Source: an uncultured Verrucomicrobiae bacterium
GTDB taxonomy: Bacteria; Verrucomicrobiota; Verrucomicrobiia; Limisphaerales; UBA11358
Reading direction: 5' to 3'
NCBI GenBank assembly: GCA_963744965.1
Contig: CAVUVT010000008.1
Location: 69,767-133,766, forward strand
Length of the DNA: 64,000 bases
The position numbers and the translations under genes are program-made. Positions 1 through 64,000 of the stretch are shown piece by piece. The notes beneath the pieces are model-generated. The model saw only the letters and a program-made list of their open reading frames with translations, was not told where the DNA came from and did no database searches. Position 1 is the first letter of the stretch. Each line of letters starts with the position of its first letter.

Positions 1-23
1 AAAAGCAAAAAACTTGTTTCATC

Positions 24-353
24 ATGGGATTCTTAAAACGATTTTTAAAACGGTTTTTCCGTTCCCGTGCGGCAGTCCAGCAACTGCCGGCCGGCAGTGT
101 CGCCGTGGACCGCAACGGCCACGTTGTCACCTACACCGTCTCGTCCACCTATCCCAGGGAGTTGCTGCACGCCATCGGTCAGGAAGTGCTGTCCCTCTTC
201 CGCGAGGCGCGCGCGGCGCAAATACCGCTGGCCGAAGTCAGCATCCATTTCACCAGCCTGCACATCACCGCCCGCGAATTGCGCGGCGGCGCCATCATTT
301 TCCTTTTCCCGCAAGCCGCTTTTTCGCCGCTAACCAACCGACCACGCTTATGA
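24..353 (+). CDS. hypothetical small protein (109 aa)
   Basis: Open frame with a basic N-terminus. Its stop overlaps the next start (ATGA at 350-353). No family recognised. Confidence 0.4.
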   Translation: MGFLKRFLKRFFRSRAAVQQLPAGSVAVDRNGHVVTYTVSSTYPRELLHAIGQEVLSLFREARAAQIPLAEVSIHFTSLHITARELRGGAIIFLFPQAAFSPLTNRPRL

Positions 354-742
354 CAGCCAAAGACCTCAACCAACTGGTCACTCAAATTGAAACGCACATT
401 GAGTGCTGGAAACAGTTCAATTATTTCATCAACGTCGCGCGCGGAAAAAAATTCGGGCCGGCGGAAGAAGGTCATTTTCTTGAAATTAAAAGCATCATCG
501 TGCAGGAGATTGAACTGATTTACGCTTCCGTTGAAGTCGCCTCGCCCACGCGCGACGAAATCCACGCGCTCATCGGCAACGCGCCGTCGTTGCGCTACCT
601 CAGCGAAATGAGCGAAGGCGCGCTCCGCGGCCTGGAAGCCCAGTGGCACAAAATTTACATCTCCTGGCACTCCATCCTGGGCCAGCTCAAGGTCAAACAG
701 CACACCGAGGAAGCCAAAACCTTCTGGGGATCAAAAAAGTAG
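350..742 (+). CDS. hypothetical helical protein (130 aa)
   Basis: Starts MTAKDLNQLV within the longer 14..742 ORF. Coupled to the upstream ORF by an ATGA overlap. No family recognised. Confidence 0.5.
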   Translation: MTAKDLNQLVTQIETHIECWKQFNYFINVARGKKFGPAEEGHFLEIKSIIVQEIELIYASVEVASPTRDEIHALIGNAPSLRYLSEMSEGALRGLEAQWHKIYISWHSILGQLKVKQHTEEAKTFWGSKK

Positions 743-852
743 CGTCCGCCGCATTTCTTCCTTGCCTGCCGCGCCCGTTTCGCGTCCAAATGGTTCATGC
801 TTGATTGGATGGCCATGGTTATTCCCTGGACGAGCGAAGGGATTTCATAAAC

Positions 853-1710
853 ATGCTGAATTATTTTCAAATCCTGATTTTGGCGCTGATTCAAGGCGCG
901 TGTGAGTTGTTGCCAGTGTCAAGTTCAGCGCACGTCATCGCGGCGGAAAAACTCATGAAACTGGATCCGTCGAGTCCTGAAATGACGATGCTGCTGGTCA
1001 TGCTGCACACCGGAACGATGTTCGCCGTCATCGTCTATTTTTGGAAAGGTTGGAAACGCGATTACTTTGCCTCCAGCAGACAGGTTCAATGGTTTGCGAT
1101 TCAAATCGTTATTGCGACATTTTGCACCGGCGTCGTTTACTTGGGATTGAAAGTTCTCGTCGAAAAAATTTTCATGCGCGGCGCGGCACACGCAGAAATT
1201 GAAGGTTTGTTTTCAAATCTGCGGTTGATTGCCGGGTCTCTAGCGATGGTTGGAGTTTTAATTATTTATGCCGGCTGGCGCGAGGAAAAATCACCGCGCC
1301 ATTCTGAAATTCAGCCGGAACATTCCATTTGGATCGGCCTCGTTCAAGGAATTTGTGTTCCATTTCGCGGATTCTCACGCTCCGGCGCGACCATTTCCAC
1401 CGGCCTTCTGCTCGGCCTGCCAAAACAAAAATTGGAAGAATTCAGTTTCGCGCTCGCCGTCGTTTTGACGCCACCCGCAATCGCGCAGGAAGCGCATCGG
1501 CTTATCAAGGCGCATGCGTTGAGCCAGGAATCCGCGCTGCATCTTTTAACGCCCGGCCTCGTCGGAATGATTTTCAGTTTCGTCGCCGGTCTGCTGGCCT
1601 TGAAATGGCTTTCCCGCTGGCTTGAAGGCGGGCGCTGGAAATACTTCGGCTGCTACTGTCTGGTCGCAGCGGTGGGTGTGCTGGCACTCCACTTCGCGCT
1701 GCCCCGTTAA
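853..1710 (+). CDS. uppP: undecaprenyl-diphosphate phosphatase (UppP/BacA)
   Basis: ELLPVSSSAH motif near the N-terminus and a polytopic membrane profile. Start chosen at ATG 853 (MLNYFQILIL). Confidence 0.9.
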   Translation: MLNYFQILILALIQGACELLPVSSSAHVIAAEKLMKLDPSSPEMTMLLVMLHTGTMFAVIVYFWKGWKRDYFASSRQVQWFAIQIVIATFCTGVVYLGLKVLVEKIFMRGAAHAEIEGLFSNLRLIAGSLAMVGVLIIYAGWREEKSPRHSEIQPEHSIWIGLVQGICVPFRGFSRSGATISTGLLLGLPKQKLEEFSFALAVVLTPPAIAQEAHRLIKAHALSQESALHLLTPGLVGMIFSFVAGLLALKWLSRWLEGGRWKYFGCYCLVAAVGVLALHFALPR

Positions 1711-1753
1711 AATTTGCGCTGCGCGGTTTTCAATCCACGTGATCCGCAAAAAA

Positions 1754-2326
1754 TCACTGCGCGGGCGCCGGAATAAAAATTTTCTGCCCGACCTTGAGGT
1801 TTTTGGGATCCAATCCCGGATTCGCCTTCAGCATCTGGTCCGCCGTCACTTTGATGCCCTGATCGCGATACTTCCTGGCAATGATCGAAAGCGTGTCGCC
1901 GGCCACCACTTTGTATTCGTACCCGATTTCCTTGCCGCCTGTGGTTGAGCCGCCCGTGGCGGTATTCGTTGTCACACCTGACGTTGACTTGCGTCCCGGA
2001 GACGAACCGCCAACTTTTCCGAGTTTTCCGATTTCCTTCAGAATCAAGTCATTGTCCGCCTGCTGTTTTTTGGCAAGTTCCTGGACCTGATCGGCGAGTT
2101 TTTGCAGGTCATCCGGGTTTGCGCCGGACCCGTTCGACTTGTCACGCAGTTCGCCGATTTCCTTTTCCAGCGCGGTGATGCGCTTGGCCTGCACCGCCTG
2201 CGCGTCTTGCAGGTCCTGAAGCCGGCCATTGATCTGGTCAATTTGCTGCTGGGTCGCGGCGTCCTGGGCGCGCGCCGCGGCCAGGGAAAAACTTAGGATA
2301 AAAATCCAGATTAAAATTCGTTTCAT
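1754..2326 (-). CDS. secreted LysM-domain protein with coiled-coil region
   Basis: Signal peptide, a Q/A/L-rich coiled-coil middle and a C-terminal LysM (YKVVAGDTLSIIARKY...GQKIFIP). Confidence 0.8.
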   Translation of the reverse strand: MKRILIWIFILSFSLAAARAQDAATQQQIDQINGRLQDLQDAQAVQAKRITALEKEIGELRDKSNGSGANPDDLQKLADQVQELAKKQQADNDLILKEIGKLGKVGGSSPGRKSTSGVTTNTATGGSTTGGKEIGYEYKVVAGDTLSIIARKYRDQGIKVTADQMLKANPGLDPKNLKVGQKIFIPAPAQ

Positions 2327-2356
2327 GCGCCGAAAATAAACCTCCCCCCGCCCGCG

Positions 2357-3694
2357 TCAAGTCGCGTCCAATCGTCCGTACTTCCGTATTTCCGGCCAGA
2401 TCCAGGCCACGGCGAGCACGGTCAGAACGGTTCCCACCCCGCCGGACACGGCGGAAATCACCGCGCCGACGACAATCGTGTTCCCGAGAGTCGGCCCGAA
2501 GATTTGCGCGACGGTCCCGGACTCGAACCAGCCCAGTTCGTTGGACGTGCTGATGAAGAGGTTGTTGACGGCGGAGACGCGCCCGCGCTTGTCGTCGGGC
2601 GTGAGCATCTGCACCAGTGTATGCCGCACCACGACGCTGATGTTGTCCACCGCGCCGCAGATGAACAGCATGAGGAACGAAAACCAATACCACTTCGAAA
2701 ATCCGAACGTGATCGTGCCGAGGCCGAAGGCCGCCACGGCCCACAGCATGGAACGCCCGGCTTTCTGCAACGGCGGACGATGGTTCAGGATGAACACGCA
2801 GAGCACGGAGCCCATCGGCATCGCTGCCTGCAGCAGGCCGAGACCGCCCGGCCCGACAAACAAAATGTCCTTCGCATATATCGGCAGCAGCGCCGTCGCG
2901 CCGCCCAACAGCACCGCGAACATGTCGAGCGTGATGGTTCCCAGAATGATTTTGCTCGCGTAAACAAACTTGAACCCCGTCAGCAGCGCCGAAAGCGTCA
3001 TGGGCTCCTTGGCGACGACGGTGTGTTCCCGGCGCACCATGCCGATGAGCAGGCAAAAGACCAGCGATGCCAGCGCATTGAGCACATAAACCAGCGCGGC
3101 GGGCGAGGCCGTGTGCCGGGACATGGCGGCGATGATGGCGCCAGCCGCCGCCGGCCCGACAATACTGGACAGTTGGAACATGGCGGCATTCCAATTCACG
3201 GCCCGCGGGAAATCCTTCCGGTCCACCAGCGCCGGCAAAAAGGCGGCGGTGGCCGCCCACGAAAACGTGCGGGCGGTGCCGCCGATGAACAGGCAGACGT
3301 AAATCCAGTAAACCGGCGCCTGGAGCGCCGATATGACGGCCACCCCAAGGCTCGCCGCCGCCATGACCGCCGTCATCAGCACGATGATTCGTTTGCGGTT
3401 GTAATTGTCCGCGACGTGCCCGGCCGGCAGCGTGAACAAAAACATCGGAACCATCACCGTCAGCCCTATGAGGCCCAGTGCAAAAGCCGAACCGGTGCGC
3501 TCATAAATTTCCCAGCCGATGGCCATGGCGAACATCTGCTGGCCGAGCACAGCCACCAGACGGCCGGCCAGATAAAGTGTGAAATCCCGGTTCCGGAAAA
3601 TGGCATACGGATGCTCGTCACCGGTTTTTACCGGCGGCGGCGGCAGCAGATCTTCTGGCGATTCAGCCTCGTGCATAAGCGCGATGACGGTCAA
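2357..3694 (-). CDS. MFS transporter
   Basis: 445 aa with about 12 hydrophobic helices and an MFS-like loop pattern. Confidence 0.85.
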   Translation of the reverse strand: MTVIALMHEAESPEDLLPPPPVKTGDEHPYAIFRNRDFTLYLAGRLVAVLGQQMFAMAIGWEIYERTGSAFALGLIGLTVMVPMFLFTLPAGHVADNYNRKRIIVLMTAVMAAASLGVAVISALQAPVYWIYVCLFIGGTARTFSWAATAAFLPALVDRKDFPRAVNWNAAMFQLSSIVGPAAAGAIIAAMSRHTASPAALVYVLNALASLVFCLLIGMVRREHTVVAKEPMTLSALLTGFKFVYASKIILGTITLDMFAVLLGGATALLPIYAKDILFVGPGGLGLLQAAMPMGSVLCVFILNHRPPLQKAGRSMLWAVAAFGLGTITFGFSKWYWFSFLMLFICGAVDNISVVVRHTLVQMLTPDDKRGRVSAVNNLFISTSNELGWFESGTVAQIFGPTLGNTIVVGAVISAVSGGVGTVLTVLAVAWIWPEIRKYGRLDAT

Positions 3695-3860
3695 TGTAAT
3701 ACAAAACTCGCGCGGGTCGAGCCGATTGGAGTTCTGCGTTTACGCGGCGGGGAAAACAAGGCTGGCCAGACCATCCCACGGGTGGAACGGGACACCGAAC
3801 AGCGGGAACCGGCTCCGCCTTGATTTGCAGTGGCCGCAGGCTGGCGGTACAATAATTCGC

Positions 3861-4028
3861 ATGGACGATCAAAAGGGAAATCCCCAACGCCACCGATGGC
3901 CTTGGTTTGTGCTGGCGGCGATTTTGCTGGCTGTGGCGCTGGCCATTGTGTGGATGAGTTTCGCCGTCCATCTGGAAAAACAGGAACGCGATGTGAACGC
4001 CCCTTTGCCGGCCAGTCCAGCGCGTTAA
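3861..4028 (+). CDS. small single-pass membrane protein (55 aa), hypothetical
   Basis: ATG-initiated ORF with one clear TM helix (WFVLAAILLAVALAIVWMSF). Could be spurious. Confidence 0.3.
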   Translation: MDDQKGNPQRHRWPWFVLAAILLAVALAIVWMSFAVHLEKQERDVNAPLPASPAR

Positions 4029-5428
4029 CGGTTGTTCTTCAAGATGCCTTGGAACTTCGTGATTACGTCGGGATGCTGGTCGGCGACATTGTTGGTTTCG
4101 CCCGGATCAATTTTAAGATTGTAAAGCTCTGGAGGAGCATCGGCTTTTGAACGGATAACCTTCCAATCTCCCATGCGAACGGCCTGGGCCGCGTCGCGAC
4201 TTTGGAGCTTCCAATAAAACGACTCCTGCCGGTTGGTTTGGATTTGGTTGAACAACGTCGGCAAAAGGGAAATGCCGTCAATGTTCATCGGGGATTTGAT
4301 CAGGGCAATGTCCGTCGCCGTCGGCAGAAAATCCCACGCCGCGCAGGGAAAATCACTGACCTGGCCGGCGTGAATCTTGCCGGGCCAACGCACAATCATT
4401 GGCACGCGCAAGCCGCCTTCGTAAAGATTGCCGCAACCACCACGAAACGGCCCGGCGCTCCGGAAAAATTCTGGATCCACGCCGCCGTTTGTTTGCGGCC
4501 CGGTGTCGCTCGTGAAGAAAAACACCGTGTTGCTTTCAAGGTTCAGCTTTTTCAGCTGCTCCAGCAACTGGCCAATGCTGGCGTCCAGGCGGGTAATCAT
4601 GGCGGCCTTGTTTTTTTCCAGTTGCGGCCACGGCTCTTCGGAAAACGGAGCGTCGGTGGGAACCCGCCCGGTCCCGGCGCCCGGAATGGTGTAATTCACC
4701 AGCAGGAAAAACGGCCGGTAATGATTGAACTGGTCAGGTTGATTGTTGCCGATGAAATTCACCGCCATGGTCGTAAACAGGTCGGGAATATATTGGCCGT
4801 TTTTATCACCGGCATTTGCATATACCACCACCTTGCCATGAAGCGGCGTTACCGGGTCGTAACGCCACACATAATCGGCATAAAAGTTTTCCGCGTCGGC
4901 GGGGTCGAAGTAGCCGGCGAATTCATCGAAACCCTTGCTCCACGGCGCGCCGGTCGTGCCGTCACCGCCCAGGTCCCATTCCCCGATCAGACCCGTGTGA
5001 TAGCCGGATTGCTTGAGCGCCTGCGCGACGGTGATGTCGTCCGCCGACAGCGACACGTCCACGTCAGCGCGCTGTTTCAAGTGACCCGAATCCTTGCCCA
5101 GCATTAACGCCGCGCGTGACGGTGAACTTATCGCGTCGCCGGCATGGTAATCTGTGAAGCGAATGCCTCCGGCGGCGAGCCGGTCGAGATTCGGCGTCTG
5201 AAATTTTGTCTGGCCGTAGCAGCTCAAATCACCGTACCCGAGGCCGTCGGCCACAATCAAAATGATGCTCGGGCGGCGCGGCATGGCGGCGGGCCTGGAG
5301 TTGGTGAGGACGAACGACAATTCCGCGCGGGCGCACGGGATAAATCCGAACAACGCCGTGCCCGACAACAATGCCAGGATGAGCGTCCGGCGGGAACAGT
5401 TGAAACAGGTTGATTTCATTATGAACAT
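4025..5428 (-). CDS. sulfatase (arylsulfatase A family), Ser-type
   Basis: LIVADGLGYGDLSCYG and the signature AISSPSRAALMLGK (Ser at the C/S-x-P-x-R position). Signal peptide present. Start is 5428 or 5419. Confidence 0.85.
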   Translation of the reverse strand: MFIMKSTCFNCSRRTLILALLSGTALFGFIPCARAELSFVLTNSRPAAMPRRPSIILIVADGLGYGDLSCYGQTKFQTPNLDRLAAGGIRFTDYHAGDAISSPSRAALMLGKDSGHLKQRADVDVSLSADDITVAQALKQSGYHTGLIGEWDLGGDGTTGAPWSKGFDEFAGYFDPADAENFYADYVWRYDPVTPLHGKVVVYANAGDKNGQYIPDLFTTMAVNFIGNNQPDQFNHYRPFFLLVNYTIPGAGTGRVPTDAPFSEEPWPQLEKNKAAMITRLDASIGQLLEQLKKLNLESNTVFFFTSDTGPQTNGGVDPEFFRSAGPFRGGCGNLYEGGLRVPMIVRWPGKIHAGQVSDFPCAAWDFLPTATDIALIKSPMNIDGISLLPTLFNQIQTNRQESFYWKLQSRDAAQAVRMGDWKVIRSKADAPPELYNLKIDPGETNNVADQHPDVITKFQGILKNNR

Positions 5429-5477
5429 GGATTTTGGGAAGGCCGGTGCGTTCAAAGCAATTCTTTTCGGCGGCTGT

Positions 5478-6767
5478 TCAGCCGGCCTGACAACGCCGGC
5501 CAAATTCCGCCTCAAGCGGGATTTGCAGTGCGACGATGAAGCTCGGAATCGTTGCCAGCAGCACCCACACGAAGAAATGCGGATAACCGATATGTTCCTG
5601 CAACCAGCCGCTCCACATGCCCGGCAGCATCATGCCCAACGCCATGAAGCCCGTGCAAATCGCGTAGTGCGCTGTCTGATGTTCGCCGCGCGCGATGTAA
5701 ATCATGTAAAGCATGAAGGCCGTGAAACCGAACCCGTAGCCGAATTGCTCGACGGCGACGCCCGTGCCAATCGCCCAAAAATTGTCCGGTTGCGCGTAAG
5801 CCAGCCAGATGAACACCGCGTCCGGCAGATGAATCGCCAGCAACATCGGCCACAGCCAGAATTTCAATCCGTGGCGTGCTACCACAAAGCCGCCGAGCAG
5901 CGCGCCAACCATGAACGTGACGACGCCGACCGAGCCGTAAATCAGGCTGATTTTTTCGATGGCCAGTCCCAGCCCGCCTTTTTCCGGCGGCGCGTGTAAA
6001 AAAATCGGGATGATTTTCACGAGTTGTGCTTCGCCCAGCCGGTAGAGCAGCAGGAAAAGCAGCAGCACGACGATATTCGGCTTCTGGAAAAATGACCCGA
6101 ATGTTTTGAAAAATCCGGTCCAGAAATCTCCGGTGTTCACGGCCACCTTGGGCTCGTCCGCTGCCGGGTGCGGCAGGACGAAGCGATGATAGGCGCCCAA
6201 GACCAGAAAAATTACCGCACCGACTCCGAAGGCAATCGCCCAGCCAAACGCCGGGTTGCCGGATTGCCGGCCCAGCTGGCCCGCGAGATAGACCAATCCG
6301 CCCTGCGCGGAAATTTTTCCGACATTGAAAAATACACTGCGAAAGCCGATGAAGAACGACTGCTCGTGTTCGGTCGTCGCCAGCATGTAAAAGCCATCGG
6401 CCGCGATGTCATGGGTGGCAGAACTGAATGCCAGCAATCCCAAAAAAACGATCGTCCACCGGACAAAATGCGGGGCGGGGATCATCAGCGCCACGCCAGC
6501 CAGGCCGATACCAAGCAACAGTTGCATTGTCCAAATCCACAGCCGCCGGGTTTTGAGAATATCTACAGCGGGACTCCACAAAGGTTTGATGACCCACGGC
6601 AGATAGAGCAGGCTGGTAAAAAATGCCGTGGCTTCGTTCGACACGCCGAGGTCGTTGTAAAGCATGACCGACACCGTTGCGACCAGCGCATTCGGCATTC
6701 CCTCGGCAAAATACACCGTGGGAATCCAAAGCCATGGGCGGTGGGAACTGGGTTTTGCGTCGGTCAT
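5478..6767 (-). CDS. MFS transporter, AmpG/PAT-like
   Basis: N-terminus WIPTVYFAEGMP...LYLPWVIKPLWSPAVD resembles AmpG-family permeases. Polytopic. Confidence 0.75.
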   Translation of the reverse strand: MTDAKPSSHRPWLWIPTVYFAEGMPNALVATVSVMLYNDLGVSNEATAFFTSLLYLPWVIKPLWSPAVDILKTRRLWIWTMQLLLGIGLAGVALMIPAPHFVRWTIVFLGLLAFSSATHDIAADGFYMLATTEHEQSFFIGFRSVFFNVGKISAQGGLVYLAGQLGRQSGNPAFGWAIAFGVGAVIFLVLGAYHRFVLPHPAADEPKVAVNTGDFWTGFFKTFGSFFQKPNIVVLLLFLLLYRLGEAQLVKIIPIFLHAPPEKGGLGLAIEKISLIYGSVGVVTFMVGALLGGFVVARHGLKFWLWPMLLAIHLPDAVFIWLAYAQPDNFWAIGTGVAVEQFGYGFGFTAFMLYMIYIARGEHQTAHYAICTGFMALGMMLPGMWSGWLQEHIGYPHFFVWVLLATIPSFIVALQIPLEAEFGRRCQAG

Positions 6768-6851
6768 TCCTGTTTGAGTAACAGGTTAAGGTCGTCCGGG
6801 CAAAAATTTTCCGGCTTGCACTTTAGCCCGCACCCTGCGTTGAGTCAGCGG

Positions 6852-7592
6852 ATGACCGGCGCATTTCTCAACGCCTTGGGCATTTTAATCGGCGCGCTGC
6901 TCGGGCTGGCGCTGCCCAAACCGCTGTCCGTCCGAACGCAGGTTTTCTTTCGTTCGGCTCTCGGCACGTTCACCATTTTCTTCGGCCTGCGGCTCGTCTG
7001 GTTGAGTGTCAACGGAACTTTTTTATCCGGATTGAAACAAATGTTCATCGCCGCGCTCGCCATAACCCTGGGTTTTTGGACCGGCAAACTGCTGCGCCTG
7101 CAAAAATTATCGAACCGGCTTGGCCGTTACGCGGGCGGTTTGGTCGCGTCGGCACAAACGGACGCGCCGCGCAAAATCGGCGGCGGCTTCATCGCCTGCA
7201 CCATTTTATTTTGCGCCGCGCCCCTGGGGTTGCTCGGCGCGGTGACGAGTGGTTTGCCAACCCCGGGCGGCCAGTCTGGCGGCCTTTGGCTGCTGGCGAT
7301 CAAAGCCGTGATGGACGGTCTGGCCATGACCGGTTTTGTGAAAATATTCGGCTGGCCGTCCGCAATGTCGGCATTTCCCGTCTATGCCTTTCTCGGCGGC
7401 ATCACGTTGGCCTGCCGGCTTTGGGTGCAACCGTTTCTCGAAATGCGCGGTTTGGTTGACCCGGTCAATGCCGCCGCCGGCCTGATCGCGTGCGCCATTG
7501 CGTTGATGGTTTTTGAGGTCCGCCGGGTGGAACTGGCGAATTTTCTGCCGGCACTCGCCGTCGCGCCGCTGCTCGCATGGTTGCTGAAATAA
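6852..7592 (+). CDS. DUF554-like membrane protein
   Basis: Starts MTGAFLNALGILIGALLG and is a hydrophobic 246 aa. The upstream part of the 474-aa ORF is antisense to the AmpG-like gene. Confidence 0.7.
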   Translation: MTGAFLNALGILIGALLGLALPKPLSVRTQVFFRSALGTFTIFFGLRLVWLSVNGTFLSGLKQMFIAALAITLGFWTGKLLRLQKLSNRLGRYAGGLVASAQTDAPRKIGGGFIACTILFCAAPLGLLGAVTSGLPTPGGQSGGLWLLAIKAVMDGLAMTGFVKIFGWPSAMSAFPVYAFLGGITLACRLWVQPFLEMRGLVDPVNAAAGLIACAIALMVFEVRRVELANFLPALAVAPLLAWLLK

Positions 7593-7703
7593 ATTGGGGA
7601 GTGTGACCGGGCGCGGAGAGCCGGTCGCAGCCGCGTCCCGTGAATTGGCGTTCAAGGTTTGGCTTGCCGTCCGGCGCGAACAGGCTGAAGCTTGAACACC
7701 AGC

Positions 7704-8390
7704 ATGAACTGCATCGTCACCGCCGGACCAACTTATGAACCGCTGGACGACGTGCGGCGGCTCACGAATTTCTCGACCGGCCGCCTCGGCACGGAACTGG
7801 CCAATTTTCTCGCGGCGCGCGGCCACAAGGTGATTCTGCTTATCGGCGCCATGGCCACGCATGGCGGTGAACGGCGCGCGCAGCGGGTGGAAACGTTTAC
7901 CACGACGGCGGACCTGCGCGAAAAGCTGAAAGCGGTGTCGTCCAAAAAAGTGGACGCGATTTTTCACGCGGCGGCGGTCAGCGATTTCGCCTTCGGAAGA
8001 ATTTTCACGCCCAACGAATCCGGCAAGCTCGCCGAAATCAAGGCGGTCAATAAAATCCCCACCCGGCAGGGCAAGTTGCTCATCGAGCTGGTGGCGACGC
8101 CCAAAATCATCGCCGAACTGCGCGGCTGGTTTCCGCGGACGCGAATCGCGGGGTGGAAATTTGAAGCGGAGGGCGCGCGCGCAGACGCCCTCAGCGCCGC
8201 CCAACGGCAGATCGCCGAATGTTCAACCGATTTGTGCATTGCGAACGGTCCGGCTTACGGGGAAGGCTTTGGCTGGGTGGCGCGGGATGGCCGGATGGCG
8301 CATCTGGCGACCGCGCCTTTGTTGTTTGAAGCGCTGGACAAATTTTTGCAGCCGCAACGCGCAACCCCGGCCTTCAAGCCGCGTTCTTGA
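7704..8390 (+). CDS. phosphopantothenate-cysteine ligase-like (CoaB/DFP family) protein
   Basis: CIVTAGPTYEPLDDVRRLTNFSTGRLG is typical of the CoaB domain. Confidence 0.7.
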   Translation: MNCIVTAGPTYEPLDDVRRLTNFSTGRLGTELANFLAARGHKVILLIGAMATHGGERRAQRVETFTTTADLREKLKAVSSKKVDAIFHAAAVSDFAFGRIFTPNESGKLAEIKAVNKIPTRQGKLLIELVATPKIIAELRGWFPRTRIAGWKFEAEGARADALSAAQRQIAECSTDLCIANGPAYGEGFGWVARDGRMAHLATAPLLFEALDKFLQPQRATPAFKPRS

Positions 8391-8429
8391 AATACGGGGC
8401 GCAACCCGCCGGCGGCGACAGCCGCGTTT

Positions 8430-10142
8430 TCACGCCTCGAAATTTTTCAATTGTTGCAACCCGAATCTCAGGGGCAGCCAGCCGATGCAAACGGACAGCA
8501 GCACGAAGCCGATGATGCCTTCCGCCGCCCAGCTTTCGCGCGAGTGCAGGCCGGCCGCGCCAAACACCAGCAACAATACGGAGGCCAGGATGTAAAACGA
8601 ACTCAGCACGAAGCAGAGCGTGCCGCCAAAGCCGCTGACGATTTTGTTCAGGCTGGCCTCCTTCAGGTTGGGATAAAGGACCCCCAGTCCGATGGCGAGA
8701 CCATTGAGGGCAAACGTCATGACGGTGATCACCGCGCCAAAAAACAGCACGCGGTCCCAACTCATCTTGAGCAGATAACAGGACAGCATAATGAGGCCGG
8801 AGGTGACAAACAGCGACGAGATGCTGGCCAGCCAGAACTTGGTTTTGACCACGCGCGCCATGCCCATCGGTGCCATGCCGACGATCCACAACCGCCGGCC
8901 TTCGAGCGAAAATTGCGGGAACACAAACCGCGTCGTCACCGAGGCAAGATTCAGCGAGCAGACGCCGAGATTCAGAAATGCGACCAGGTTGACCCAAAAC
9001 GGGCTGGTCAACTGGTGCGTGAAGTTGCGCAGGTTGATGACATAAACTCCCAGCAGGCCAAACAGCATCACCGACTGGCCCCATTGCGTGGTGTCACGCC
9101 AAAACATCCGCAGGTCCTTGACCGCCAGCGCGCGCATGTCGCGGTCGAGCCAGAACAATTTCGCGGCGATTTTTTCGAGCAGGCCGGCGGCAGGCCGGCG
9201 ATTCCGACCGGAACGAAACCAATTCCACCTGCCACCGGCGCGGCTTTGCACTGCTGATGCCGTGTGGTAAAACACATGGCCAAATTGGGTGAACGCAATG
9301 CCGCCGAAAAACAGCGTGTAGCTCAGCAGCACCAGCGTGAAAAATGCCGCGCCGCGCAGGACGCCTTCGGCCCATTGCAACACAGACGACGACAACCAGT
9401 AGCTCGGCAGAAACGGGAACATGGTGAATCGCGTCTTGGCGAGCAGCAGATCGAGCGCTTCGAGGGTGCGCTTGTCGAGCAACTCGTCGTCAACCGGCTG
9501 GGCCTTCCACCAAAACGCCGCCACCGCCAGCAAAACGATGGCCGTGCCAATCATGGCGATTTGAAAACTGCGCCGGTCCAAAAATCTCCCCACCCAAATG
9601 GCCAGAACCGCGCCCAGCACGCCCGGCAGCACGATAAACAGTGCGATGAGCGCCAACGTCACCAGATAGAAATGCCACGGGACTCCGCGCAACAAGCCAA
9701 ACGCCGCCAGCAACGGCGCAATCAAAAAAACAAACGCCCATGACGCCAGCACCGTGGATTCGATGAATTTCCAGCGGAAAATGGTCCGGGCCGGAACCGG
9801 CAGCGTCAGCAGAAACGCCGTCTCCCGATTGTGGAACAGATTGGTGTAGCCGATGATGAGGTTGCTCAACAGCAGCAACGCGAACAAAAATGCGAACAAC
9901 ACATACATCAGCCGCTCCGTAAGCACCGCACCCAGGCCCGGAAATTTCGCTATGAATCTCAGCCCATGATAGAACAGCTCGAACGACACGACGAGATACC
10001 CGGCCATGAACAACGCGATGATGCCGGTAAGCAACCGCGATTGATCGCGCACGGACAGGAGCCGCCGCCAGCTTTGCAGCGCATTGACGCGCACGAGCAA
10101 CCACAGCGGCGCGGGTTTTGATTGAACGGAATCAGCGGGCAC
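8430..10142 (-). CDS. large polytopic membrane protein (ABC-exporter-permease-like)
   Basis: 570 aa with at least 10 hydrophobic helices. Family assignment uncertain. Confidence 0.65.
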   Translation of the reverse strand: MPADSVQSKPAPLWLLVRVNALQSWRRLLSVRDQSRLLTGIIALFMAGYLVVSFELFYHGLRFIAKFPGLGAVLTERLMYVLFAFLFALLLLSNLIIGYTNLFHNRETAFLLTLPVPARTIFRWKFIESTVLASWAFVFLIAPLLAAFGLLRGVPWHFYLVTLALIALFIVLPGVLGAVLAIWVGRFLDRRSFQIAMIGTAIVLLAVAAFWWKAQPVDDELLDKRTLEALDLLLAKTRFTMFPFLPSYWLSSSVLQWAEGVLRGAAFFTLVLLSYTLFFGGIAFTQFGHVFYHTASAVQSRAGGRWNWFRSGRNRRPAAGLLEKIAAKLFWLDRDMRALAVKDLRMFWRDTTQWGQSVMLFGLLGVYVINLRNFTHQLTSPFWVNLVAFLNLGVCSLNLASVTTRFVFPQFSLEGRRLWIVGMAPMGMARVVKTKFWLASISSLFVTSGLIMLSCYLLKMSWDRVLFFGAVITVMTFALNGLAIGLGVLYPNLKEASLNKIVSGFGGTLCFVLSSFYILASVLLLVFGAAGLHSRESWAAEGIIGFVLLSVCIGWLPLRFGLQQLKNFEA

Positions 10143-10226
10143 GGCATCAAACTAGCGCTGAAGGATGCCGGACGCAATTCTTGCAATACTCGGGACTTCG
10201 GTTTTAGGGTGGTTTTGGAGTTGCCA

Positions 10227-11006
10227 ATGAAATTTAGCAAAGTCAGTCGCCGCCGATTTATTCTCGCCACATTGCTATTAATGCCTTGTGCGGTTGTTGG
10301 CGACGCTGGATGGATCGAGCCGCAGTGGGTCAAAATTCGCCGGCTGCGCCTGACGGACGACAAGCCGACCCATCGCTTCATTCATTTCAGCGATTTGCAT
10401 CACAAAGGCGACCGCGCACATACACAATCCGTCGTGGACCTGATCAATTCGTTGTCGCCGGATTTTGTGTGTTTCACCGGCGACATCATGGAAGAGGGAA
10501 AATACCTGACGGAAGCCCTCGAAATTTTATCCGGCGTCAAATCACCCATGTATGGCGTTCCGGGAAACCACGACTACTGGAGCCGCGTGCCGTTCAACGA
10601 AATCATCCAATGCTTTGCCGCCACCGGCGGCGCCTGGCTCGTGGATGAACAACGTGTGATTGCGGATGGAAAAATCAATCTCGTGGGCATGGCCCGTCTT
10701 GGCCCCGGACATCCATTGCCCTCCGCCGACCCCGGAAGGAAAAACATCCTGCTCATGCACTACCCCGCGTGGGTCAAACGATTGGCGGGTCAAAAATTTG
10801 ATTTGATGCTGGCGGGACATTCCCATGGCGGACAGGTGCGCATCCCTTTTTACGGACCGATAATGGTTCCTTACGCCGTGGACGAATATGATCTGGGATT
10901 GTTCCAAACGGAAGCCGGCCCGTTGTATGTGACCTCCGGCATCGGTTGGTTTCCCGTGCCCATTCGTTTTAATTGCCGGCCGGAAATTGCAGTCATGGAA
11001 ATTTGA
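10227..11006 (+). CDS. metallophosphoesterase (calcineurin-like)
   Basis: Motifs HFSDLHH, GDIMEEG, GNHDYW and GHSHGGQ. RRRF-containing signal-like N-terminus. Confidence 0.85.
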   Translation: MKFSKVSRRRFILATLLLMPCAVVGDAGWIEPQWVKIRRLRLTDDKPTHRFIHFSDLHHKGDRAHTQSVVDLINSLSPDFVCFTGDIMEEGKYLTEALEILSGVKSPMYGVPGNHDYWSRVPFNEIIQCFAATGGAWLVDEQRVIADGKINLVGMARLGPGHPLPSADPGRKNILLMHYPAWVKRLAGQKFDLMLAGHSHGGQVRIPFYGPIMVPYAVDEYDLGLFQTEAGPLYVTSGIGWFPVPIRFNCRPEIAVMEI

Positions 11007-11113
11007 CCCGGTGCAAACGGAGCGCGGACAGCTTGGCTGCGTTGGAGTTCATGCTTCAGCTTGTCCTTAACAAGCCAAAGCCCGCTGCTGGAAGGGGCCG
11101 GTTGGCTTGGACA

Positions 11114-11554
11114 TCACAAAGCCGCAATATCTTCGTTCCAAAGTTCCGGCCTGGCTTTGATGAAATCGCGCATGAGCCGGATGCATGTCGGGTCCTGGAG
11201 CACTTCCAACTGCACGCCTTGCGAGCGGACGTATTCTTCCGGGCCTTGAAAAGTTTCGTTTTCTCCGACGACGATACGCGGGATTTTGTAAAGCAACACT
11301 GCGCCGCTGCACATCGGACAGGGTGAAAGCGTCGAATAAAGAATGCAGCGCTGGTAAATCGAAGCCTGGAGCTGGCCGGCATTTTCGAGGCAGTTCATTT
11401 CCGCGTGGTGAATGACGCTGCCGCGTTGCACGCGCTGGTTGTGGCCGCGCCCGATGATGTTGCCATCGAGCACCAGCACCGAGCCGATGGGAATGCCGCC
11501 TTCAGCCAGACCCTTTTTGGCTTCCTCAATCGCGGCTTGAAGAAATGGATCCAT
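11114..11554 (-). CDS. CMP/dCMP-type zinc deaminase (cytosine/guanine deaminase-like)
   Basis: HAEMNC and SPCPMCSGA zinc-binding motifs. Start at MDPFLQ avoids the upstream REPIN. Confidence 0.85.
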   Translation of the reverse strand: MDPFLQAAIEEAKKGLAEGGIPIGSVLVLDGNIIGRGHNQRVQRGSVIHHAEMNCLENAGQLQASIYQRCILYSTLSPCPMCSGAVLLYKIPRIVVGENETFQGPEEYVRSQGVQLEVLQDPTCIRLMRDFIKARPELWNEDIAAL

Positions 11555-11592
11555 GCGCGGATTGAAACATGAGACTGTTTGATTGGCAAGTT

Positions 11593-11651
11593 GTGGCACA
11601 GGCCTCCGGCCTGTGTGTTTGGTGAATCACAGGCGAGGACGCCTGTGCCAC
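11593..11651. repeat. REPIN, family 1 (GTGGCACAG...CTGTGCCAC)
   Basis: Two inverted GTGG+hairpin units: GTGGCACAGGCCTCCGGCCTGTG ... CACAGGCGAGGACGCCTGTGCCAC. Confidence 0.85.
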
Positions 11652-11656
11652 CTTGA

Positions 11657-12634
11657 TTACCTCGCAAAAATCTGGCGGATGACGTCTTCAATGGGCACTT
11701 CCTGAATGTCAATGTCGCTCACCGCCAAATCATCGAGCAGCGATTTGCAGACGGCGATGACACGGTCGCGTTTGACTTTGAACTGGATCGTGCCGGCGTT
11801 TTTTTCAACGACTTCGCCGTAACGCGCCAGATTTTCCGCCGGATAATCGTTCGCTTTTTCGCATTGAATGGTGACGAGTTTGAAATCAGCGAAGCGATCC
11901 ATGATTTCGGTCAATTTGCCATCGAAGAAGATTTTGCCGCGGTCAATGATGATGACCCGGTCGCAAAGCGCCTGAATGTCGGCCATGTAATGGCTCGTGA
12001 GCAAAATCGTCGTCTTTTGCCCGGTGTTGTGGCGAAGGATGAATTCGCGGACGATTTTTTGCGAAACCACGTCGAGGCCAATGGTCGGTTCGTCGAGGAA
12101 CAACACCTTGGGCTGGTGCAGCAGCGAGGCGATCAGTTCCATCTTCATGCGTTCGCCGAGCGACAGTTCGCGCACGCTGATGTTGAGCTTGTCGCGGACG
12201 TTGAGCATTTCGCTCATTTCGGTGACGGTGCGCTCAAACCGATCGGCGGGGATGCCGTAAATTTTAGCGTTCAGCTCGAGCGATTCACGCGCGGGGAGGT
12301 CCCACCAAAGCTGGTTTTTCTGGCCGAGCACGAGCGCGAACTGGCGGCGGTAGCCGTCGGCGCGTTCCCACGGCACGTAACCGAGCACGCGGGCCGAGCC
12401 GCCGGTGGGATAAAGCAAACCGGCGAGCATCTTGAGCGTGGTGGTCTTGCCCGCGCCATTGGGACCGAGAAAACCGACCAGTTCGCCGGGTTCAATCTTG
12501 AAGCTGACGTCGTTGACGGCGATGGTTTGTTCGTATTGGCGATGGAACAGCCCTTTGATGGCGCCGCCAAATCCCGGCTGCTTTTTGTAAGTGCGAAAGG
12601 CCTTGGTGAGACCGCTGACTTCAATGACGGGCAT
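11657..12634 (-). CDS. ABC transporter ATP-binding protein
   Basis: Walker A GPNGAGKTT, signature LSLGERMK and Walker B LFLDEPT. Confidence 0.9.
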   Translation of the reverse strand: MPVIEVSGLTKAFRTYKKQPGFGGAIKGLFHRQYEQTIAVNDVSFKIEPGELVGFLGPNGAGKTTTLKMLAGLLYPTGGSARVLGYVPWERADGYRRQFALVLGQKNQLWWDLPARESLELNAKIYGIPADRFERTVTEMSEMLNVRDKLNISVRELSLGERMKMELIASLLHQPKVLFLDEPTIGLDVVSQKIVREFILRHNTGQKTTILLTSHYMADIQALCDRVIIIDRGKIFFDGKLTEIMDRFADFKLVTIQCEKANDYPAENLARYGEVVEKNAGTIQFKVKRDRVIAVCKSLLDDLAVSDIDIQEVPIEDVIRQIFAR

Positions 12635-12640
12635 AAACGT

Positions 12641-12680
12641 TTGCGAATTGCAGATTGCCGACTGCGGATTTAATTCGCAA
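12641..12680. repeat. heptamer array closed by a short inverted repeat
   Basis: TTGCGAA TTGCAGA TTGCCGA CTGCGGA followed by AATTCGCAA, the reverse complement of the first unit. Confidence 0.6.
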
Positions 12681-12686
12681 TCAAGT

Positions 12687-14074
12687 TTAGCGCATCAACT
12701 GCTTCTCGAGGTAATGGACAACCTGGCGGACGTTGGCGTCCACCTCCATGCGGTCTTTAACCAGGCGGCAGGCGTGCAGCACCGTGCCGTGATCGCGTCC
12801 GCCGTAGGCCTCGCCGATGGTATTGAGCGAACTTTCCGTCATCTGGCGCGAAAGATACATGGCGATCTGGCGCGGGAAGGCGATGTTTTCCGGGCGGCGC
12901 TTGCTGGTCATGTCGGCCAGGCGAATGTCAAAATGTTCCGCGACTTTCTTCTGAATGACTTCGATATTGATGGAAAAACGGCCCTCCTCGTGAAGGATTT
13001 CACGCAGCAAGCCTTCGACAACTTCGATGGTGAGCTTCTTGCCCGTGAGCGAGGCGTAGGAGGCCACGCGGATGAGCGCGCCTTCCAGCCGGCGGACGTT
13101 GGTGCGGATGCGATTGGCCAGGAAATTCATGATGTCGTCTGACAGGGTCACGCCCATGATCTGCGCCTTCTTCTGGAGAATGGCCAGGCGCATTTCAACA
13201 TCCGGCGGTTGCAGGTCGGTGACCAGGCCCCATTCGAACCGCGAGACGAGGCGGTGTTCAAGCCCCTGAATTTCGCTGGCCGGCCGGTCACACGTGAGCA
13301 CGATTTGCTTGTGGGACTCGTGCAGCGCGTTGAAGGTATGGAAAAATTCCTCCTGGATGCGTTCCTTGCCGGCGAGAAATTGAATGTCGTCAATCAACAG
13401 CACGTCAGTCTGACGATATTTCTTGCGGAATTTGGCGAGCTGGTTGTTTTGGATTCCGTCAATGTATTCGTTCGTGAATTTCTCGGATGAAACGTAGGCG
13501 ACCCGCGCCCCCTTTCTGTTTCCCGAAACGTGCTGGCCAATGGCGTGAAGCAAATGCGTCTTGCCCAGGCCGACGCCGCCATAAAGAAAAAGCGGGTTGT
13601 AGGATTTCCCGGCGCCTGGGCGACGGCGAGCGCGGCGGCATAGGCAAAATTATTATTGTTGCCGACGACGAATGATTCAAAGGTGTTTTTGGGATTGAAA
13701 TGCAGTTCGCTGTTGGCCGGGCGCTCGTGGGCGGATTCGGGAGCTTTGGTTTTGACTGGCGCCGGTGCGGCTGCGGCCGGAACCGGCGCATTTCCCGCGG
13801 CAATTTTGAATTTGACCTGGAACTGGCGGCCGGCAGCAATGGCGAAAGCGTCTTGCAAGAGACTCAGATAATTGTCCTTGAGCCAGACCCCGCTGAATTC
13901 GTTGGCTGCCTCCAGTGTCACGTTGTTGCCGTCAATCGCGCAGGCTCGCAGCGGTGCGAACCACATGTTGTAGGTGTCGTTATTCAGCTTGGAACGAAGA
14001 TGTTCCCGCGCAGAATTCCAAATTTTTTCAGCCGAAAGTTGCATTTGCACTTTATCAAAAAGCCCGTTTTTCAA
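12687..14074 (-). pseudogene. dnaA: chromosomal replication initiator DnaA, split by an apparent 1-nt deletion
   Basis: DnaA domain I and linker are in the frame of 13394..14074. The AAA+ domain and domain IV (SYNPLFLYGGVGLGKTHLLHAIG...) are in the frame open from 13649 to 12687. The frames join at the CCC/TTT run at 13605-13610. Confidence 0.9.
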
Positions 14075-14439
14075 GCGGTTTATTCACCTAGCCCCCCCAT
14101 TCAGGGTTGGCCGCCAGTTTCCGCCGCTGTTCGCCTTGGCAAAGAGCCATGCCCCTGAGAAAGCAGACATACGTTTAACTCTACTGCCAAAAGCTTCATT
14201 TAACAATCGAAACAACCTGCTTATTATCAACACTTTACGAAAAACAAAACCACACCACCGTCAAATGTCTGGTAAAAATGATAAGACGCCCCAAACAACT
14301 TCAATCAACGTGAGCGTTTTATGCAATTGGAACGAAAGTATCTAGGATAACATATTAACTTTTGTTCACGAGTTATTCACAGGCACCTAAATCAAGGGTT
14401 TGCTTGCTTTTCGTTGTCTTCGGACACGCAAGATTTGAC
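14075..14439. promoter_or_regulatory. candidate oriC / dnaA promoter region
   Basis: AT-rich gap upstream of dnaA. DnaA-box-like 9-mers: TTATTCACA (14373-14381), TTATTCACC (14080-14088) and TTATCAACA (14224-14232). Confidence 0.4.
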
Positions 14440-14892
<453 letters not shown>

Positions 14893-15136
14893 TTAATGCC
14901 ATTTACGGTTTGCGTTTGCGCTGGAGCGGCGGTCTGCGACCGTCGCCATTAATTCCGCCGGCGTTCGCCGGGCGCCGCTACAAACCGTATAAAAGTCCTC
15001 CCGGCAAGGGTTGGAGGACTTCCGGTTGGACTAATTCCCCGGTCTCTGGTCATTCTTCGACTGATTAACCAGGTCTTTCTTCCCCAATTTGTCGTGTCTG
15101 GCAAATTTCAAACCCCCGGTAATGTCCTGATTTGCT

Positions 15137-15184
15137 GTAGCGTCGGGCCTGTGGCTCGGAATCGGCGCCCAGCGCCGACACTAC
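15137..15184. repeat. GTAG-type REP pair in the ileS leader
   Basis: GTAGCGTCGGGC...TCGGCGCCCAGCGCCGACACTAC. Minus-strand reading is GTAGTG + hairpin TCGGCGC-TGG-GCGCCGA. Confidence 0.55.
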
Positions 15185-15265
15185 AACAGCCGAATCGGGA
15201 CATCACCAACCCCCCGCGTTCGTTGACACCGCTTTGGGCCGCTGTTACTGTTCGCCTTCCGAAAA

Positions 15266-18163
15266 ATGGCGACCGATTACAAAAACACGCTCAACCTGCC
15301 GCGCACCGGCTTTCCCATGAAAGCCGACCTCGTTGCGCGGGAGCCGGAACGGCTCAAAAAATGGGAAGCCGCGCGGCTCTACCAAAAAATTCAGGAGCAA
15401 CGCATCGGCGCGGGAAAATTTGTTCTGCACGACGGCCCGCCCTTTGCCAACGGCGATGTCCACATCGGCACCGCGCTGAACAAGATTCTCAAGGACATCA
15501 TCATCAAATACAAAACCCTGCGGAATTTCAGCGCCCCGTATATACCGGGCTGGGATTGCCATGGATTGCCCATCGAATTCAAGGTTTCCCAGGAGATGCG
15601 CAAGGGGAGCGCGAACGTCCCGCCTGCGGATAAATCATTTGACGCCGCCACCATCCGCAAAGCCTGCGAAGCCGACGCCCGCAAATACATTGACATCCAG
15701 CGCACCCAATTCAAACGCCTCGGCGTCCTCGGCGACTGGGATAATCCGTATCTGACGCTGACCAAGGAATACGAAGCCGACGAGCTGCGCCTGTTTGCAG
15801 ACATCGTTGAAAAGGGTTTTGTCTATCGCGGCAAAAAACCGGTCTATTGGAGCATTCCCTGCCGCACCGCGCTCGCCGAAGCCGAGGTCGAATATCAGGA
15901 CCATGTCAGCCAGAGCATTTTTGTGAAGTTTCCCGTCGTCGGCCAGCCCAACACGTTTGTGCTCATCTGGACGACCACGCCTTGGACGCTGCCCGCCAAC
16001 CTCGCCGTTGCTTACAACGACAAATTCCAATATGTCCAGGTCGAGGTCACAGGTGAAAAATACATTTTATTCCGCGGTTTGCTGTCCGCCGTCGCGGAGA
16101 AGTGCGGCTGGAGCAATTACAACGAACAACCGTTCCCAACCGAAAAACTTGCCGCACTGCAGTTTCAGCATCCGTTCTGCAACCGCACTGGCAGATTTTA
16201 CCCCGCTGACTTCGTCACCAGCGACACCGGCACCGGTTTTGTCCACATCGCACCCGGCCACGGTCTCGAAGACTACGGTCTGGGCATGAAAGTCGGACTG
16301 CCGATTTATTCGCCCGTGGACGATGACGGCAAGTTCGCCTACACGAATGATTTGCCGGTCGAACAACAGATGCCGAAAGAAATGGTCGGCAAGTCCATTC
16401 TCGAAAAGCATGGCAAGAGCGATGCGAACGAAGCCGTGCTGCACGAATTGCGCGCGCGTCATGCTTTGTTGCACCAAGAGAATTATCATCACAGTTACCC
16501 GCATTGCTGGCGCAGCAAGACACCCATCATCTTCCGCGCGATGGACCAGTGGTTCATCAAGATTGACCACGTCGTGGCACAGGCCTCCGGCCTGTGTGCC
16601 GATGCCAAAAACACAGACCAGAGGTCTGTGCCACAAACCTTTCGCGCCGCTGCCCTCGCCGAGATTGACCGCGTGAAATGGGTCCCGGACTGGTGCGTCA
16701 ATCGCATCAAAAGCCTGGTGCAAACCCGTCCCGACTGGTGCATCTCGCGCCAGCGCACGTGGGGCGTGCCGATTCCGGCATTTTACGACGCCACGGGTGA
16801 ACCGATGCTCGATGCCCAAATCGTCCGCAACACTGCCGATCTGGTTGAAAAACACGGTTCCAACGTCTGGTTCGAGAAATCCGCCGCTGAACTGTGGTCA
16901 CTCGTAAAACCGAAGAATTGGAAAGGCGCGGAAGCCGTCAACAAGTCCAACGATACGCTCGATGTGTGGATTGATTCCGGCTCGTCCTCGCGCTCCGTTT
17001 TGATGCGACGGGCGGAATTTTCTCATTCCACAATCCACAATCCGCAATCCGCATTGGACTGGCAGGCCGACGTCTATCTCGAAGGCAGTGACCAGCACCG
17101 CGGCTGGTTCCAATCATCGCTGCTGCTGTCACTCGCGGGCAACGGTGCCGCGCCGTTCAAGACCGTGCTCACGCATGGATTCATGGTGGATGCCGACCGC
17201 GAAAAGATTTCCAAGAGCAAACAGGCCCAGGGCGGCTACGAAAAACCGCAGACGGCCGAGGCTTACGTGAAGAAACACGGCGCGGACATCGTCCGCCTGT
17301 GGGTCGCGTCACAAGATTATCGCAACGACATCATCGTGAGCGAGGAACGCATTGCCAAAGTCGGCGAAACCTATCGCGGCATCCGCAACGCCCTGCGCTA
17401 CCAACTCTCGAACCTTTGCGACTTCGATCCGGCCAAGCACACCGTGCGCGAAGACGAACTTACCGGCCTCGACCGCTGGATTCTTGGCGAATTCTCCAAA
17501 CTCGAACAGGAAGTTCTCAAAGCTTACGACGACTACGAATTCCACGTAGTCTATCAAAAAGTCAGCCAGTTCATCGCCGTGGAGCTGTCCTCAATTTACC
17601 ACGACGTCATCAAGGATCGGCTCTACACCGACCCGGCCAATTCGCATCGCCGCCGCTCGACACAGACCACGCTGCACCGGCTGGTGACCGGCCTGTGCCA
17701 GATGCTCGCGCCGATTCTGGCGTTCACGGCGGACGAAGCGTGGGAGTTTGTGCCGAAAGCTGTCGTCTCGGTTCATCAAAGTGAATGGATAGCCAGACCG
17801 TTTATGCTCGATCCTCGTGAGCTCGATATATGGGATTGGCTCAAGCTCTGGCGCGAACAACTTCTTCCCGAACTGGAAAAGGCGCGTCAGGCCAAAGCAA
17901 TTGGCAAAGCATTGGAAGCCAAAGTTGAAATCGTCATACCGCAAGTTCAAAATCAGTATTCCGATCGGGAATTGCTCCGCGAACTCGTCAACGTATCGGC
18001 TTTGAAAATTACTGTTGGCAATCCCGTTTCAATCTCGGTTTCTAAAGCCGACGGCCAGAAATGCGAGCGCTGCTGGCATTGGGAAACGGATGTCGGCCAG
18101 AACGCCGAGCATCCGACCATTTGCGGTCGTTGTATCGAGGCGGTGAAACAATTCAAAATGTGA
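15266..18163 (+). CDS. ileS: isoleucine--tRNA ligase
   Basis: N-terminus MATDYKNTLNLPRTGFPMK, HIGH (GDVHIGT), KMSKS (KISKSK) and a C-terminal zinc finger CERCW...CGRC. Confidence 0.97.
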   Translation: MATDYKNTLNLPRTGFPMKADLVAREPERLKKWEAARLYQKIQEQRIGAGKFVLHDGPPFANGDVHIGTALNKILKDIIIKYKTLRNFSAPYIPGWDCHGLPIEFKVSQEMRKGSANVPPADKSFDAATIRKACEADARKYIDIQRTQFKRLGVLGDWDNPYLTLTKEYEADELRLFADIVEKGFVYRGKKPVYWSIPCRTALAEAEVEYQDHVSQSIFVKFPVVGQPNTFVLIWTTTPWTLPANLAVAYNDKFQYVQVEVTGEKYILFRGLLSAVAEKCGWSNYNEQPFPTEKLAALQFQHPFCNRTGRFYPADFVTSDTGTGFVHIAPGHGLEDYGLGMKVGLPIYSPVDDDGKFAYTNDLPVEQQMPKEMVGKSILEKHGKSDANEAVLHELRARHALLHQENYHHSYPHCWRSKTPIIFRAMDQWFIKIDHVVAQASGLCADAKNTDQRSVPQTFRAAALAEIDRVKWVPDWCVNRIKSLVQTRPDWCISRQRTWGVPIPAFYDATGEPMLDAQIVRNTADLVEKHGSNVWFEKSAAELWSLVKPKNWKGAEAVNKSNDTLDVWIDSGSSSRSVLMRRAEFSHSTIHNPQSALDWQADVYLEGSDQHRGWFQSSLLLSLAGNGAAPFKTVLTHGFMVDADREKISKSKQAQGGYEKPQTAEAYVKKHGADIVRLWVASQDYRNDIIVSEERIAKVGETYRGIRNALRYQLSNLCDFDPAKHTVREDELTGLDRWILGEFSKLEQEVLKAYDDYEFHVVYQKVSQFIAVELSSIYHDVIKDRLYTDPANSHRRRSTQTTLHRLVTGLCQMLAPILAFTADEAWEFVPKAVVSVHQSEWIARPFMLDPRELDIWDWLKLWREQLLPELEKARQAKAIGKALEAKVEIVIPQVQNQYSDRELLRELVNVSALKITVGNPVSISVSKADGQKCERCWHWETDVGQNAEHPTICGRCIEAVKQFKM
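16574..16634. repeat. family 1 REPIN inside the ileS coding sequence
   Basis: GTGGCACAGGCCTCCGGCCTGTG...CACAGACCAGAGGTCTGTGCCAC, translated in frame as VAQASGLCADAKNTDQRSVPQ. Confidence 0.85.
17024..17058 (+). repeat. heptamer array (CAATCCR x5) inside ileS
   Basis: CATTCCA CAATCCA CAATCCG CAATCCG CATTGGA, encoding HSTIHNPQSAL. Confidence 0.8.
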
Positions 18164-18188
18164 TGCCGCGCAAATGACCAATGCCCAT

Positions 18189-19040
18189 TTATGCTTTCAA
18201 GAAACCAGCCATGTCCTCCTGAATTTGCTTTTCGGATTTCAATTCGGAAACCGGTTTGTCACCTGCTCCACTTTCCAGCAAATTGATTACAGCTTGTGAA
18301 AGCCCAACAAATCCTACCTCTTCTTGTTTTAAGATACCCTGACAAACAATCTCCACGCTTAAACTGTGCTTTTCGGCAGACATGGTTTTTCCTATTAACA
18401 CGCGGTCAATGATTCTTTGGGCCATAATTAAAATGCAAAGGCAAACCGAACCAAGGTTTTTGATAGCATCTATGCTTCCATGAATTTTAGCGTAATACTC
18501 TATTTCTTCTGAAGTTATTCCAAATTCAGCCAGATTCCCTTCAAAATAATTTAGCACATTAGTAAAATGTAAATCACGTTGCTCCCAATTTGACAGAACG
18601 GCGGCAACAAAACCAATTAGCCAGCCATCTTGGTCGTATAGAGGGTGAGTGGCCGCAACTTCGCCGACAGCGCTATTCAGTTCCTTGTATATTTGAGCAA
18701 AATTATGCCGTCCCACAACCCGCTGCTTTTCCATTATTAGTCGAATGATGTTTGAGGAGTGAAATGACGCAATTTCGGTGCAAAGAGCATTCAAAAACTT
18801 ATCTTCTAATTCTTCCTTTGGAGCAATTTTTTGTTGAACCAAAAGCTCACAAATAGCAAGACCTGCCATTGCACTAGACCCTACCAGCCAGCTTGCAATT
18901 CTTGTGTAAGGGATGTCGTTATTATTTAATATTATGCGTTGCTCCACTTTGAGGCTTTTGGCGTTGATGCTTGGATTGAGTTCCGCCTGTTTCGTGAGCA
19001 TAACCGCACAGCAATTCGGCTTCAATCTTTGGTCTGACAA
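18189..19040 (-). CDS. hypothetical protein (up to 283 aa), AT-rich cassette ORF-c
   Basis: Long ORF in low-GC DNA, helical with several hydrophobic stretches. The 5' end overlaps ORF-b by 119 nt, so the start is uncertain. Confidence 0.6.
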   Translation of the reverse strand: MSDQRLKPNCCAVMLTKQAELNPSINAKSLKVEQRIILNNNDIPYTRIASWLVGSSAMAGLAICELLVQQKIAPKEELEDKFLNALCTEIASFHSSNIIRLIMEKQRVVGRHNFAQIYKELNSAVGEVAATHPLYDQDGWLIGFVAAVLSNWEQRDLHFTNVLNYFEGNLAEFGITSEEIEYYAKIHGSIDAIKNLGSVCLCILIMAQRIIDRVLIGKTMSAEKHSLSVEIVCQGILKQEEVGFVGLSQAVINLLESGAGDKPVSELKSEKQIQEDMAGFLKA

Positions 19041-19188
19041 CGTTGGCGTCTCTCAAAAAAATCTCTGTCAAATCATCTTGGGTTTTGGCAGCACGGATTC
19101 GGTCTATTTGAAGTTGCAACGCTGCATTGGGCTTGCCAGCGCGGGCGACTATCTCATCAACATAGGCTTGCTGGGCTTTAGTTAGCAT
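18922..19188 (-). CDS. hypothetical protein (88 aa), AT-rich cassette ORF-b
   Basis: Start overlaps the ORF-a stop (ATGCTAA). The C-terminal third is low-complexity and overlaps ORF-c. Confidence 0.5.
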   Translation of the reverse strand: MLTKAQQAYVDEIVARAGKPNAALQLQIDRIRAAKTQDDLTEIFLRDANVVRPKIEAELLCGYAHETGGTQSKHQRQKPQSGATHNIK

Positions 19189-19442
19189 GATGACGGTGCT
19201 GACAGTGGCTTAATTTGTTTTTTACTTTCAACTGTTTTCCAGAGGGAAAGCATTTCCGCACCAGTAATATGGTCAGTGCCATGTGGCTGGCCTACATTGT
19301 GAAATCGGATATTTTTAGCTATCCCGATGCCATTTTTAGCAATGACTTCAACTAAATCATCCCAGCTTATTCCGGTCACTTTTTCTATAGGAAGCGGGAT
19401 GTTTTTGATCACTTCTATTTTGTATAGTTTTATGTTTGGCAT
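19182..19442 (-). CDS. hypothetical protein (86 aa), AT-rich cassette ORF-a
   Basis: First ORF of a compact minus-strand operon. No family recognised. Confidence 0.55.
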   Translation of the reverse strand: MPNIKLYKIEVIKNIPLPIEKVTGISWDDLVEVIAKNGIGIAKNIRFHNVGQPHGTDHITGAEMLSLWKTVESKKQIKPLSAPSSC

Positions 19443-19511
19443 ATTCCATTTATTTATTTTGACTTTGCGCCCGGCAAAAATTTTGTCCAGAAAAAATCAC
19501 ACCGGCGGCGG

Positions 19512-19593
19512 CGTGAAGCCGTTCAAGGTATAATTGTGGCACAGACCTCCGGTCTGTGTTCCCAACCCCTCACAGGTCGGAGACCTGTGCCAC
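19512..19593 (+). repeat. direct repeat unit 1: ileS-tail-like 21 nt (VKPFKV*) plus family 1 REPIN
   Basis: GTGAAGCCGTTCAAGGTATAA + REPIN 19536-19593. Near-identical to 19806-19887. Confidence 0.8.
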
Positions 19594-19773
19594 ACTTTGC
19601 GCTGGCCGTTGCTGCGTCAGAAATCCGGCTCAGGACATTTCCAAGCTCCGTCCCGCCTTCGTTCAACTTCGGCGCGGTAAACAGGAGCGGCATATTCCGT
19701 CCGTTCACCAGAGGATGTCGCTCCTGACGGAGCTTGGGAATTCTACAAAACGAAAAGCTACAAATATGCCGCG

Positions 19774-19827
19774 CCTACGGCGCTTTGCGGACGTTGCATC
19801 GAGGCTGTGAAACCGTTCAAGGCATAA
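19774..19827 (+). pseudogene. relic of the ileS 3' end (PTALCGRCIEAVKPFKA*)
   Basis: About 80% nucleotide identity by eye to 18112-18163 (PTICGRCIEAVKQFKM*). No upstream ileS body. Confidence 0.75.
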
Positions 19828-19829
19828 AC

Positions 19830-19887
19830 GTGGCACAGACCTCTGGTCTGCGTTTCCAATCCCTCACAGGCCGGAGGCCTGTGCCAC
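19830..19887. repeat. REPIN, family 1
   Basis: GTGGCACAGACCTCTGGTCTGCG...CACAGGCCGGAGGCCTGTGCCAC. Ends 1 nt before the GH28 stop codon. Confidence 0.9.
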
Positions 19888-19888
19888 A

Positions 19889-21271
19889 TTAAAACCCGCC
19901 GCCCTTGTTGTTGATGAAGCTGATGCGGTTGGTGTAGCTGAACGAGTTGGCAGTGGAAGTGTTCAGGAACCGGCAATTGGAGACGGTCACGTCCGTAATC
20001 TGGTTCGCGGAACTCAATCCTAGCATATAAATCGCTTGGGCCACATTGGCAAAGGCGCAATCACGGACGTCAATGTTGCGGACAATTGGTGTGTTGGTGC
20101 CGGTGTTGGCCGGGGAAGAGGAAGTGTACTGCATCGTCATGTAAACCCCGGTGTCGGTGGCGATCTTGGTCATGCAGTTGCGAAAGTAAATATTTTCCAT
20201 GTAACCGCCCCGGGCGGTGTTGGTCTTCAAACGCAAAACCGTTTGCAGGATGGTGCTGTTGAAATCGCAATTTTCCGCGAAAACATTGGTGACGCCGCCG
20301 GATTCCTCGCTGCCGACGGTGACGCCGCCGTGGCCGTCGGCAAACGTGCAGTTCTGAATCACGATGTTCCGGCTGGGTATGTTGACGCGCAGACCGTCCT
20401 GATCGCGCCCGGATTTGATGGCGATGCAATCGTCGCCGTCGCTGAAGGAACAGTTTTTGATGAGCACATCGGTGCAGGAGTCTGGGTCGCAGGAGTCCGT
20501 GTTCGGGCTGGAGCTGCTGTTGTTGACCGTCACGCCGTGAATGGTGACGTTGGTGCAATACAGCGGAGTGACCGTCCACATCGGCGAGTTGAGAAAGGTG
20601 ACGCCGTCAATCAGGACATTCTGGCAATGAACGGGCTGGACGAAAGTTGGCCGCAGATAATGTCCCGGCCCAAAAATGCGCTGCGCCACGGGCATGTTGG
20701 TGCTGGCCATGTTCCACAACAATTGCTCGTCGGCGGTGAGCAAATTTTTCCAATTGTACCAGACCGAGTTCTCCGCCTGTCCGTCAATCGTTCCCGGCCC
20801 CGTGATGGCGATGTTCGTCTGGCCGTAAGCGTAGATGAATGGCGAATAATTCATCAACTCGATGCCCTGATAGCGGGTGAAAACCACCGGCAGAAACGAA
20901 TTCGTGTTGGTGCTGAACAGAATTGTTCCACTCTGGGCGACATACAAATTGATGTTGTTGAGCAGATGAATCGCGCCGGTCAGGAATGTCCCCGCCGGCA
21001 CGACCACGCGCCCGCCACCGGCTGCATTGCAGGCCACAATCGCGCTGGAAAAGGCCGCCGTGCAGTCGGTTGTGCCATTGCCCACCGCGCCGTAGTTCGT
21101 GATGACAAAATCCTGCGCCGGAAAGGTTGGCGGAATGATGCGCGCGAGAATGTTGGTCACCCGCGCCCAATCGCTGGGACTGGTCTGCGCGGCCAGCCGC
21201 GCCGGCAGCAGCAAACCGAAACCGATGGCCAGGGCGGTGATAACTTTGTTTGAGTGTCGGCGTAAAAACAT
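19889..21271 (-). CDS. glycoside hydrolase family 28 (polygalacturonase-like)
   Basis: Signal peptide. Motifs NTDSCD, GDDCIAIKSG and GHGGVTVGSE in parallel beta-helix repeats. Confidence 0.85.
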   Translation of the reverse strand: MFLRRHSNKVITALAIGFGLLLPARLAAQTSPSDWARVTNILARIIPPTFPAQDFVITNYGAVGNGTTDCTAAFSSAIVACNAAGGGRVVVPAGTFLTGAIHLLNNINLYVAQSGTILFSTNTNSFLPVVFTRYQGIELMNYSPFIYAYGQTNIAITGPGTIDGQAENSVWYNWKNLLTADEQLLWNMASTNMPVAQRIFGPGHYLRPTFVQPVHCQNVLIDGVTFLNSPMWTVTPLYCTNVTIHGVTVNNSSSSPNTDSCDPDSCTDVLIKNCSFSDGDDCIAIKSGRDQDGLRVNIPSRNIVIQNCTFADGHGGVTVGSEESGGVTNVFAENCDFNSTILQTVLRLKTNTARGGYMENIYFRNCMTKIATDTGVYMTMQYTSSSPANTGTNTPIVRNIDVRDCAFANVAQAIYMLGLSSANQITDVTVSNCRFLNTSTANSFSYTNRISFINNKGGGF

Positions 21272-21415
21272 GATGTCCTCAATTTAACGGTGAAATCGGG
21301 TTCGAAAATGACAAATTCCCTGGAACGGATTGAAAAAGCACATTTGTCCCTTATACTATCACGATGTGCCAAAGAGTCAAAAGCCGGGGCCAATTGCCGG
21401 TTGACCATCGGCAAA

Positions 21416-22561
21416 ATGAACATTTTGAAAAACAGCTTCCGGAATAACTGCGTGCCGGTCATTGCACTTTTGGCGCTCATCCTGATTTTTGGACAACGAG
21501 CATCGGGCAACACGGTGATTGCCTGGGGCTATGATTCCGCCGGCCAGATTGAAATTCCCGCGGGTCTGACGAATGTTGCCGCGGTCGCAGGCGGCGCCTA
21601 TCACAGCCTGGCGCTTACCGGCAACGGCACGGTCGTTGCCTGGGGCGACAACACTTTCGGTCAAATCAACGTGCCGGCCAACCTGACGAACTCAACAGCC
21701 ATTACCGCGGGCTGGTATCACGACCTGGCGCTGAAAAGCAACGGCACGGTCGTCGCGTGGGGCGACAATTCCTTCGGCCAGACGAATGTGCCGTCATCGT
21801 TGACCAACGTCAGCGCCATCGCCGCCGGCTGGATTCATAATCTCGCGCTCCGCAGCAATGGCGTCGTTGTGGCGTGGGGTGACAACGGCTGGGGACAGAC
21901 CAACGTTCCGTCCGGCTTGGCGAATGTCGTGGGGATTGCCGCCGGCGAATTGCACAATCTGGCGCTCAGGAATGACGGCACGGTCGTCGCGTGGGGTGAC
22001 AACACTTACGGCCAGACGAATGTCCCGGCGGGTTTGACGGGCGTGGCCGCAATCGCTTGTGGCTGGTTTCACAGTCTGGCCGTCAGGAGCAACGGCACGG
22101 TGGTCGTGTGGGGCGACAATTCCTTCGGCCAGACGAACGCGCCGGCGGGTTTGACGAACGCAAAAACCATCGCTGGCGGCAGCGCACACAGTTTGTTATT
22201 GGAGAGCAATGCCACAATGGTCGCCTGGGGAAACGATTATTTTGGGCAGACGAACCTGCCGCCGGGACCGGGTCAGGTATTGGCAATTGCCACCGGCGGG
22301 TATCACAGTCTGGCGGTCTCGACGCCAGCCATTCCTCCGCTTGTTTTCAACCTGGTCCCGCCGAACCTGCAAATGACCGCCGCCGGTTTTCAATTGCAGG
22401 TGGATGGCGCGGCCGGAATTACACCGGTGGTGATTTACGCCTCGACGAATTTGGTAAATTGGATGCCCATTTTCACAAATCCGCCGGTGGCCGGCTCAGT
22501 GCCATTCCTGGATTCTTCAGCCACAGGTTTTTCGCATCGGTTCTATCGGGCCGGGGAATAG
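21416..22561 (+). CDS. secreted RCC1-repeat protein with FYR-type C-terminal domain
   Basis: Signal peptide, at least 7 tandem repeats of about 50 aa (VVAWGDNxFGQTNVP), and the tail STNLVNW...RFYRAGE. Confidence 0.85.
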   Translation: MNILKNSFRNNCVPVIALLALILIFGQRASGNTVIAWGYDSAGQIEIPAGLTNVAAVAGGAYHSLALTGNGTVVAWGDNTFGQINVPANLTNSTAITAGWYHDLALKSNGTVVAWGDNSFGQTNVPSSLTNVSAIAAGWIHNLALRSNGVVVAWGDNGWGQTNVPSGLANVVGIAAGELHNLALRNDGTVVAWGDNTYGQTNVPAGLTGVAAIACGWFHSLAVRSNGTVVVWGDNSFGQTNAPAGLTNAKTIAGGSAHSLLLESNATMVAWGNDYFGQTNLPPGPGQVLAIATGGYHSLAVSTPAIPPLVFNLVPPNLQMTAAGFQLQVDGAAGITPVVIYASTNLVNWMPIFTNPPVAGSVPFLDSSATGFSHRFYRAGE

Positions 22562-22608
22562 CAGCACGGATGCGGCGGTCTCAAGCCAGATGCTGTAACG
22601 TCAGGCGC

Positions 22609-22665
22609 GTGGCACAGACCTCTGGTCTGTGTTTCAAACCCACACAGGCCGGAGGCCTGTGCCAC
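22609..22665. repeat. REPIN, family 1
   Basis: GTGGCACAGACCTCTGGTCTGTG...CACAGGCCGGAGGCCTGTGCCAC, between convergent genes. Confidence 0.9.
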
Positions 22666-22669
22666 ATAT

Positions 22670-23773
22670 TCAAGCTGGTTGCTGTTGGGTCAGGCAGTGC
22701 AGCGAACCGGAACCGAGCACCAGGTCAACGGCATGAATCCCCACCACCGGTCGGTCCCGGAACAATTCGCCCAAAATGCCGAGCGCAATCCGATCGTTCG
22801 GATCGTTGAACGTCGGGACGATGACGCAGGCATTGGCGATGTAAAAATTCGCGTAACTCGCGGGCAGCCGGCGGCTGCCAAAATAAAGCGGCGCCGGCAT
22901 GGGCAACGGCACCACTTCGGGTTTTGAACCATCTTCGAGACGGAAAGTCTGAATGCGCTCCCAGTTTTCCGCGAGCGGCTTGTAATTGACGTCGCGTTTG
23001 TTTTTTTCCCGGATGAGCACGAGGGTTTTGCGATTTACGAAACGGCAGATGTCGTCAATGTGCCCGTGCGTGTCATCGCCCGCCGGGCCTTTGCGCAGCC
23101 ACAGGACGTTTTTGACGCCGAGATATTTTTTGAACGTCTCGTCGTATTGCACCTTCGTCAGGCCGGGATTGCGCACCTGGATTTTGGGATGGAGGTAACA
23201 TTCCTCGGTGGTCAGCAGCGTGCCGCGGCCGTTCACCTCGATGCCGCCGCCTTCGATGATAAAATTTCGGCCTTGGAACTGCGCGTTGAACAACGGCTGC
23301 TTCAGGAGTCTGGCGGCCATTTCCGGAATCCGGGTGTCCTTCTGCCAGTCGGCATATTTCGCCCAGGCATTGAAATGAAAATGGACAATGGCGGTCTTAA
23401 ATTGCGGATTGCGGATTGCGGATTGCGGATTCCTTCGTTTAACGAAGATCGGCCCGCTGTCGCGCATCCAGCCGCGATTGGTCGGATGCACAATAAATTC
23501 AACCCGTTTCAAATCACAACCCGCGCGTTTCAAATAAACGGCGGCAAGTTTTTGCTCGGCCCGGTTCCGGACGAGGATGCGCACGAGTTCGCCCGGTGAA
23601 ATCTTCCGGACCATTTCGCCATAAACCCAGCGGACGGCCTCCATCTTGCCCGGCCAATCGGCCTCATGATGCGGCCAGGCGAGCCAGGTGGCGGCGTGCC
23701 TTTCCCATTCCGCCGGCATGGAGCAGCCGAGTTCGGCGGGCGCGGCGGCATCTGGGATTTTGGGTTGCGGCAT
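22670..23773 (-). CDS. aguA: agmatine deiminase
   Basis: WLAWPHHEADWPG near the N-terminus and the C-terminal catalytic GSGSLHCLTQQQP. Confidence 0.88.
   Translation of the reverse strand: MPQPKIPDAAAPAELGCSMPAEWERHAATWLAWPHHEADWPGKMEAVRWVYGEMVRKISPGELVRILVRNRAEQKLAAVYLKRAGCDLKRVEFIVHPTNRGWMRDSGPIFVKRRNPQSAIRNPQFKTAIVHFHFNAWAKYADWQKDTRIPEMAARLLKQPLFNAQFQGRNFIIEGGGIEVNGRGTLLTTEECYLHPKIQVRNPGLTKVQYDETFKKYLGVKNVLWLRKGPAGDDTHGHIDDICRFVNRKTLVLIREKNKRDVNYKPLAENWERIQTFRLEDGSKPEVVPLPMPAPLYFGSRRLPASYANFYIANACVIVPTFNDPNDRIALGILGELFRDRPVVGIHAVDLVLGSGSLHCLTQQQPA
23401..23431. repeat. perfect heptamer tandem repeat (ATTGCGG x4.4) inside aguA
   Basis: ATTGCGG repeated 4 times plus a partial unit. The coding strand reads AATCCGC units encoding RNPQSAIRNPQ. 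Confidence 0.9.
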
Positions 23774-24007
23774 AAAGGTTGCCGGAGGTTAAAAGTTTTA
23801 CCCGGCAGTGGCAAATTTTGAATTTAATATCGGCCAGCGGCAATTCCCGGATCGGGAGTGGACAAACGTGCCAGTCAGCTCTGTTTTTTGCATGAACGAT
23901 GCGGATCTCCTCCGCCTTTTCAAGCCATCGGACGGCAGACTTTCTGCTTACAATGCCTCTCCTGCTTGCTAAAATGATTGGCGTCAGGCACTTTATATTG
24001 GGCGTTT

Positions 24008-27000
24008 ATGAAGGTCAAAAAATCGGGTCAATCAAGATCGGATCGTGAAAAACGGACGGTCCGGCGGGCAGAGGCACAATTTCCCGCCACCCTTGCAGCT
24101 TCGCAGGAAAACCAAGAGAGTTTGCAGAGCTTTTTCGATGCGCTGGACGATCTGGTGTTCGTTTTTGAACCCGAAGGGCGCATCCTCTTCACAAATCCCG
24201 CGGCACAAAATCGGTTGGGATACACCCCGGCCGAGCTGGCCGGGATGAAGGCTCTTGATCTCCATCCGCCGGAACAACGGCAGGAAGCCGCAAAATTTCT
24301 GGCCGGCGTGATGGCCGGTAAAATCACGATTTGCCCCATTCCATTGCAGACCAGGGACGGGGCCCGCATTTTGGTGGAGACAAAGGTCCTGCCTGGCCTT
24401 TGGCGCGGCAAAAAGGCGCTGTTCGGCATTTCGCATGACATCGCCGGGCATAAACAGGCGGAGAGGCAACTCGTCGAATCCAAAAACTACCTTTACAAAA
24501 TCATCGACTCCCTTGCCGAGCCGATCTTTGTCAAAGACCGGCAACACCGCTGGGTGTTGCTCAACAACGCCAACTGCAATTTGATCGGACACCCCCGGGA
24601 CGAACTCATCGGAAAAACGGACCACGATTTTTTCCCCAAAAGCGAGGCGGATGTATTTTGGTTGAAAGACGAGGCGGTTTTCACCACCGGGAAAGAGAAT
24701 ATCAATGAGGAAAAAATCACCGACGCCAAGGGAGAGGTTCATACCATAATAACGAAAAAGACCCTGTACACGAACGAGCAGGGTGAAAAATTCATTGTCG
24801 GCATCAGTAACGACATCACGGAACGCAAGCGCGCGGAACAGGACCTCCAGAAGTTTGAGTTCTCGATTGATCAGGCCTCGGACGCCATCTTCTGGATGAC
24901 CCGTGAAGCGGGTTTCTCATACGTCAACGAGCAGGCGTGCCGTTCTCTCGGTTATACGCGCGAGGAATTGGTGGGACTGCACCTGTGGGACATTGACCCG
25001 GTTTATCCGAAAGAGCGTTGGGCCGCGGATTGGAAGCGATATCAGGAAAACAAAGGCGGCGCGCAATATTTGGAAACCTTTCACCGCCGGAAGGATGGGA
25101 ATATTTTCCCCGTCAGCATTTCATCGAAGCATCTTTGGTTCGGGCACACGGAATTGCACGTGGCGGTCGCGCGGGACATCACCGAGCGCAAACAGGCGGA
25201 GGAGACCATTGCCCATGAACGCCAACTGCTCCGCACGCTGATTGATCTGCTGCCCGAAATTTTTTACATCAAGGATTTGGACAGCCGGTTCCTGGTTGCC
25301 AATGAAGCGCTCGCCAAACACTTCGGCAAAGAGACGCCCGCCCAAATGCTTGGCCTGTCGGACACGGACTTTTACCCCGCCGAGCTGGCCGCCAGGTACC
25401 GCGCCGAGGAATTGAAAGTTTTTGGTGGAGAGCCACTCATTGACCATGAAGAAAGAGGCGTCAGCCCCGGTGGCCGGGAGGGCGCGTTCCTGACGACCAA
25501 GGTGCCGTTTCAGGACAGCCAGGGACGGATTCAGGGCCTGGTGGGAATTGGACGGGACATCACCGAGCGCAAACAGGCGGAGGAAACCATTGCCCACGAG
25601 CGCCAACTGCTCCGCACGTTGATTGATCTGCTGCCTGAAACCTTTTACATCAAGGATTTGAACAGTCGGTTCCTGGTCGCCAATGAAGCCCTCGCCAAAC
25701 ACTTCGGCAAAGAGACGGCGTCCCAAATTCTTGGCCTGTCGGACGCGGACTTTTTCCCGGCCGAGCTGGCCGCCAGGTACCGCGCCGAGGAATTGAAAGT
25801 TTTTGATGGAGAACCGCTCATTGACCATGAAGGCGAAGGCTTCAGCCCGGATGGCCGGGAATGCACGTTTTTGACGACCAAAGTGCCGTTCCGGGACAGC
25901 CAGGGGCGGATTCAGGGCCTGGTGGGAATTGGGCGGGACATCACCGAGCGCAAAAGGGCGGAGAAGGCCCTGCGCCAGGGCGAGGTGCGGCTGGAGCGAA
26001 TCAATCACTGCCTCCTGGAACTCGGCCCCAACTTTGACGCGAACATCAACCGGCTGACCGCTCTCTGCGGCGAACTACTCGGAGCAACTTGCGCTCTGTA
26101 TAATCGTCTTCAAGGCGATTTGCTCTGCTCCCTGGGCCAGTGGCATACACCGCCGGGCTTCAAATCTGAGGACGCTCCCGCCGGCCACATTTGTTACGAT
26201 GTCATACGCAACAACCGGAATGACGTGGTGGTCATTACCAATCTGCCCCGGACGGCTTACGCCGAGTCCGATCCCAATGTGCGGGCGCATGGCCTGCAAA
26301 CCTACATGGGTTGTGCGGTCAAATGCGAAGGCAAGACGGTCGGTTCGCTTTGCGTGGTTTATGGCACGGATTACAAGCCCACCGACGATGACCGACGAAT
26401 CCTCGGAATTATCGCCTCCGCCATCGGCAATGAAGACACGCGCAAACAGGCGGAAGCCGAGCTCAACCGCCTGATGACCGCCATCGAGCAAACCCCGGAA
26501 AGCGTCGTCATCACCGACACCCAGGGGCGCATTCTTTACGTCAATCCGGTCTTTGAACGGGTCACCGGTTACAGCCGGGCCGAAGCCATCGGCCAAAACC
26601 CGCGGTTGCTCAAAAGCAACCGACAGGAAAGCGCTTTTTATCGGGAACTGTGGGCCAAGATCAATGCCGGCGAGGTGTGGCGCGGTCGTTTCATCAACAA
26701 AAAGAAGGATGGCACGCTCTTCACTGAAGACGCTGTCATTGCTCCCGTTCGCGACGAGAAAGGCGCCGTCACGAACTACATTGCCATCAAGCGTGACATT
26801 TCTCATGAACTGGAACTGGAAGTTCAATACCGCCAGACACAGAAGATTGACAGCATCGGCCGGCTGGCCGGCGGCGTGGCCCATGACTTCAACAACATCC
26901 TCGCGGTCATTTGCGGCCACACGGATCTGGCGTTGGCGCAATTGTCGCCCGACGCTCCTTTGCGTTCCAGTCTCGAGTGCATCCAGGAGAGCGCCGAACG

Positions 27001-27964
27001 CGCGGCGAACCTCACCCGTCAACTGCTGGCTTTCGCCCGCCGGCAGGTCATTGAACCCCGCCGGATCAACCTGAACGAACTGATTGTCAATCTGAACAAG
27101 ATGCTGCGTCGCTTGATTGGCGAGGACATCAAACTGGTGACGCAAACCGCGCCTGACTTGGGCTTGATCAAAGCCGACCCCGGCCAGATCGAGCAGGTGT
27201 TGCTGAATCTGGTCGTCAATGCCCGTGATGCGATGCCCGATGGCGGCACCCTGACCATCCGCACGGAAAATGTGACCCTGGACGAAGACTATGCACGCCG
27301 GCACCTCGTCACGCCTGGCGATTATGCCATGGTCAGTGTCAGCGACACCGGTGTGGGCATGACTGACGAAGTCAAACAACACATCTTTGAACCTTTTTTT
27401 ACCACCAAAGAACAAGGCAAAGGCACCGGTTTGGGACTGGCCACCTGTTTTGGCATCGTCCAGCAAAGCAATGGTCATATTCACTCCGAGAGCCAGATGG
27501 ACAAAGGAACGCAGTTTAAAATTTACCTGCCCCGCGTTCAGGGGGAGGAGGAACTCATTTCAAGCCGCGAGGGCCCGGTCAGTTTGCCGCAAGGCACGGA
27601 AACAATCCTGCTCGCCGAAGATGAACCGTCGCTGCGCCAACTCATGGCTCGGGTGTTGCGGACCCAGGGCTACACCGTGCTGGAAGCAGCCGATGGTCAT
27701 CAAGCCCTCACTTTGGCGCAGGCGAACGGCGGTAAAATCCAGCTTTTGCTCACCGACGTGATCATGCCCGGACTGAGCGGCAAAACGCTCGCCGAATGGC
27801 TGGGGCAGGTGAATCCCGCGGTCCGGGTTCTTTTCATTTCAGGCTACATCAACAACAACGCGGTCCGGGACGCCATGTCGAGACCCGGGACGTTCTTTCT
27901 GCAAAAACCTTTTAATCCCCTGGATTTGACCAAAAAGGTGCGCGAGGCGATCGAAACATTGTAG
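24008..27964 (+). CDS. hybrid sensor histidine kinase with multiple PAS domains, GAF and receiver
   Basis: Repeated PAS/PAC modules, H-box GGVAHDFNN, ATPase motifs DTGVGM and GTGLGL, and a C-terminal REC (LLAEDE...DVIMPG). Confidence 0.9.
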   Translation: MKVKKSGQSRSDREKRTVRRAEAQFPATLAASQENQESLQSFFDALDDLVFVFEPEGRILFTNPAAQNRLGYTPAELAGMKALDLHPPEQRQEAAKFLAGVMAGKITICPIPLQTRDGARILVETKVLPGLWRGKKALFGISHDIAGHKQAERQLVESKNYLYKIIDSLAEPIFVKDRQHRWVLLNNANCNLIGHPRDELIGKTDHDFFPKSEADVFWLKDEAVFTTGKENINEEKITDAKGEVHTIITKKTLYTNEQGEKFIVGISNDITERKRAEQDLQKFEFSIDQASDAIFWMTREAGFSYVNEQACRSLGYTREELVGLHLWDIDPVYPKERWAADWKRYQENKGGAQYLETFHRRKDGNIFPVSISSKHLWFGHTELHVAVARDITERKQAEETIAHERQLLRTLIDLLPEIFYIKDLDSRFLVANEALAKHFGKETPAQMLGLSDTDFYPAELAARYRAEELKVFGGEPLIDHEERGVSPGGREGAFLTTKVPFQDSQGRIQGLVGIGRDITERKQAEETIAHERQLLRTLIDLLPETFYIKDLNSRFLVANEALAKHFGKETASQILGLSDADFFPAELAARYRAEELKVFDGEPLIDHEGEGFSPDGRECTFLTTKVPFRDSQGRIQGLVGIGRDITERKRAEKALRQGEVRLERINHCLLELGPNFDANINRLTALCGELLGATCALYNRLQGDLLCSLGQWHTPPGFKSEDAPAGHICYDVIRNNRNDVVVITNLPRTAYAESDPNVRAHGLQTYMGCAVKCEGKTVGSLCVVYGTDYKPTDDDRRILGIIASAIGNEDTRKQAEAELNRLMTAIEQTPESVVITDTQGRILYVNPVFERVTGYSRAEAIGQNPRLLKSNRQESAFYRELWAKINAGEVWRGRFINKKKDGTLFTEDAVIAPVRDEKGAVTNYIAIKRDISHELELEVQYRQTQKIDSIGRLAGGVAHDFNNILAVICGHTDLALAQLSPDAPLRSSLECIQESAERAANLTRQLLAFARRQVIEPRRINLNELIVNLNKMLRRLIGEDIKLVTQTAPDLGLIKADPGQIEQVLLNLVVNARDAMPDGGTLTIRTENVTLDEDYARRHLVTPGDYAMVSVSDTGVGMTDEVKQHIFEPFFTTKEQGKGTGLGLATCFGIVQQSNGHIHSESQMDKGTQFKIYLPRVQGEEELISSREGPVSLPQGTETILLAEDEPSLRQLMARVLRTQGYTVLEAADGHQALTLAQANGGKIQLLLTDVIMPGLSGKTLAEWLGQVNPAVRVLFISGYINNNAVRDAMSRPGTFFLQKPFNPLDLTKKVREAIETL
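25175..25936 (+). repeat. tandem duplication, 2 x 381 nt (one PAS module each)
   Basis: Both copies start DITERKQAEETIAHERQLLRTLIDLLPE and end GRIQGLVGIGR. About 90% identical by eye. Confidence 0.9.
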
Positions 27965-27994
27965 CTGGGCGGCAACGCCGCCCCGCCCGAGGAC

Positions 27995-28189
27995 ATGGAA
28001 ATTTCTGAACTGGCAAAACTGTTGACCACGCTCGGCTGTCCGGTCGAAAAATCCGCCGCCCTGGCCGCGCAACTGGACAAGCGCGCCCGCCAGCTCGCCG
28101 CGCAAAAAGGCCGCTCTTATGAAGAAGCGTTGCAACATCTGCTCAGTTTGATGCGTCAAGGCTGGTCGGCGAAGGAAAAAGGGCTTTGA
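27995..28189 (+). CDS. hypothetical small protein (64 aa)
   Basis: ATG ORF with plausible helical composition. No family recognised. Confidence 0.4.
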   Translation: MEISELAKLLTTLGCPVEKSAALAAQLDKRARQLAAQKGRSYEEALQHLLSLMRQGWSAKEKGL

Positions 28190-28264
28190 ATTTACGATTG
28201 GCGATTTACGATTGACGCGACCAGTATAAATGACGCGTAAATCGTAATTCGTAAATCTTAAATC
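28190..28264. repeat. inverted repeat built from heptamer arrays
   Basis: Left arm ATTTACGATTGGCGATTTACGATTGACGCG. Right arm CGCGTAAATCGTAATTCGTAAATCTTAAATC. Confidence 0.75.
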
Positions 28265-28266
28265 CC

Positions 28267-28827
28267 ATGCCCAGGCCTTGGAAACAAATCAGTTCAAAAC
28301 TCATCGGTGATTTCCGCATCTTCAAGCTGCGCTCGGACGTCTGCCTCTCGCCGCGCACCGGCAAGGAACATGATTTTTACGTCCTCGAAAGTGTCAACTG
28401 GGTCAATGTCATCGCCCTCACGCCCGACCAGCAGTTGGTGATGGTGGAGCAATACCGCGTCGGCTCGAACACGGTGGAACTCGAAATTCCCGGCGGCATG
28501 ATGGACGCGGGCGAAACCGACCCGGTGACGACCGCCGTGCGCGAATTGCGCGAAGAAACCGGCTACGAAGGCGAAAACTCGCGCGTGCTGGGAAAAATCT
28601 GGTCCAACCCGGCCATCCTGAACAACCGGACCTTCACCATCCTGATTGAAAACTGCCGGTTGAAGCACGCGGTGAAGTTCGATGGCGGCGAGGATTTGGT
28701 GACGCGGCTGGTGCCGGTGGCGGAAGTGACGAAACTCGTCGCCGACGAAAAAATCGGCCACCCCCTTGTCGTTGTCGCGCTGTATCATTTCGATTTGTGG
28801 CAGAGGGGGATTAAAAAAATATTCTGA
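28267..28827 (+). CDS. NUDIX hydrolase (ADP-ribose pyrophosphatase-like)
   Basis: Nudix box GGMMDAGETDPVTTAVRELREETG. Confidence 0.9.
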   Translation: MPRPWKQISSKLIGDFRIFKLRSDVCLSPRTGKEHDFYVLESVNWVNVIALTPDQQLVMVEQYRVGSNTVELEIPGGMMDAGETDPVTTAVRELREETGYEGENSRVLGKIWSNPAILNNRTFTILIENCRLKHAVKFDGGEDLVTRLVPVAEVTKLVADEKIGHPLVVVALYHFDLWQRGIKKIF

Positions 28828-28938
28828 GTGTCACGAATCTTTTTAACAAAGGAGCTTGTTTCTTGTCACGGCCTTCGGGAGCATTTTCCAAACGCGCGGT
28901 GAATTTCCGGCAACAGGAGCAGCCTGGTGATTTTTACC

Positions 28939-29092
28939 GTAGCACCCGCGTCTCGCGGGTTGAATTCGGCGTCCCGCCGAATTCTGTTGTGTGACATAGG
29001 TTGCAGGCAATCGGGCAAGTGTGAAACGTTCGTTCGTCCCGCAACAGTTTCGGGCGGGACGCCCGAAACAACAGGCCGGAGGCCTGTGCTAC
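28939..29092. repeat. REP cluster: family 2 REP plus second hairpin, an inverted second-hairpin module, and a family 1 half-REP
   Basis: GTAGCACCCGCGTCTCGCGGGT + GAATTCGGCGTCCCGCCGAATTC (28939-28985); GTTTCGGGCGGGACGCCCGAAAC (29047-29069); ACAGGCCGGAGGCCTGTGCTAC (29071-29092). Confidence 0.8.
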
Positions 29093-32025
29093 CCCAGACT
29101 CACCGGATCAATATCCACCATGAGCGTTACGTCTTCGGGCAAGACGAGCGTTTCGATGATTTTTGCCAGGGCCAGGCTCAGTTTGCTCATCGCGCGCGTC
29201 CGCAGCATGATTTGGTAGCGGTAAAAAGTTTCCGCGCGCAGCAATGGTGCCGGCGCCGGACCGGCGATGATTAAGTCGCGGAAGTCCACAGTCTTCAGTC
29301 CACAGTCGGATTTTGCGCTGGCCGGACCGTCTGAGGGCTGAGGACTGTGAACTGTGGACTGCGGATTGCGGACTGCGGACTCAAGGACTTTTCGCAAATG
29401 TTCGGCGGAAAATTTTACCTTGTCCTCATTGCGGCCCTTGAGCGTGAGCAGCGCGACACGACTGACGGGCGGATATTTCAGTTGTTCACGGAACTCGATT
29501 TCCTGTTCGTAAAAGCCGGGGAAGTCGTGGCGGCGCGAGTATTGAATCGCCGGATGAAACGGCGCAAATGCCTGCACGAACACCTCGCCCTCAACGTCGC
29601 CGCGGCCGGCGCGCCCGGCGACCTGCGTGAGCAGTTGGAAGGTGCGCTCGCCCGCGCGAAAATCCGGCTGATGTAGCGCGAGATCGGCGTAAATGATGCC
29701 CACGAGCGTGACGTTCGGGAAATGCAGCCCCTTCGCAATCATCTGCGTCCCGACGAGGATGTCGGTCTTGCCGGTGCGGAAATCTCCGAGCGTTTTCCGG
29801 TAATCATCCTTGCGTTTCATCGTGTCGGCGTCCATGCGTTTGACGCGCGCTTGGGGAAATAGTTTGGCGAGCGTCTCCTCGACCCGCTGCGTGCCCGTGC
29901 CGGCAAAACGAATCGCGGGATTTTTGCATTTTTCGTTCGGGCAAACGGACGGCACCGGCGCGACATGACCGCAAATGTGGCAGCAAAGCTTTTGCTCCTG
30001 CCGATGAAACGTGAGCGCCAGGCTGCAATTCGGACATTGCGCCACGTAACCGCATTTCGGGCATTGCAGCGAAGTCGAGTAGCCGCGCCGGTTCAAAAAC
30101 AAAATCGTTTGCTCGCCACGTTCGAGCCGTTGGGTGATGGCTTCCTTGAGTTGTGGCGAAAAAATCGGGATGCCTTCCTTCCCGCGCTGGCGGGACGCGG
30201 CTTGGCGCATGTCCACGACGCGTACGTGCGGCATTTTCTGGTCGTCCACGCGCTCCGGCAATTCGAGCAGCGTATATTTGCCGTGTTTGCAATTGTAATA
30301 GCTTTCCAGCGACGGTGTGGCCGAACCGAGCACGACGACGGCATTTTCCATCCGGCCGCGCATAATGGCCACGTCGCGGGCATGGTAGCGCGGCGCTTCC
30401 TCCTGCTTGTAGGTGTGCTCGTGTTCCTCGTCCACGATGATGAGGCCGAGCGGCTCGACCGGCGCAAAAATCGCCGAACGGGCGCCAATGACGATGCGGG
30501 CACGGCCTTGGCGGATTTTGTGCCATTCGTCATGGCGTTCGCCGGCGGACAAATGCGAATGCAAGACCGCCACGAGCGTTTGCAGTCTGCCGGAACTGAA
30601 CCGCGCCTTGAATCGCTCGACCGTCTGCGGTGTGAGCGAGATTTCCGGCACAAGCACAATCGCACCCTGGCCTCGTTCGAGCGCGTGGGCGAGGGCTTGG
30701 AGGTAGATTTCCGTCTTGCCCGAGCCGGTGACTCCATGAAGCAAGAAAACTTGAGATGGCTTTGCGGTGTCCGATTCCTGTTGTGTAGCACCCGCGTCTC
30801 GCGGGTCATGTTTGGCGTCCCGCCGAACATTTTCAAGGGTGTCGGATGCCACCGGCGTCCAGATGTAAGGATAATCTTCCATGGGTCCGACCAGCCCAAT
30901 CGTCCGCGGGTTGTTCCAAATGTAATCCCAGGTTTTGTGCAAGTCTGCTTCGGATCGAATCAGGCGGTCAAAGGATTCATCCGTCCAGACCGGCCCGGAA
31001 CGTTGCATCACCTTGTTCACCTCGTGGGCGGAAAATGATTTGATACTGTGTAGAATTCCGGTGAGCGAGTGGACCCCGTCTTTTCCGGCTTCCTGAGTCG
31101 GTAAAGGTTGAATCAGCAAATGAACGTGGTCAGGCATGACACACGCGGCGTAACATTTCACTTTTTTACCGTGCCAGTGATGGCAGGCTTCCAGCGTTTT
31201 GGTGCGCGCCTCGGGAGAAAGAACAAGCTTATCGTGCGTCCGCCAGGTGACGTGATAGGTAAAACCCGGAATTTCAAAATGCGGCAGGCTGCGTTTGCGG
31301 GCGGTGGTTTCTGAAATCGGACCGGGTTTGGTTGCCGTACGAGAAGCGGGCGCGACGCCCGCCTCCACCCGCGTCCCGCGGGTGCTACCACAGCGATTCA
31401 TCGCCGCGATGATTTTCTCCAACGCTTTTGCCTGGGCATCATTCAATGCCAGCGGCTGGGACGGCAGAATATGTTCGCGGGCATACGGATCGCGCTCGGA
31501 AATCTGCGGGGCAATCTCAATCAGACCGCGGTCTTCAAGTTTGCGGACAGTGGCGGCGGTGGTTTCGGCCAGTTCGACCAACTCCTGCAACGGCAATTCA
31601 CGCCGTTCTTCGATGATGTTCCACACCTCGTGTTGACGTTTCGGCAATTTTGGAAATTCGCCGGGCGGTGGCACTGCGCGGACAAACAATCGCTCGCGCC
31701 AGCCGGATTCCTCCTTGCGCACGGCTTCGGGCAGAACGGATTTCAGCGCGGTTTCCGGCGCGCAACAGTAGTAATCGGCAATCCAGCGCGCGAGTTTCAG
31801 GACCTTCGGCGTGACGAGCGTCTGGGCGCCGATGACTTTCAGAATGGGTTTGAGATTGGTATGTGCGGATTCCTCGGCGAGGGCGGTGACGCAACCCAGG
31901 ATTTTTCGCGGGCCGAATGGCACCTGTACGCGGCTGCCGACCTCGATTTGTCCGGCCAATCCGGGCGGAATCTGATAATCGAACTCCTTGCGGAGCGCGA
32001 TTTCGAGGCTGACGCGGGCAATCAT
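29089..32025 (-). CDS. priA: primosomal replication-restart helicase PriA carrying in-frame insertions (978 aa)
   Basis: PriA N-terminal domain, Walker A GVTGSGKTEIYL, DEEH box, and Cys-rich zinc region CPKCG...CPNCS...CHICGH. About 211 extra aa lie before Walker A and about 33 extra aa near the C-terminus. Confidence 0.9.
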   Translation of the reverse strand: MIARVSLEIALRKEFDYQIPPGLAGQIEVGSRVQVPFGPRKILGCVTALAEESAHTNLKPILKVIGAQTLVTPKVLKLARWIADYYCCAPETALKSVLPEAVRKEESGWRERLFVRAVPPPGEFPKLPKRQHEVWNIIEERRELPLQELVELAETTAATVRKLEDRGLIEIAPQISERDPYAREHILPSQPLALNDAQAKALEKIIAAMNRCGSTRGTRVEAGVAPASRTATKPGPISETTARKRSLPHFEIPGFTYHVTWRTHDKLVLSPEARTKTLEACHHWHGKKVKCYAACVMPDHVHLLIQPLPTQEAGKDGVHSLTGILHSIKSFSAHEVNKVMQRSGPVWTDESFDRLIRSEADLHKTWDYIWNNPRTIGLVGPMEDYPYIWTPVASDTLENVRRDAKHDPRDAGATQQESDTAKPSQVFLLHGVTGSGKTEIYLQALAHALERGQGAIVLVPEISLTPQTVERFKARFSSGRLQTLVAVLHSHLSAGERHDEWHKIRQGRARIVIGARSAIFAPVEPLGLIIVDEEHEHTYKQEEAPRYHARDVAIMRGRMENAVVVLGSATPSLESYYNCKHGKYTLLELPERVDDQKMPHVRVVDMRQAASRQRGKEGIPIFSPQLKEAITQRLERGEQTILFLNRRGYSTSLQCPKCGYVAQCPNCSLALTFHRQEQKLCCHICGHVAPVPSVCPNEKCKNPAIRFAGTGTQRVEETLAKLFPQARVKRMDADTMKRKDDYRKTLGDFRTGKTDILVGTQMIAKGLHFPNVTLVGIIYADLALHQPDFRAGERTFQLLTQVAGRAGRGDVEGEVFVQAFAPFHPAIQYSRRHDFPGFYEQEIEFREQLKYPPVSRVALLTLKGRNEDKVKFSAEHLRKVLESAVRNPQSTVHSPQPSDGPASAKSDCGLKTVDFRDLIIAGPAPAPLLRAETFYRYQIMLRTRAMSKLSLALAKIIETLVLPEDVTLMVDIDPVSLG
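29283..29381. repeat. 99-nt heptamer-array inverted repeat inside priA
   Basis: Left arm AGTCCACAGTCTTCAGTCCACAGTC. Right arm GACTGTGAACTGTGGACTGCGGATTGCGGACTGCGGACT. Translated as VRNPQSTVHSPQPSDGPASAKSDCGLKTVD. Confidence 0.8.
30785..31388 (-). mobile_element. REP-RAYT-REP unit (Y1 HUH transposase flanked by inverted GTAG hairpins) nested in priA
   Basis: Protein motifs FTYHVTWRT, PDHVHLLIQP (HUH) and WDYIWNNP (catalytic Tyr). Termini are GTAGCACCCGCG-NNN-CGCGGGT at 30785-30806 (plus strand) and 31388-31367 (minus strand). Confidence 0.8.
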
Positions 32026-32030
32026 GATGC

Positions 32031-32116
32031 GGTGACAAGCGGCAGGTGACGGGTGACAAGAACAAGCAAAGGCGCGCTGGCGTTTTTCATGTCACTTGTC
32101 ACTCGTCACGTGTCGC
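32031..32116. repeat. inverted repeat built from heptamer arrays (GGTGACA type)
   Basis: Left arm GGTGACAAGCGGCAGGTGACGGGTGACAAG. Right arm CATGTCACTTGTCACTCGTCACGTGTCGC. Confidence 0.7.
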
Positions 32117-32120
32117 ATTG

Positions 32121-32849
32121 TTAATCCCGCGAGATGGCGCGCAGCTCGGCTTCAAGCTGTTGTCGCAGCGATTCGCGCTCGGCGTCGGTGGCTTCGGCCG
32201 GCACGCGCATGATCCGGCCGACGGTGACTTCACAGCGTGCGAAGGGCAGCGGAATTTGAAACCGGTCCCAGCTTTTCACACGCAGTTTCCAACCCACGTT
32301 GAAAGCCACCGGCACCACGGGCAAACCCGTCACCTGCGCCAGCGACATGGCGCCATCCTGCACGACGTAACACGGGCCGCGCGGGCCATCCGGCGTGATG
32401 GTCAGGTCGTAGCCGCGCGCCGCCCAGGTGGTGAGTTCAAGCATTGCCTGCGGACCGCGCCGGCTGGTTGATCCGCGCACCGGCTGCACCCCGAACCATT
32501 CCAGAATGCCCGCGAGAAATGCCCCATCCCGGCTGGCGCTCACCAGCGCCGCCATGCCCCGGCCGGGCGCGTGCGATTTGCGATGGTCTTCATAAATTTT
32601 GATGCAGGATGCGAGCCGGTTGTGCCAGAAACAAAAAATCGCCGGGCCGGGGGCGTTGGGCGCGAAAAATTCCGAGCGTTCACGGAAACGGCAGCGCACC
32701 GTGACCATGAGCGCGCGCAACGAAACAAACACGGCGAACGCGCCGAGTCGCTGATGCCACTTTGCCTTGTGCGGCACGATCACACCGGATTTTCTTTTCT
32801 TTGCCGGCGGGCCAGTTTTTTCCGGCGGTGAACTCGCTTCAGTCATCAC
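32121..32849 (-). CDS. DUF374 / lysophospholipid acyltransferase-like protein
   Basis: FCFWHNRL ... SASRDGAFLAGIL ... ITPDGPRGP motifs. Confidence 0.8.
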   Translation of the reverse strand: MMTEASSPPEKTGPPAKKRKSGVIVPHKAKWHQRLGAFAVFVSLRALMVTVRCRFRERSEFFAPNAPGPAIFCFWHNRLASCIKIYEDHRKSHAPGRGMAALVSASRDGAFLAGILEWFGVQPVRGSTSRRGPQAMLELTTWAARGYDLTITPDGPRGPCYVVQDGAMSLAQVTGLPVVPVAFNVGWKLRVKSWDRFQIPLPFARCEVTVGRIMRVPAEATDAERESLRQQLEAELRAISRD

Positions 32850-33451
32850 GCTCCTTTTTTCAAACAGGCACGCACCAGGTCCTCCACCGTTGCCTTCGCG
32901 CCAAGCATGGTCTGGGCGGCACGAACGGCGTCGTGCGCGTCAATCTGTTTGTAACCGAGCGCCATCAGCGCCAGCACGGCGTCGTTGGCCTTTTGGTCGT
33001 CCGGCGAAAGCGCCCGTTGCGCGCTCGCGGCCTCCCACGCGCCCGCCGCGCCAATCTTGTCGCGCAACTCGACGATGATGCGTTCGGCGGTCTTTTTGCC
33101 AACGCCGGAAATTTGCGAGAGCGCCTTCACGTCGCCTCCAGCCACCGCGCCGCGAAATGCCGTCACGCTGATGCCACTCAAAATGTTTAGCGCGATCTTC
33201 GGCCCGATGCCGGAAACGGTGTTGACGAGCAGCCGGAACAAATCGCGTTCCGCCGCCGTCATGAAACCGTAAAGCGTGTGCGCGTCCTCGCGGATGACCA
33301 GTTGCGTGAGCAGCTTCACCGTGCCGCCCGGCTGCGGCAGCTTGTCGAACGACGACAGCGGAATGAGCGCTTCATAACCGACACCGTTGACATCCACGAC
33401 GACCTGGGTGGGCAGCGCCTCGATGAGTTTGCCTTGGAGGAAGGTGATCAT
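32846..33451 (-). CDS. ruvA: Holliday junction branch migration complex subunit RuvA
   Basis: MITFLQGKL...VVVDVNGVGYE, helix-hairpin-helix motifs (GIGPKIA, GVGKKTAERI) and C-terminal domain III. Confidence 0.95.
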   Translation of the reverse strand: MITFLQGKLIEALPTQVVVDVNGVGYEALIPLSSFDKLPQPGGTVKLLTQLVIREDAHTLYGFMTAAERDLFRLLVNTVSGIGPKIALNILSGISVTAFRGAVAGGDVKALSQISGVGKKTAERIIVELRDKIGAAGAWEAASAQRALSPDDQKANDAVLALMALGYKQIDAHDAVRAAQTMLGAKATVEDLVRACLKKGA

Positions 33452-33678
33452 ATTCCCATGCCCCCAAAGCCACCGTGTTGTTCATGAGGGCCGACATCGT
33501 CTATCTGCTGCTTAAATTCTTTCGTCCGTTTTTCTTCCTCTTCCATTTCCTTTTTTAAGGCCGCTATCTGTTCATCACTAAAGAGTAATTCTTCAGGCAA
33601 TGGTTTTTCGCAAACACCACAAATCTTGTTTTTGCGGCTGTAAATCGGCGCGTTGCAATAGGGACAACGAAATTCCAT
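33448..33678 (-). CDS. small zinc-ribbon protein (76 aa), hypothetical
   Basis: CPYC...CGVC followed by an acidic coiled coil. Lower GC than its neighbours. Stop overlaps the ruvA start (ATGA). Confidence 0.55.
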   Translation of the reverse strand: MEFRCPYCNAPIYSRKNKICGVCEKPLPEELLFSDEQIAALKKEMEEEEKRTKEFKQQIDDVGPHEQHGGFGGMGI

Positions 33679-33682
33679 AAAT

Positions 33683-34264
33683 CTAAATTTTCCTCAGTGG
33701 CGTCAGATGGTAGCGTGAATTTTCCTGCGCGTGCGCGAGCGCCAGCGCCAGCGCGTCGGCGGCGTCGGGCGCGGGCGGTTTGGGCAGATTCAACAGGCGC
33801 TGGACCATTTTGGCGACGGCGGATTTTTGCGCCGCGCCGTAGCCGACGACAGCCTGCTTCACCTTGCGCGGGGCGATTTCAAAAATTTCCAGTCCGGCTT
33901 CGGCAATGGCCGCCAGCGCCGCGCCGCGCGCCTCGCCCATGATGAGCGCGGTTTGCAGATTTTGCGCGTAAAACAGGCCCTCCACGACGCAGACCGCCGG
34001 CCGGTGATCGCGTAGAACTTCGCGGAGGGTCTGTGAAATTTTGACGAGGCAGCGCGAGCGTTCCCAGCCGGCCGGGCAGGAAATCGTGCCGTGCGCCAGC
34101 GCGAGCGGATGCGGTTTGGCGAGGCGAATCACGCCGTAGCCGGTGCCGCGCAGTGACGGGTCCACGCCCAGAATGACGCGATGAGAGCCGGGTGCGGCGC
34201 GCAACGCCGATGCAAAGACCGGCGAAACTGCGCGGGGGGAAGCGCCGCCGAGGCGTTCCTGCAT
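33683..34264 (-). CDS. ruvC: crossover junction endodeoxyribonuclease RuvC
   Basis: ILGVDPSLRGTGYGVI catalytic N-terminus. Start uncertain: ATG at 34264, or TTG at 34204 which gives the canonical length of about 173 aa. Confidence 0.88.
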   Translation of the reverse strand: MQERLGGASPRAVSPVFASALRAAPGSHRVILGVDPSLRGTGYGVIRLAKPHPLALAHGTISCPAGWERSRCLVKISQTLREVLRDHRPAVCVVEGLFYAQNLQTALIMGEARGAALAAIAEAGLEIFEIAPRKVKQAVVGYGAAQKSAVAKMVQRLLNLPKPPAPDAADALALALAHAQENSRYHLTPLRKI

Positions 34265-34389
34265 TTGTTCAAATTGCCGCCGCGTGATGCCCACGTGCGG
34301 ATTTTGCCAGCGGCGGAGAGGTTGCAAAAGGAAAAACGCCGGGCGCAACCTGCCCGCCGCGGCGTTTGACGCATCCGGCAAAAAGCAGG

Positions 34390-36030
34390 TCAGCGCGTCG
34401 GACCGTTGCCGGGACCACTTTGATTGTTGGAATTCTGCGGCGGTGGCGCGGAGGAATGGGAGTTCGACTCATTGTGTTGCGGGCGTGGCTGGGCCGGCGC
34501 CGCGGCGGGAGCGCCGTGGCGGCTGGCTTCGGATGCGCCGGAGGGATCCTGGTTGGCAGGGAGTATGGCTACCGGCGCATCGGAATTACGCGTGCTGTTG
34601 TACGGCGTGCCCGATGGTTGTTGCTCCTGCGCTCGTGGGGAGTAAGTCCGGCTGTTATAGTACGGTGCCAGCGCAACCGGCGGCGGTGATGGATAATAAC
34701 TGGCTGATGGCGGCGGGCGTTGCGTTTGGTTTTGGTTTGGAACGGAGAGATTGTTCCGCTGCTGCGGCTGTCCAACAGGTCGTGTTTGAGGCGTCGGCCA
34801 ATTGTTGTTCGGTTGCGGGGAATGATTATGTGCCGGAGACGCGGGTTGCGGCGGGCGACCGACGATCAGCGTGTTGCCATCGCGACTGAGTTGATCGCCG
34901 CGCGGGTCATGTCCGTATGGCGCGGCGGTGTCCCGGATGGCGACCGGACGGATGGGTGTGTGGGTGACGGCGGTGATGCGTTCCGGATCAATCCCCCGGT
35001 TGGCCAGGCTGCGGCCGTGACCGTTGAAATTGTTGATGACCGTCGTCTGATTGTAAATCTGCGTGACTTGGGCCGGTGCCGCGCAAAAATGGCGTGGATG
35101 CGGATCGCAAAAATGTTGTATCGGAACAAATATGAAACAATTTGCGCTCAAACCCCAGTTGAAACCGATGCTGACTGCGCTTCCGCGATAAAAGAAACCG
35201 ATGCCGGCCTGGTAGGTTGCATAAGGCGGCAGCGGTGCCCAGCCGCAGTAACCACTCGAATACCGCCAGGTCACCCAGGACGGGGCCCAAACGGTGTCGG
35301 GCGTCCAGCACCAGCCCCAGCGCGGATGCTGAAACCAGCGCCCGTAATGGAACGGCGCCCAGCCCCACGAATAATCCGAAAACCAATACCAGCCGCAGTC
35401 GGTATAAACCCAATGTCCATGATCGCAATACGGCTGCCAGCCGGCGTTGTAAACCACCACACTGGGCCGCCAGCACCATCCATAGTCGTCCACGTCCACC
35501 CAGGTGCCATACGGCGCAAGCGTGTCATAAAAATTGTTCACCGTGACTTCCGCCGGCTGCTCCGCCGGCTGCTCCGCCGGTTGCGGCGGCGGTGCGGTTT
35601 CCGGTTGCTCGGTTGGGACGGGTGGCGGCGCGGGAGCGGGTTGAGCCGGGGGTTGATACGCCGACGCAGCCATTTGCTGCTGCAACTGCTGGTCGTGTTG
35701 CATCATGGCGGTGACGACTTCGCTCGGCAGGCCAATGTCCTTCAAATAAATGATTTTGTCCGAATCGAGATTGAACGTGCTGCCGGAGTTCGTGACGTAA
35801 GTCATGATGATGCTTTCATCCACGCCGGCCTGCGTGAGCCGGATGACCTGTGCCAGCGGGCTGGATGGATAAACGTTCGGTGGCAATGCGCTTGATGCCG
35901 TTGCATTGCCCGATGGGGGTGGAGCAGGTTGTGCTTGCGCCGAGGAATTAAACGGTGAACGGACGCCCGTTAAACATAGAACCGCAATCGCCGTCCCCCA
36001 GACACACCTTTTGAAGAATTCGATTTTCAT
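34390..36030 (-). CDS. secreted proline-rich protein with a W/Y/G/C-rich central domain
   Basis: Signal peptide, P/Q-rich linkers and the core YGWCWRPSVVVYNAGWQPYCDHGHWVYTDCGWYWFSDYSWGWAPFHYGRW. Family not assigned. Confidence 0.7.
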   Translation of the reverse strand: MKIEFFKRCVWGTAIAVLCLTGVRSPFNSSAQAQPAPPPSGNATASSALPPNVYPSSPLAQVIRLTQAGVDESIIMTYVTNSGSTFNLDSDKIIYLKDIGLPSEVVTAMMQHDQQLQQQMAASAYQPPAQPAPAPPPVPTEQPETAPPPQPAEQPAEQPAEVTVNNFYDTLAPYGTWVDVDDYGWCWRPSVVVYNAGWQPYCDHGHWVYTDCGWYWFSDYSWGWAPFHYGRWFQHPRWGWCWTPDTVWAPSWVTWRYSSGYCGWAPLPPYATYQAGIGFFYRGSAVSIGFNWGLSANCFIFVPIQHFCDPHPRHFCAAPAQVTQIYNQTTVINNFNGHGRSLANRGIDPERITAVTHTPIRPVAIRDTAAPYGHDPRGDQLSRDGNTLIVGRPPQPASPAHNHSPQPNNNWPTPQTRPVGQPQQRNNLSVPNQNQTQRPPPSASYYPSPPPVALAPYYNSRTYSPRAQEQQPSGTPYNSTRNSDAPVAILPANQDPSGASEASRHGAPAAAPAQPRPQHNESNSHSSAPPPQNSNNQSGPGNGPTR

Positions 36031-36138
36031 AATCAGGCCGGTGTCAAATTAAGACGCCAGAGAGTATAACAAAGTTACGATGCATAAGTTGCGGAAAATG
36101 TTCCCGTCACGTGTGTTTCTGCGGCGCAACGGGTAAGA

Positions 36139-36214
36139 ATGGTACCCCCATCCCGAATTGAACGGGAATCAACGGTTTAGGAAACCGCTGCTCTATCCAT
36201 TTGAGCTATGGGGG
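36139..36214 (-). tRNA. tRNA-Arg (anticodon CCT)
   Basis: Hand-folded cloverleaf: acceptor GCCCCCA/TGGGGGT, anticodon stem GCGGT/ACCGT with loop TTCCTAA, T-arm TCCCG-TTCAATT-CGGGA, and an encoded CCA. Confidence 0.85.
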
Positions 36215-36309
36215 CAAGCCAATGCCGCCGAAAATACCCCCGCCGCCGCGAATGGCAAGCCCGCGCCATTTCGCTTTTCCGCCGCCGCCATTTCGCCTAG
36301 CCTGCCGCC

Positions 36310-36999
36310 ATGTTCAAGCCAGCCGACTTGTTTGACCTGAGCCAGACCGAACACGCCGCCATTTTCGACGGCTGCAAATTCGCCTGGGACGTGCTCAAAA
36401 AAATTGAGGGTTACATCGCCGCGAATTTGAAACCGGCCCTCAACAACCGGTGCGAGGGCAGGGCATTCATCGGGGAAAGAGTTTTCATCGGCAAGGACAC
36501 GGTCGTCGAGGATGGCGTCATGATCAAAGGCCCGGCCATCATCGGCCGGGGCTGCCAGATCCGCCACAACACCTACATCCGCGAAAACGTCATCATCGGC
36601 GACGGCTGCGTCGTCGGCAATTCCAGCGAGCTGAAAAACTCGCTGCTGTTCAACAACGCGCAGGCGCCCCACTTCAATTACGTCGGCGACTCCATCCTCG
36701 GCTACAAGGCGCACCTCGGCGCGGGCGTGAAAATTTCCAATTACAAACTCTTCCCCGGCAACATTGAGGTGGAGATGGACGGCGTGCCGTTCGACACCGG
36801 CCTGCGCAAGTTCGGCGCGCTGCTCGGCGACGGCGCGGAAGCCGGCTGCAATGCCGTGTTGAACCCCGGCAGCATCATCGGGCGCGGCGCGGTGGTTTAC
36901 CCGAACGTCTTCTGGCGCGGCATCCTGCCCGCGAACATGATTGCCAAGAATAAAGCCGGCATTGACGTCGTCGTCAAACGGCCGAGAGAAAATCCCTGA
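36310..36999 (+). CDS. hexapeptide-repeat (left-handed beta-helix) transferase family protein
   Basis: Repeated [LIV]-G-x4 hexapeptides (IGERVFIGKDTVV, IIGDGCVVGNSS, LGAGVKISN). Confidence 0.75.
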   Translation: MFKPADLFDLSQTEHAAIFDGCKFAWDVLKKIEGYIAANLKPALNNRCEGRAFIGERVFIGKDTVVEDGVMIKGPAIIGRGCQIRHNTYIRENVIIGDGCVVGNSSELKNSLLFNNAQAPHFNYVGDSILGYKAHLGAGVKISNYKLFPGNIEVEMDGVPFDTGLRKFGALLGDGAEAGCNAVLNPGSIIGRGAVVYPNVFWRGILPANMIAKNKAGIDVVVKRPRENP

Positions 37000-37061
37000 A
37001 TGCCACGATACGATGAGGGCAAGCGACCCGCCAAAGATGGCTGGCTCACCGCGCTTTCGCG

Positions 37062-38222
37062 TCAAATCATTTCGCGAATTTTCTGCACGCAGTGTTCCAG
37101 CGATTCATCCGGCTGCAATTCAATCCATTCTAGATTTTTCTGGGCGCGGAACCAGGTCAGTTGCCGCCTGGCAAACTGCCGGGTGCGGATTTTCACCAGC
37201 TCGATGGTTTCCGCCAATGACCGTTCGCCGCGCAGATGTTCCACCACCTGCCGGTAGCCGATGGCCTGCATCGCCGTTTTGTTTTCCGCCAGGCCGCGCT
37301 TGAGCAATTCGCGCGTCTCGTCCACCAAACCGCGCCGGAACATCGCGTCCACGCGGGCGTTGATGCGGGCGTGCAAATCGGAACTTGAACGGGTGAACAC
37401 GAAAAAGAAATTCCTGGAGGGAAGCGCTTCGTCGCTTCCCTGTTTCTTTGGAGAATCGGGGCACTGACGAAGCAGTGCCCTCCAAGGTTTGCCGGGAATC
37501 TCGCCCCACCGTGATTGCTGTGCGGAGAATGGTTTGCCCGTCAAGCGAATCACTTCCACGGCACGAATGACACGGCGCGGATTTTGGCGGTCAATTTTTT
37601 CGTAAGCCGCCGGATCGCGTTCGCACAGTTCGGCCAGCAATTTTTCCAGCGGCATGGTTTCGAGTTCAGCGCGCAATTTTGCGTCGGCAGACGGCGCATC
37701 GCCCAACCCTTCGAGAAAGGCCTTGAAGTAAAGTCCGGTGCCGCCGCAGAGAACCGGCACGTGGCCGCACGACTGGATTTCCGCGACGGCGCGGTGCGCG
37801 AGCCGGGTGAACTGCGCGGCGTCGAATGATTCGGTCAGATCAAGAATATCAACCAGGTGATGCGGCACACGGGCGCGGTCGGCGGGCGATGGCTTGGCCG
37901 TGCCGATGTCGAGTCCGCGATAGACCTGCATGGAATCGGCGGAAATGATTTCGCCGCCGAGTTGTTCCGCGAGGCGCAGGGCGATTTCGGATTTGCCAGT
38001 GGCGGTCGGACCGGCGAGGAGGACGGGGCGGGAATTCCCCGAACGAATTTGCGCTTTGAACCCCTGAACCGGGGCACAGTCTCTGGGAGCGCTGGCGTCT
38101 CGCCGGCGGGTTCCGGCTTTCGGCTCCCGACTGGCTGGCGGGACGCCGGCGCTCCCAGGTGGTTCGTGGGGAGGATGGTGGTCGGGAGTATTTGCCATCT
38201 TCAATCCTCCATTCTCCATCAT
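37062..38222 (-). CDS. miaA: tRNA dimethylallyltransferase MiaA with repeat-derived extensions
   Basis: P-loop GPTATGKSEIAL, and DSMQVYRGLDIGTAKP. About 75 aa of N-terminal extension and an internal insert coincide with palindromic DNA elements. Start uncertain. Confidence 0.88.
   Translation of the reverse strand: MMENGGLKMANTPDHHPPHEPPGSAGVPPASREPKAGTRRRDASAPRDCAPVQGFKAQIRSGNSRPVLLAGPTATGKSEIALRLAEQLGGEIISADSMQVYRGLDIGTAKPSPADRARVPHHLVDILDLTESFDAAQFTRLAHRAVAEIQSCGHVPVLCGGTGLYFKAFLEGLGDAPSADAKLRAELETMPLEKLLAELCERDPAAYEKIDRQNPRRVIRAVEVIRLTGKPFSAQQSRWGEIPGKPWRALLRQCPDSPKKQGSDEALPSRNFFFVFTRSSSDLHARINARVDAMFRRGLVDETRELLKRGLAENKTAMQAIGYRQVVEHLRGERSLAETIELVKIRTRQFARRQLTWFRAQKNLEWIELQPDESLEHCVQKIREMI
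37416..37483. repeat. family 3 double-hairpin element inside miaA
   Basis: GGAGGGAAGCGCTTCGTCGCTTCCC...GGGGCACTGACGAAGCAGTGCCCTCC. The first 25 nt are identical to the birA copy. Confidence 0.85.
38086..38155. repeat. GGARCGCCGG-type palindromic element in the miaA 5' region
   Basis: GGAGCGCTGGCGTCTCGCCGGCGGG...CTGGCGGGACGCCGGCGCTCC. Confidence 0.7.
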
Positions 38223-39025
38223 CGTTTAATTCCACGTTGCGAGAGCATGGCCGCGATCAAAAGACCGGCAACAAAGATGGGAATGCTGACCAGTTGCGCC
38301 GAGGTCAGGCCGCTGTGGATGTGGTCCGGCGGGTAATCGCCACGGAACAATTCCACCACGGACCGGAACACGGCGTAGCCGATGAGATAGGTGGCGAACA
38401 CCTGGCCGTCGAATTTTTTGCGGCGGAACAGCCAGGCCAAAAAAAGATAAAGCATGAAGTTCAACAGCGCGTCGTAAATTTCCGTGGGATGCACCGGCAA
38501 CGAAGGGTCGCCCCTGCCCACCAGTCCCGCCTGGAAGTGTTGCTGCCAGGCGGCGGATTGATTGGGAAAGCGGATGGCCCAGGGCAGATGGCACACGCGG
38601 CCGTAACAGCAGCCGTTCAGCAGGCAGCCGATGCGGCCGATGGCGTTCCCCAACGCGATGCTCGGCGCGAGGATGTCGGCGATTTTCCACCCCGACAGTT
38701 TATTCCAGCGGACGTAAATAATGAAGGCCAGCACCGCCCCGATAAGGCTGCCGTAATAGACCAGTCCGCCGTGCTGGATCATGAATATTTCCGAAAACGG
38801 CTGATGGGCAAATTCATCCCAATAGGTCGTCACATAAACGGTGCGGGCGCCAACCATCCCGGCAAGCATGATCCAAAACACGAGGTCGGCGATTCTTTCG
38901 CCGGGGATGTTTTCGCGCCGGGCGCGGCGGGTGGCCGTCCAAAGCCCCGCCAGGAAGGCCAGCGCAATCATCACGCCATACCAATGGATCGTGAAAGAAC
39001 CGAGTTGAAACGCGATCGGATACAC
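38219..39025 (-). CDS. lgt: phosphatidylglycerol--prolipoprotein diacylglyceryl transferase
   Basis: MYPIAFQLGSFTIHWYGVMIALAF, and HPTEIY motif. Confidence 0.95.
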   Translation of the reverse strand: MYPIAFQLGSFTIHWYGVMIALAFLAGLWTATRRARRENIPGERIADLVFWIMLAGMVGARTVYVTTYWDEFAHQPFSEIFMIQHGGLVYYGSLIGAVLAFIIYVRWNKLSGWKIADILAPSIALGNAIGRIGCLLNGCCYGRVCHLPWAIRFPNQSAAWQQHFQAGLVGRGDPSLPVHPTEIYDALLNFMLYLFLAWLFRRKKFDGQVFATYLIGYAVFRSVVELFRGDYPPDHIHSGLTSAQLVSIPIFVAGLLIAAMLSQRGIKR

Positions 39026-39076
39026 GGCGGGAAATTAAGGTGTGGCGGCGGAAATGGAAATTGAAATTCGCGGACG

Positions 39077-40081
39077 TCAGTTGGGATTGGTGGCGGCCAC
39101 CGGATGCAGGCGCTGCGTCAACTGGGGCGGTATCGGCGGCATCAATGCCGGTGGCAACGGCGGCCATTCGGGGACGTGCGTGACGAGATCGCGCCAGGTC
39201 TGGCGTTCCTTCGGGGACAATTGCGACCAGCGCTGGGCATTCTTCAAAAAATCCTGTTTTTCCGGCGCGCTCATGCCGGCAAATTCCGTAAACGCGCGGA
39301 TGCACTTCAGGCGTTGCGCCGGAGGCAATTTCCCAAACGTCTCAAGCGTTTTTTCCATTTGCTGCCGCTCGGCATCCGACAGGGTGTTGAGCGCTTTCTT
39401 TTTTTCCATCGGCGTCAGTTCAAAAAACTGGTTGAATTGGGCGGCGATCTTCTGGCGCTGGTCTTCGGAAAGCGTGTTCGAATGCGCCAGATCGGGACCC
39501 GGCGGGCCGTGACGCCATCCAAGGGCCGGCGGCATGGGCGGCATCGGCGGGTTGATGGGCAACTCCACGTGGGTGAAGTAACGCAGGGCGTGCTCGCTCT
39601 CAAAAAATTCCTCCTGCAATGGCGGCGGCAGGATGTCCCATTGCATGAGGTGGGCTTTGACCAGGGGCCGCAAATCGTCCGGGACGACCGCCAGGCGCGC
39701 GGCGCGGTTTGTCGGGGATTCGTGCATGAGGGGGGGCAAATACCAGCGTAGTTCGGTGGCGCGCAGGCGCAATTCACGCTCATTCGGGTCGAGCGCCTCA
39801 TATTCATGCACCTTGGCGAGAATGTGGTCGCGGATTCCCGGCGGCCGATTCGTCAGGTAATTTTGCCGCTCGGCGGGTGTCATCGCCAGCAGTTCACGGA
39901 ATAAATCCACGGGTGACTTCAAGTGCGGCATGGGCGGCAACAAGAGATTGGTCGGCGCGGAAAATATTTTTTGCGGAGCGGGAACATTCGTGACGGTTTC
40001 GGCGCGGAGCTGGAAAACAGCGATTTGGCCCACCGCGAAAACCGTGGCCAGCCAGCGACGCGCCTGCCACAAACGGCTCAT
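39077..40081 (-). CDS. secreted DUF3106-like repeat protein
   Basis: Signal peptide and repeated P-x-E-R/K-Q-containing helices (TPAERQNYL, SAPEKQDFL, SPKERQTW). Confidence 0.6.
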   Translation of the reverse strand: MSRLWQARRWLATVFAVGQIAVFQLRAETVTNVPAPQKIFSAPTNLLLPPMPHLKSPVDLFRELLAMTPAERQNYLTNRPPGIRDHILAKVHEYEALDPNERELRLRATELRWYLPPLMHESPTNRAARLAVVPDDLRPLVKAHLMQWDILPPPLQEEFFESEHALRYFTHVELPINPPMPPMPPALGWRHGPPGPDLAHSNTLSEDQRQKIAAQFNQFFELTPMEKKKALNTLSDAERQQMEKTLETFGKLPPAQRLKCIRAFTEFAGMSAPEKQDFLKNAQRWSQLSPKERQTWRDLVTHVPEWPPLPPALMPPIPPQLTQRLHPVAATNPN

Positions 40082-40569
40082 TGCATCAATGCCAGCAATT
40101 CGTCATCCGCGTGCTGCGGCTGGCTCATGCGGCGAATGGCGTCGAAATTTTCCAGCGCTTCCGGGCTGGGCATCGGTTGTCCCCCGGTCACGAGCGCAAC
40201 GTTTCGGGCGAGCGCAATACGCTGGCGGTAAATTTCATGGTGCTGAAAGGCCAAACCGGTGAACGCAATCACCGCTGCGGCAAAGGCGACGCGCGGCACC
40301 AGCGTGTGCCAGTTCCAACGCCAGTTCCAGGCGCGTGGCCGGGCCGCTTCGCGTTCAACCGCCTGAAGCACGCGCGCGGTGAAATTCGAGGGCACGGGCG
40401 CATCCGGCAATTGGGTGAGGGCGGCATTCAAGGCTGATTCCATTTCCCAATCCACGCGGGCGTCGGGATTGGCCGCGAGATAAGCGCGCCATTCGGCTTG
40501 TTCAGCTTCAGTGAGATTCCGCCGCCAGCCTGATTCGCGGAGTTTGGAATGGAGTTCGTTGTCTTTCAT
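40078..40569 (-). CDS. putative anti-sigma-like single-pass membrane protein
   Basis: Cytoplasmic helical N-terminus, one TM (VAFAAAVIAFTGLAF). 4-nt overlap with the downstream gene. No sigma gene is adjacent. Confidence 0.5.
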   Translation of the reverse strand: MKDNELHSKLRESGWRRNLTEAEQAEWRAYLAANPDARVDWEMESALNAALTQLPDAPVPSNFTARVLQAVEREAARPRAWNWRWNWHTLVPRVAFAAAVIAFTGLAFQHHEIYRQRIALARNVALVTGGQPMPSPEALENFDAIRRMSQPQHADDELLALMQ

Positions 40570-40692
40570 GGTCTCGCTTTGGATTAAAAACCAGGGTTCG
40601 GACAAAGTTGCTCAAAAAATTGAAAGCGCAACTGGCTGTTCAAAACCGGTTGGGTATGCTAATAACAATGCAGCCTTAATGCGCTAAAATCC

Positions 40693-41832
40693 ATGGCCGC
40701 CATTGCCACCAACGCCAACGCCGACGCGCCCGCCGCTTCGGGCAAACTGACGAAGCGCCGCCGGTTTCTCGACGCCTGCCATTGCCGCGCAACGGATCGC
40801 CCGCCGGTCTGGCTGATGCGGCAGGCCGGGCGCGCCCTGCCGGAGTATCGCGAACTGAAGGAAAAACGTTCCTTTTTGGAATTGATTCAAACACCCGGGC
40901 TGGCCGCCGAAGTCACCCTCCAGCCGGTCCGGCGATTCGGATTCGATGCGGCGATTCTGTTCAGCGACATCCTCGTCATTCCCGAAGCGATGGGTCAGCC
41001 TTACCGTTTCCGTGAAACCGGCGGCCTGGTCATGGACTTTGCCGTGCGCACCAAGGCCGATGTCGAGCGCCTTTCCGTCGAGCGCGTGGTCGAACGCCTC
41101 GGTTACGTGGACCAGGCGTTGCGTCTGGTCCGAAAGGAACTCGGCGACCAGACCGCACTCATCGGCTTCTCGGGTTCGCCGTGGACGCTGGCCACGTTTA
41201 TGATGGAAGGCGGCAGCGCCGAAAAATACACCCGCGCCTTGAGCCTGTTTCGGGAAGACCGGAAAACTTTTTATACGTTCGCTGAAAAACTCACCGCTGC
41301 CATCACCGCTTATCTGCAAATGCAAATCAACGCCGGCGCGGATGCGCTCCAGATTTTCGACAGCCACGGCGGCCAGCTCGCGCCGACGGAATTTCAGGAG
41401 GCCTCCGGTCGCTGGATAAAGGACATTGTCGCTGCAATCGGAACGCCGGCCTCCGGCACGGCGCAAGGAGCGGCTTTCGCAGAACCCGCCGTGCCGGAGG
41501 CCGGCGCTCCAACCATCGTCTTCTCCCTCGGCACGCACGGGAATTGGGATGACCTGCTGGCGACCGGGGCCAGCGTGCTGGGCATAGACTGGCAATTTCC
41601 GCTGGCCCACGCCCGCCGGCTGTTGCCCGCGGACATCGCTCTGCAAGGCAATCTTGCGCCCGCGCTGCTCAACGACGCCGCACCGGAAGTTGTCGCACGG
41701 GAAACGCGGGCGGTGCTCGAGGCCATGCGTGGCCGCAAAGGCCATATTTTCAACCTGGGACACGGCGTGCCACCCAATGCGAAATTGGAAAACATCGCCG
41801 CCTTGGTCGAAACGGTGAAAAATTTCAAATGA
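40693..41832 (+). CDS. hemE: uroporphyrinogen decarboxylase
   Basis: PPVWLMRQAGRALPEYRE signature and overall HemE length. Confidence 0.95.
   Translation: MAAIATNANADAPAASGKLTKRRRFLDACHCRATDRPPVWLMRQAGRALPEYRELKEKRSFLELIQTPGLAAEVTLQPVRRFGFDAAILFSDILVIPEAMGQPYRFRETGGLVMDFAVRTKADVERLSVERVVERLGYVDQALRLVRKELGDQTALIGFSGSPWTLATFMMEGGSAEKYTRALSLFREDRKTFYTFAEKLTAAITAYLQMQINAGADALQIFDSHGGQLAPTEFQEASGRWIKDIVAAIGTPASGTAQGAAFAEPAVPEAGAPTIVFSLGTHGNWDDLLATGASVLGIDWQFPLAHARRLLPADIALQGNLAPALLNDAAPEVVARETRAVLEAMRGRKGHIFNLGHGVPPNAKLENIAALVETVKNFK
41440..41510. repeat. GGARCGCCGG-type palindromic element inside hemE
   Basis: Perfect 19-nt arms GCCGGCCTCCGGCACGGCG (41445-41463) and CGCCGTGCCGGAGGCCGGC (41487-41505). 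Confidence 0.85.
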
Positions 41833-41852
41833 ACGGCATGGTTGAACGCTTT

Positions 41853-41922
41853 GTAGCCGCGGACGTCAGTCCGCGCATTCTCATTTTTAGGCGGATCAGC
41901 GCCGACTGACGTCGGCGGCTAC
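41853..41922. repeat. REPIN (GTAGCCGC type) between hemE and hemN
   Basis: GTAGCCGCGGACGTCAGTCCGCG ... GCGCCGACTGACGTCGGCGGCTAC. Two inverted GTAG+hairpin units. Confidence 0.85.
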
Positions 41923-41933
41923 ATTCAATTGAC

Positions 41934-43313
41934 ATGAGCACGCTCAAAGTTGATCTCGATCTGGTGCAGAAATACAACGTGGCCGGGCCGCGTTATACCA
42001 GCTACCCGCCGGCCACGAAATTCACCGACGCGATAACGTGGCCGCAACTGGCCGAAAAAATCTCGGAGAACAACCGGACCGGGCGCGGCCTTTCACTCTA
42101 TTTTCACATTCCCTTCTGCGAGACGCTTTGCTGGTTCTGCGGCTGCACCACCGTCATCACGCTCAACCACGACAAGGGCATGGACTATGTGAATTGCCTG
42201 GGCCGCGAGGTGGCGGAGATGGCGCCGCGGTTGAATCCGCAGCGCCAAGCCGGGCAACTCCACTTCGGCGGCGGTTCGCCAACTTTTTTACAGCCCGACG
42301 AAATCCGCCGGCTCGGCGAAATCATCCACCAACACTTCACGTTTGCGCCGGGCATCGAAGCCAGCGTGGAAGTGGACCCGCGCCGGCTCACGCGCGAGCA
42401 CCTGGTCGCGCTGCGCAAAATTGGTTTCAACCGCGCCTCGATGGGCGTGCAGGATTTCAACCCGAAAGTCCAGGAAGCCGTCCACCGCATCCAGCCGCGC
42501 GCGATGACGCAGCAGGCGATGGATTGGATGCGCGAGCTGGGTTATGGCTCGATCAACCTCGACCTCATCTACGGCCTGCCGCATCAGACGCCGGAGTCGT
42601 TCAACGAAACGCTCGACACCGTGCTGGAAATGAAGCCGGACCGGCTCGCCGTTTTCAGCTACGCGCACGTGCCGTGGGTCAAGCCCGCCCAAAAAATCCT
42701 GGAGCAGCAACAGCATCTTCCCGATGCTGGGACCAAACTTCAACTTCTCAAGCTGGTCATTGAGAAACTCACTGCCCATAACCAATACGTCTATATTGGC
42801 ATGGACCATTTCGCGCGGCCCAACGACGAACTGGCCGTGGCGCAGCGCAACAAACAACTCCAGCGCAATTTCCAGGGCTACAGCACCCGCGCCGGTTCGG
42901 ATATTTATGCGTTCGGCATGTCCAGCATCTCGCAGATTCCGGAAGCCTACTGGCAGAACGAGAAGGAACTGCCGAAATGGCAGGAGGCCGTGGATGCCGG
43001 ACGGGTGCCGCTCCAGCGCGCGTATTTCCTGACCGACGAGGACAAAATCCGCCGCGAAACCATCATGCGTGTGATGTGCGACCTCTCGCTCGATTACGCC
43101 GCCATGTCGCAAAAACTCGGCATCAACTTTACGGAACACTTTGCAGCGGAACTTGCGTCGCTCGCACCACTGGAAGCCGACAGCCTGGTACGCCGCACGC
43201 CGACCGGCCTGGAGGTGACCGACACCGGTCGCCTGTTCATCCGCAACATCGCGATGTGCTTCGACAACACCCTCGCGCCCGTGGGTGAACGGAAACATTC
43301 GAGGACGATTTGA
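41934..43313 (+). CDS. hemN: oxygen-independent coproporphyrinogen III oxidase (radical SAM)
   Basis: LYFHIPFCETLCWFCGC (CxxxCxxC) and HemN-length C-terminal domain. Confidence 0.95.
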   Translation: MSTLKVDLDLVQKYNVAGPRYTSYPPATKFTDAITWPQLAEKISENNRTGRGLSLYFHIPFCETLCWFCGCTTVITLNHDKGMDYVNCLGREVAEMAPRLNPQRQAGQLHFGGGSPTFLQPDEIRRLGEIIHQHFTFAPGIEASVEVDPRRLTREHLVALRKIGFNRASMGVQDFNPKVQEAVHRIQPRAMTQQAMDWMRELGYGSINLDLIYGLPHQTPESFNETLDTVLEMKPDRLAVFSYAHVPWVKPAQKILEQQQHLPDAGTKLQLLKLVIEKLTAHNQYVYIGMDHFARPNDELAVAQRNKQLQRNFQGYSTRAGSDIYAFGMSSISQIPEAYWQNEKELPKWQEAVDAGRVPLQRAYFLTDEDKIRRETIMRVMCDLSLDYAAMSQKLGINFTEHFAAELASLAPLEADSLVRRTPTGLEVTDTGRLFIRNIAMCFDNTLAPVGERKHSRTI

Positions 43314-43318
43314 TTTTT

Positions 43319-43463
43319 AGCCACAGATGAAACACAGATTGAACACAGATAAAAAATCTGACTGACCCGGCAGCGCTGGTGTTATATGTCACGATGACTT
43401 CGCAAGTTTTATCAAAGCAGAATTGTCATTTATCTGTGTTTCATCTGTGTTCAATCTGTGGCT
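43319..43463. mobile_element. MITE-like element with AGCCACAGAT-type arrayed terminal inverted repeats
   Basis: Left arm AGCCACAGATGAAACACAGATTGAACACAGATAAA. Right arm TTTATCTGTGTTTCATCTGTGTTCAATCTGTGGCT. Non-coding core of about 75 nt. Confidence 0.7.
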
Positions 43464-43475
43464 GAATAAATTTCA

Positions 43476-44897
43476 ATGAAATCCATCGCCATCATCGGGG
43501 CCGGCATCGCGGGATTGACCGCGGCGTTTTATCTGAAACGCAAGGGCATTCCGGTCACGGTCTATGAAGCCAGCGGACGCGTGGGCGGTGTGATTCAGTC
43601 GCTGCGCCAGGACGGCTGGCTCGCCGAGTTCGGGCCGAACACGCTGCTCGAAACGTCACCCAAGATTGGCCAGCTTGTCCGCGACGCCGATTTGCAGCCG
43701 CGCCGGCTGGATCCGGACCCGAAGGCCGAGGCGCGGTATGTCGTTCGTTACGGGCGTCCTATTGCGATGCCCGGTTCGCCGCTGGGTTTTTTTACGACGA
43801 AACTTTTCACCGCCGGGGCCAAGCTGGCCGTGCTGCGCGAGCCGTTCAGGCCGCGCCGCCGCGATGGCGTGGAGGAGAGCATTGCGCAATTCGTCGTGCG
43901 CCGGCTGAACCAGGAATTTCTCGACCACGCGATTGACGCGCTCGTGGCCGGAATTTACGCGGGCGATCCGCACCAGCTTTCCTTGACGCACGCTTTTCCG
44001 AAGCTCAAGGCGCTGGAGGACAAATACGGCTCGCTCATCAAGGGCCAGATTTTTGGCGCGCGCGACCGCAAAAAATCCGGCGAGGTGGCCAAGGACCGCG
44101 CGCCGAAATTTTCGTTTGATGAAGGCTTGCAGGTTTTGCCGGAAACACTGGCGGCGCAGCTCGGTGAGGCGGTGAGGCTGAACATCACGGTTACAAAGCT
44201 GACGCAGACTGGCGATGGTTGGCGCGTGGCAACTTCCAATGGTGAATCGGAACACAGCGCGGTGATTTATTGTGGGACGGCGTATCAGTTGGCGGAGTTG
44301 AAGTTGGAAGGTAGGGCGGGCAGTCCTCTGCCCGCCGACGGCGTGCACGGAGTGACGCGCCCTACCAGCGAAATGGACCTCTTGCCATTTTCCGAAATCC
44401 GTTATCCGCCGGTGGCCAGCGTGGTGCTGGGATTTCGCCGCGAGGACGTGGCGCATCCGTGCGAAGGCTTCGGTATGTTGATTCCCAAAATCGAAGGCTT
44501 CAAAATTCTCGGCACGATTTTCTCGTCATCGCTGTTTCCCAATCGCGCGCCCGCCGGCCATCTGACGCTGACAAGTTACATCGGCGGCGAGCGGTATCCG
44601 GAACTGGCCCTGCTGCCGGCGGAGAAACTGGTCGCGCTGGCGGGTGACGACCTGCGGGTGCTGCTGGGCGTGACTGGCAAACCGGCCTTCCAGCATTGTG
44701 TGCTTTATCCTAAGGCGATTCCGCAATACAACGTCGGTTACGGCCGTTACCGCGGGCTGATGAACGAAATCGAAAACCGGGCCGCCGGTTTGTTTTTCGC
44801 CGGTCATTATCGCGACGGTGTTTCACTGGGCGACACGATTGTGTCCGGTGTTAATATCGTGGAACGGGTCGCAGAATTTTTCAATTCCCGCGCATGA
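43476..44897 (+). CDS. hemY: protoporphyrinogen/coproporphyrinogen oxidase (FAD, HemY type)
   Basis: IAIIGAGIAGLTAAFYL dinucleotide fold, and GRVGGVIQS. Confidence 0.9.
   Translation: MKSIAIIGAGIAGLTAAFYLKRKGIPVTVYEASGRVGGVIQSLRQDGWLAEFGPNTLLETSPKIGQLVRDADLQPRRLDPDPKAEARYVVRYGRPIAMPGSPLGFFTTKLFTAGAKLAVLREPFRPRRRDGVEESIAQFVVRRLNQEFLDHAIDALVAGIYAGDPHQLSLTHAFPKLKALEDKYGSLIKGQIFGARDRKKSGEVAKDRAPKFSFDEGLQVLPETLAAQLGEAVRLNITVTKLTQTGDGWRVATSNGESEHSAVIYCGTAYQLAELKLEGRAGSPLPADGVHGVTRPTSEMDLLPFSEIRYPPVASVVLGFRREDVAHPCEGFGMLIPKIEGFKILGTIFSSSLFPNRAPAGHLTLTSYIGGERYPELALLPAEKLVALAGDDLRVLLGVTGKPAFQHCVLYPKAIPQYNVGYGRYRGLMNEIENRAAGLFFAGHYRDGVSLGDTIVSGVNIVERVAEFFNSRA
44310..44365. repeat. GTAG-type REPIN inside hemY
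   Basis: GGTAGGGCGGGCAGTCCTCTGCCCGCC...CGCGCCCTACC, translated as GRAGSPLPADGVHGVTRPT. Confidence 0.75.
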
Positions 44898-45904
44898 ACA
44901 AAGGCGTTTTGCTGGTCAATCTGGGTTCGCCGGACTCAACCTCCGTCGGCGACGTGCGGCGTTATTTGAATGAATTTCTCATGGACGGGCGGGTGATTGA
45001 CACGCCGTGGCTGCTGCGCCGGTTCATCGTGGGGATGATTCTCATCAACCGGCCGAAACAGGCCGCCGAGGCTTACAAGAAAATCTGGCTGCCCGAAGGT
45101 TCGCCGCTCATCGTCACGAGCAGACAGGTGCAGGCCGAACTGCAAAAGCGCGTCACCGTGCCGGTGGAACTGGCGATGCGTTATCAAAATCCTTCCATTC
45201 CAGAGGCGATTCGGAAATTGCGCGAACGCGGCGTGGACGAATTATTTCTGATACCGCTGTTCCCGCACTACGCGATGTCGAGTTACGAAACCGCGGTGGT
45301 GCGCGGGCGGGAGGTGGCGCGGGTGATCGCGCAGAACATGAAGGTGATCGTGCAGCCGCCCTACGGCGACGCGCCGGATTACATTGCCGCGCTGGCGGCG
45401 AGCGCGGCAAATCATCTGGAGGCGGGCTACGACCATTTGCTGTTCAGTTTTCACGGCATTCCGGAACGGCATCTGCGCAAGTCCGACCCGACTGGCGGCC
45501 ATTGTTTGACCGCGCCGAATTGTTGTGAAACCGAAAGCCCGGCGCACGCGACATGTTACCGCGCGCAATGTTTCAAAACGGTGGCGGCATTTGTTGCAAA
45601 AGCGGGCGTCCCCGTGAACCGGTATTCGATTTCGTTCCAATCCCGGCTTGGTCGCGACCCATGGCTGAAGCCGTACACGGATTTTGAACTGGCCGAATTG
45701 CCAAAGCGCGGAGTCAAAAAGCTCCTGGTCATCTGCCCGGCTTTTGTTTCCGATTGTCTGGAGACACTGGAAGAAATCGGCATTCGGGGGCGGAGAACAT
45801 TTTTAGAGGCGGGCGGAAAGGAGTTCGCGCAAATTCCGTGTCTCAACGGACATCCGCTCTGGCTTACGGCGCTGGAGAAGATGGCCCGGCAATTTTTGGA
45901 ATAA
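44894..45904 (+). CDS. hemH: ferrochelatase
   Basis: MNKGVLLVNLGSPDS...VRRYLNEFL. ATGA overlap with hemY. Confidence 0.95.
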   Translation: MNKGVLLVNLGSPDSTSVGDVRRYLNEFLMDGRVIDTPWLLRRFIVGMILINRPKQAAEAYKKIWLPEGSPLIVTSRQVQAELQKRVTVPVELAMRYQNPSIPEAIRKLRERGVDELFLIPLFPHYAMSSYETAVVRGREVARVIAQNMKVIVQPPYGDAPDYIAALAASAANHLEAGYDHLLFSFHGIPERHLRKSDPTGGHCLTAPNCCETESPAHATCYRAQCFKTVAAFVAKAGVPVNRYSISFQSRLGRDPWLKPYTDFELAELPKRGVKKLLVICPAFVSDCLETLEEIGIRGRRTFLEAGGKEFAQIPCLNGHPLWLTALEKMARQFLE

Positions 45905-45937
45905 CCATCGCCGTCTTGAAGCCGCAGCCAGCACTTT

Positions 45938-46546
45938 TTAAAATTTCTCGCGTTTGATGGGATTCCGGAACCGGATTTTGACGGTATCCAGCAATGAGCC
46001 GATGAACGTTTTTTTCTTCACCGGTTTCACGACTTCAATGGGTTCACACTTGTGGCTGCAAAGCGTGCAAAGGAACAGCGGCAGGCCGCCTTTACGTTGT
46101 ATCACATGCACGCAATTGTTGCACATCACCTCGTTGCAATGGGTGCATTTGTAGGTGACCGGAAACTGGGAATGGCGCGGGCAGAGGATCACGCCGCCTT
46201 CCAGCACCACCGGCGGTTTGGGCCGCTCGCGCTCAAATTTGGGAATCGCGACGTTGACCTCGGTGGATTCGATGAATAATTCCACGTCGCCCAAGTTCAC
46301 TGTCTGGCCGGGAAGCAGCCACGCTTCCTTGACCGGATCGCCGTTGACGAATGTGCCGTTGGTCGAGTCGCAATCGCGAATCAACACGCCTTCGCTCGAC
46401 AACACCAGTTCGCAGTGGTTGGTGGAAACGGTGGGATGTTCAATGGGAAAATCAGAGTCGGGGTCGCGCCCGACGCGATTGGTGCCAAAACGCAACTCAA
46501 GCGTCTGGTTTTCCAAACCCTCGGTCTTGATGAGCAGTCTGGCCAT
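45938..46546 (-). CDS. FHA-domain protein with C-terminal Cys-rich zinc-ribbon region
   Basis: FHA core RVGRDPDSDFPIEHPTVSTNHCEL...STNGTFVNG. C-terminus CPRH..CTHC..CNNC..CTLCSHKC. Confidence 0.8.
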   Translation of the reverse strand: MARLLIKTEGLENQTLELRFGTNRVGRDPDSDFPIEHPTVSTNHCELVLSSEGVLIRDCDSTNGTFVNGDPVKEAWLLPGQTVNLGDVELFIESTEVNVAIPKFERERPKPPVVLEGGVILCPRHSQFPVTYKCTHCNEVMCNNCVHVIQRKGGLPLFLCTLCSHKCEPIEVVKPVKKKTFIGSLLDTVKIRFRNPIKREKF

Positions 46547-46671
46547 ATTTCCTCCGAACTTAGTCAACTTTGCACCCCCGAAGAACAAAAGTCGAGCGGA
46601 AAATGGGGGATGGTGCAGCCTGAATTATGACGATAAAGATTGGGAATTGGTATCAACCGGACCCATTGGGT

Positions 46672-47034
46672 TCACGGCAACGGGTTGTGCGCAAAGGCAA
46701 ACTCCCCGACAATTTTCCCGCCGATCAAATGCTCCTGAATTATCCGTTCCAGCACTTCCGGCGCGCAGGAGTGGTACCAGACGCCTTCGGGATAAACGAC
46801 CGCGATCGGCCCGCGCACGCACACGCGCAGGCAGTTGGCCTTGGTGCGATAAACCAGCGGCTCCGGGCCGGCGAGGTTCAGTTCCTTGAGCCGCCGTTTC
46901 AAAAATTCCCACGCGGCCAGTCCGCGCTCCTGCGTGCAACACTTCGGTCCCGTCTGGTCGGCACAAAGAAAAATGTGGCGCCGGAATTTTTCGAGGCCGA
47001 GCGATTCAACAGCGGCTTGAAGTTCGTCTTTCAT
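46672..47034 (-). CDS. thioredoxin-like [2Fe-2S] ferredoxin family protein
   Basis: [13 protein letters not shown] ... CLRVCVRGP ... VWY pattern. Confidence 0.65.
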
Positions 47035-47122
47035 AAAAATCGTCCCCGTTCTTGATCCGCAACCGTTTTTCGAGGAGGAGGACGGGAACGAGGACGAATG
47101 GAAATTTGTTTTCCAAAATGAT

Positions 47123-48040
47123 TCAATGCCAAAATGTCAGGCCCAACACGCCCGCGACGGCGATGAGGCCGCCGGCGAGCGACCGAGCGGTGATTTTTTC
47201 ACCCTCAAAAACGCGCGCCAGCGGCAGCATGACGATGGGGGTCATGGCGATGATGGCCGTGACAATGCCGGTGGGCGTGTTTTCAAGCGCCCATTGCATG
47301 CAACTTACGCCGACCGTCTGGCCGGCAAGGCTGTTGGCCAGAATCCACGGCCAGAGCCTGAATTTTTCGCGCGGAGAAAATGAATCCATCATTTGCGCAT
47401 CGTCGCCTCGCCGCCGGATGTGCCGCCATTTCACAATCAGAAAAATCAAACCGAGAGCGACGGCACCGCCGATGACGCGCTGGTAACCGGTCGTGCCGGG
47501 GTCGGGATGTTCGCCGGCCGCGTGCGCGACGAAATAGGCTTTGCGGCTCAACACCGCGCCGAACGCGCCGCCAAGCGCGGCAATGGCGCTGGCCAGAATG
47601 CCAATCCACCACCGGCGCGGGGCGATTTTCAAATGATCGCCCGGCGCGAGCGCAACCACCACCCCGGTGAGAATCACGGCCACGCAAAAAATTTCCGCAA
47701 GGTTCAGCCGGGTGCCGAGCCAGAGCCATTCGATGAGCGTGGCGAACGGCGCGATGAGGCATTGCGTGAGCAGGACGGTCCGGCGGCTGCCCAGCCGCGG
47801 CAACGCCTGGAAATACGCGGTGTCGCCGAGGCCGATGCCGGCCAGTCCGCTCAGGACAAAAACGGGGAAGGCCGCGCCGCTCGTGCCCGCGCCCAGCGTG
47901 TTAGCCCAAATCGCCAGGAAAAACATCGCGCCGCAGATGCGCCAGAAATTCGCCTCCACGCCGCCGAGCCGCGTCGAGGTGCGATGGCCGCAAATGGCGG
48001 AGATGGAAAACAACAGGGTGGTGAGCAGTGCGGCGAACAT
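47123..48040 (-). CDS. EamA/DMT family transporter
   Basis: 305 aa with about 10 TM helices in two similar halves. Confidence 0.85.
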
Positions 48041-48108
48041 GTCGGGTGCGAACGGACAATTTTAGGCGTGGAAATCCGGTTTGCCGATTGCGCCGGGCGG
48101 ATGAGCGG

Positions 48109-48498
48109 TCAGAGTTCCTCGTAATACTCGTCCGAGGCAATGTCACCGCCGGCTTCAGTTTCCACGCCGCTCTCGTGGAGGATTTTGGCGATGTCCGGCG
48201 CAACCCAGCGCTTGTTTTTATCCTTTCGGGAAACCGGTTTGATGCGGCAGCGGCCTTGACTGTCGCTTTCCAGAATGCCGCGCTCCCCCATCCGCATCAG
48301 GACCGCTTTGGCCCAGTCGGGGTCTTCGAAAAACCTCTTTTTGTTGCCGGCCCGCCGGGAAATCTCCATCGCGTTGACAAAGTCGGTTCCCCGCGTTTTG
48401 AGGAATTGAAAAATATCGCGCTCGTCTCCATCCATGACGCCAGTTTTGCAAACATTGCCGCCCGCGTCGAGAAATTTAACCGTCCGGTAATGGTGCAA
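48109..48498 (-). CDS. hypothetical protein (129 aa)
   Basis: ATG ORF with balanced composition and an acidic tail. No family recognised. Confidence 0.5.
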   Translation of the reverse strand: MHHYRTVKFLDAGGNVCKTGVMDGDERDIFQFLKTRGTDFVNAMEISRRAGNKKRFFEDPDWAKAVLMRMGERGILESDSQGRCRIKPVSRKDKNKRWVAPDIAKILHESGVETEAGGDIASDEYYEEL

Positions 48499-48510
48499 TT
48501 TCAGTTTTCG

Positions 48511-48588
48511 GTGGGGCGAGCGTACTCGCGAGCCGGCCTTAACGCGCCCAAGCCGAGCGGCGGCTGCTCGTCAATAGCCTCGCCCCAC
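48511..48588. repeat. GTGG-type REPIN-like palindrome
   Basis: GTGGGGCGAGCGTACTCGCGAGCC ... CCTCGCCCCAC. Confidence 0.6.
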
Positions 48589-48667
48589 CAAACTGTGCCA
48601 CTATCTGATTCCCAATCCCTTTGACGCCGCGTTTGCATGGCGTAAAATACGCCAGCGATTTTTCACC

Positions 48668-50128
48668 ATGCCCACACATTACCTCGCCTGCGACCTCGGT
48701 GCGGACAGCGGACGCCTCATGCTCGGCACGCTCGGCCACGGGATAATCACTTTGGAGGAACTGCATCGCTTTCCCAACGGCCCCGTCAAGGCCGCCGGTG
48801 CGCTGCACTGGAACATTGACGGCTTGTTCAATGAGTTGAAGGCCGGCCTGAAAAAGGCCGCCGCGCGCCGGTTGCCACTCGCCAGCATCAGCACGGATTC
48901 CTGGGGCGTGGATTACGTGCTTTACGACGAGCGCGGCCAGATCCTCCCGCCGGTGTGGCACTACCGCGATCCGCGCACTGCGGCCGGCGTGGAAAACGCC
49001 AAAGCCCGCGTGGACTGGCCGACGATTTACTCCGAAACCGGCATCCAGTTCATGGCGTTGAACACGATTTACCAGCTCGCCGCCGAGCCGCCGGCCCGCC
49101 TGGCCGGGGCAAAACAATTGTTGCTCATCGGAGACGCGTTCAATTACTTCTGTTCCGGCGTGGCGAGGAACGAGGTTTCGCTCGCCAGCACCACGCAGCT
49201 TTACAATCCGCAGACCAAAACGTGGTCGAAGAAACTTTTCCGCGCGCTGGGTTTGCGCGAGGAGCTGTTCGCACCCCTCTGCCCGTCCGGCACCCGGCTG
49301 GGGCCGCTGAAAAAAAACCTCGCGACCGAGACCGGCCTGCCGCAAATCGAAGTCATCGCGTCCTGTTCCCACGACACCGGCTCGGCGGTCGCCGCCGTTC
49401 CCGCGAGAGGAGAACATTGGGCCTGCCTCAGTTCCGGCACGTGGTCGGTCATGGGCGTTGAATGGCCGCATCCCGTCATCACCGGACAGGGCCGCGATCT
49501 CGGGTTCACCAACGAAATCGGCTTTGGCAACACCGTGCGCCTGCTCAAAAACACCGTCGGCCTCTGGCTGGTGCAGGAATGCCGCCGCCAGTGGATGAAA
49601 GAGGGGAAAAAATACGATTTTAACGCGCTCGAACAGCTTGCTACCACCGCGCCGCCATTTGTCTCGCTCATCAACCCCGGCGATCCGCGTTTTTTGAGCC
49701 CGGACGACATGCCGGACAAGATCGGCGGATTTTGCCGGGAAACCGGGCAGCCCGTGCCGGCCAATCACGGCGCGTTCGTGCGCTGCATTTACGAAAGCCT
49801 CGCGCTGTCCTATCGCGTCGTCCTGCGGCGGTTGGAACGGCTCATCGGCGGGAAAATCGAGCGATTGCATATCGTCGGGGGCGGCAGCCAGGCCATGCTG
49901 CTCAATCAATTTGCCGCCAATGCGTTGAAAATTCCCGTGCTGGCCGGCCCGACCGAGTGCGCCGCGCTCGGCAACATCCTGGTCCAGGCCATCACGCTCG
50001 GCCACCTGCCGTCGCACGCCGCCGCGCGCGAAGTCGTGCGGAATTCATTTGAGCTAAAGACCGTCACGCCGCAATCGGCTGCTGAATGGGACGCCGCCGC
50101 CGCGCGGTTTGAAAAACTGCCGGAGTGA
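48668..50128 (+). CDS. rhaB: FGGY-family sugar kinase, rhamnulokinase-like
   Basis: N-terminus YLACDLGADSGRLMLG...LHRFPN. Length is typical of FGGY kinases. Confidence 0.75.
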   Translation: MPTHYLACDLGADSGRLMLGTLGHGIITLEELHRFPNGPVKAAGALHWNIDGLFNELKAGLKKAAARRLPLASISTDSWGVDYVLYDERGQILPPVWHYRDPRTAAGVENAKARVDWPTIYSETGIQFMALNTIYQLAAEPPARLAGAKQLLLIGDAFNYFCSGVARNEVSLASTTQLYNPQTKTWSKKLFRALGLREELFAPLCPSGTRLGPLKKNLATETGLPQIEVIASCSHDTGSAVAAVPARGEHWACLSSGTWSVMGVEWPHPVITGQGRDLGFTNEIGFGNTVRLLKNTVGLWLVQECRRQWMKEGKKYDFNALEQLATTAPPFVSLINPGDPRFLSPDDMPDKIGGFCRETGQPVPANHGAFVRCIYESLALSYRVVLRRLERLIGGKIERLHIVGGGSQAMLLNQFAANALKIPVLAGPTECAALGNILVQAITLGHLPSHAAAREVVRNSFELKTVTPQSAAEWDAAAARFEKLPE

Positions 50129-50297
50129 CGTTAGGTTCCGCTTAACAGAGAAATGGCAATCTTGGATGCCGTCTCCACAGTGGTTGTTTAACCGAGTCGA
50201 AGGATGGGTGCGTGGCACCAAAGCAGGTTTGATTTTTAACGATAATTCTCCACCCGGCGAACATTGGTCTGAAAAACGCTCTGTTTCAGCCATTATC

Positions 50298-52334
50298 ATG
50301 CAGTGGTGGACGTATCAACAACTGCGGGCCAGCAGCGCCAAAACGCGCCTGGCAGTGGTCGAAAAACTTGCGCAATCGGAAAACGCCGATTCCGTCGGGC
50401 CGCTGATTTTTGCCGTCAAGGATGAGGACACCGGCGTGCGTTGCGCGGCCGCGCGGGCGTTGGGCCGCTTTCAAGACCGGCGCGCGACGGAACCTTTGAT
50501 CCAGATGCTGCGCGACGCGGTTCCGCTGGCCCGGGCGGCGGCGGCGGAAGCTTTGGGGAAACTCGGGGATCTGCAGGCGGTGAACTGGCTGGTGGCCATG
50601 CTGCGGGACAACGATCCGCAGGTGCGCACCATCGCCGCCCGCAGTTTGGAAAAACTTGGCTGGCGGCCCGGTACGGATTCCCAGCGGGTGCTGCAAATTC
50701 TGGCGACGGGCAAACGACATCAGATTGCGGCGTTGGGGGCTGAGGCCATCGAACCGCTGTTGGAAATGCTGGACACCGGCCCGCCGAACAAACAGCTCGA
50801 GGCGGTCAAAACCCTGGGGGAAATCAACGAACCGCCCGTCGTTCATGCGATGTTGCGGGCGTTGAAAAAAGGCAGCCCGGCCGTGCGCATTGCGGCGCTG
50901 GAAGCTTTGGAACAATTTGCCGACCCGTCCACTTACGCCGAAGTGGAACGGCTGCTGGGAGACTCCAATGCCAATGTGCGTGGCGCCGCCGTGGATACCG
51001 TGGCCCGTTGCGGCGGAGCTCAGGCGGTGCCGCCGTTGTTGTGTATTTTGAAGGACTCCTCCTGGGAGGTCCGTCGGGCCGCCGCCAAGGCGCTGGGGCT
51101 TTTGGGTGGAGCCTCGGCGGTGGAGGGACTTTGCGGATTGCTGCGCGATCGGGACCGCGACGTGCGGGAAAGCGCCATCGTGGCCTTGGGGCAGATCTGC
51201 GATGCGCGCGCGATTTACCTGCTGGTCTTGTCGTTGCTCGATCCCGAGAGCTGCGTCCGCAATGCCGCCGCCAACTCGTTGCAAAACGTGGACCGGCATT
51301 GGCAGCAGGCCGAGGGCGTCCGGCAGGCGCTGCCGGAGATCAAAGCGGCCTTGAAACACCGGGATTACTGGGTCCGGCACAGCGCCGCCAAATTGTTGGA
51401 ACAACTCCAAGTTGATCCGAACGCCGTGGAACCTGCGCCCCCCGCGGCGTTGCCGCCGCCACCGGCCCGTGATTTACCGGCAGCGGTCCCGCCCCTCCCG
51501 GCCGATTTGACCATCGGCTCGGACCGGGATTTGCGGCTGGCGGCGCCGTTGAATGATGGAAAGATGAACAGCCCGAAGCAGCACCAGATTTTGTTCGTGG
51601 ATGACGAGGATGTTTTCCTGGAAACCGTCCGCGATTTGTTTGTCGTCCTGAGCAATAACACCTGGCGGGTCCACTGCGCCGCCTCGGCCGACCAGGCCTT
51701 GGGAATCCTGAAGACAAACAAGATCGAACTCGCCATCGTGGACATCGTCATGCCGGTGCTGGATGGCGCGCAATTTCTCCGCATCCTCCAGCGGCGTTAT
51801 CCCGATTTGAAGAAAGCCATTCTTACCGGCAATGCCACCGAGGAAAACCGTTCCGACTGCCTGGCCAATGGCGCCGACCTGTTCATTGAGAAACCCCATT
51901 CGTCCGAGGGTTTGAAATCCATCTTCGTCATGCTGGACGAACTGATCACCTGGACGCCGCGCGAAGGGTTTCAAGGACTGCTCCGCCGGGTGGGACTGCA
52001 GGACGTCATCCAGATGGAATGTCTTGGCCGCAACTCATCCATCCTCGAAGTCCAGGACCAGCAGATGCGCGGGCGGATTTACATTGAAAATGGCAGCATC
52101 ATCCACGCCGCCGCCGGCAACGAGGCGGGCCAGCCCGCGTTGCAACATTTGCTGGCCCTGGCCGGCGGCTCGTTTGAACTCCTGCCCTTCGAGCCGCCGC
52201 CGCAGCGCACCATCGAAGGCCAGTGGGAATTTCTGCTCATGGAAGCCGCCCGGTTGCGCGACGAAACCGCGTCGCAACAATTGCCGGCCAATGCCAGTGC
52301 CACGGAATCTACGACGCTCCATCCGACCCGTTGA
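50298..52334 (+). CDS. HEAT-repeat protein fused to a response-regulator receiver and a DUF4388-like domain
   Basis: Many HEAT-like repeats (DxxVRxAAAxALG), REC (ILFVDDEDVFL...DIVMPVLDG) and C-terminus LQDVIQMECLGRNSSILEV. Confidence 0.8.
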   Translation: MQWWTYQQLRASSAKTRLAVVEKLAQSENADSVGPLIFAVKDEDTGVRCAAARALGRFQDRRATEPLIQMLRDAVPLARAAAAEALGKLGDLQAVNWLVAMLRDNDPQVRTIAARSLEKLGWRPGTDSQRVLQILATGKRHQIAALGAEAIEPLLEMLDTGPPNKQLEAVKTLGEINEPPVVHAMLRALKKGSPAVRIAALEALEQFADPSTYAEVERLLGDSNANVRGAAVDTVARCGGAQAVPPLLCILKDSSWEVRRAAAKALGLLGGASAVEGLCGLLRDRDRDVRESAIVALGQICDARAIYLLVLSLLDPESCVRNAAANSLQNVDRHWQQAEGVRQALPEIKAALKHRDYWVRHSAAKLLEQLQVDPNAVEPAPPAALPPPPARDLPAAVPPLPADLTIGSDRDLRLAAPLNDGKMNSPKQHQILFVDDEDVFLETVRDLFVVLSNNTWRVHCAASADQALGILKTNKIELAIVDIVMPVLDGAQFLRILQRRYPDLKKAILTGNATEENRSDCLANGADLFIEKPHSSEGLKSIFVMLDELITWTPREGFQGLLRRVGLQDVIQMECLGRNSSILEVQDQQMRGRIYIENGSIIHAAAGNEAGQPALQHLLALAGGSFELLPFEPPPQRTIEGQWEFLLMEAARLRDETASQQLPANASATESTTLHPTR

Positions 52335-52384
52335 TTCCCCTGTTTTTCCTTTTCCCCTTTTCCATTCGCCTTCATCCTGACGGC

Positions 52385-53236
52385 GTGGAATTGTCCGCCG
52401 CAGAAATCCGTCAAGCCGTCCAAGCCGCCCTTGCCGAAGACATCGGCAGCGGCGACGCCACGACGCTCGCCACCGTGCCCGAAACCGCGACGGCCAAAGC
52501 GGTCCTGCGCGCGCGGGAACCGCTCGTCGTTGCCGGGCTCGATTTCGCCGAGGCCGCCTTCCGCAAACTTTCCGCCGCAGTCAAAATCGAGCGGTTGGCC
52601 AAAGACAGCCAGCGCGTCAGTGGTGGGGAAATTTTGCTGAAAATTTCCGGCCCGGCGCGCGCGATTTTGAGCGCCGAGCGCGTGGCGTTGAATTTTGTCC
52701 AGCGGCTTTCCGGCATTGCCACGTTGACCGCGCTGTTCGTGGATGCCGTCAAAGACACGCCGGCACAGATTCTGGATACGCGCAAAACGACGCCCGGCTG
52801 GCGGCGGTTCGAGAAATACGCCGTCACCTGCGGCGGCGGACACAACCATCGCCTGGGCTTGTTCGACCTGGTGCTCATCAAGGACAACCACCTCGCCGCG
52901 CTGCGTGACGCCCAACCGAACGCCATCGTCGCCGCCGTCCGGCGCGCGCGCGAAAAATTTCCGCAACTGAAGATCGAAATCGAGGCTGACACGCTGGAGC
53001 AGGCTGAACAGGCCGCCGCCGCGGGCGCGGACATCATCCTGCTCGACAACATGAATCCCGTGCAGTTGCGGCTGGCGGTGCAGAAAATCAAGGGCCGCGC
53101 GAAAACCGAGGCCAGCGGCGGGGTGAACCTGGCCGGCGTTCAGGCAATTGCAAAAACCGGGGTGGATTTCATTTCCGTCGGTGCGCTGACGCATTCGGCG
53201 CGCGCGGTGGACATGGGATTGGATTTTGAAAACTGA
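52385..53236 (+). CDS. nadC: nicotinate-nucleotide diphosphorylase (quinolinate phosphoribosyltransferase)
   Basis: EDIGSGDATT, RKTTPGWR and LDNM motifs. GTG start chosen to give about 283 aa. Confidence 0.88.
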   Translation: MELSAAEIRQAVQAALAEDIGSGDATTLATVPETATAKAVLRAREPLVVAGLDFAEAAFRKLSAAVKIERLAKDSQRVSGGEILLKISGPARAILSAERVALNFVQRLSGIATLTALFVDAVKDTPAQILDTRKTTPGWRRFEKYAVTCGGGHNHRLGLFDLVLIKDNHLAALRDAQPNAIVAAVRRAREKFPQLKIEIEADTLEQAEQAAAAGADIILLDNMNPVQLRLAVQKIKGRAKTEASGGVNLAGVQAIAKTGVDFISVGALTHSARAVDMGLDFEN

Positions 53237-53240
53237 CTTG

Positions 53241-53568
53241 AGCCACAGATGAACACAGATGAAACACAGATTTTCAAAAATGACGCTTCACCAGAAACTT
53301 GATTGGCTGATTGACCAGTGGTGTGAACGCAGAGCGGTGCGGCCACTGAAATGTCTTTTACGGGCTTATCCTGGTGTGCTGGTTCACAAAGACCAGTTTG
53401 GTGATTTGCTTGAAGCCCGCCGGGATGCAAAAGGTTTGTGTCGAGACGAATTAACCCAAGATGAACTTGGATATGTACTCTCATCCATCAATGAACTGGA
53501 AGATTGCATGAAACAGAAAACTAAATGATTTGGCTTCATCTGTGTTCAATCTGTGTTCATCTGTGGCT
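53241..53568. mobile_element. AGCCACAGAT-type inverted-repeat cassette carrying one small ORF
   Basis: Left arm AGCCACAGATGAACACAGATGAAACACAGAT. Right arm ATCTGTGTTCAATCTGTGTTCATCTGTGGCT. Same terminal family as 43319-43463. Confidence 0.7.
53280..53528 (+). CDS. hypothetical small protein (82 aa; 89 aa if started at 53259)
   Basis: MTLHQKLDWLIDQWCERRAV... with helical composition and lower GC. No family recognised. Confidence 0.45.
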   Translation: MTLHQKLDWLIDQWCERRAVRPLKCLLRAYPGVLVHKDQFGDLLEARRDAKGLCRDELTQDELGYVLSSINELEDCMKQKTK

Positions 53569-53576
53569 AAAATAAA

Positions 53577-54604
53577 ATGACGACGGACGCAAAAATTCTT
53601 TCCGCATTGCGCGAGAATGCCGCCGGGGTTTCGGGCGCGGACCTGGCCGGGCAGTTGGGCGTCACACGCGCGGCGGTCTGGGGGCGCATCGAGCAGTTGC
53701 GCCAGCTCGGCTACGAAATCGAGGCCGGCCCGCATTTTGGCTACCGGCTGGTCAGCACGCCGGATGTGTTGCACGCCGACGATTTGCTCGCCCGGCTTGG
53801 AGGGAAGCGCTTCGTCGCTTCCCCAAATAAAATGGGCATTGACGAAGCAATGCCTTCCAAAATCATCGGCCGCGACATCCGCGTGTTCGAGCAAACGACC
53901 TCGACGAACGACGTGATCGAAAAACTCGCCCGCGACGGCGTCAAGGAGGGTGCGGTCGTTTTTGCCGAGTCGCAGACGAAGGGCCGGGGCCGGCTGGGCG
54001 CAAATGGATTTCGCCCGAACGGAAGGGACTTTGGTTTTCCGTTTTGCTGCGACCGGCTTTGCGCCCGCAGGAAGCGACGCAATTGACGGTCGCTTCCGCA
54101 ACGGCCCTGCGCCGCGCGATTCAATCCGAAACCGGTTTGCATCCCGAAATCAAATGGCCGAACGACATTTTGATTGGGGGAAAAAAAGTCGCGGGCATCT
54201 TGACCGAGCTGAACGCGGAACTGGACCGGGTCCGTCACATCATCCTGGGCATCGGCGTGGACGTAAATTTGAACCCGAGCGAGTTTCCGGCGGAGTTGCG
54301 CAAGGTGGCGACCTCGCTCAAAATTGAATCGGGCAAAACAATTTCGCGCCCGGAACTGGCGACGGCGATTTTGCGCGAGCTGGATAACGATTACGCAAGG
54401 ATTTGCGGCGGCGGCTTCGCGGCGGTGGCGGACGAATGGGAAGCGCATTGCCAGACGATTGGCCGCAACGTGACGATTCAAACCGGTGAGCGCAGAATTC
54501 GCGGTTGCGCGGAGTCGTTGGATGACGACGGCGCGTTGCTGCTGCGCACCGAGCACGGGCATCTGGAGCGCGTCACCGGCGGCGATGTGACGCTGGAGAA
54601 ATGA
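53577..54604 (+). pseudogene. birA: bifunctional biotin--protein ligase/repressor BirA, split by an apparent 1-nt deletion
   Basis: HTH N-terminus and AESQTKGRGRLG are in frame 0. KWISPERKGLWFSVLLRP...KWPNDILIGGKKVAGIL is in the -1 frame. The frames join at the GGG run at 53996-53998. Confidence 0.88.
53799..53858. repeat. family 3 double-hairpin element inside birA (60 nt)
   Basis: GGAGGGAAGCGCTTCGTCGCTTCCCC...GGGCATTGACGAAGCAATGCCTTCC, translated as GGKRFVASPNKMGIDEAMPS. Confidence 0.85.
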
Positions 54605-54614
54605 AATTGGTTAT

Positions 54615-54675
54615 ACGAGTTAAATGAGTTAAACAAACTGGTGGAGCGCGGCACTCGTTTAACTCATTTAACTTA
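54615..54675. repeat. inverted repeat built from GAGTTAAAY 9-mers
   Basis: ACGAGTTAAATGAGTTAAAC ... GTTTAACTCATTTAACT, between birA and coaX. Confidence 0.7.
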
Positions 54676-54689
54676 TTTGACTGGTTCAC

Positions 54690-55511
54690 ATGCTTTTGCT
54701 TTTCGACATCGGCAACACGAACACGCACGCCGGGCTGGCGAATGGCCGGCGGGTCGTGAAGCAGACCAATCTTCCCACGGCGGGCTGGTTCGACGGCACG
54801 GCGGCGAAGCGGTTGCGACAATTCGCCGGCCGCGCCCGGCTCGACGGCGTGGCGCTTTGCAGTGTCGTGCCGCGCGCGACGCCGGAGGCGCGGGAGTTCA
54901 TTGCCCAACTCGGAGCGCCGGGCACCGGCCCGGCTCGAAAGAAAATGCGCCAACCGGCCGGGGCGGTGCCCGGCGTTCCCATGCTCGAACTCACACCAAA
55001 AACCTTGCGCGGTTTGGGGATTGATTATCCGAAGGCGGACACCATCGGTCCGGATCGCCTGGCCAATGCGGTGGCCGCGCGTCACCGATTTGGCGCGCCG
55101 GTGGTGGTGCTGGATTTCGGCACGGCGGTCACGCTGGATGTGGTCAATCGCGCCGGCAATTACGCGGGCGGCATCATCGCGCCGGGTTTGGCGGCGATGA
55201 CAGATTATTTGCACGAGAAAACCGCGTTGCTGCCGCGCATCAAAATCCGCGAAATCAAAACGAGCATCGGCAAAAGCACCGGGGAAGCGATGCTGGTGGG
55301 CGCGGTGCATGGTTATCGCGGGCTGGTCCGGGAATTGATCGCCGAATTGAAGCGCGAGTTGAAAGTAAAGCGATTGCCGGTCGTTGCCACCGGCGGTTAC
55401 GCAAAGCTGATGGCGTCCAAACTGCCGGAGATTTCAGCCGTGGAACCGAATCTGACGCTGGAAGGTTTGCGATTGACGTGGGAAGCGACCCGCACTCACG
55501 GCCATTTGTAA
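54690..55511 (+). CDS. coaX: type III pantothenate kinase
   Basis: MLLLFDIGNTNTH, GPDRLANAVAA and the ATGG motif. Confidence 0.9.
   Translation: MLLLFDIGNTNTHAGLANGRRVVKQTNLPTAGWFDGTAAKRLRQFAGRARLDGVALCSVVPRATPEAREFIAQLGAPGTGPARKKMRQPAGAVPGVPMLELTPKTLRGLGIDYPKADTIGPDRLANAVAARHRFGAPVVVLDFGTAVTLDVVNRAGNYAGGIIAPGLAAMTDYLHEKTALLPRIKIREIKTSIGKSTGEAMLVGAVHGYRGLVRELIAELKRELKVKRLPVVATGGYAKLMASKLPEISAVEPNLTLEGLRLTWEATRTHGHL
54912..54979. repeat. GGARCGCCGG-type palindromic element inside coaX
   Basis: GGAGCGCCGGGCACCGGCCCGGC...GCCGGGGCGGTGCCCGGCGTTCC. Confidence 0.75.
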
Positions 55512-57901
55512 TTGACGGAGGCGAAAATTCCCTGCGCGGTGAAATTGTTCACGTTGCCGTTGCTCGGTTGCGAGTATTGGGAAAATCCGTAGCGCAAGGC
55601 GCCGGAAAGCCGGTTGCTGAACTGGCGGGTCAGGCCGACGAGCAGGTCGTGGTGGGTGAAATTGATGCCGAGCGGCAAGCCCACGGTGTTGTTTTGTCCG
55701 TAACCGGCCTGTGAAAAGGCGTAGGTAGCGTCCAAATGGGTTTTGGCATTCAAGGCATAGCCCGCGCTGGCGCCGACGGTGTAGGTGTCTCCACGATACG
55801 GCACCACGGCGGAATTCTGGTCGGCGGCGGTGGTGGTGCGTGAATAGCCGTAAGTGAACGAGCTTGAACAGTAAAATCGTTGCCCCGGGGTGAAGTTCAG
55901 GCTCAACCCGAAATTATTGGCCAGGGTGCTGCCGTCCGAAATGGTTCCGCCGGGAGAAATCCCAAAGGGAACCGGCTCGGTGGTCGTGGAATAATCCGAT
56001 TCGACCCATTGCCAGGTCAGCCGGGCGTTCAGCCAATAGACGGGGCGCAGCACGAGCCGTCCTTCGATTTCATCCGTGGTGATGTCCCGGTGGGTGATGA
56101 AGGCGGGGTAACCAATGCCGCCGTAGGGCGAGGTATCCACGAGATTGTTGTAACTGGTGTCGCTGTCAACGTACCGGTAATGTCCGCCCCATTCAACCCA
56201 AGGCCAGGGCGATGAGGTGAAACCCACCCGGGTGTCATAGAAATAATTCATCGCGTCTGTCTCTTGCTGAAAGTCGTACGGCGACACGCCGGCGGTGTTT
56301 TGGTCGGCCGATTGCCCGACGCTTTCCTGGCGCAGGCGTCCTTCGGCAAACAGCACCGTCCGCGGCAGGCGGTTGAACCGGAGGTCGAGATTTTCCGAGC
56401 TGACGGTCCGGTCCAGGTTTGCGTTCTCGGTGCCGGGAACCGGAGTATAGCCGGGCACGGTCGCATCGTAAAAAGCCAGGTCCACATTGCCAAAACCGTT
56501 TTCATGGGTCCATTCGCCCTGGGCGGAGACGGAAACGCTCAATCCCTTTGCGGGCAAAAACAGGCTGGACCCGCTGATAATGTACGAGTTGCGTTGCAGC
56601 GTGATGTCCTGCGCCTGCCAGGCGGAACCCGAAGCCGCCGCCCCGGATCCATCTATGGTGTTTTCGTTGAAGGACGACGTGCCGTTATAGACGGAAACCA
56701 GGCTGCCGAAAGAAGCCTGCCACCAATCGCAGATTTGTTTTTGAACCCGGAAGGTATTCGCGCCTTGCGAGTATTGGACGCCTTGATTCATTTGTTGAAT
56801 AAGGTCCGGATTGGGGCTGGTGGTATAACTGATCACATCGTTCCGCTGGTCGGAGAGATGATAAAACTCGGCCCGGACCCGGTCTTCAATGCGCCAGTCG
56901 TCCCATTCGCGGGTGAGATCCACTTTGAAGATGTGAGTGTGTTCATCCACACTCTCGATATTGGGGTAGATGTTTTTGGACGCGAATTGCTGATTTACCG
57001 TCTGATTGACCGTTCCCCAGACCAGCGTGGATTTCTCCCCCTGCCGGAACTGGTATTCATAGCCGAAGACCAATTGCGGCGAGTCGGGCAGCGTCAGTCC
57101 GAAATCAATCCAGGCGCGGCCGATGTCCAGATGCGGGTTCTGGTCCAGGGAAAAGCTGGGCGGCGTGAACAGCGGGTAATATCCGCCGGTGTCATCGTAA
57201 TACCGCCGCCATTCCTCAAAGCCGGAATGCACGAAGCCGGAATCCTTTTCGTCCAGCGCCACCGTCACTTTGAAATCGTGCTCCGGCACCAAGGCATGGC
57301 CTTCAATGGTGAGTTTTTCGTCCGGGGCAATTTGTTCGCTGAATGAAAAATGGTTCGCGCCGCCGCTCCAACCCTCCTGAACTCCTTCCAATTCGCGGAA
57401 TTTTTTGTTGTCGCCCGACACACCAACCCAGCCCGAACCCGGCGCGATGGAAAAAGCAACCGCCGGCGGCGCAGAATTCGTTCCCCAATCCGCGCCCTGG
57501 TCAATCCAGGTCCGCAACGCGCCGACCTGCGCGGAGGTGAGCGGCGGCCCATGGTCGGGCGGCGGCATCCGGATGTCCTTGTCCAGCCCGGCCACGTAGG
57601 CGATCAATTTGCTCTGGTCGCCCTGGCCGGGAACGATGTCATTTTTGTTGTCGTCGCCGCCCTTGAGAGCGTCGGCGCGGGTGTCGAGGCGGAAACCGCT
57701 CTTTGGCTTTTCCGGGCCATGACAGCGAAAGCAACTTTGCTCGAAGATGGGCCGCACGTCGCGGTCGAAAAGGATTGAATTCCGGTTGGATGCGGCGCTG
57801 ACGACATTGGTTTCAACGGCGGAAGCGGCGGACGTGGCCGCCAAAGCAAATACCGCAACGAAACTTTTTCCGCAAATTCGTCTGTTGGCTCCCGGGTTCA
57901 C
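55496..57901 (-). CDS. PSCyt1-type monohaem cytochrome c domain fused to a putative outer-membrane beta-barrel
   Basis: GTG start and signal peptide (FVAVFALAATSAASA). RPIFEQSCFRCHGPEKPKSGFRLD. About 650 Cys-free aa with amphipathic strand pattern, ending GIFASVNYKWP. Confidence 0.7.
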   Translation of the reverse strand: MNPGANRRICGKSFVAVFALAATSAASAVETNVVSAASNRNSILFDRDVRPIFEQSCFRCHGPEKPKSGFRLDTRADALKGGDDNKNDIVPGQGDQSKLIAYVAGLDKDIRMPPPDHGPPLTSAQVGALRTWIDQGADWGTNSAPPAVAFSIAPGSGWVGVSGDNKKFRELEGVQEGWSGGANHFSFSEQIAPDEKLTIEGHALVPEHDFKVTVALDEKDSGFVHSGFEEWRRYYDDTGGYYPLFTPPSFSLDQNPHLDIGRAWIDFGLTLPDSPQLVFGYEYQFRQGEKSTLVWGTVNQTVNQQFASKNIYPNIESVDEHTHIFKVDLTREWDDWRIEDRVRAEFYHLSDQRNDVISYTTSPNPDLIQQMNQGVQYSQGANTFRVQKQICDWWQASFGSLVSVYNGTSSFNENTIDGSGAAASGSAWQAQDITLQRNSYIISGSSLFLPAKGLSVSVSAQGEWTHENGFGNVDLAFYDATVPGYTPVPGTENANLDRTVSSENLDLRFNRLPRTVLFAEGRLRQESVGQSADQNTAGVSPYDFQQETDAMNYFYDTRVGFTSSPWPWVEWGGHYRYVDSDTSYNNLVDTSPYGGIGYPAFITHRDITTDEIEGRLVLRPVYWLNARLTWQWVESDYSTTTEPVPFGISPGGTISDGSTLANNFGLSLNFTPGQRFYCSSSFTYGYSRTTTAADQNSAVVPYRGDTYTVGASAGYALNAKTHLDATYAFSQAGYGQNNTVGLPLGINFTHHDLLVGLTRQFSNRLSGALRYGFSQYSQPSNGNVNNFTAQGIFASVNYKWP

Positions 57902-57921
57902 GTTGGTCTTAAACGGACGCT

Positions 57922-58716
57922 TTAATACAGGAAGATCGGGTTGATGTCGGAGCCGTGGATGGCCGTGTGGCAGCCGGCGGACCAGCAGGTGCCCATTTGC
58001 AGGTAGGCGGAGTGCGGAGCTTTGCCGATGAAAATTTCGCCGGGCGGCACTCCGGGACCCTGCACCTGAGCGTGGCAACGAAAGCAAAGGTTGTTGTCGG
58101 CCTGGGTGAGCATCATGCGGTTGATCGAGCCGTGCGGGTTGTGACAGGTCGTGCAGCCTTCGCGCAGGGCGGGGTGCTCGAAAACAAACGGCCGCGTCTG
58201 TTCGCGGTGGCATTGGGCGCAGGCTTCGTTGAGTTGCGCCATGGCCAGCCCGCCCTCCGGTTTGAGAATGTCTTCGCCGTGCGGGTCGTGGCATTGGACA
58301 CAGTTCATGTGGCCCTCGATGACGGGATGATGCGTGGGCAATTGAAATTCCGCATGTGTCTTCAGATGACACCGGAAACAGGCTTCCGGAGTCTGGCCCG
58401 GGTTGATGATGAATCTGCCGATGCCGCCGCCAGCCTCAACGTGTTTGCTGCCCGGACCATGGCAGGATTCACAGCCGGTGCCGTCCTTCAGGCCGGAGTC
58501 TTCCAGGTACAGATGGGCGTGCGGGCTGGCTTCGAATTTGCGGACGATGTTGGTATGGCATTCGTAGCACACCGGGTTGCCCACGTAGTGCGCGCCGGGA
58601 ATTTCAAGCGGTGCGACCACCGCCATCGGCATGGTGGAGCACGAATTCAAAAAAAACACCCCACCGCTTCCCGCACTCAAAGCCATCACTGCGATCCATG
58701 TTCGTTTCCGTTTCAA
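57922..58716 (-). CDS. multihaem c-type cytochrome (possible lipoprotein)
   Basis: Seven CxxCH motifs (CYECH, CESCH, CFRCH, CVQCH, CAQCH, CTTCH, CFRCH) plus CWSAGCH. N-terminus ...FFLNSC. Confidence 0.9.
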   Translation of the reverse strand: MKRKRTWIAVMALSAGSGGVFFLNSCSTMPMAVVAPLEIPGAHYVGNPVCYECHTNIVRKFEASPHAHLYLEDSGLKDGTGCESCHGPGSKHVEAGGGIGRFIINPGQTPEACFRCHLKTHAEFQLPTHHPVIEGHMNCVQCHDPHGEDILKPEGGLAMAQLNEACAQCHREQTRPFVFEHPALREGCTTCHNPHGSINRMMLTQADNNLCFRCHAQVQGPGVPPGEIFIGKAPHSAYLQMGTCWSAGCHTAIHGSDINPIFLY

Positions 58717-59636
58717 TGATTTTGATTGCCGGCGGCGTCCGGCGCGTTGGTGGCGGCGGCGGCCTTGATGATTTCGGCAACAATCTGGTCGGAAAGGTCC
58801 CCGGTCGTTGGAAAAACCATCTGCAGATGGCCGGCGGCATCAATGATAAGAGTGCGGAAATCGTGGTTGAAGGTGCCGGCATCGTATTGATAGCTGACGC
58901 CTGATTGCCGGGCGAGTTCGCCGATCTTGTCCGCCGGGCCGGTGAGAAAGCTCCAATGCTTCGGATCGTATTGATAACTGTCGCCGTAGGCTTTCAGCAT
59001 CGGCGGCGAATCAAATTCCGTGTCGAAGGAAATGGAAAGCAAATGCCAGTTGGCGGGGGCGCCGGGCCGGGATTCGAGTTTTTGCTGCGCTGCCTGGAAA
59101 TTTTTTGACAACCGCGGGCAATAATCGGGCAGCGGGCAGCGGGTGTAAAAAAATGTGATGGCCAGCGCCTGCCCGCGGAAATCGTTCAAACTCACCGCCC
59201 GGCCCAGTTCGTTGGTGAACTTGTAATCCAGCAGCGGATGATTTGGCGGGACGGCTGGTGAGTTGGCCGGGGTTGGAGTGGGCGGCAACGAAACCGTTCC
59301 GATTTTGGCGATGTGCCCAACCCAGCTCTTCGATTCTGTGACCTGAAGCTGGAATGAAATTTCATCGCCCCGGTGCAAGCCGGCCAATTCTTTTGGGTCT
59401 TTCACCTCGAACGGCATGGTCATGGCAGCCATGTAATTGGAAATGGCTTCGTGCCGGATGACCACTGTCCGGCCGTCCGGCTTGAGTTCCATCACCGTTC
59501 CTTTGGCCAGGAACGACTGCGGGTTTGTGGCTTCCCCGCTGGATAATGGGAGCGATCCGGCGGATTTCGCACCGGACAGAATCAGCATCAACAAAGCGAA
59601 CGGCAATATGCTGATAAATAACGCCCGCAGCCTCAT
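58713..59636 (-). CDS. CusF-like copper-binding domain fused to an SCO1/SenC family protein
   Basis: GTVMELKPDGRTVVIRHEAISNYMAAMTMPFEV, then the thioredoxin fold FFYTRCPLPDYCP...H. Confidence 0.8.
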   Translation of the reverse strand: MRLRALFISILPFALLMLILSGAKSAGSLPLSSGEATNPQSFLAKGTVMELKPDGRTVVIRHEAISNYMAAMTMPFEVKDPKELAGLHRGDEISFQLQVTESKSWVGHIAKIGTVSLPPTPTPANSPAVPPNHPLLDYKFTNELGRAVSLNDFRGQALAITFFYTRCPLPDYCPRLSKNFQAAQQKLESRPGAPANWHLLSISFDTEFDSPPMLKAYGDSYQYDPKHWSFLTGPADKIGELARQSGVSYQYDAGTFNHDFRTLIIDAAGHLQMVFPTTGDLSDQIVAEIIKAAAATNAPDAAGNQNH

Positions 59637-59696
59637 ATTTCATGGTCATGTTTGTCTCTTCCTATCCGGTGATTCCAGCGTTTTTTTCATGAATAA

Positions 59697-60566
59697 TCAT
59701 GGATTTGGCAGACGTCCGACCCGGTAAAATCCCGGGTTGAATGTCGCGTTGAGATCCGTGAAATTGATCGAGCCACTTCCCGCCGTATTGGTGACGAGGA
59801 TGGTCCAATTGGGCGAAAGCAGATTGGTGGAACGTTGGACGATGTAATCCAGCCCGGCATTCGCCGTGTAACTGAACCTGAATTTCCCGGGTGGCACCGG
59901 CTGCGGCGCACTAAGCAGCACCGACACCGGCGTGACGACGCTGATGGCAACCTGGTTGGTGCCGGTGGCGCCACTGTTATCCGAGGCGATGGCGAAAAGA
60001 GTATAGCTGCCCGCGGCCAGGTTGTTGGTGACGCCGAAGAAGGGGGCAGTAGCCGTGTTGGTCACCACGTTGGCGCCGACCAGGAATTGCACGTTGGTGA
60101 CCGTGCCGTCGCTGTCCGAGGTGGAGGCCTGGATGGTGACGTTGGCCGGCGAGGCGAAGACCGTGCCGGACACCGGATTGGTGATGGAAACGGCCGGCGG
60201 CAAATGGGCGGCGGCGACAATCACTGCGCCGGTCATGCCGAGGGTATAATGCACCGAGCAATAATAACTGTAAATACCCGCGGCAGAGAATGTGTTGGTA
60301 TATTTGGAGTTCACAGCGAGCACGGTCGAATTCCACAATCCGCTCGCCGTCCCATTCGTGCCGCTGGTGGAAGAGTGATCACTGCCAGCCCAATTCCATA
60401 TCACCTGGTCGTTGACATTGATGTTGGTTACGACGGGGGCGAAGTGATCTCCACCACTTCCAACGGTCACATTGGCAACCGCGGCGAATCCGGTCGTTGA
60501 GGAGCCGAACACTGCCAGACTTGCGCTCAAGAGCGCCATTTTAAATAAATAACGAATCGCCTTCAT
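59697..60566 (-). CDS. secreted cupredoxin (type 1 copper) protein with Ig-like domain and FYR-type tail
   Basis: GSDHSS ... YYCSVHYTLGM (C-x2-H-x4-M), Big-like middle region and tail STNLLSPNW...GFYRVG. Start at MKAIRYLF. Confidence 0.8.
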   Translation of the reverse strand: MKAIRYLFKMALLSASLAVFGSSTTGFAAVANVTVGSGGDHFAPVVTNINVNDQVIWNWAGSDHSSTSGTNGTASGLWNSTVLAVNSKYTNTFSAAGIYSYYCSVHYTLGMTGAVIVAAAHLPPAVSITNPVSGTVFASPANVTIQASTSDSDGTVTNVQFLVGANVVTNTATAPFFGVTNNLAAGSYTLFAIASDNSGATGTNQVAISVVTPVSVLLSAPQPVPPGKFRFSYTANAGLDYIVQRSTNLLSPNWTILVTNTAGSGSINFTDLNATFNPGFYRVGRLPNP

Positions 60567-60685
60567 AATATCTGTTCCATCGAATTGGTTCATTGATGAC
60601 CGGTCAAACAGCCGCCGCACGTGAGATCACGCCGGCATTGACCGTCGGAATCGTTTTGAGTGAAAATTACACTCCCATTTGCAAG

Positions 60686-60714
60686 TGAGATGGATAACGA
60701 TGGCATTTGTTCCC
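60686..60714 (-). promoter_or_regulatory. candidate ECF-type promoter for the cupredoxin operon
   Basis: Minus strand reads GGGAAC-N18-TCTCA. The -35 lies in one arm of a 12-bp perfect palindrome. Confidence 0.5.
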
Positions 60715-60724
60715 GCAAATTTTC

Positions 60725-60753
60725 GGGAACAAATGACGGGGTAAGGGCTCTTA
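60725..60753 (+). promoter_or_regulatory. candidate autoregulated ECF-type promoter for the sigma/anti-sigma genes
   Basis: GGGAAC-N18-TCTTA, 17 nt upstream of the sigma ATG. The -35 lies in the other palindrome arm. Confidence 0.5.
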
Positions 60754-60769
60754 ACTTCGATGTAGCGAT

Positions 60770-61291
60770 ATGGCTGAAGGCCTGGACTTTGAGCGGTTGG
60801 TGGCTTGTTATTACGAGCCGCTGTACCAATTTGCCTTCAGCCTCGCGCGAGACGAAGCCGACGCCTGTGATCTCACACAACAAACTTTTTGCATTTGGGC
60901 GGCCAAGGGTCATCAGTTGCGCGACGCATCCAAAGTGAAAACCTGGCTGTTCACCACCCTGCACCGCGAGTTTCTCGGCGCGCGGCGAAAGCAAACGCGC
61001 TTTCCGCACGTCGAATTGGAGCAGGCGGCGGCGGAACTCCCCGTCGTGTCGCCGCCCACCATCAACCGCCTCGACGCCGGACGGGCGCTCGACGCCCTGG
61101 CGTGTCTGGATGAAATTTACCAGGCGCCCGTCGCGTTGTTTTACCTGCAGGATTGTTCCTACAACGAGATTGCCGAAATTCTCGACGTGCCGCTCGGCAC
61201 CGTCAAATCACGCCTCACCCGCGGCCTTGACCGGCTGCACCAACTGCTGACCGGCGCCACCAACGCGCAACCCCAGCCACCAAATTTGTGA
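60770..61291 (+). CDS. ECF (sigma-70 family group 4) RNA polymerase sigma factor
   Basis: Region 2 (YEPLYQFAFSLARDEADACDLTQQTF) and region 4 HTH (SYNEIAEILDVPLGTVKSRLTRG). Confidence 0.9.
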   Translation: MAEGLDFERLVACYYEPLYQFAFSLARDEADACDLTQQTFCIWAAKGHQLRDASKVKTWLFTTLHREFLGARRKQTRFPHVELEQAAAELPVVSPPTINRLDAGRALDALACLDEIYQAPVALFYLQDCSYNEIAEILDVPLGTVKSRLTRGLDRLHQLLTGATNAQPQPPNL

Positions 61292-62043
61292 ATCGCGACG
61301 AAGCCAGAACCATTTTGCTGCTCTACCGGCCCGGCACGGCGGATGCGGGAGACCCGGAAATTGCCGCGGCGCTTGGGCTGGCCAAGCAGAATCCGGAATT
61401 GACGTGCTGGCTGGTGGAACATTGCGCGCGGCAGGAGGCGTTGCGCGCCGTGTTCCGGCAAATCACCGCGCCCGCCGGATTGAAGGAACAAATCATTTCC
61501 GAACAGGCAGCCAAGGAGAAAATCAGCTTCCGGCGGCAGCGGGCGTTCCTTGCGGCAATGGCCGCTGTTGCGGTGCTGGTGGTCCTGACCCCGCTCTGGT
61601 TCCAGCACCGCCGGAGCAATGATACCTATGACCTTTACCGGAACCAGATGGCGAGTGTTGCTTTGCGCGGTTACGGCATGGATTTGTTTACAAATAATCC
61701 CGCATCCGTCCGCGCCTTCCTGGCGCAAAACCACGCGCCGGCGGATTACGTTCTGCCGGCGCCGTTGGAAAAAACGGCGGTGTCCGGCTGCGCAATTGAA
61801 AACTGGCAGGGAGCGAAGGTTTCGATGATTTGTTTCCGCACCGGCAAGCCGCTGCCGCCGGGACAACAGAGCGATCTTTGGCTGTTTGTTGTTGATCGAG
61901 CAGCCGTCAAAAACGCGCCTCCGGCCGGGGCACGCCAGTTCGTTCAAATCAGCCGGCTCGGAATGATGGCGTGGACCGAAGGGGACAAATTGTATGTGCT
62001 GGGAATGAAAGGGGACGAGCAGGCGTTGCAGCCGTATTTGTGA
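61288..62043 (+). CDS. putative anti-sigma factor (single-pass membrane)
   Basis: 4-nt overlap with the sigma gene, cytoplasmic N-terminal domain, one TM (AFLAAMAAVAVLVVL) and a periplasmic domain. Confidence 0.65.
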   Translation: MNRDEARTILLLYRPGTADAGDPEIAAALGLAKQNPELTCWLVEHCARQEALRAVFRQITAPAGLKEQIISEQAAKEKISFRRQRAFLAAMAAVAVLVVLTPLWFQHRRSNDTYDLYRNQMASVALRGYGMDLFTNNPASVRAFLAQNHAPADYVLPAPLEKTAVSGCAIENWQGAKVSMICFRTGKPLPPGQQSDLWLFVVDRAAVKNAPPAGARQFVQISRLGMMAWTEGDKLYVLGMKGDEQALQPYL

Positions 62044-62056
62044 ACCTCGCCGCCGG

Positions 62057-62968
62057 TCAATTAGTGTCCACACTCATGTGGTCCAATATCCAGTCGAAGT
62101 CCGTGCGCTGATTGGCGGAAACGTTGACGGGCAAATAGGGAACGTCCGGCTGGACTGGATAGCTGGTGCTGGAAACCAGCCACCGGTGCAGCGCGCTGTG
62201 TCCGTCGGCAAACGAAAATGCCGTGGCGTTGTTATGATAGGTGGCCGGCAAATCAAGCCATTCGGCAGTGTTGTAATCCGAGCCGCCGTAGGCACTGCTG
62301 GTGTATTCGGTGGCTTTGTCGAGAAAATAACCATCGTCAATGGTATCCGGATGTTCGTCCAGAAACACAAAGATTTCGCTGGGCTGGGGAATTTGTGTGA
62401 TTTTAAAAAACTGGACGTAACCGGGATTGTTGACGTTATATCCGTTCGCAGAAAATTCGCCGGCGTTGCCGACCATCGCGTTCATCGAATAACTGCGGAT
62501 GCGCCTGTCCCAGCCGGCGGCATTTTGAGCCGCGCTCAAGGCGTGGTCGGACGGACAATGGTAAATGGCCGTCGCCTTGCTGACAAAAGAACCGAGACTC
62601 GCTTCGGTGATGGTGGCGGGGTTGGTGTTGTCCGAACTCAAATCCCAGGTCATGACATTGTTGACCCAGTTAAGATTCGTTCGGGGGCCGTTTGCAGTCA
62701 TGACGAGATTGTAAGGCAGCACGCCGTCGAAATCGTCCGCGTAGAGTTGCCACCCCAGCAGGAGCTGCTTGGTGTTGTTCAGGCAAAGGATGGCCTGGGC
62801 CCGCCCTTTTGCCTGTGACAATGCCGGCAACAAGATCGCCGACAGGATGCCGATGATGGCAATCACCACCAGCAGTTCGATCAGGGTAAAAGCCTTCCCC
62901 CTCGCTCCTTGGGCGAGTGCTGAAGTTCGTGAACCGGGCAAAATGCTCATGGCAGAAGTTCGCCGCAT
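62057..62968 (-). CDS. prepilin-type N-terminal cleavage/methylation protein with DUF1559 (H-X9-DG) domain
   Basis: [27 protein letters not shown], and C-terminal [13 protein letters not shown]. Confidence 0.9.
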
Positions 62969-63102
62969 CCACCTTGCGAATATCTAATTGAGATTATTAC
63001 GCTAACTTTTCGACTGTGTCAAAGCCTAAAACGGTTGAATTCAGGTTCGCCGGGAATTCCGCCATTGCCCCGCCGCACCGCTTTCCCCAAAATCCCGCGC
63101 CT

Positions 63103-64000
<898 letters not shown>

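Follow-up and report, generated by a model that had tools for sequence, protein, structure and literature searches.

Two gene sets diverge from a 203-bp intergenic gap that runs from the ATG of a cupredoxin gene (60566, minus strand) to the ATG of an ECF sigma factor gene (60770, plus strand), and the gap carries a long palindrome. The question that this locus raises is whether the palindrome is itself a functional unit or arises from promoters that serve the two sides. Positions given here are those of the window, that is the whole 64-kb stretch of DNA that was analysed. The genes on either side of the gap are as follows.

60770..61291, plus strand: ECF (group 4) sigma factor, 173 aa, with Pfam domains Sigma70_r2 (residues 10-77) and Sigma70_r4_2 (residues 106-156)
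61288..62043, plus strand: predicted single-pass anti-sigma factor, 251 aa, transmembrane residues 87-105; there is a 4-nt overlap between its start and the sigma stop
59697..60566, minus strand: secreted cupredoxin (plastocyanin/halocyanin-like) with a Big_7 Ig-like domain, operon gene 1; ATG 60566 is conserved in the alignment
58713..59636, minus strand: CusF-SCO1/SenC fusion of the periplasmic copper chaperone type, from domain matches
57922..58716, minus strand: periplasmic multihaem cytochrome c, DmsE/MtrA-like, with 8 haem sites (7 CXXCH and 1 CX4CH)
55496..57901, minus strand: 801-aa protein with one PSCyt1 haem domain and ~700 further residues; probable GTG start at 57901

The sigma factor is a small protein with regions sigma2 and sigma4 only, the make-up by which ECF factors are recognised. 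It scored 63.6 bits against TIGR02937 (cut-off 42.9), and this general model was the only one passed, all of the specific NCBIfam families falling below their cut-offs (the best including the SigM subfamily, 79 bits against 148). Its gene and that of the membrane partner are translationally coupled, and the anti-sigma candidate gene adjoins the sigma gene in 40 of the 42 loci in which sigma identity is at least 50%. The N-terminal helical domain of the candidate was modelled at a pLDDT of 80-94; past residue 60 the AlphaFold2 model is poor (mean pLDDT 54.5), the underlying alignment consisting of 29 sequences that are all at least 71% identical. The candidate matched no anti-sigma-domain Pfam family and, by sequence profile, no PDB entry, DUF3379 appearing below threshold only. 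On the minus strand, the 801-aa PSCyt1 protein is possibly an outer-membrane barrel.

Within the gap, the following elements were located or predicted.

60704-60715: arm 1 of the inverted repeat, CATTTGTTCCCG, exact reverse complement of the arm at 60724-60735
60724-60735: arm 2 of the inverted repeat, CGGGAACAAATG, exact reverse complement of the arm at 60704-60715
60704..60735: 32-bp near-perfect palindrome, formed of two extended -35 boxes (CGGGAACAAATG) face to face about an A/T-rich centre, CAAATTTT
60724..60735, plus strand: -35 of the predicted sigma (autoregulatory) promoter, CGGGAACAAATG, its GGAAC invariant in 41/41 orthologous loci
60748..60753, plus strand: -10 of the predicted sigma promoter, CTCTTA, 18 nt past GGAAC
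60759..60760, plus strand: predicted transcription start of the sigma/anti-sigma operon, placed by analogy with E. coli sigmaE promoters, in which the discriminator is 5-6 nt long (PMC1312014); leader ~10 nt
60760..60765, plus strand: ATG-TAG start-stop at the predicted transcript 5' end
60704..60715, minus strand: -35 of the predicted operon promoter, CGGGAACAAATG as read on the minus strand
60686..60691, minus strand: -10 of the predicted operon promoter, ATCTCA on the minus strand, 18 nt past GGAAC
60567..60680, minus strand: putative 5' leader, ~113 nt, of the operon transcript, its start placed by inference; 60658-60674 can fold into a small hairpin

Direct reading of both strands bore out what the preliminary description had reported, namely a perfect 12-nt inverted repeat in the 203-bp gap, correct in its coordinates and its complementarity, and in each arm a GGGAAC with, 18 nt further on, TCTTA on the plus strand (60725-60730 and 60749-60753) or TCTCA on the minus strand (60714-60709 and 60690-60686). 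Its recognition of the GGAAC/TCTnA spacing as an RpoE-like pattern was likewise sound, both E. coli rpoE P2 (GGAAC-N18-TCTAA) and the consensus of Rhodius et al. (PMC1312014) being of this kind. The elements by which an RpoE-type promoter is known, a -35 of GGAAC(TT), a 16-nt spacer (equal to 18 nt from GGAAC) and a -10 of TCNNA, are present here. In the 64-kb window GGAAC-N18-TCTNA occurs twice (expected 0.26), both times in this gap, and one of 100 shuffles reached two matches. The repeat itself was extended by an inverted-repeat search to loop-free arms of 16 + 16 nt (60704-60719 and 60720-60735) that are 94% complementary, with C60716/T60723 as the sole mismatched pair. Among perfect inverted repeats, none other in the window has arms ≥12 nt long and a loop ≤20 nt; shuffled sequences gave a mean of 0.4 such repeats per 64 kb, or ~1e-3 for a given 203-bp gap. 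Taken alone, the palindrome is just moderately improbable, and the case is made by conservation among relatives.

A scan of one genome per species gave 48 loci, 40 of which are orthologous loci of Verrucomicrobiota with a sigma identity of 60-95%. The window and these 40, mostly Limisphaerales MAGs from peat, bog and soil, form the 41 loci used in the counts, and, the genomes being related, locus counts overstate the number of independent events. Sigma homologues at 50-55% identity were those of Photobacterium rosenbergii and of two MAGs, labelled Deltaproteobacteria and Myxococcales. In most loci synteny holds for the sigma/anti-sigma pair and for the cupredoxin-SCO1-cytochrome-PSCyt1 genes, but the arrangement varies: the operon may be divergent, either directly adjacent or with another gene inserted, may lie upstream in the same orientation, or may be missing. 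These differences among loci provide a natural experiment.

Upstream of the sigma gene, GGAAC-N17-19-TCNNA is found in 41/41 loci. GGAAC is followed by a gap of 18 nt in 36 loci, 17 nt in one and 19 nt in four, the spacer sequence being variable, and in 31/41 loci 16 nt separate the end of the site from the sigma ATG. C-T-C and the last A of the -10 element are invariant, and TTA is kept in 35-41 of the 41 loci, giving a family consensus of CGGGAACAATTG ... ACTCTTAA between whose blocks the bases vary freely. When ten close relatives were aligned, conservation formed islands that coincided exactly with both -35 boxes, both -10 boxes and both start codons. Outside the Verrucomicrobiota, two of three homologues carry the motif, as GGAACAAAA...CTCTTA in Photobacterium (L043, 50% identity) and as GGAACAAAC...CTCGTA in a MAG labelled Deltaproteobacteria (L041, 52% identity). 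A two-block motif with fixed spacing and variable spacer upstream of orthologues is the hallmark of an autoregulated ECF factor, and its presence in every one of the 41 loci supports reading the sigma-side motif as the signature of an autoregulatory ECF promoter, the role that had been proposed for this side.

For the operon side, a position weight matrix was trained on the sigma-side sites only and used to scan both strands of all loci. With this matrix the window scores were 33.5 bits for the sigma-side site versus 20.5 bits for the operon-side site, the -10 of the latter having A where C usually precedes. A second site on the opposite strand was detected in 27/41 loci at ≥14 bits within 260 nt, and in 29/41 at ≥8 bits within ~330 nt; in dinucleotide-shuffled loci, chance gave 4 matches in 2.0 Mb, or ~2e-4 per locus. 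No two of these 29 operon-side sites are identical in sequence; their spacers vary, GGAACAA and TCTYA are kept, and the successive -10 bases are T in 29/29, C in 29/29, T in 25/29 and A in 29/29.

The opposite-strand site is present in all 27 loci with a divergent cupredoxin gene and in both loci with another divergent secreted-protein gene (CusF-like in L008, 200 aa in L036). It is found in none of the six loci in which the operon is co-directional only, and in none of the five loci without a cupredoxin match once L036 is excluded (with L036 included, five of six are without it). In the co-directional loci GGAAC-N18-CTCACA follows an A-tract and ends 6 nt before the first operon ATG (5/5 loci covering that region). 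This position by the operon ATG argues that the promoter tracks the operon and not the sigma gene, a conclusion which the sequence comparison supports, and the counts for the divergent and the co-directional-only loci uphold the earlier suggestion that the other arm would drive the redox operon.

The transcripts predicted from these promoters differ in their leaders. That of the sigma gene, at ~10 nt, would lack a Shine-Dalgarno sequence. In ~30 relatives the ATG of the start-stop pair at its 5' end instead starts a 5-codon mini-ORF (M-x-R-Y-G), the stop of which overlaps the sigma start region. Transcription of the operon would start near 60679/60680 on the minus strand. The fold of the resulting leader is not significant (z = -1.1), and the consensus fold yields just a 6-bp hairpin, partly supported; Rfam gave no match in the intergenic region at E ≤ 1, and for the longer leader of relatives a chance-level match only. 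Upstream of the -35 boxes A/T is modestly enriched (0.59-0.66 versus a background of 0.44, and 0.9 in the few co-directional sites), from which we would suggest that a shared A/T-rich UP element may lie at the palindrome centre. The matrix scan found no further regulon member above 15 bits in the 64-kb window. A scan for sigma70-type promoters had a single match in the gap, the plus-strand TTGACC-18-GAAAAT at 60638-60667, and two others within the cupredoxin gene or at its start. The TTGACC box was set aside, as it is unconserved in the alignment of relatives.

Across the 29 two-site loci the GGAAC-to-GGAAC distance ranges from 12 to 106 nt: it is 12-15 nt in 13 loci (the window among them), 20-42 nt in seven and 89-106 nt in nine. 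The closeness seen in the window, where 8 nt lie between the two 12-mers, belongs to one sub-lineage only (13/29 loci), and the central bases of the palindrome, A/T-rich as they are, are unconserved among relatives. Because the arm distance varies in this way, the palindrome is incidental and not an operator. An operator for a dimeric transcription factor, repressor or activator, acting over both divergent units and making the GGAAC and TCTNA matches secondary, would account for a 32-bp element that is symmetric at 30/32 positions, lies in the middle of the divergent region and is unique of its kind in 64 kb; such a regulator requires a fixed distance between half-sites, however, and three ranges of distance were found. 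Each arm holds its 18 nt to its own TCTYA instead, the co-directional loci have single unpaired copies before the sigma gene and before the operon, and the sigma factor is the sole DNA-binding regulator gene conserved at the locus, so that the operator was rejected as very improbable. We regard it as scarcely conceivable that the palindrome acts as a nucleic-acid structure, whether as a cruciform in the DNA or, in RNA, as an attenuator or terminator hairpin. As single-stranded DNA it does form a stable hairpin (-13.7 kcal/mol, z = -4.8), but it lies upstream of both predicted -10 elements and thus in neither predicted mRNA, no hairpin exists in the nine loci with arms ~95 nt apart, and no Rfam family was matched. 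An intrinsic terminator, a G+C-rich hairpin with a T-run, was rejected in particular, as the hairpin is followed by ACGGGGTAAGGG instead of a T-run and is absent from the output of the terminator scan.

The remaining alternatives accept one or both promoters. If the sigma-side promoter alone were functional, the minus-strand copy would be a non-functional mirror and the operon would be read from another promoter in the 113-nt leader, to which the lower score of the operon-side site and its distance of ~113 nt from the cupredoxin ATG would be suited. This is improbable given that the operon-side site is kept in 29 loci as 29 sequences and relocates with the operon when gene order changes, that it abuts the operon ATG in L012, L026 and L031 and in the co-directional loci, leaving no space for a second promoter, and that a simple sigma70 scan found no minus-strand promoter in the window leader. 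Alternatively, both motifs could be real ECF promoters that serve not the adjacent sigma factor but a second ECF factor in the genome, similar to it in specificity, since GGAAC -35 boxes are common to many ECF groups and an additional GGAAC-type candidate, with a different -10 (TCGTA), is present in the window at 36104-36076. The motif nevertheless accompanies this sigma gene across Verrucomicrobiota, Photobacterium and the MAG labelled Deltaproteobacteria, and autoregulation is reported for about half of ECF sigma factors (PMC7776599); we thus give this second sigma factor little credence.

The explanation that we consider probable, on the comparison of loci, is that the gap holds two independent, back-to-back promoters of one ECF type, one for the sigma/anti-sigma operon (plus strand) and one for the cupredoxin operon (minus strand). 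Each would consist of a GGGAACAAWT -35, an 18-nt gap after GGAAC and a CTCTYA -10. To judge from the alignments, the conserved units are these two independent promoters and not the repeat, and the palindrome is a by-product of two ~12-nt extended -35 boxes (CGGGAACAAWTG) meeting at short range, with no function as a unit itself: in this lineage the two boxes lie just 8 nt apart, and the palindrome follows from that. Of the proposal that the palindrome creates two divergent ECF promoters, the two promoters of ECF type thus stand by comparison, and the creative part given to the palindrome does not, the arm distance of 12-106 nt marking it as incidental.

What was observed directly is that the sequence elements exist, that they are conserved and that they co-occur with particular gene arrangements; from this a working scheme may be proposed in which the adjacent sigma factor would recognise both promoters. 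The predicted membrane anti-sigma factor would retain the sigma factor until a periplasmic signal frees it, whereupon sigma and core RNA polymerase would fire both promoters, that of the plus strand yielding the sigma/anti-sigma operon, and with it positive autoregulation and feedback, and that of the minus strand inducing the operon of cupredoxin, CusF-SCO1, 8-haem cytochrome and PSCyt1 large protein. A copper or redox link of the signal is plausible from gene context. The precise conserved promoter motif can now be given as CGGGAACAAWTG-N11-CTCTYA, and with it a predicted local regulon for an uncultured Verrucomicrobial lineage that dwells in peat and bog. Searching metatranscriptomes with this motif could show under which conditions the cluster is induced.

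The genes predicted to be so regulated resemble a porin-cytochrome cluster proposed for extracellular electron transfer, with copper chaperones in addition. For bog Verrucomicrobia, a putative porin-multihaem cytochrome cluster has been described in which an eight-haem periplasmic cytochrome stands beside a large porin (He et al., 2017, PMC5615132), and a similar cluster, 'EET4', has been reported for Limisphaerales in peat (bioRxiv 10.64898/2026.05.27.727921). The present locus is similar, a likeness of gene content and not of sequence identity, in that a periplasmic cytochrome with eight haem sites adjoins a very large secreted or outer-membrane protein, and in the humic and peat habitats. 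Such a cluster is defined by a porin of at least 20 strands beside an 8-haem cytochrome; here there are 8 haem motifs, and the neighbour has 801 aa and one PSCyt1 domain. The words sigma, copper and cupredoxin have no mention in the main text of PMC5615132 or of the preprint, nor SCO1 in that of the preprint, and the regulatory link is therefore not described in these two papers. We raise tentatively, as a possibility that we think doubtful, that the sigma/anti-sigma pair serves the Limisphaerales porin-multihaem-cytochrome (extracellular electron transfer) cluster and its copper accessories as their dedicated switch, and that it defines an ECF group not yet described, in which the periplasmic domain sensing copper or redox status would be of a new type. 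If this were true, the promoters would be the first regulatory handle on when uncultured peat Verrucomicrobia turn on their cytochrome machinery. In the ECF classification (Staron 2009; Casas-Pastor 2021), the main text makes no mention of DUF3379 or Verrucomicrobia.

A copper-related gene neighbourhood is shared with the copper-linked ECF factors CorE/CorE2 (ECF44), CarQ and M. tuberculosis SigC. Copper genes near the sigma gene are those for cupredoxin and CusF-SCO1 in the window and, in Photobacterium, a PCuAC gene two genes downstream of the anti-sigma gene. The placement of Vibrionaceae relatives beside this copper chaperone would fit a copper/redox-sensor reading. Control of CorE-type factors lies in a Cys-rich C-terminal extension, and they lack an anti-sigma factor (PMC10141476), whereas the window sigma factor, 173 aa long, is without an extension and is paired with a membrane protein. 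A CorE-like ECF44 assignment was rejected, since the protein ends in ...TGATNAQPQPPNL with no cysteines past region 4 and the membrane partner is present.

Promoter geometry is closest to hand in E. coli sigmaE, for which rpoE P2 is GGAACTTTACAAAAACGAGACACTCTAA, with GGAAC-N18-TCTAA upstream of rpoE in 5423/5426 E. coli genomes. The sigmaE consensus of Rhodius et al. is GGAACTT-16-TCAAA, with a discriminator of 5-6 nt and A/T-rich upstream DNA (PMC1312014). [quoted passage not shown] They differ in that the window sigma factor is no RpoE orthologue (no NCBIfam RpoE model reached its cut-off), that, in contrast to RpoE/RseA/RseB, the anti-sigma candidate has no RseA match and an RseB gene is absent, and that the extended -35 is GGAACAAWTG here and GGAACTT there, the target genes being copper and cytochrome genes here and those of outer-membrane-protein folding factors there.

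Searches for ECF motifs routinely take in the region upstream of a divergent neighbour (PMC7776599), and as in a generic autoregulated ECF pair one two-block motif stands before the sigma gene and before the divergent neighbour (PMC7776599). As far as its promoter elements tell, the regulatory device is thus of a known, ordinary type, an ECF sigma factor that regulates its own gene and a divergently placed target operon; unlike in the generic pair, the -35 boxes here, taken as 12-mers, are only 8 nt apart, and hence the perfect palindrome.

In several relatives, the predicted ECF promoter on the operon side ends 6–16 nt 5′ of the ATG with which the operon's first gene begins, and this short gap would make the operon mRNAs leaderless or nearly so. 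The sites (L numbers denote related loci in other genomes) are:

L012 4834–4821
L017 534–570
L021 321–357
L027 320–356
L031 2241–2198
L032 368–404
L034 9–45

In the lineage of the window, by contrast, the predicted operon leader is ~113 nt long. Near the predicted mRNA 5′ end lies one small hairpin:

60658–60674, minus strand, GAGUG-loop-CACUC

Its sequence is kept in L001–L006 and L009, with a few compensatory changes in other loci, and fold analysis of the leader outside the hairpin gave no significant structure.

A longer interval, of ~265 nt between operon promoter and cupredoxin ATG, is found in eight loci (L013, L014, L016, L020, L022, L023, L025 and L029; for example L016 4825–4580, minus strand), and an Rfam search of these intervals returned no match. 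They hold an ORF of 72–81 codons, starting ~9 nt past the promoter −10 and occupying an insert missing from the close relative L012, with the N-terminus MVSLGAKANLK in most of the eight and the C-terminus KKRxPVxQWVARYWIQPIGKP. Third-position changes in this conserved C-terminal part suggest that the ORF is coding, although its product could be placed in no family.

A matrix scan found further predicted promoters of the same type in the relatives, located before the following genes:

L002 2774–2747, L003 2748–2721 and L006 2890–2863, arylsulfotransferase-like beta-propeller protein
L004 4930–4903 and L038 3779–3752, Big_7 plus glucose/sorbosone-dehydrogenase proteins of 865–877 aa
L030 7677–7650, 214-aa secreted protein, function unassigned
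L034 1170–1197, directly 5′ of the multihaem cytochrome gene

The regulon predicted from these sites varies from lineage to lineage. Within the window a further site was scored:

36104–36076, minus strand, GGAACATTTT...CATCGTA, 14.7 bits, spacing 19

A gene for a secreted protein (minus strand, start 36030) begins ~45 nt downstream of this site, which may be a promoter read by a different ECF sigma factor.

Homologues of the sigma/anti-sigma pair extend beyond the Verrucomicrobiota, with sigma identities of 50–55%, to Photobacterium rosenbergii (L043, 4900–7415) and to MAGs labelled Deltaproteobacteria and Myxococcales (L041 and L042). A GGAAC...CTCTTA/CTCGTA site lies upstream of the sigma gene in L041 and L043, whilst a search of L042 with this type of pattern gave no match. 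The Photobacterium locus also encodes a PCuAC copper chaperone, two genes downstream of the anti-sigma factor. The predicted anti-sigma factor of the window (61288–62043, plus strand) has a periplasmic domain (residues ~106–251) with the conserved motifs GC...W.G.KVSMICF, DLWLFV and W..G.KLY.LG; for this domain we detected no relatives of known structure or function and obtained a poor structure model. The JGI annotation of relatives as ‘YbaN (DUF454 family)’ looks like a mislabel.

At the predicted 5′ end of the sigma transcript lies an ATG, found at the same position in ~30 of the 41 loci (the window and 40 orthologous Verrucomicrobiota loci):

60760–60765, plus strand, ATG-TAG in the window, exactly 6 nt past the sigma promoter −10

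In relatives this ATG begins a five-codon mini-ORF, M-x-R-Y-G, whose stop overlaps codons 2–3 of the sigma gene; in L037, which uses GTG, and in L038, the equivalent start codon shares its reading frame with the sigma gene. Such an arrangement could act as a leaderless coupling device, and is reminiscent of E. coli rpoE, where the leader peptide is RseD.

The divergent operon itself comprises:

55496–60566, minus strand, cupredoxin, CusF-SCO1 copper chaperone fusion, cytochrome and PSCyt1-domain protein (801 aa)

The cytochrome is periplasmic and DmsE/MtrA-like, with eight haem sites. The operon resembles the putative porin-cytochrome electron conduit reported from bog and peat Verrucomicrobia, to which it adds copper proteins.
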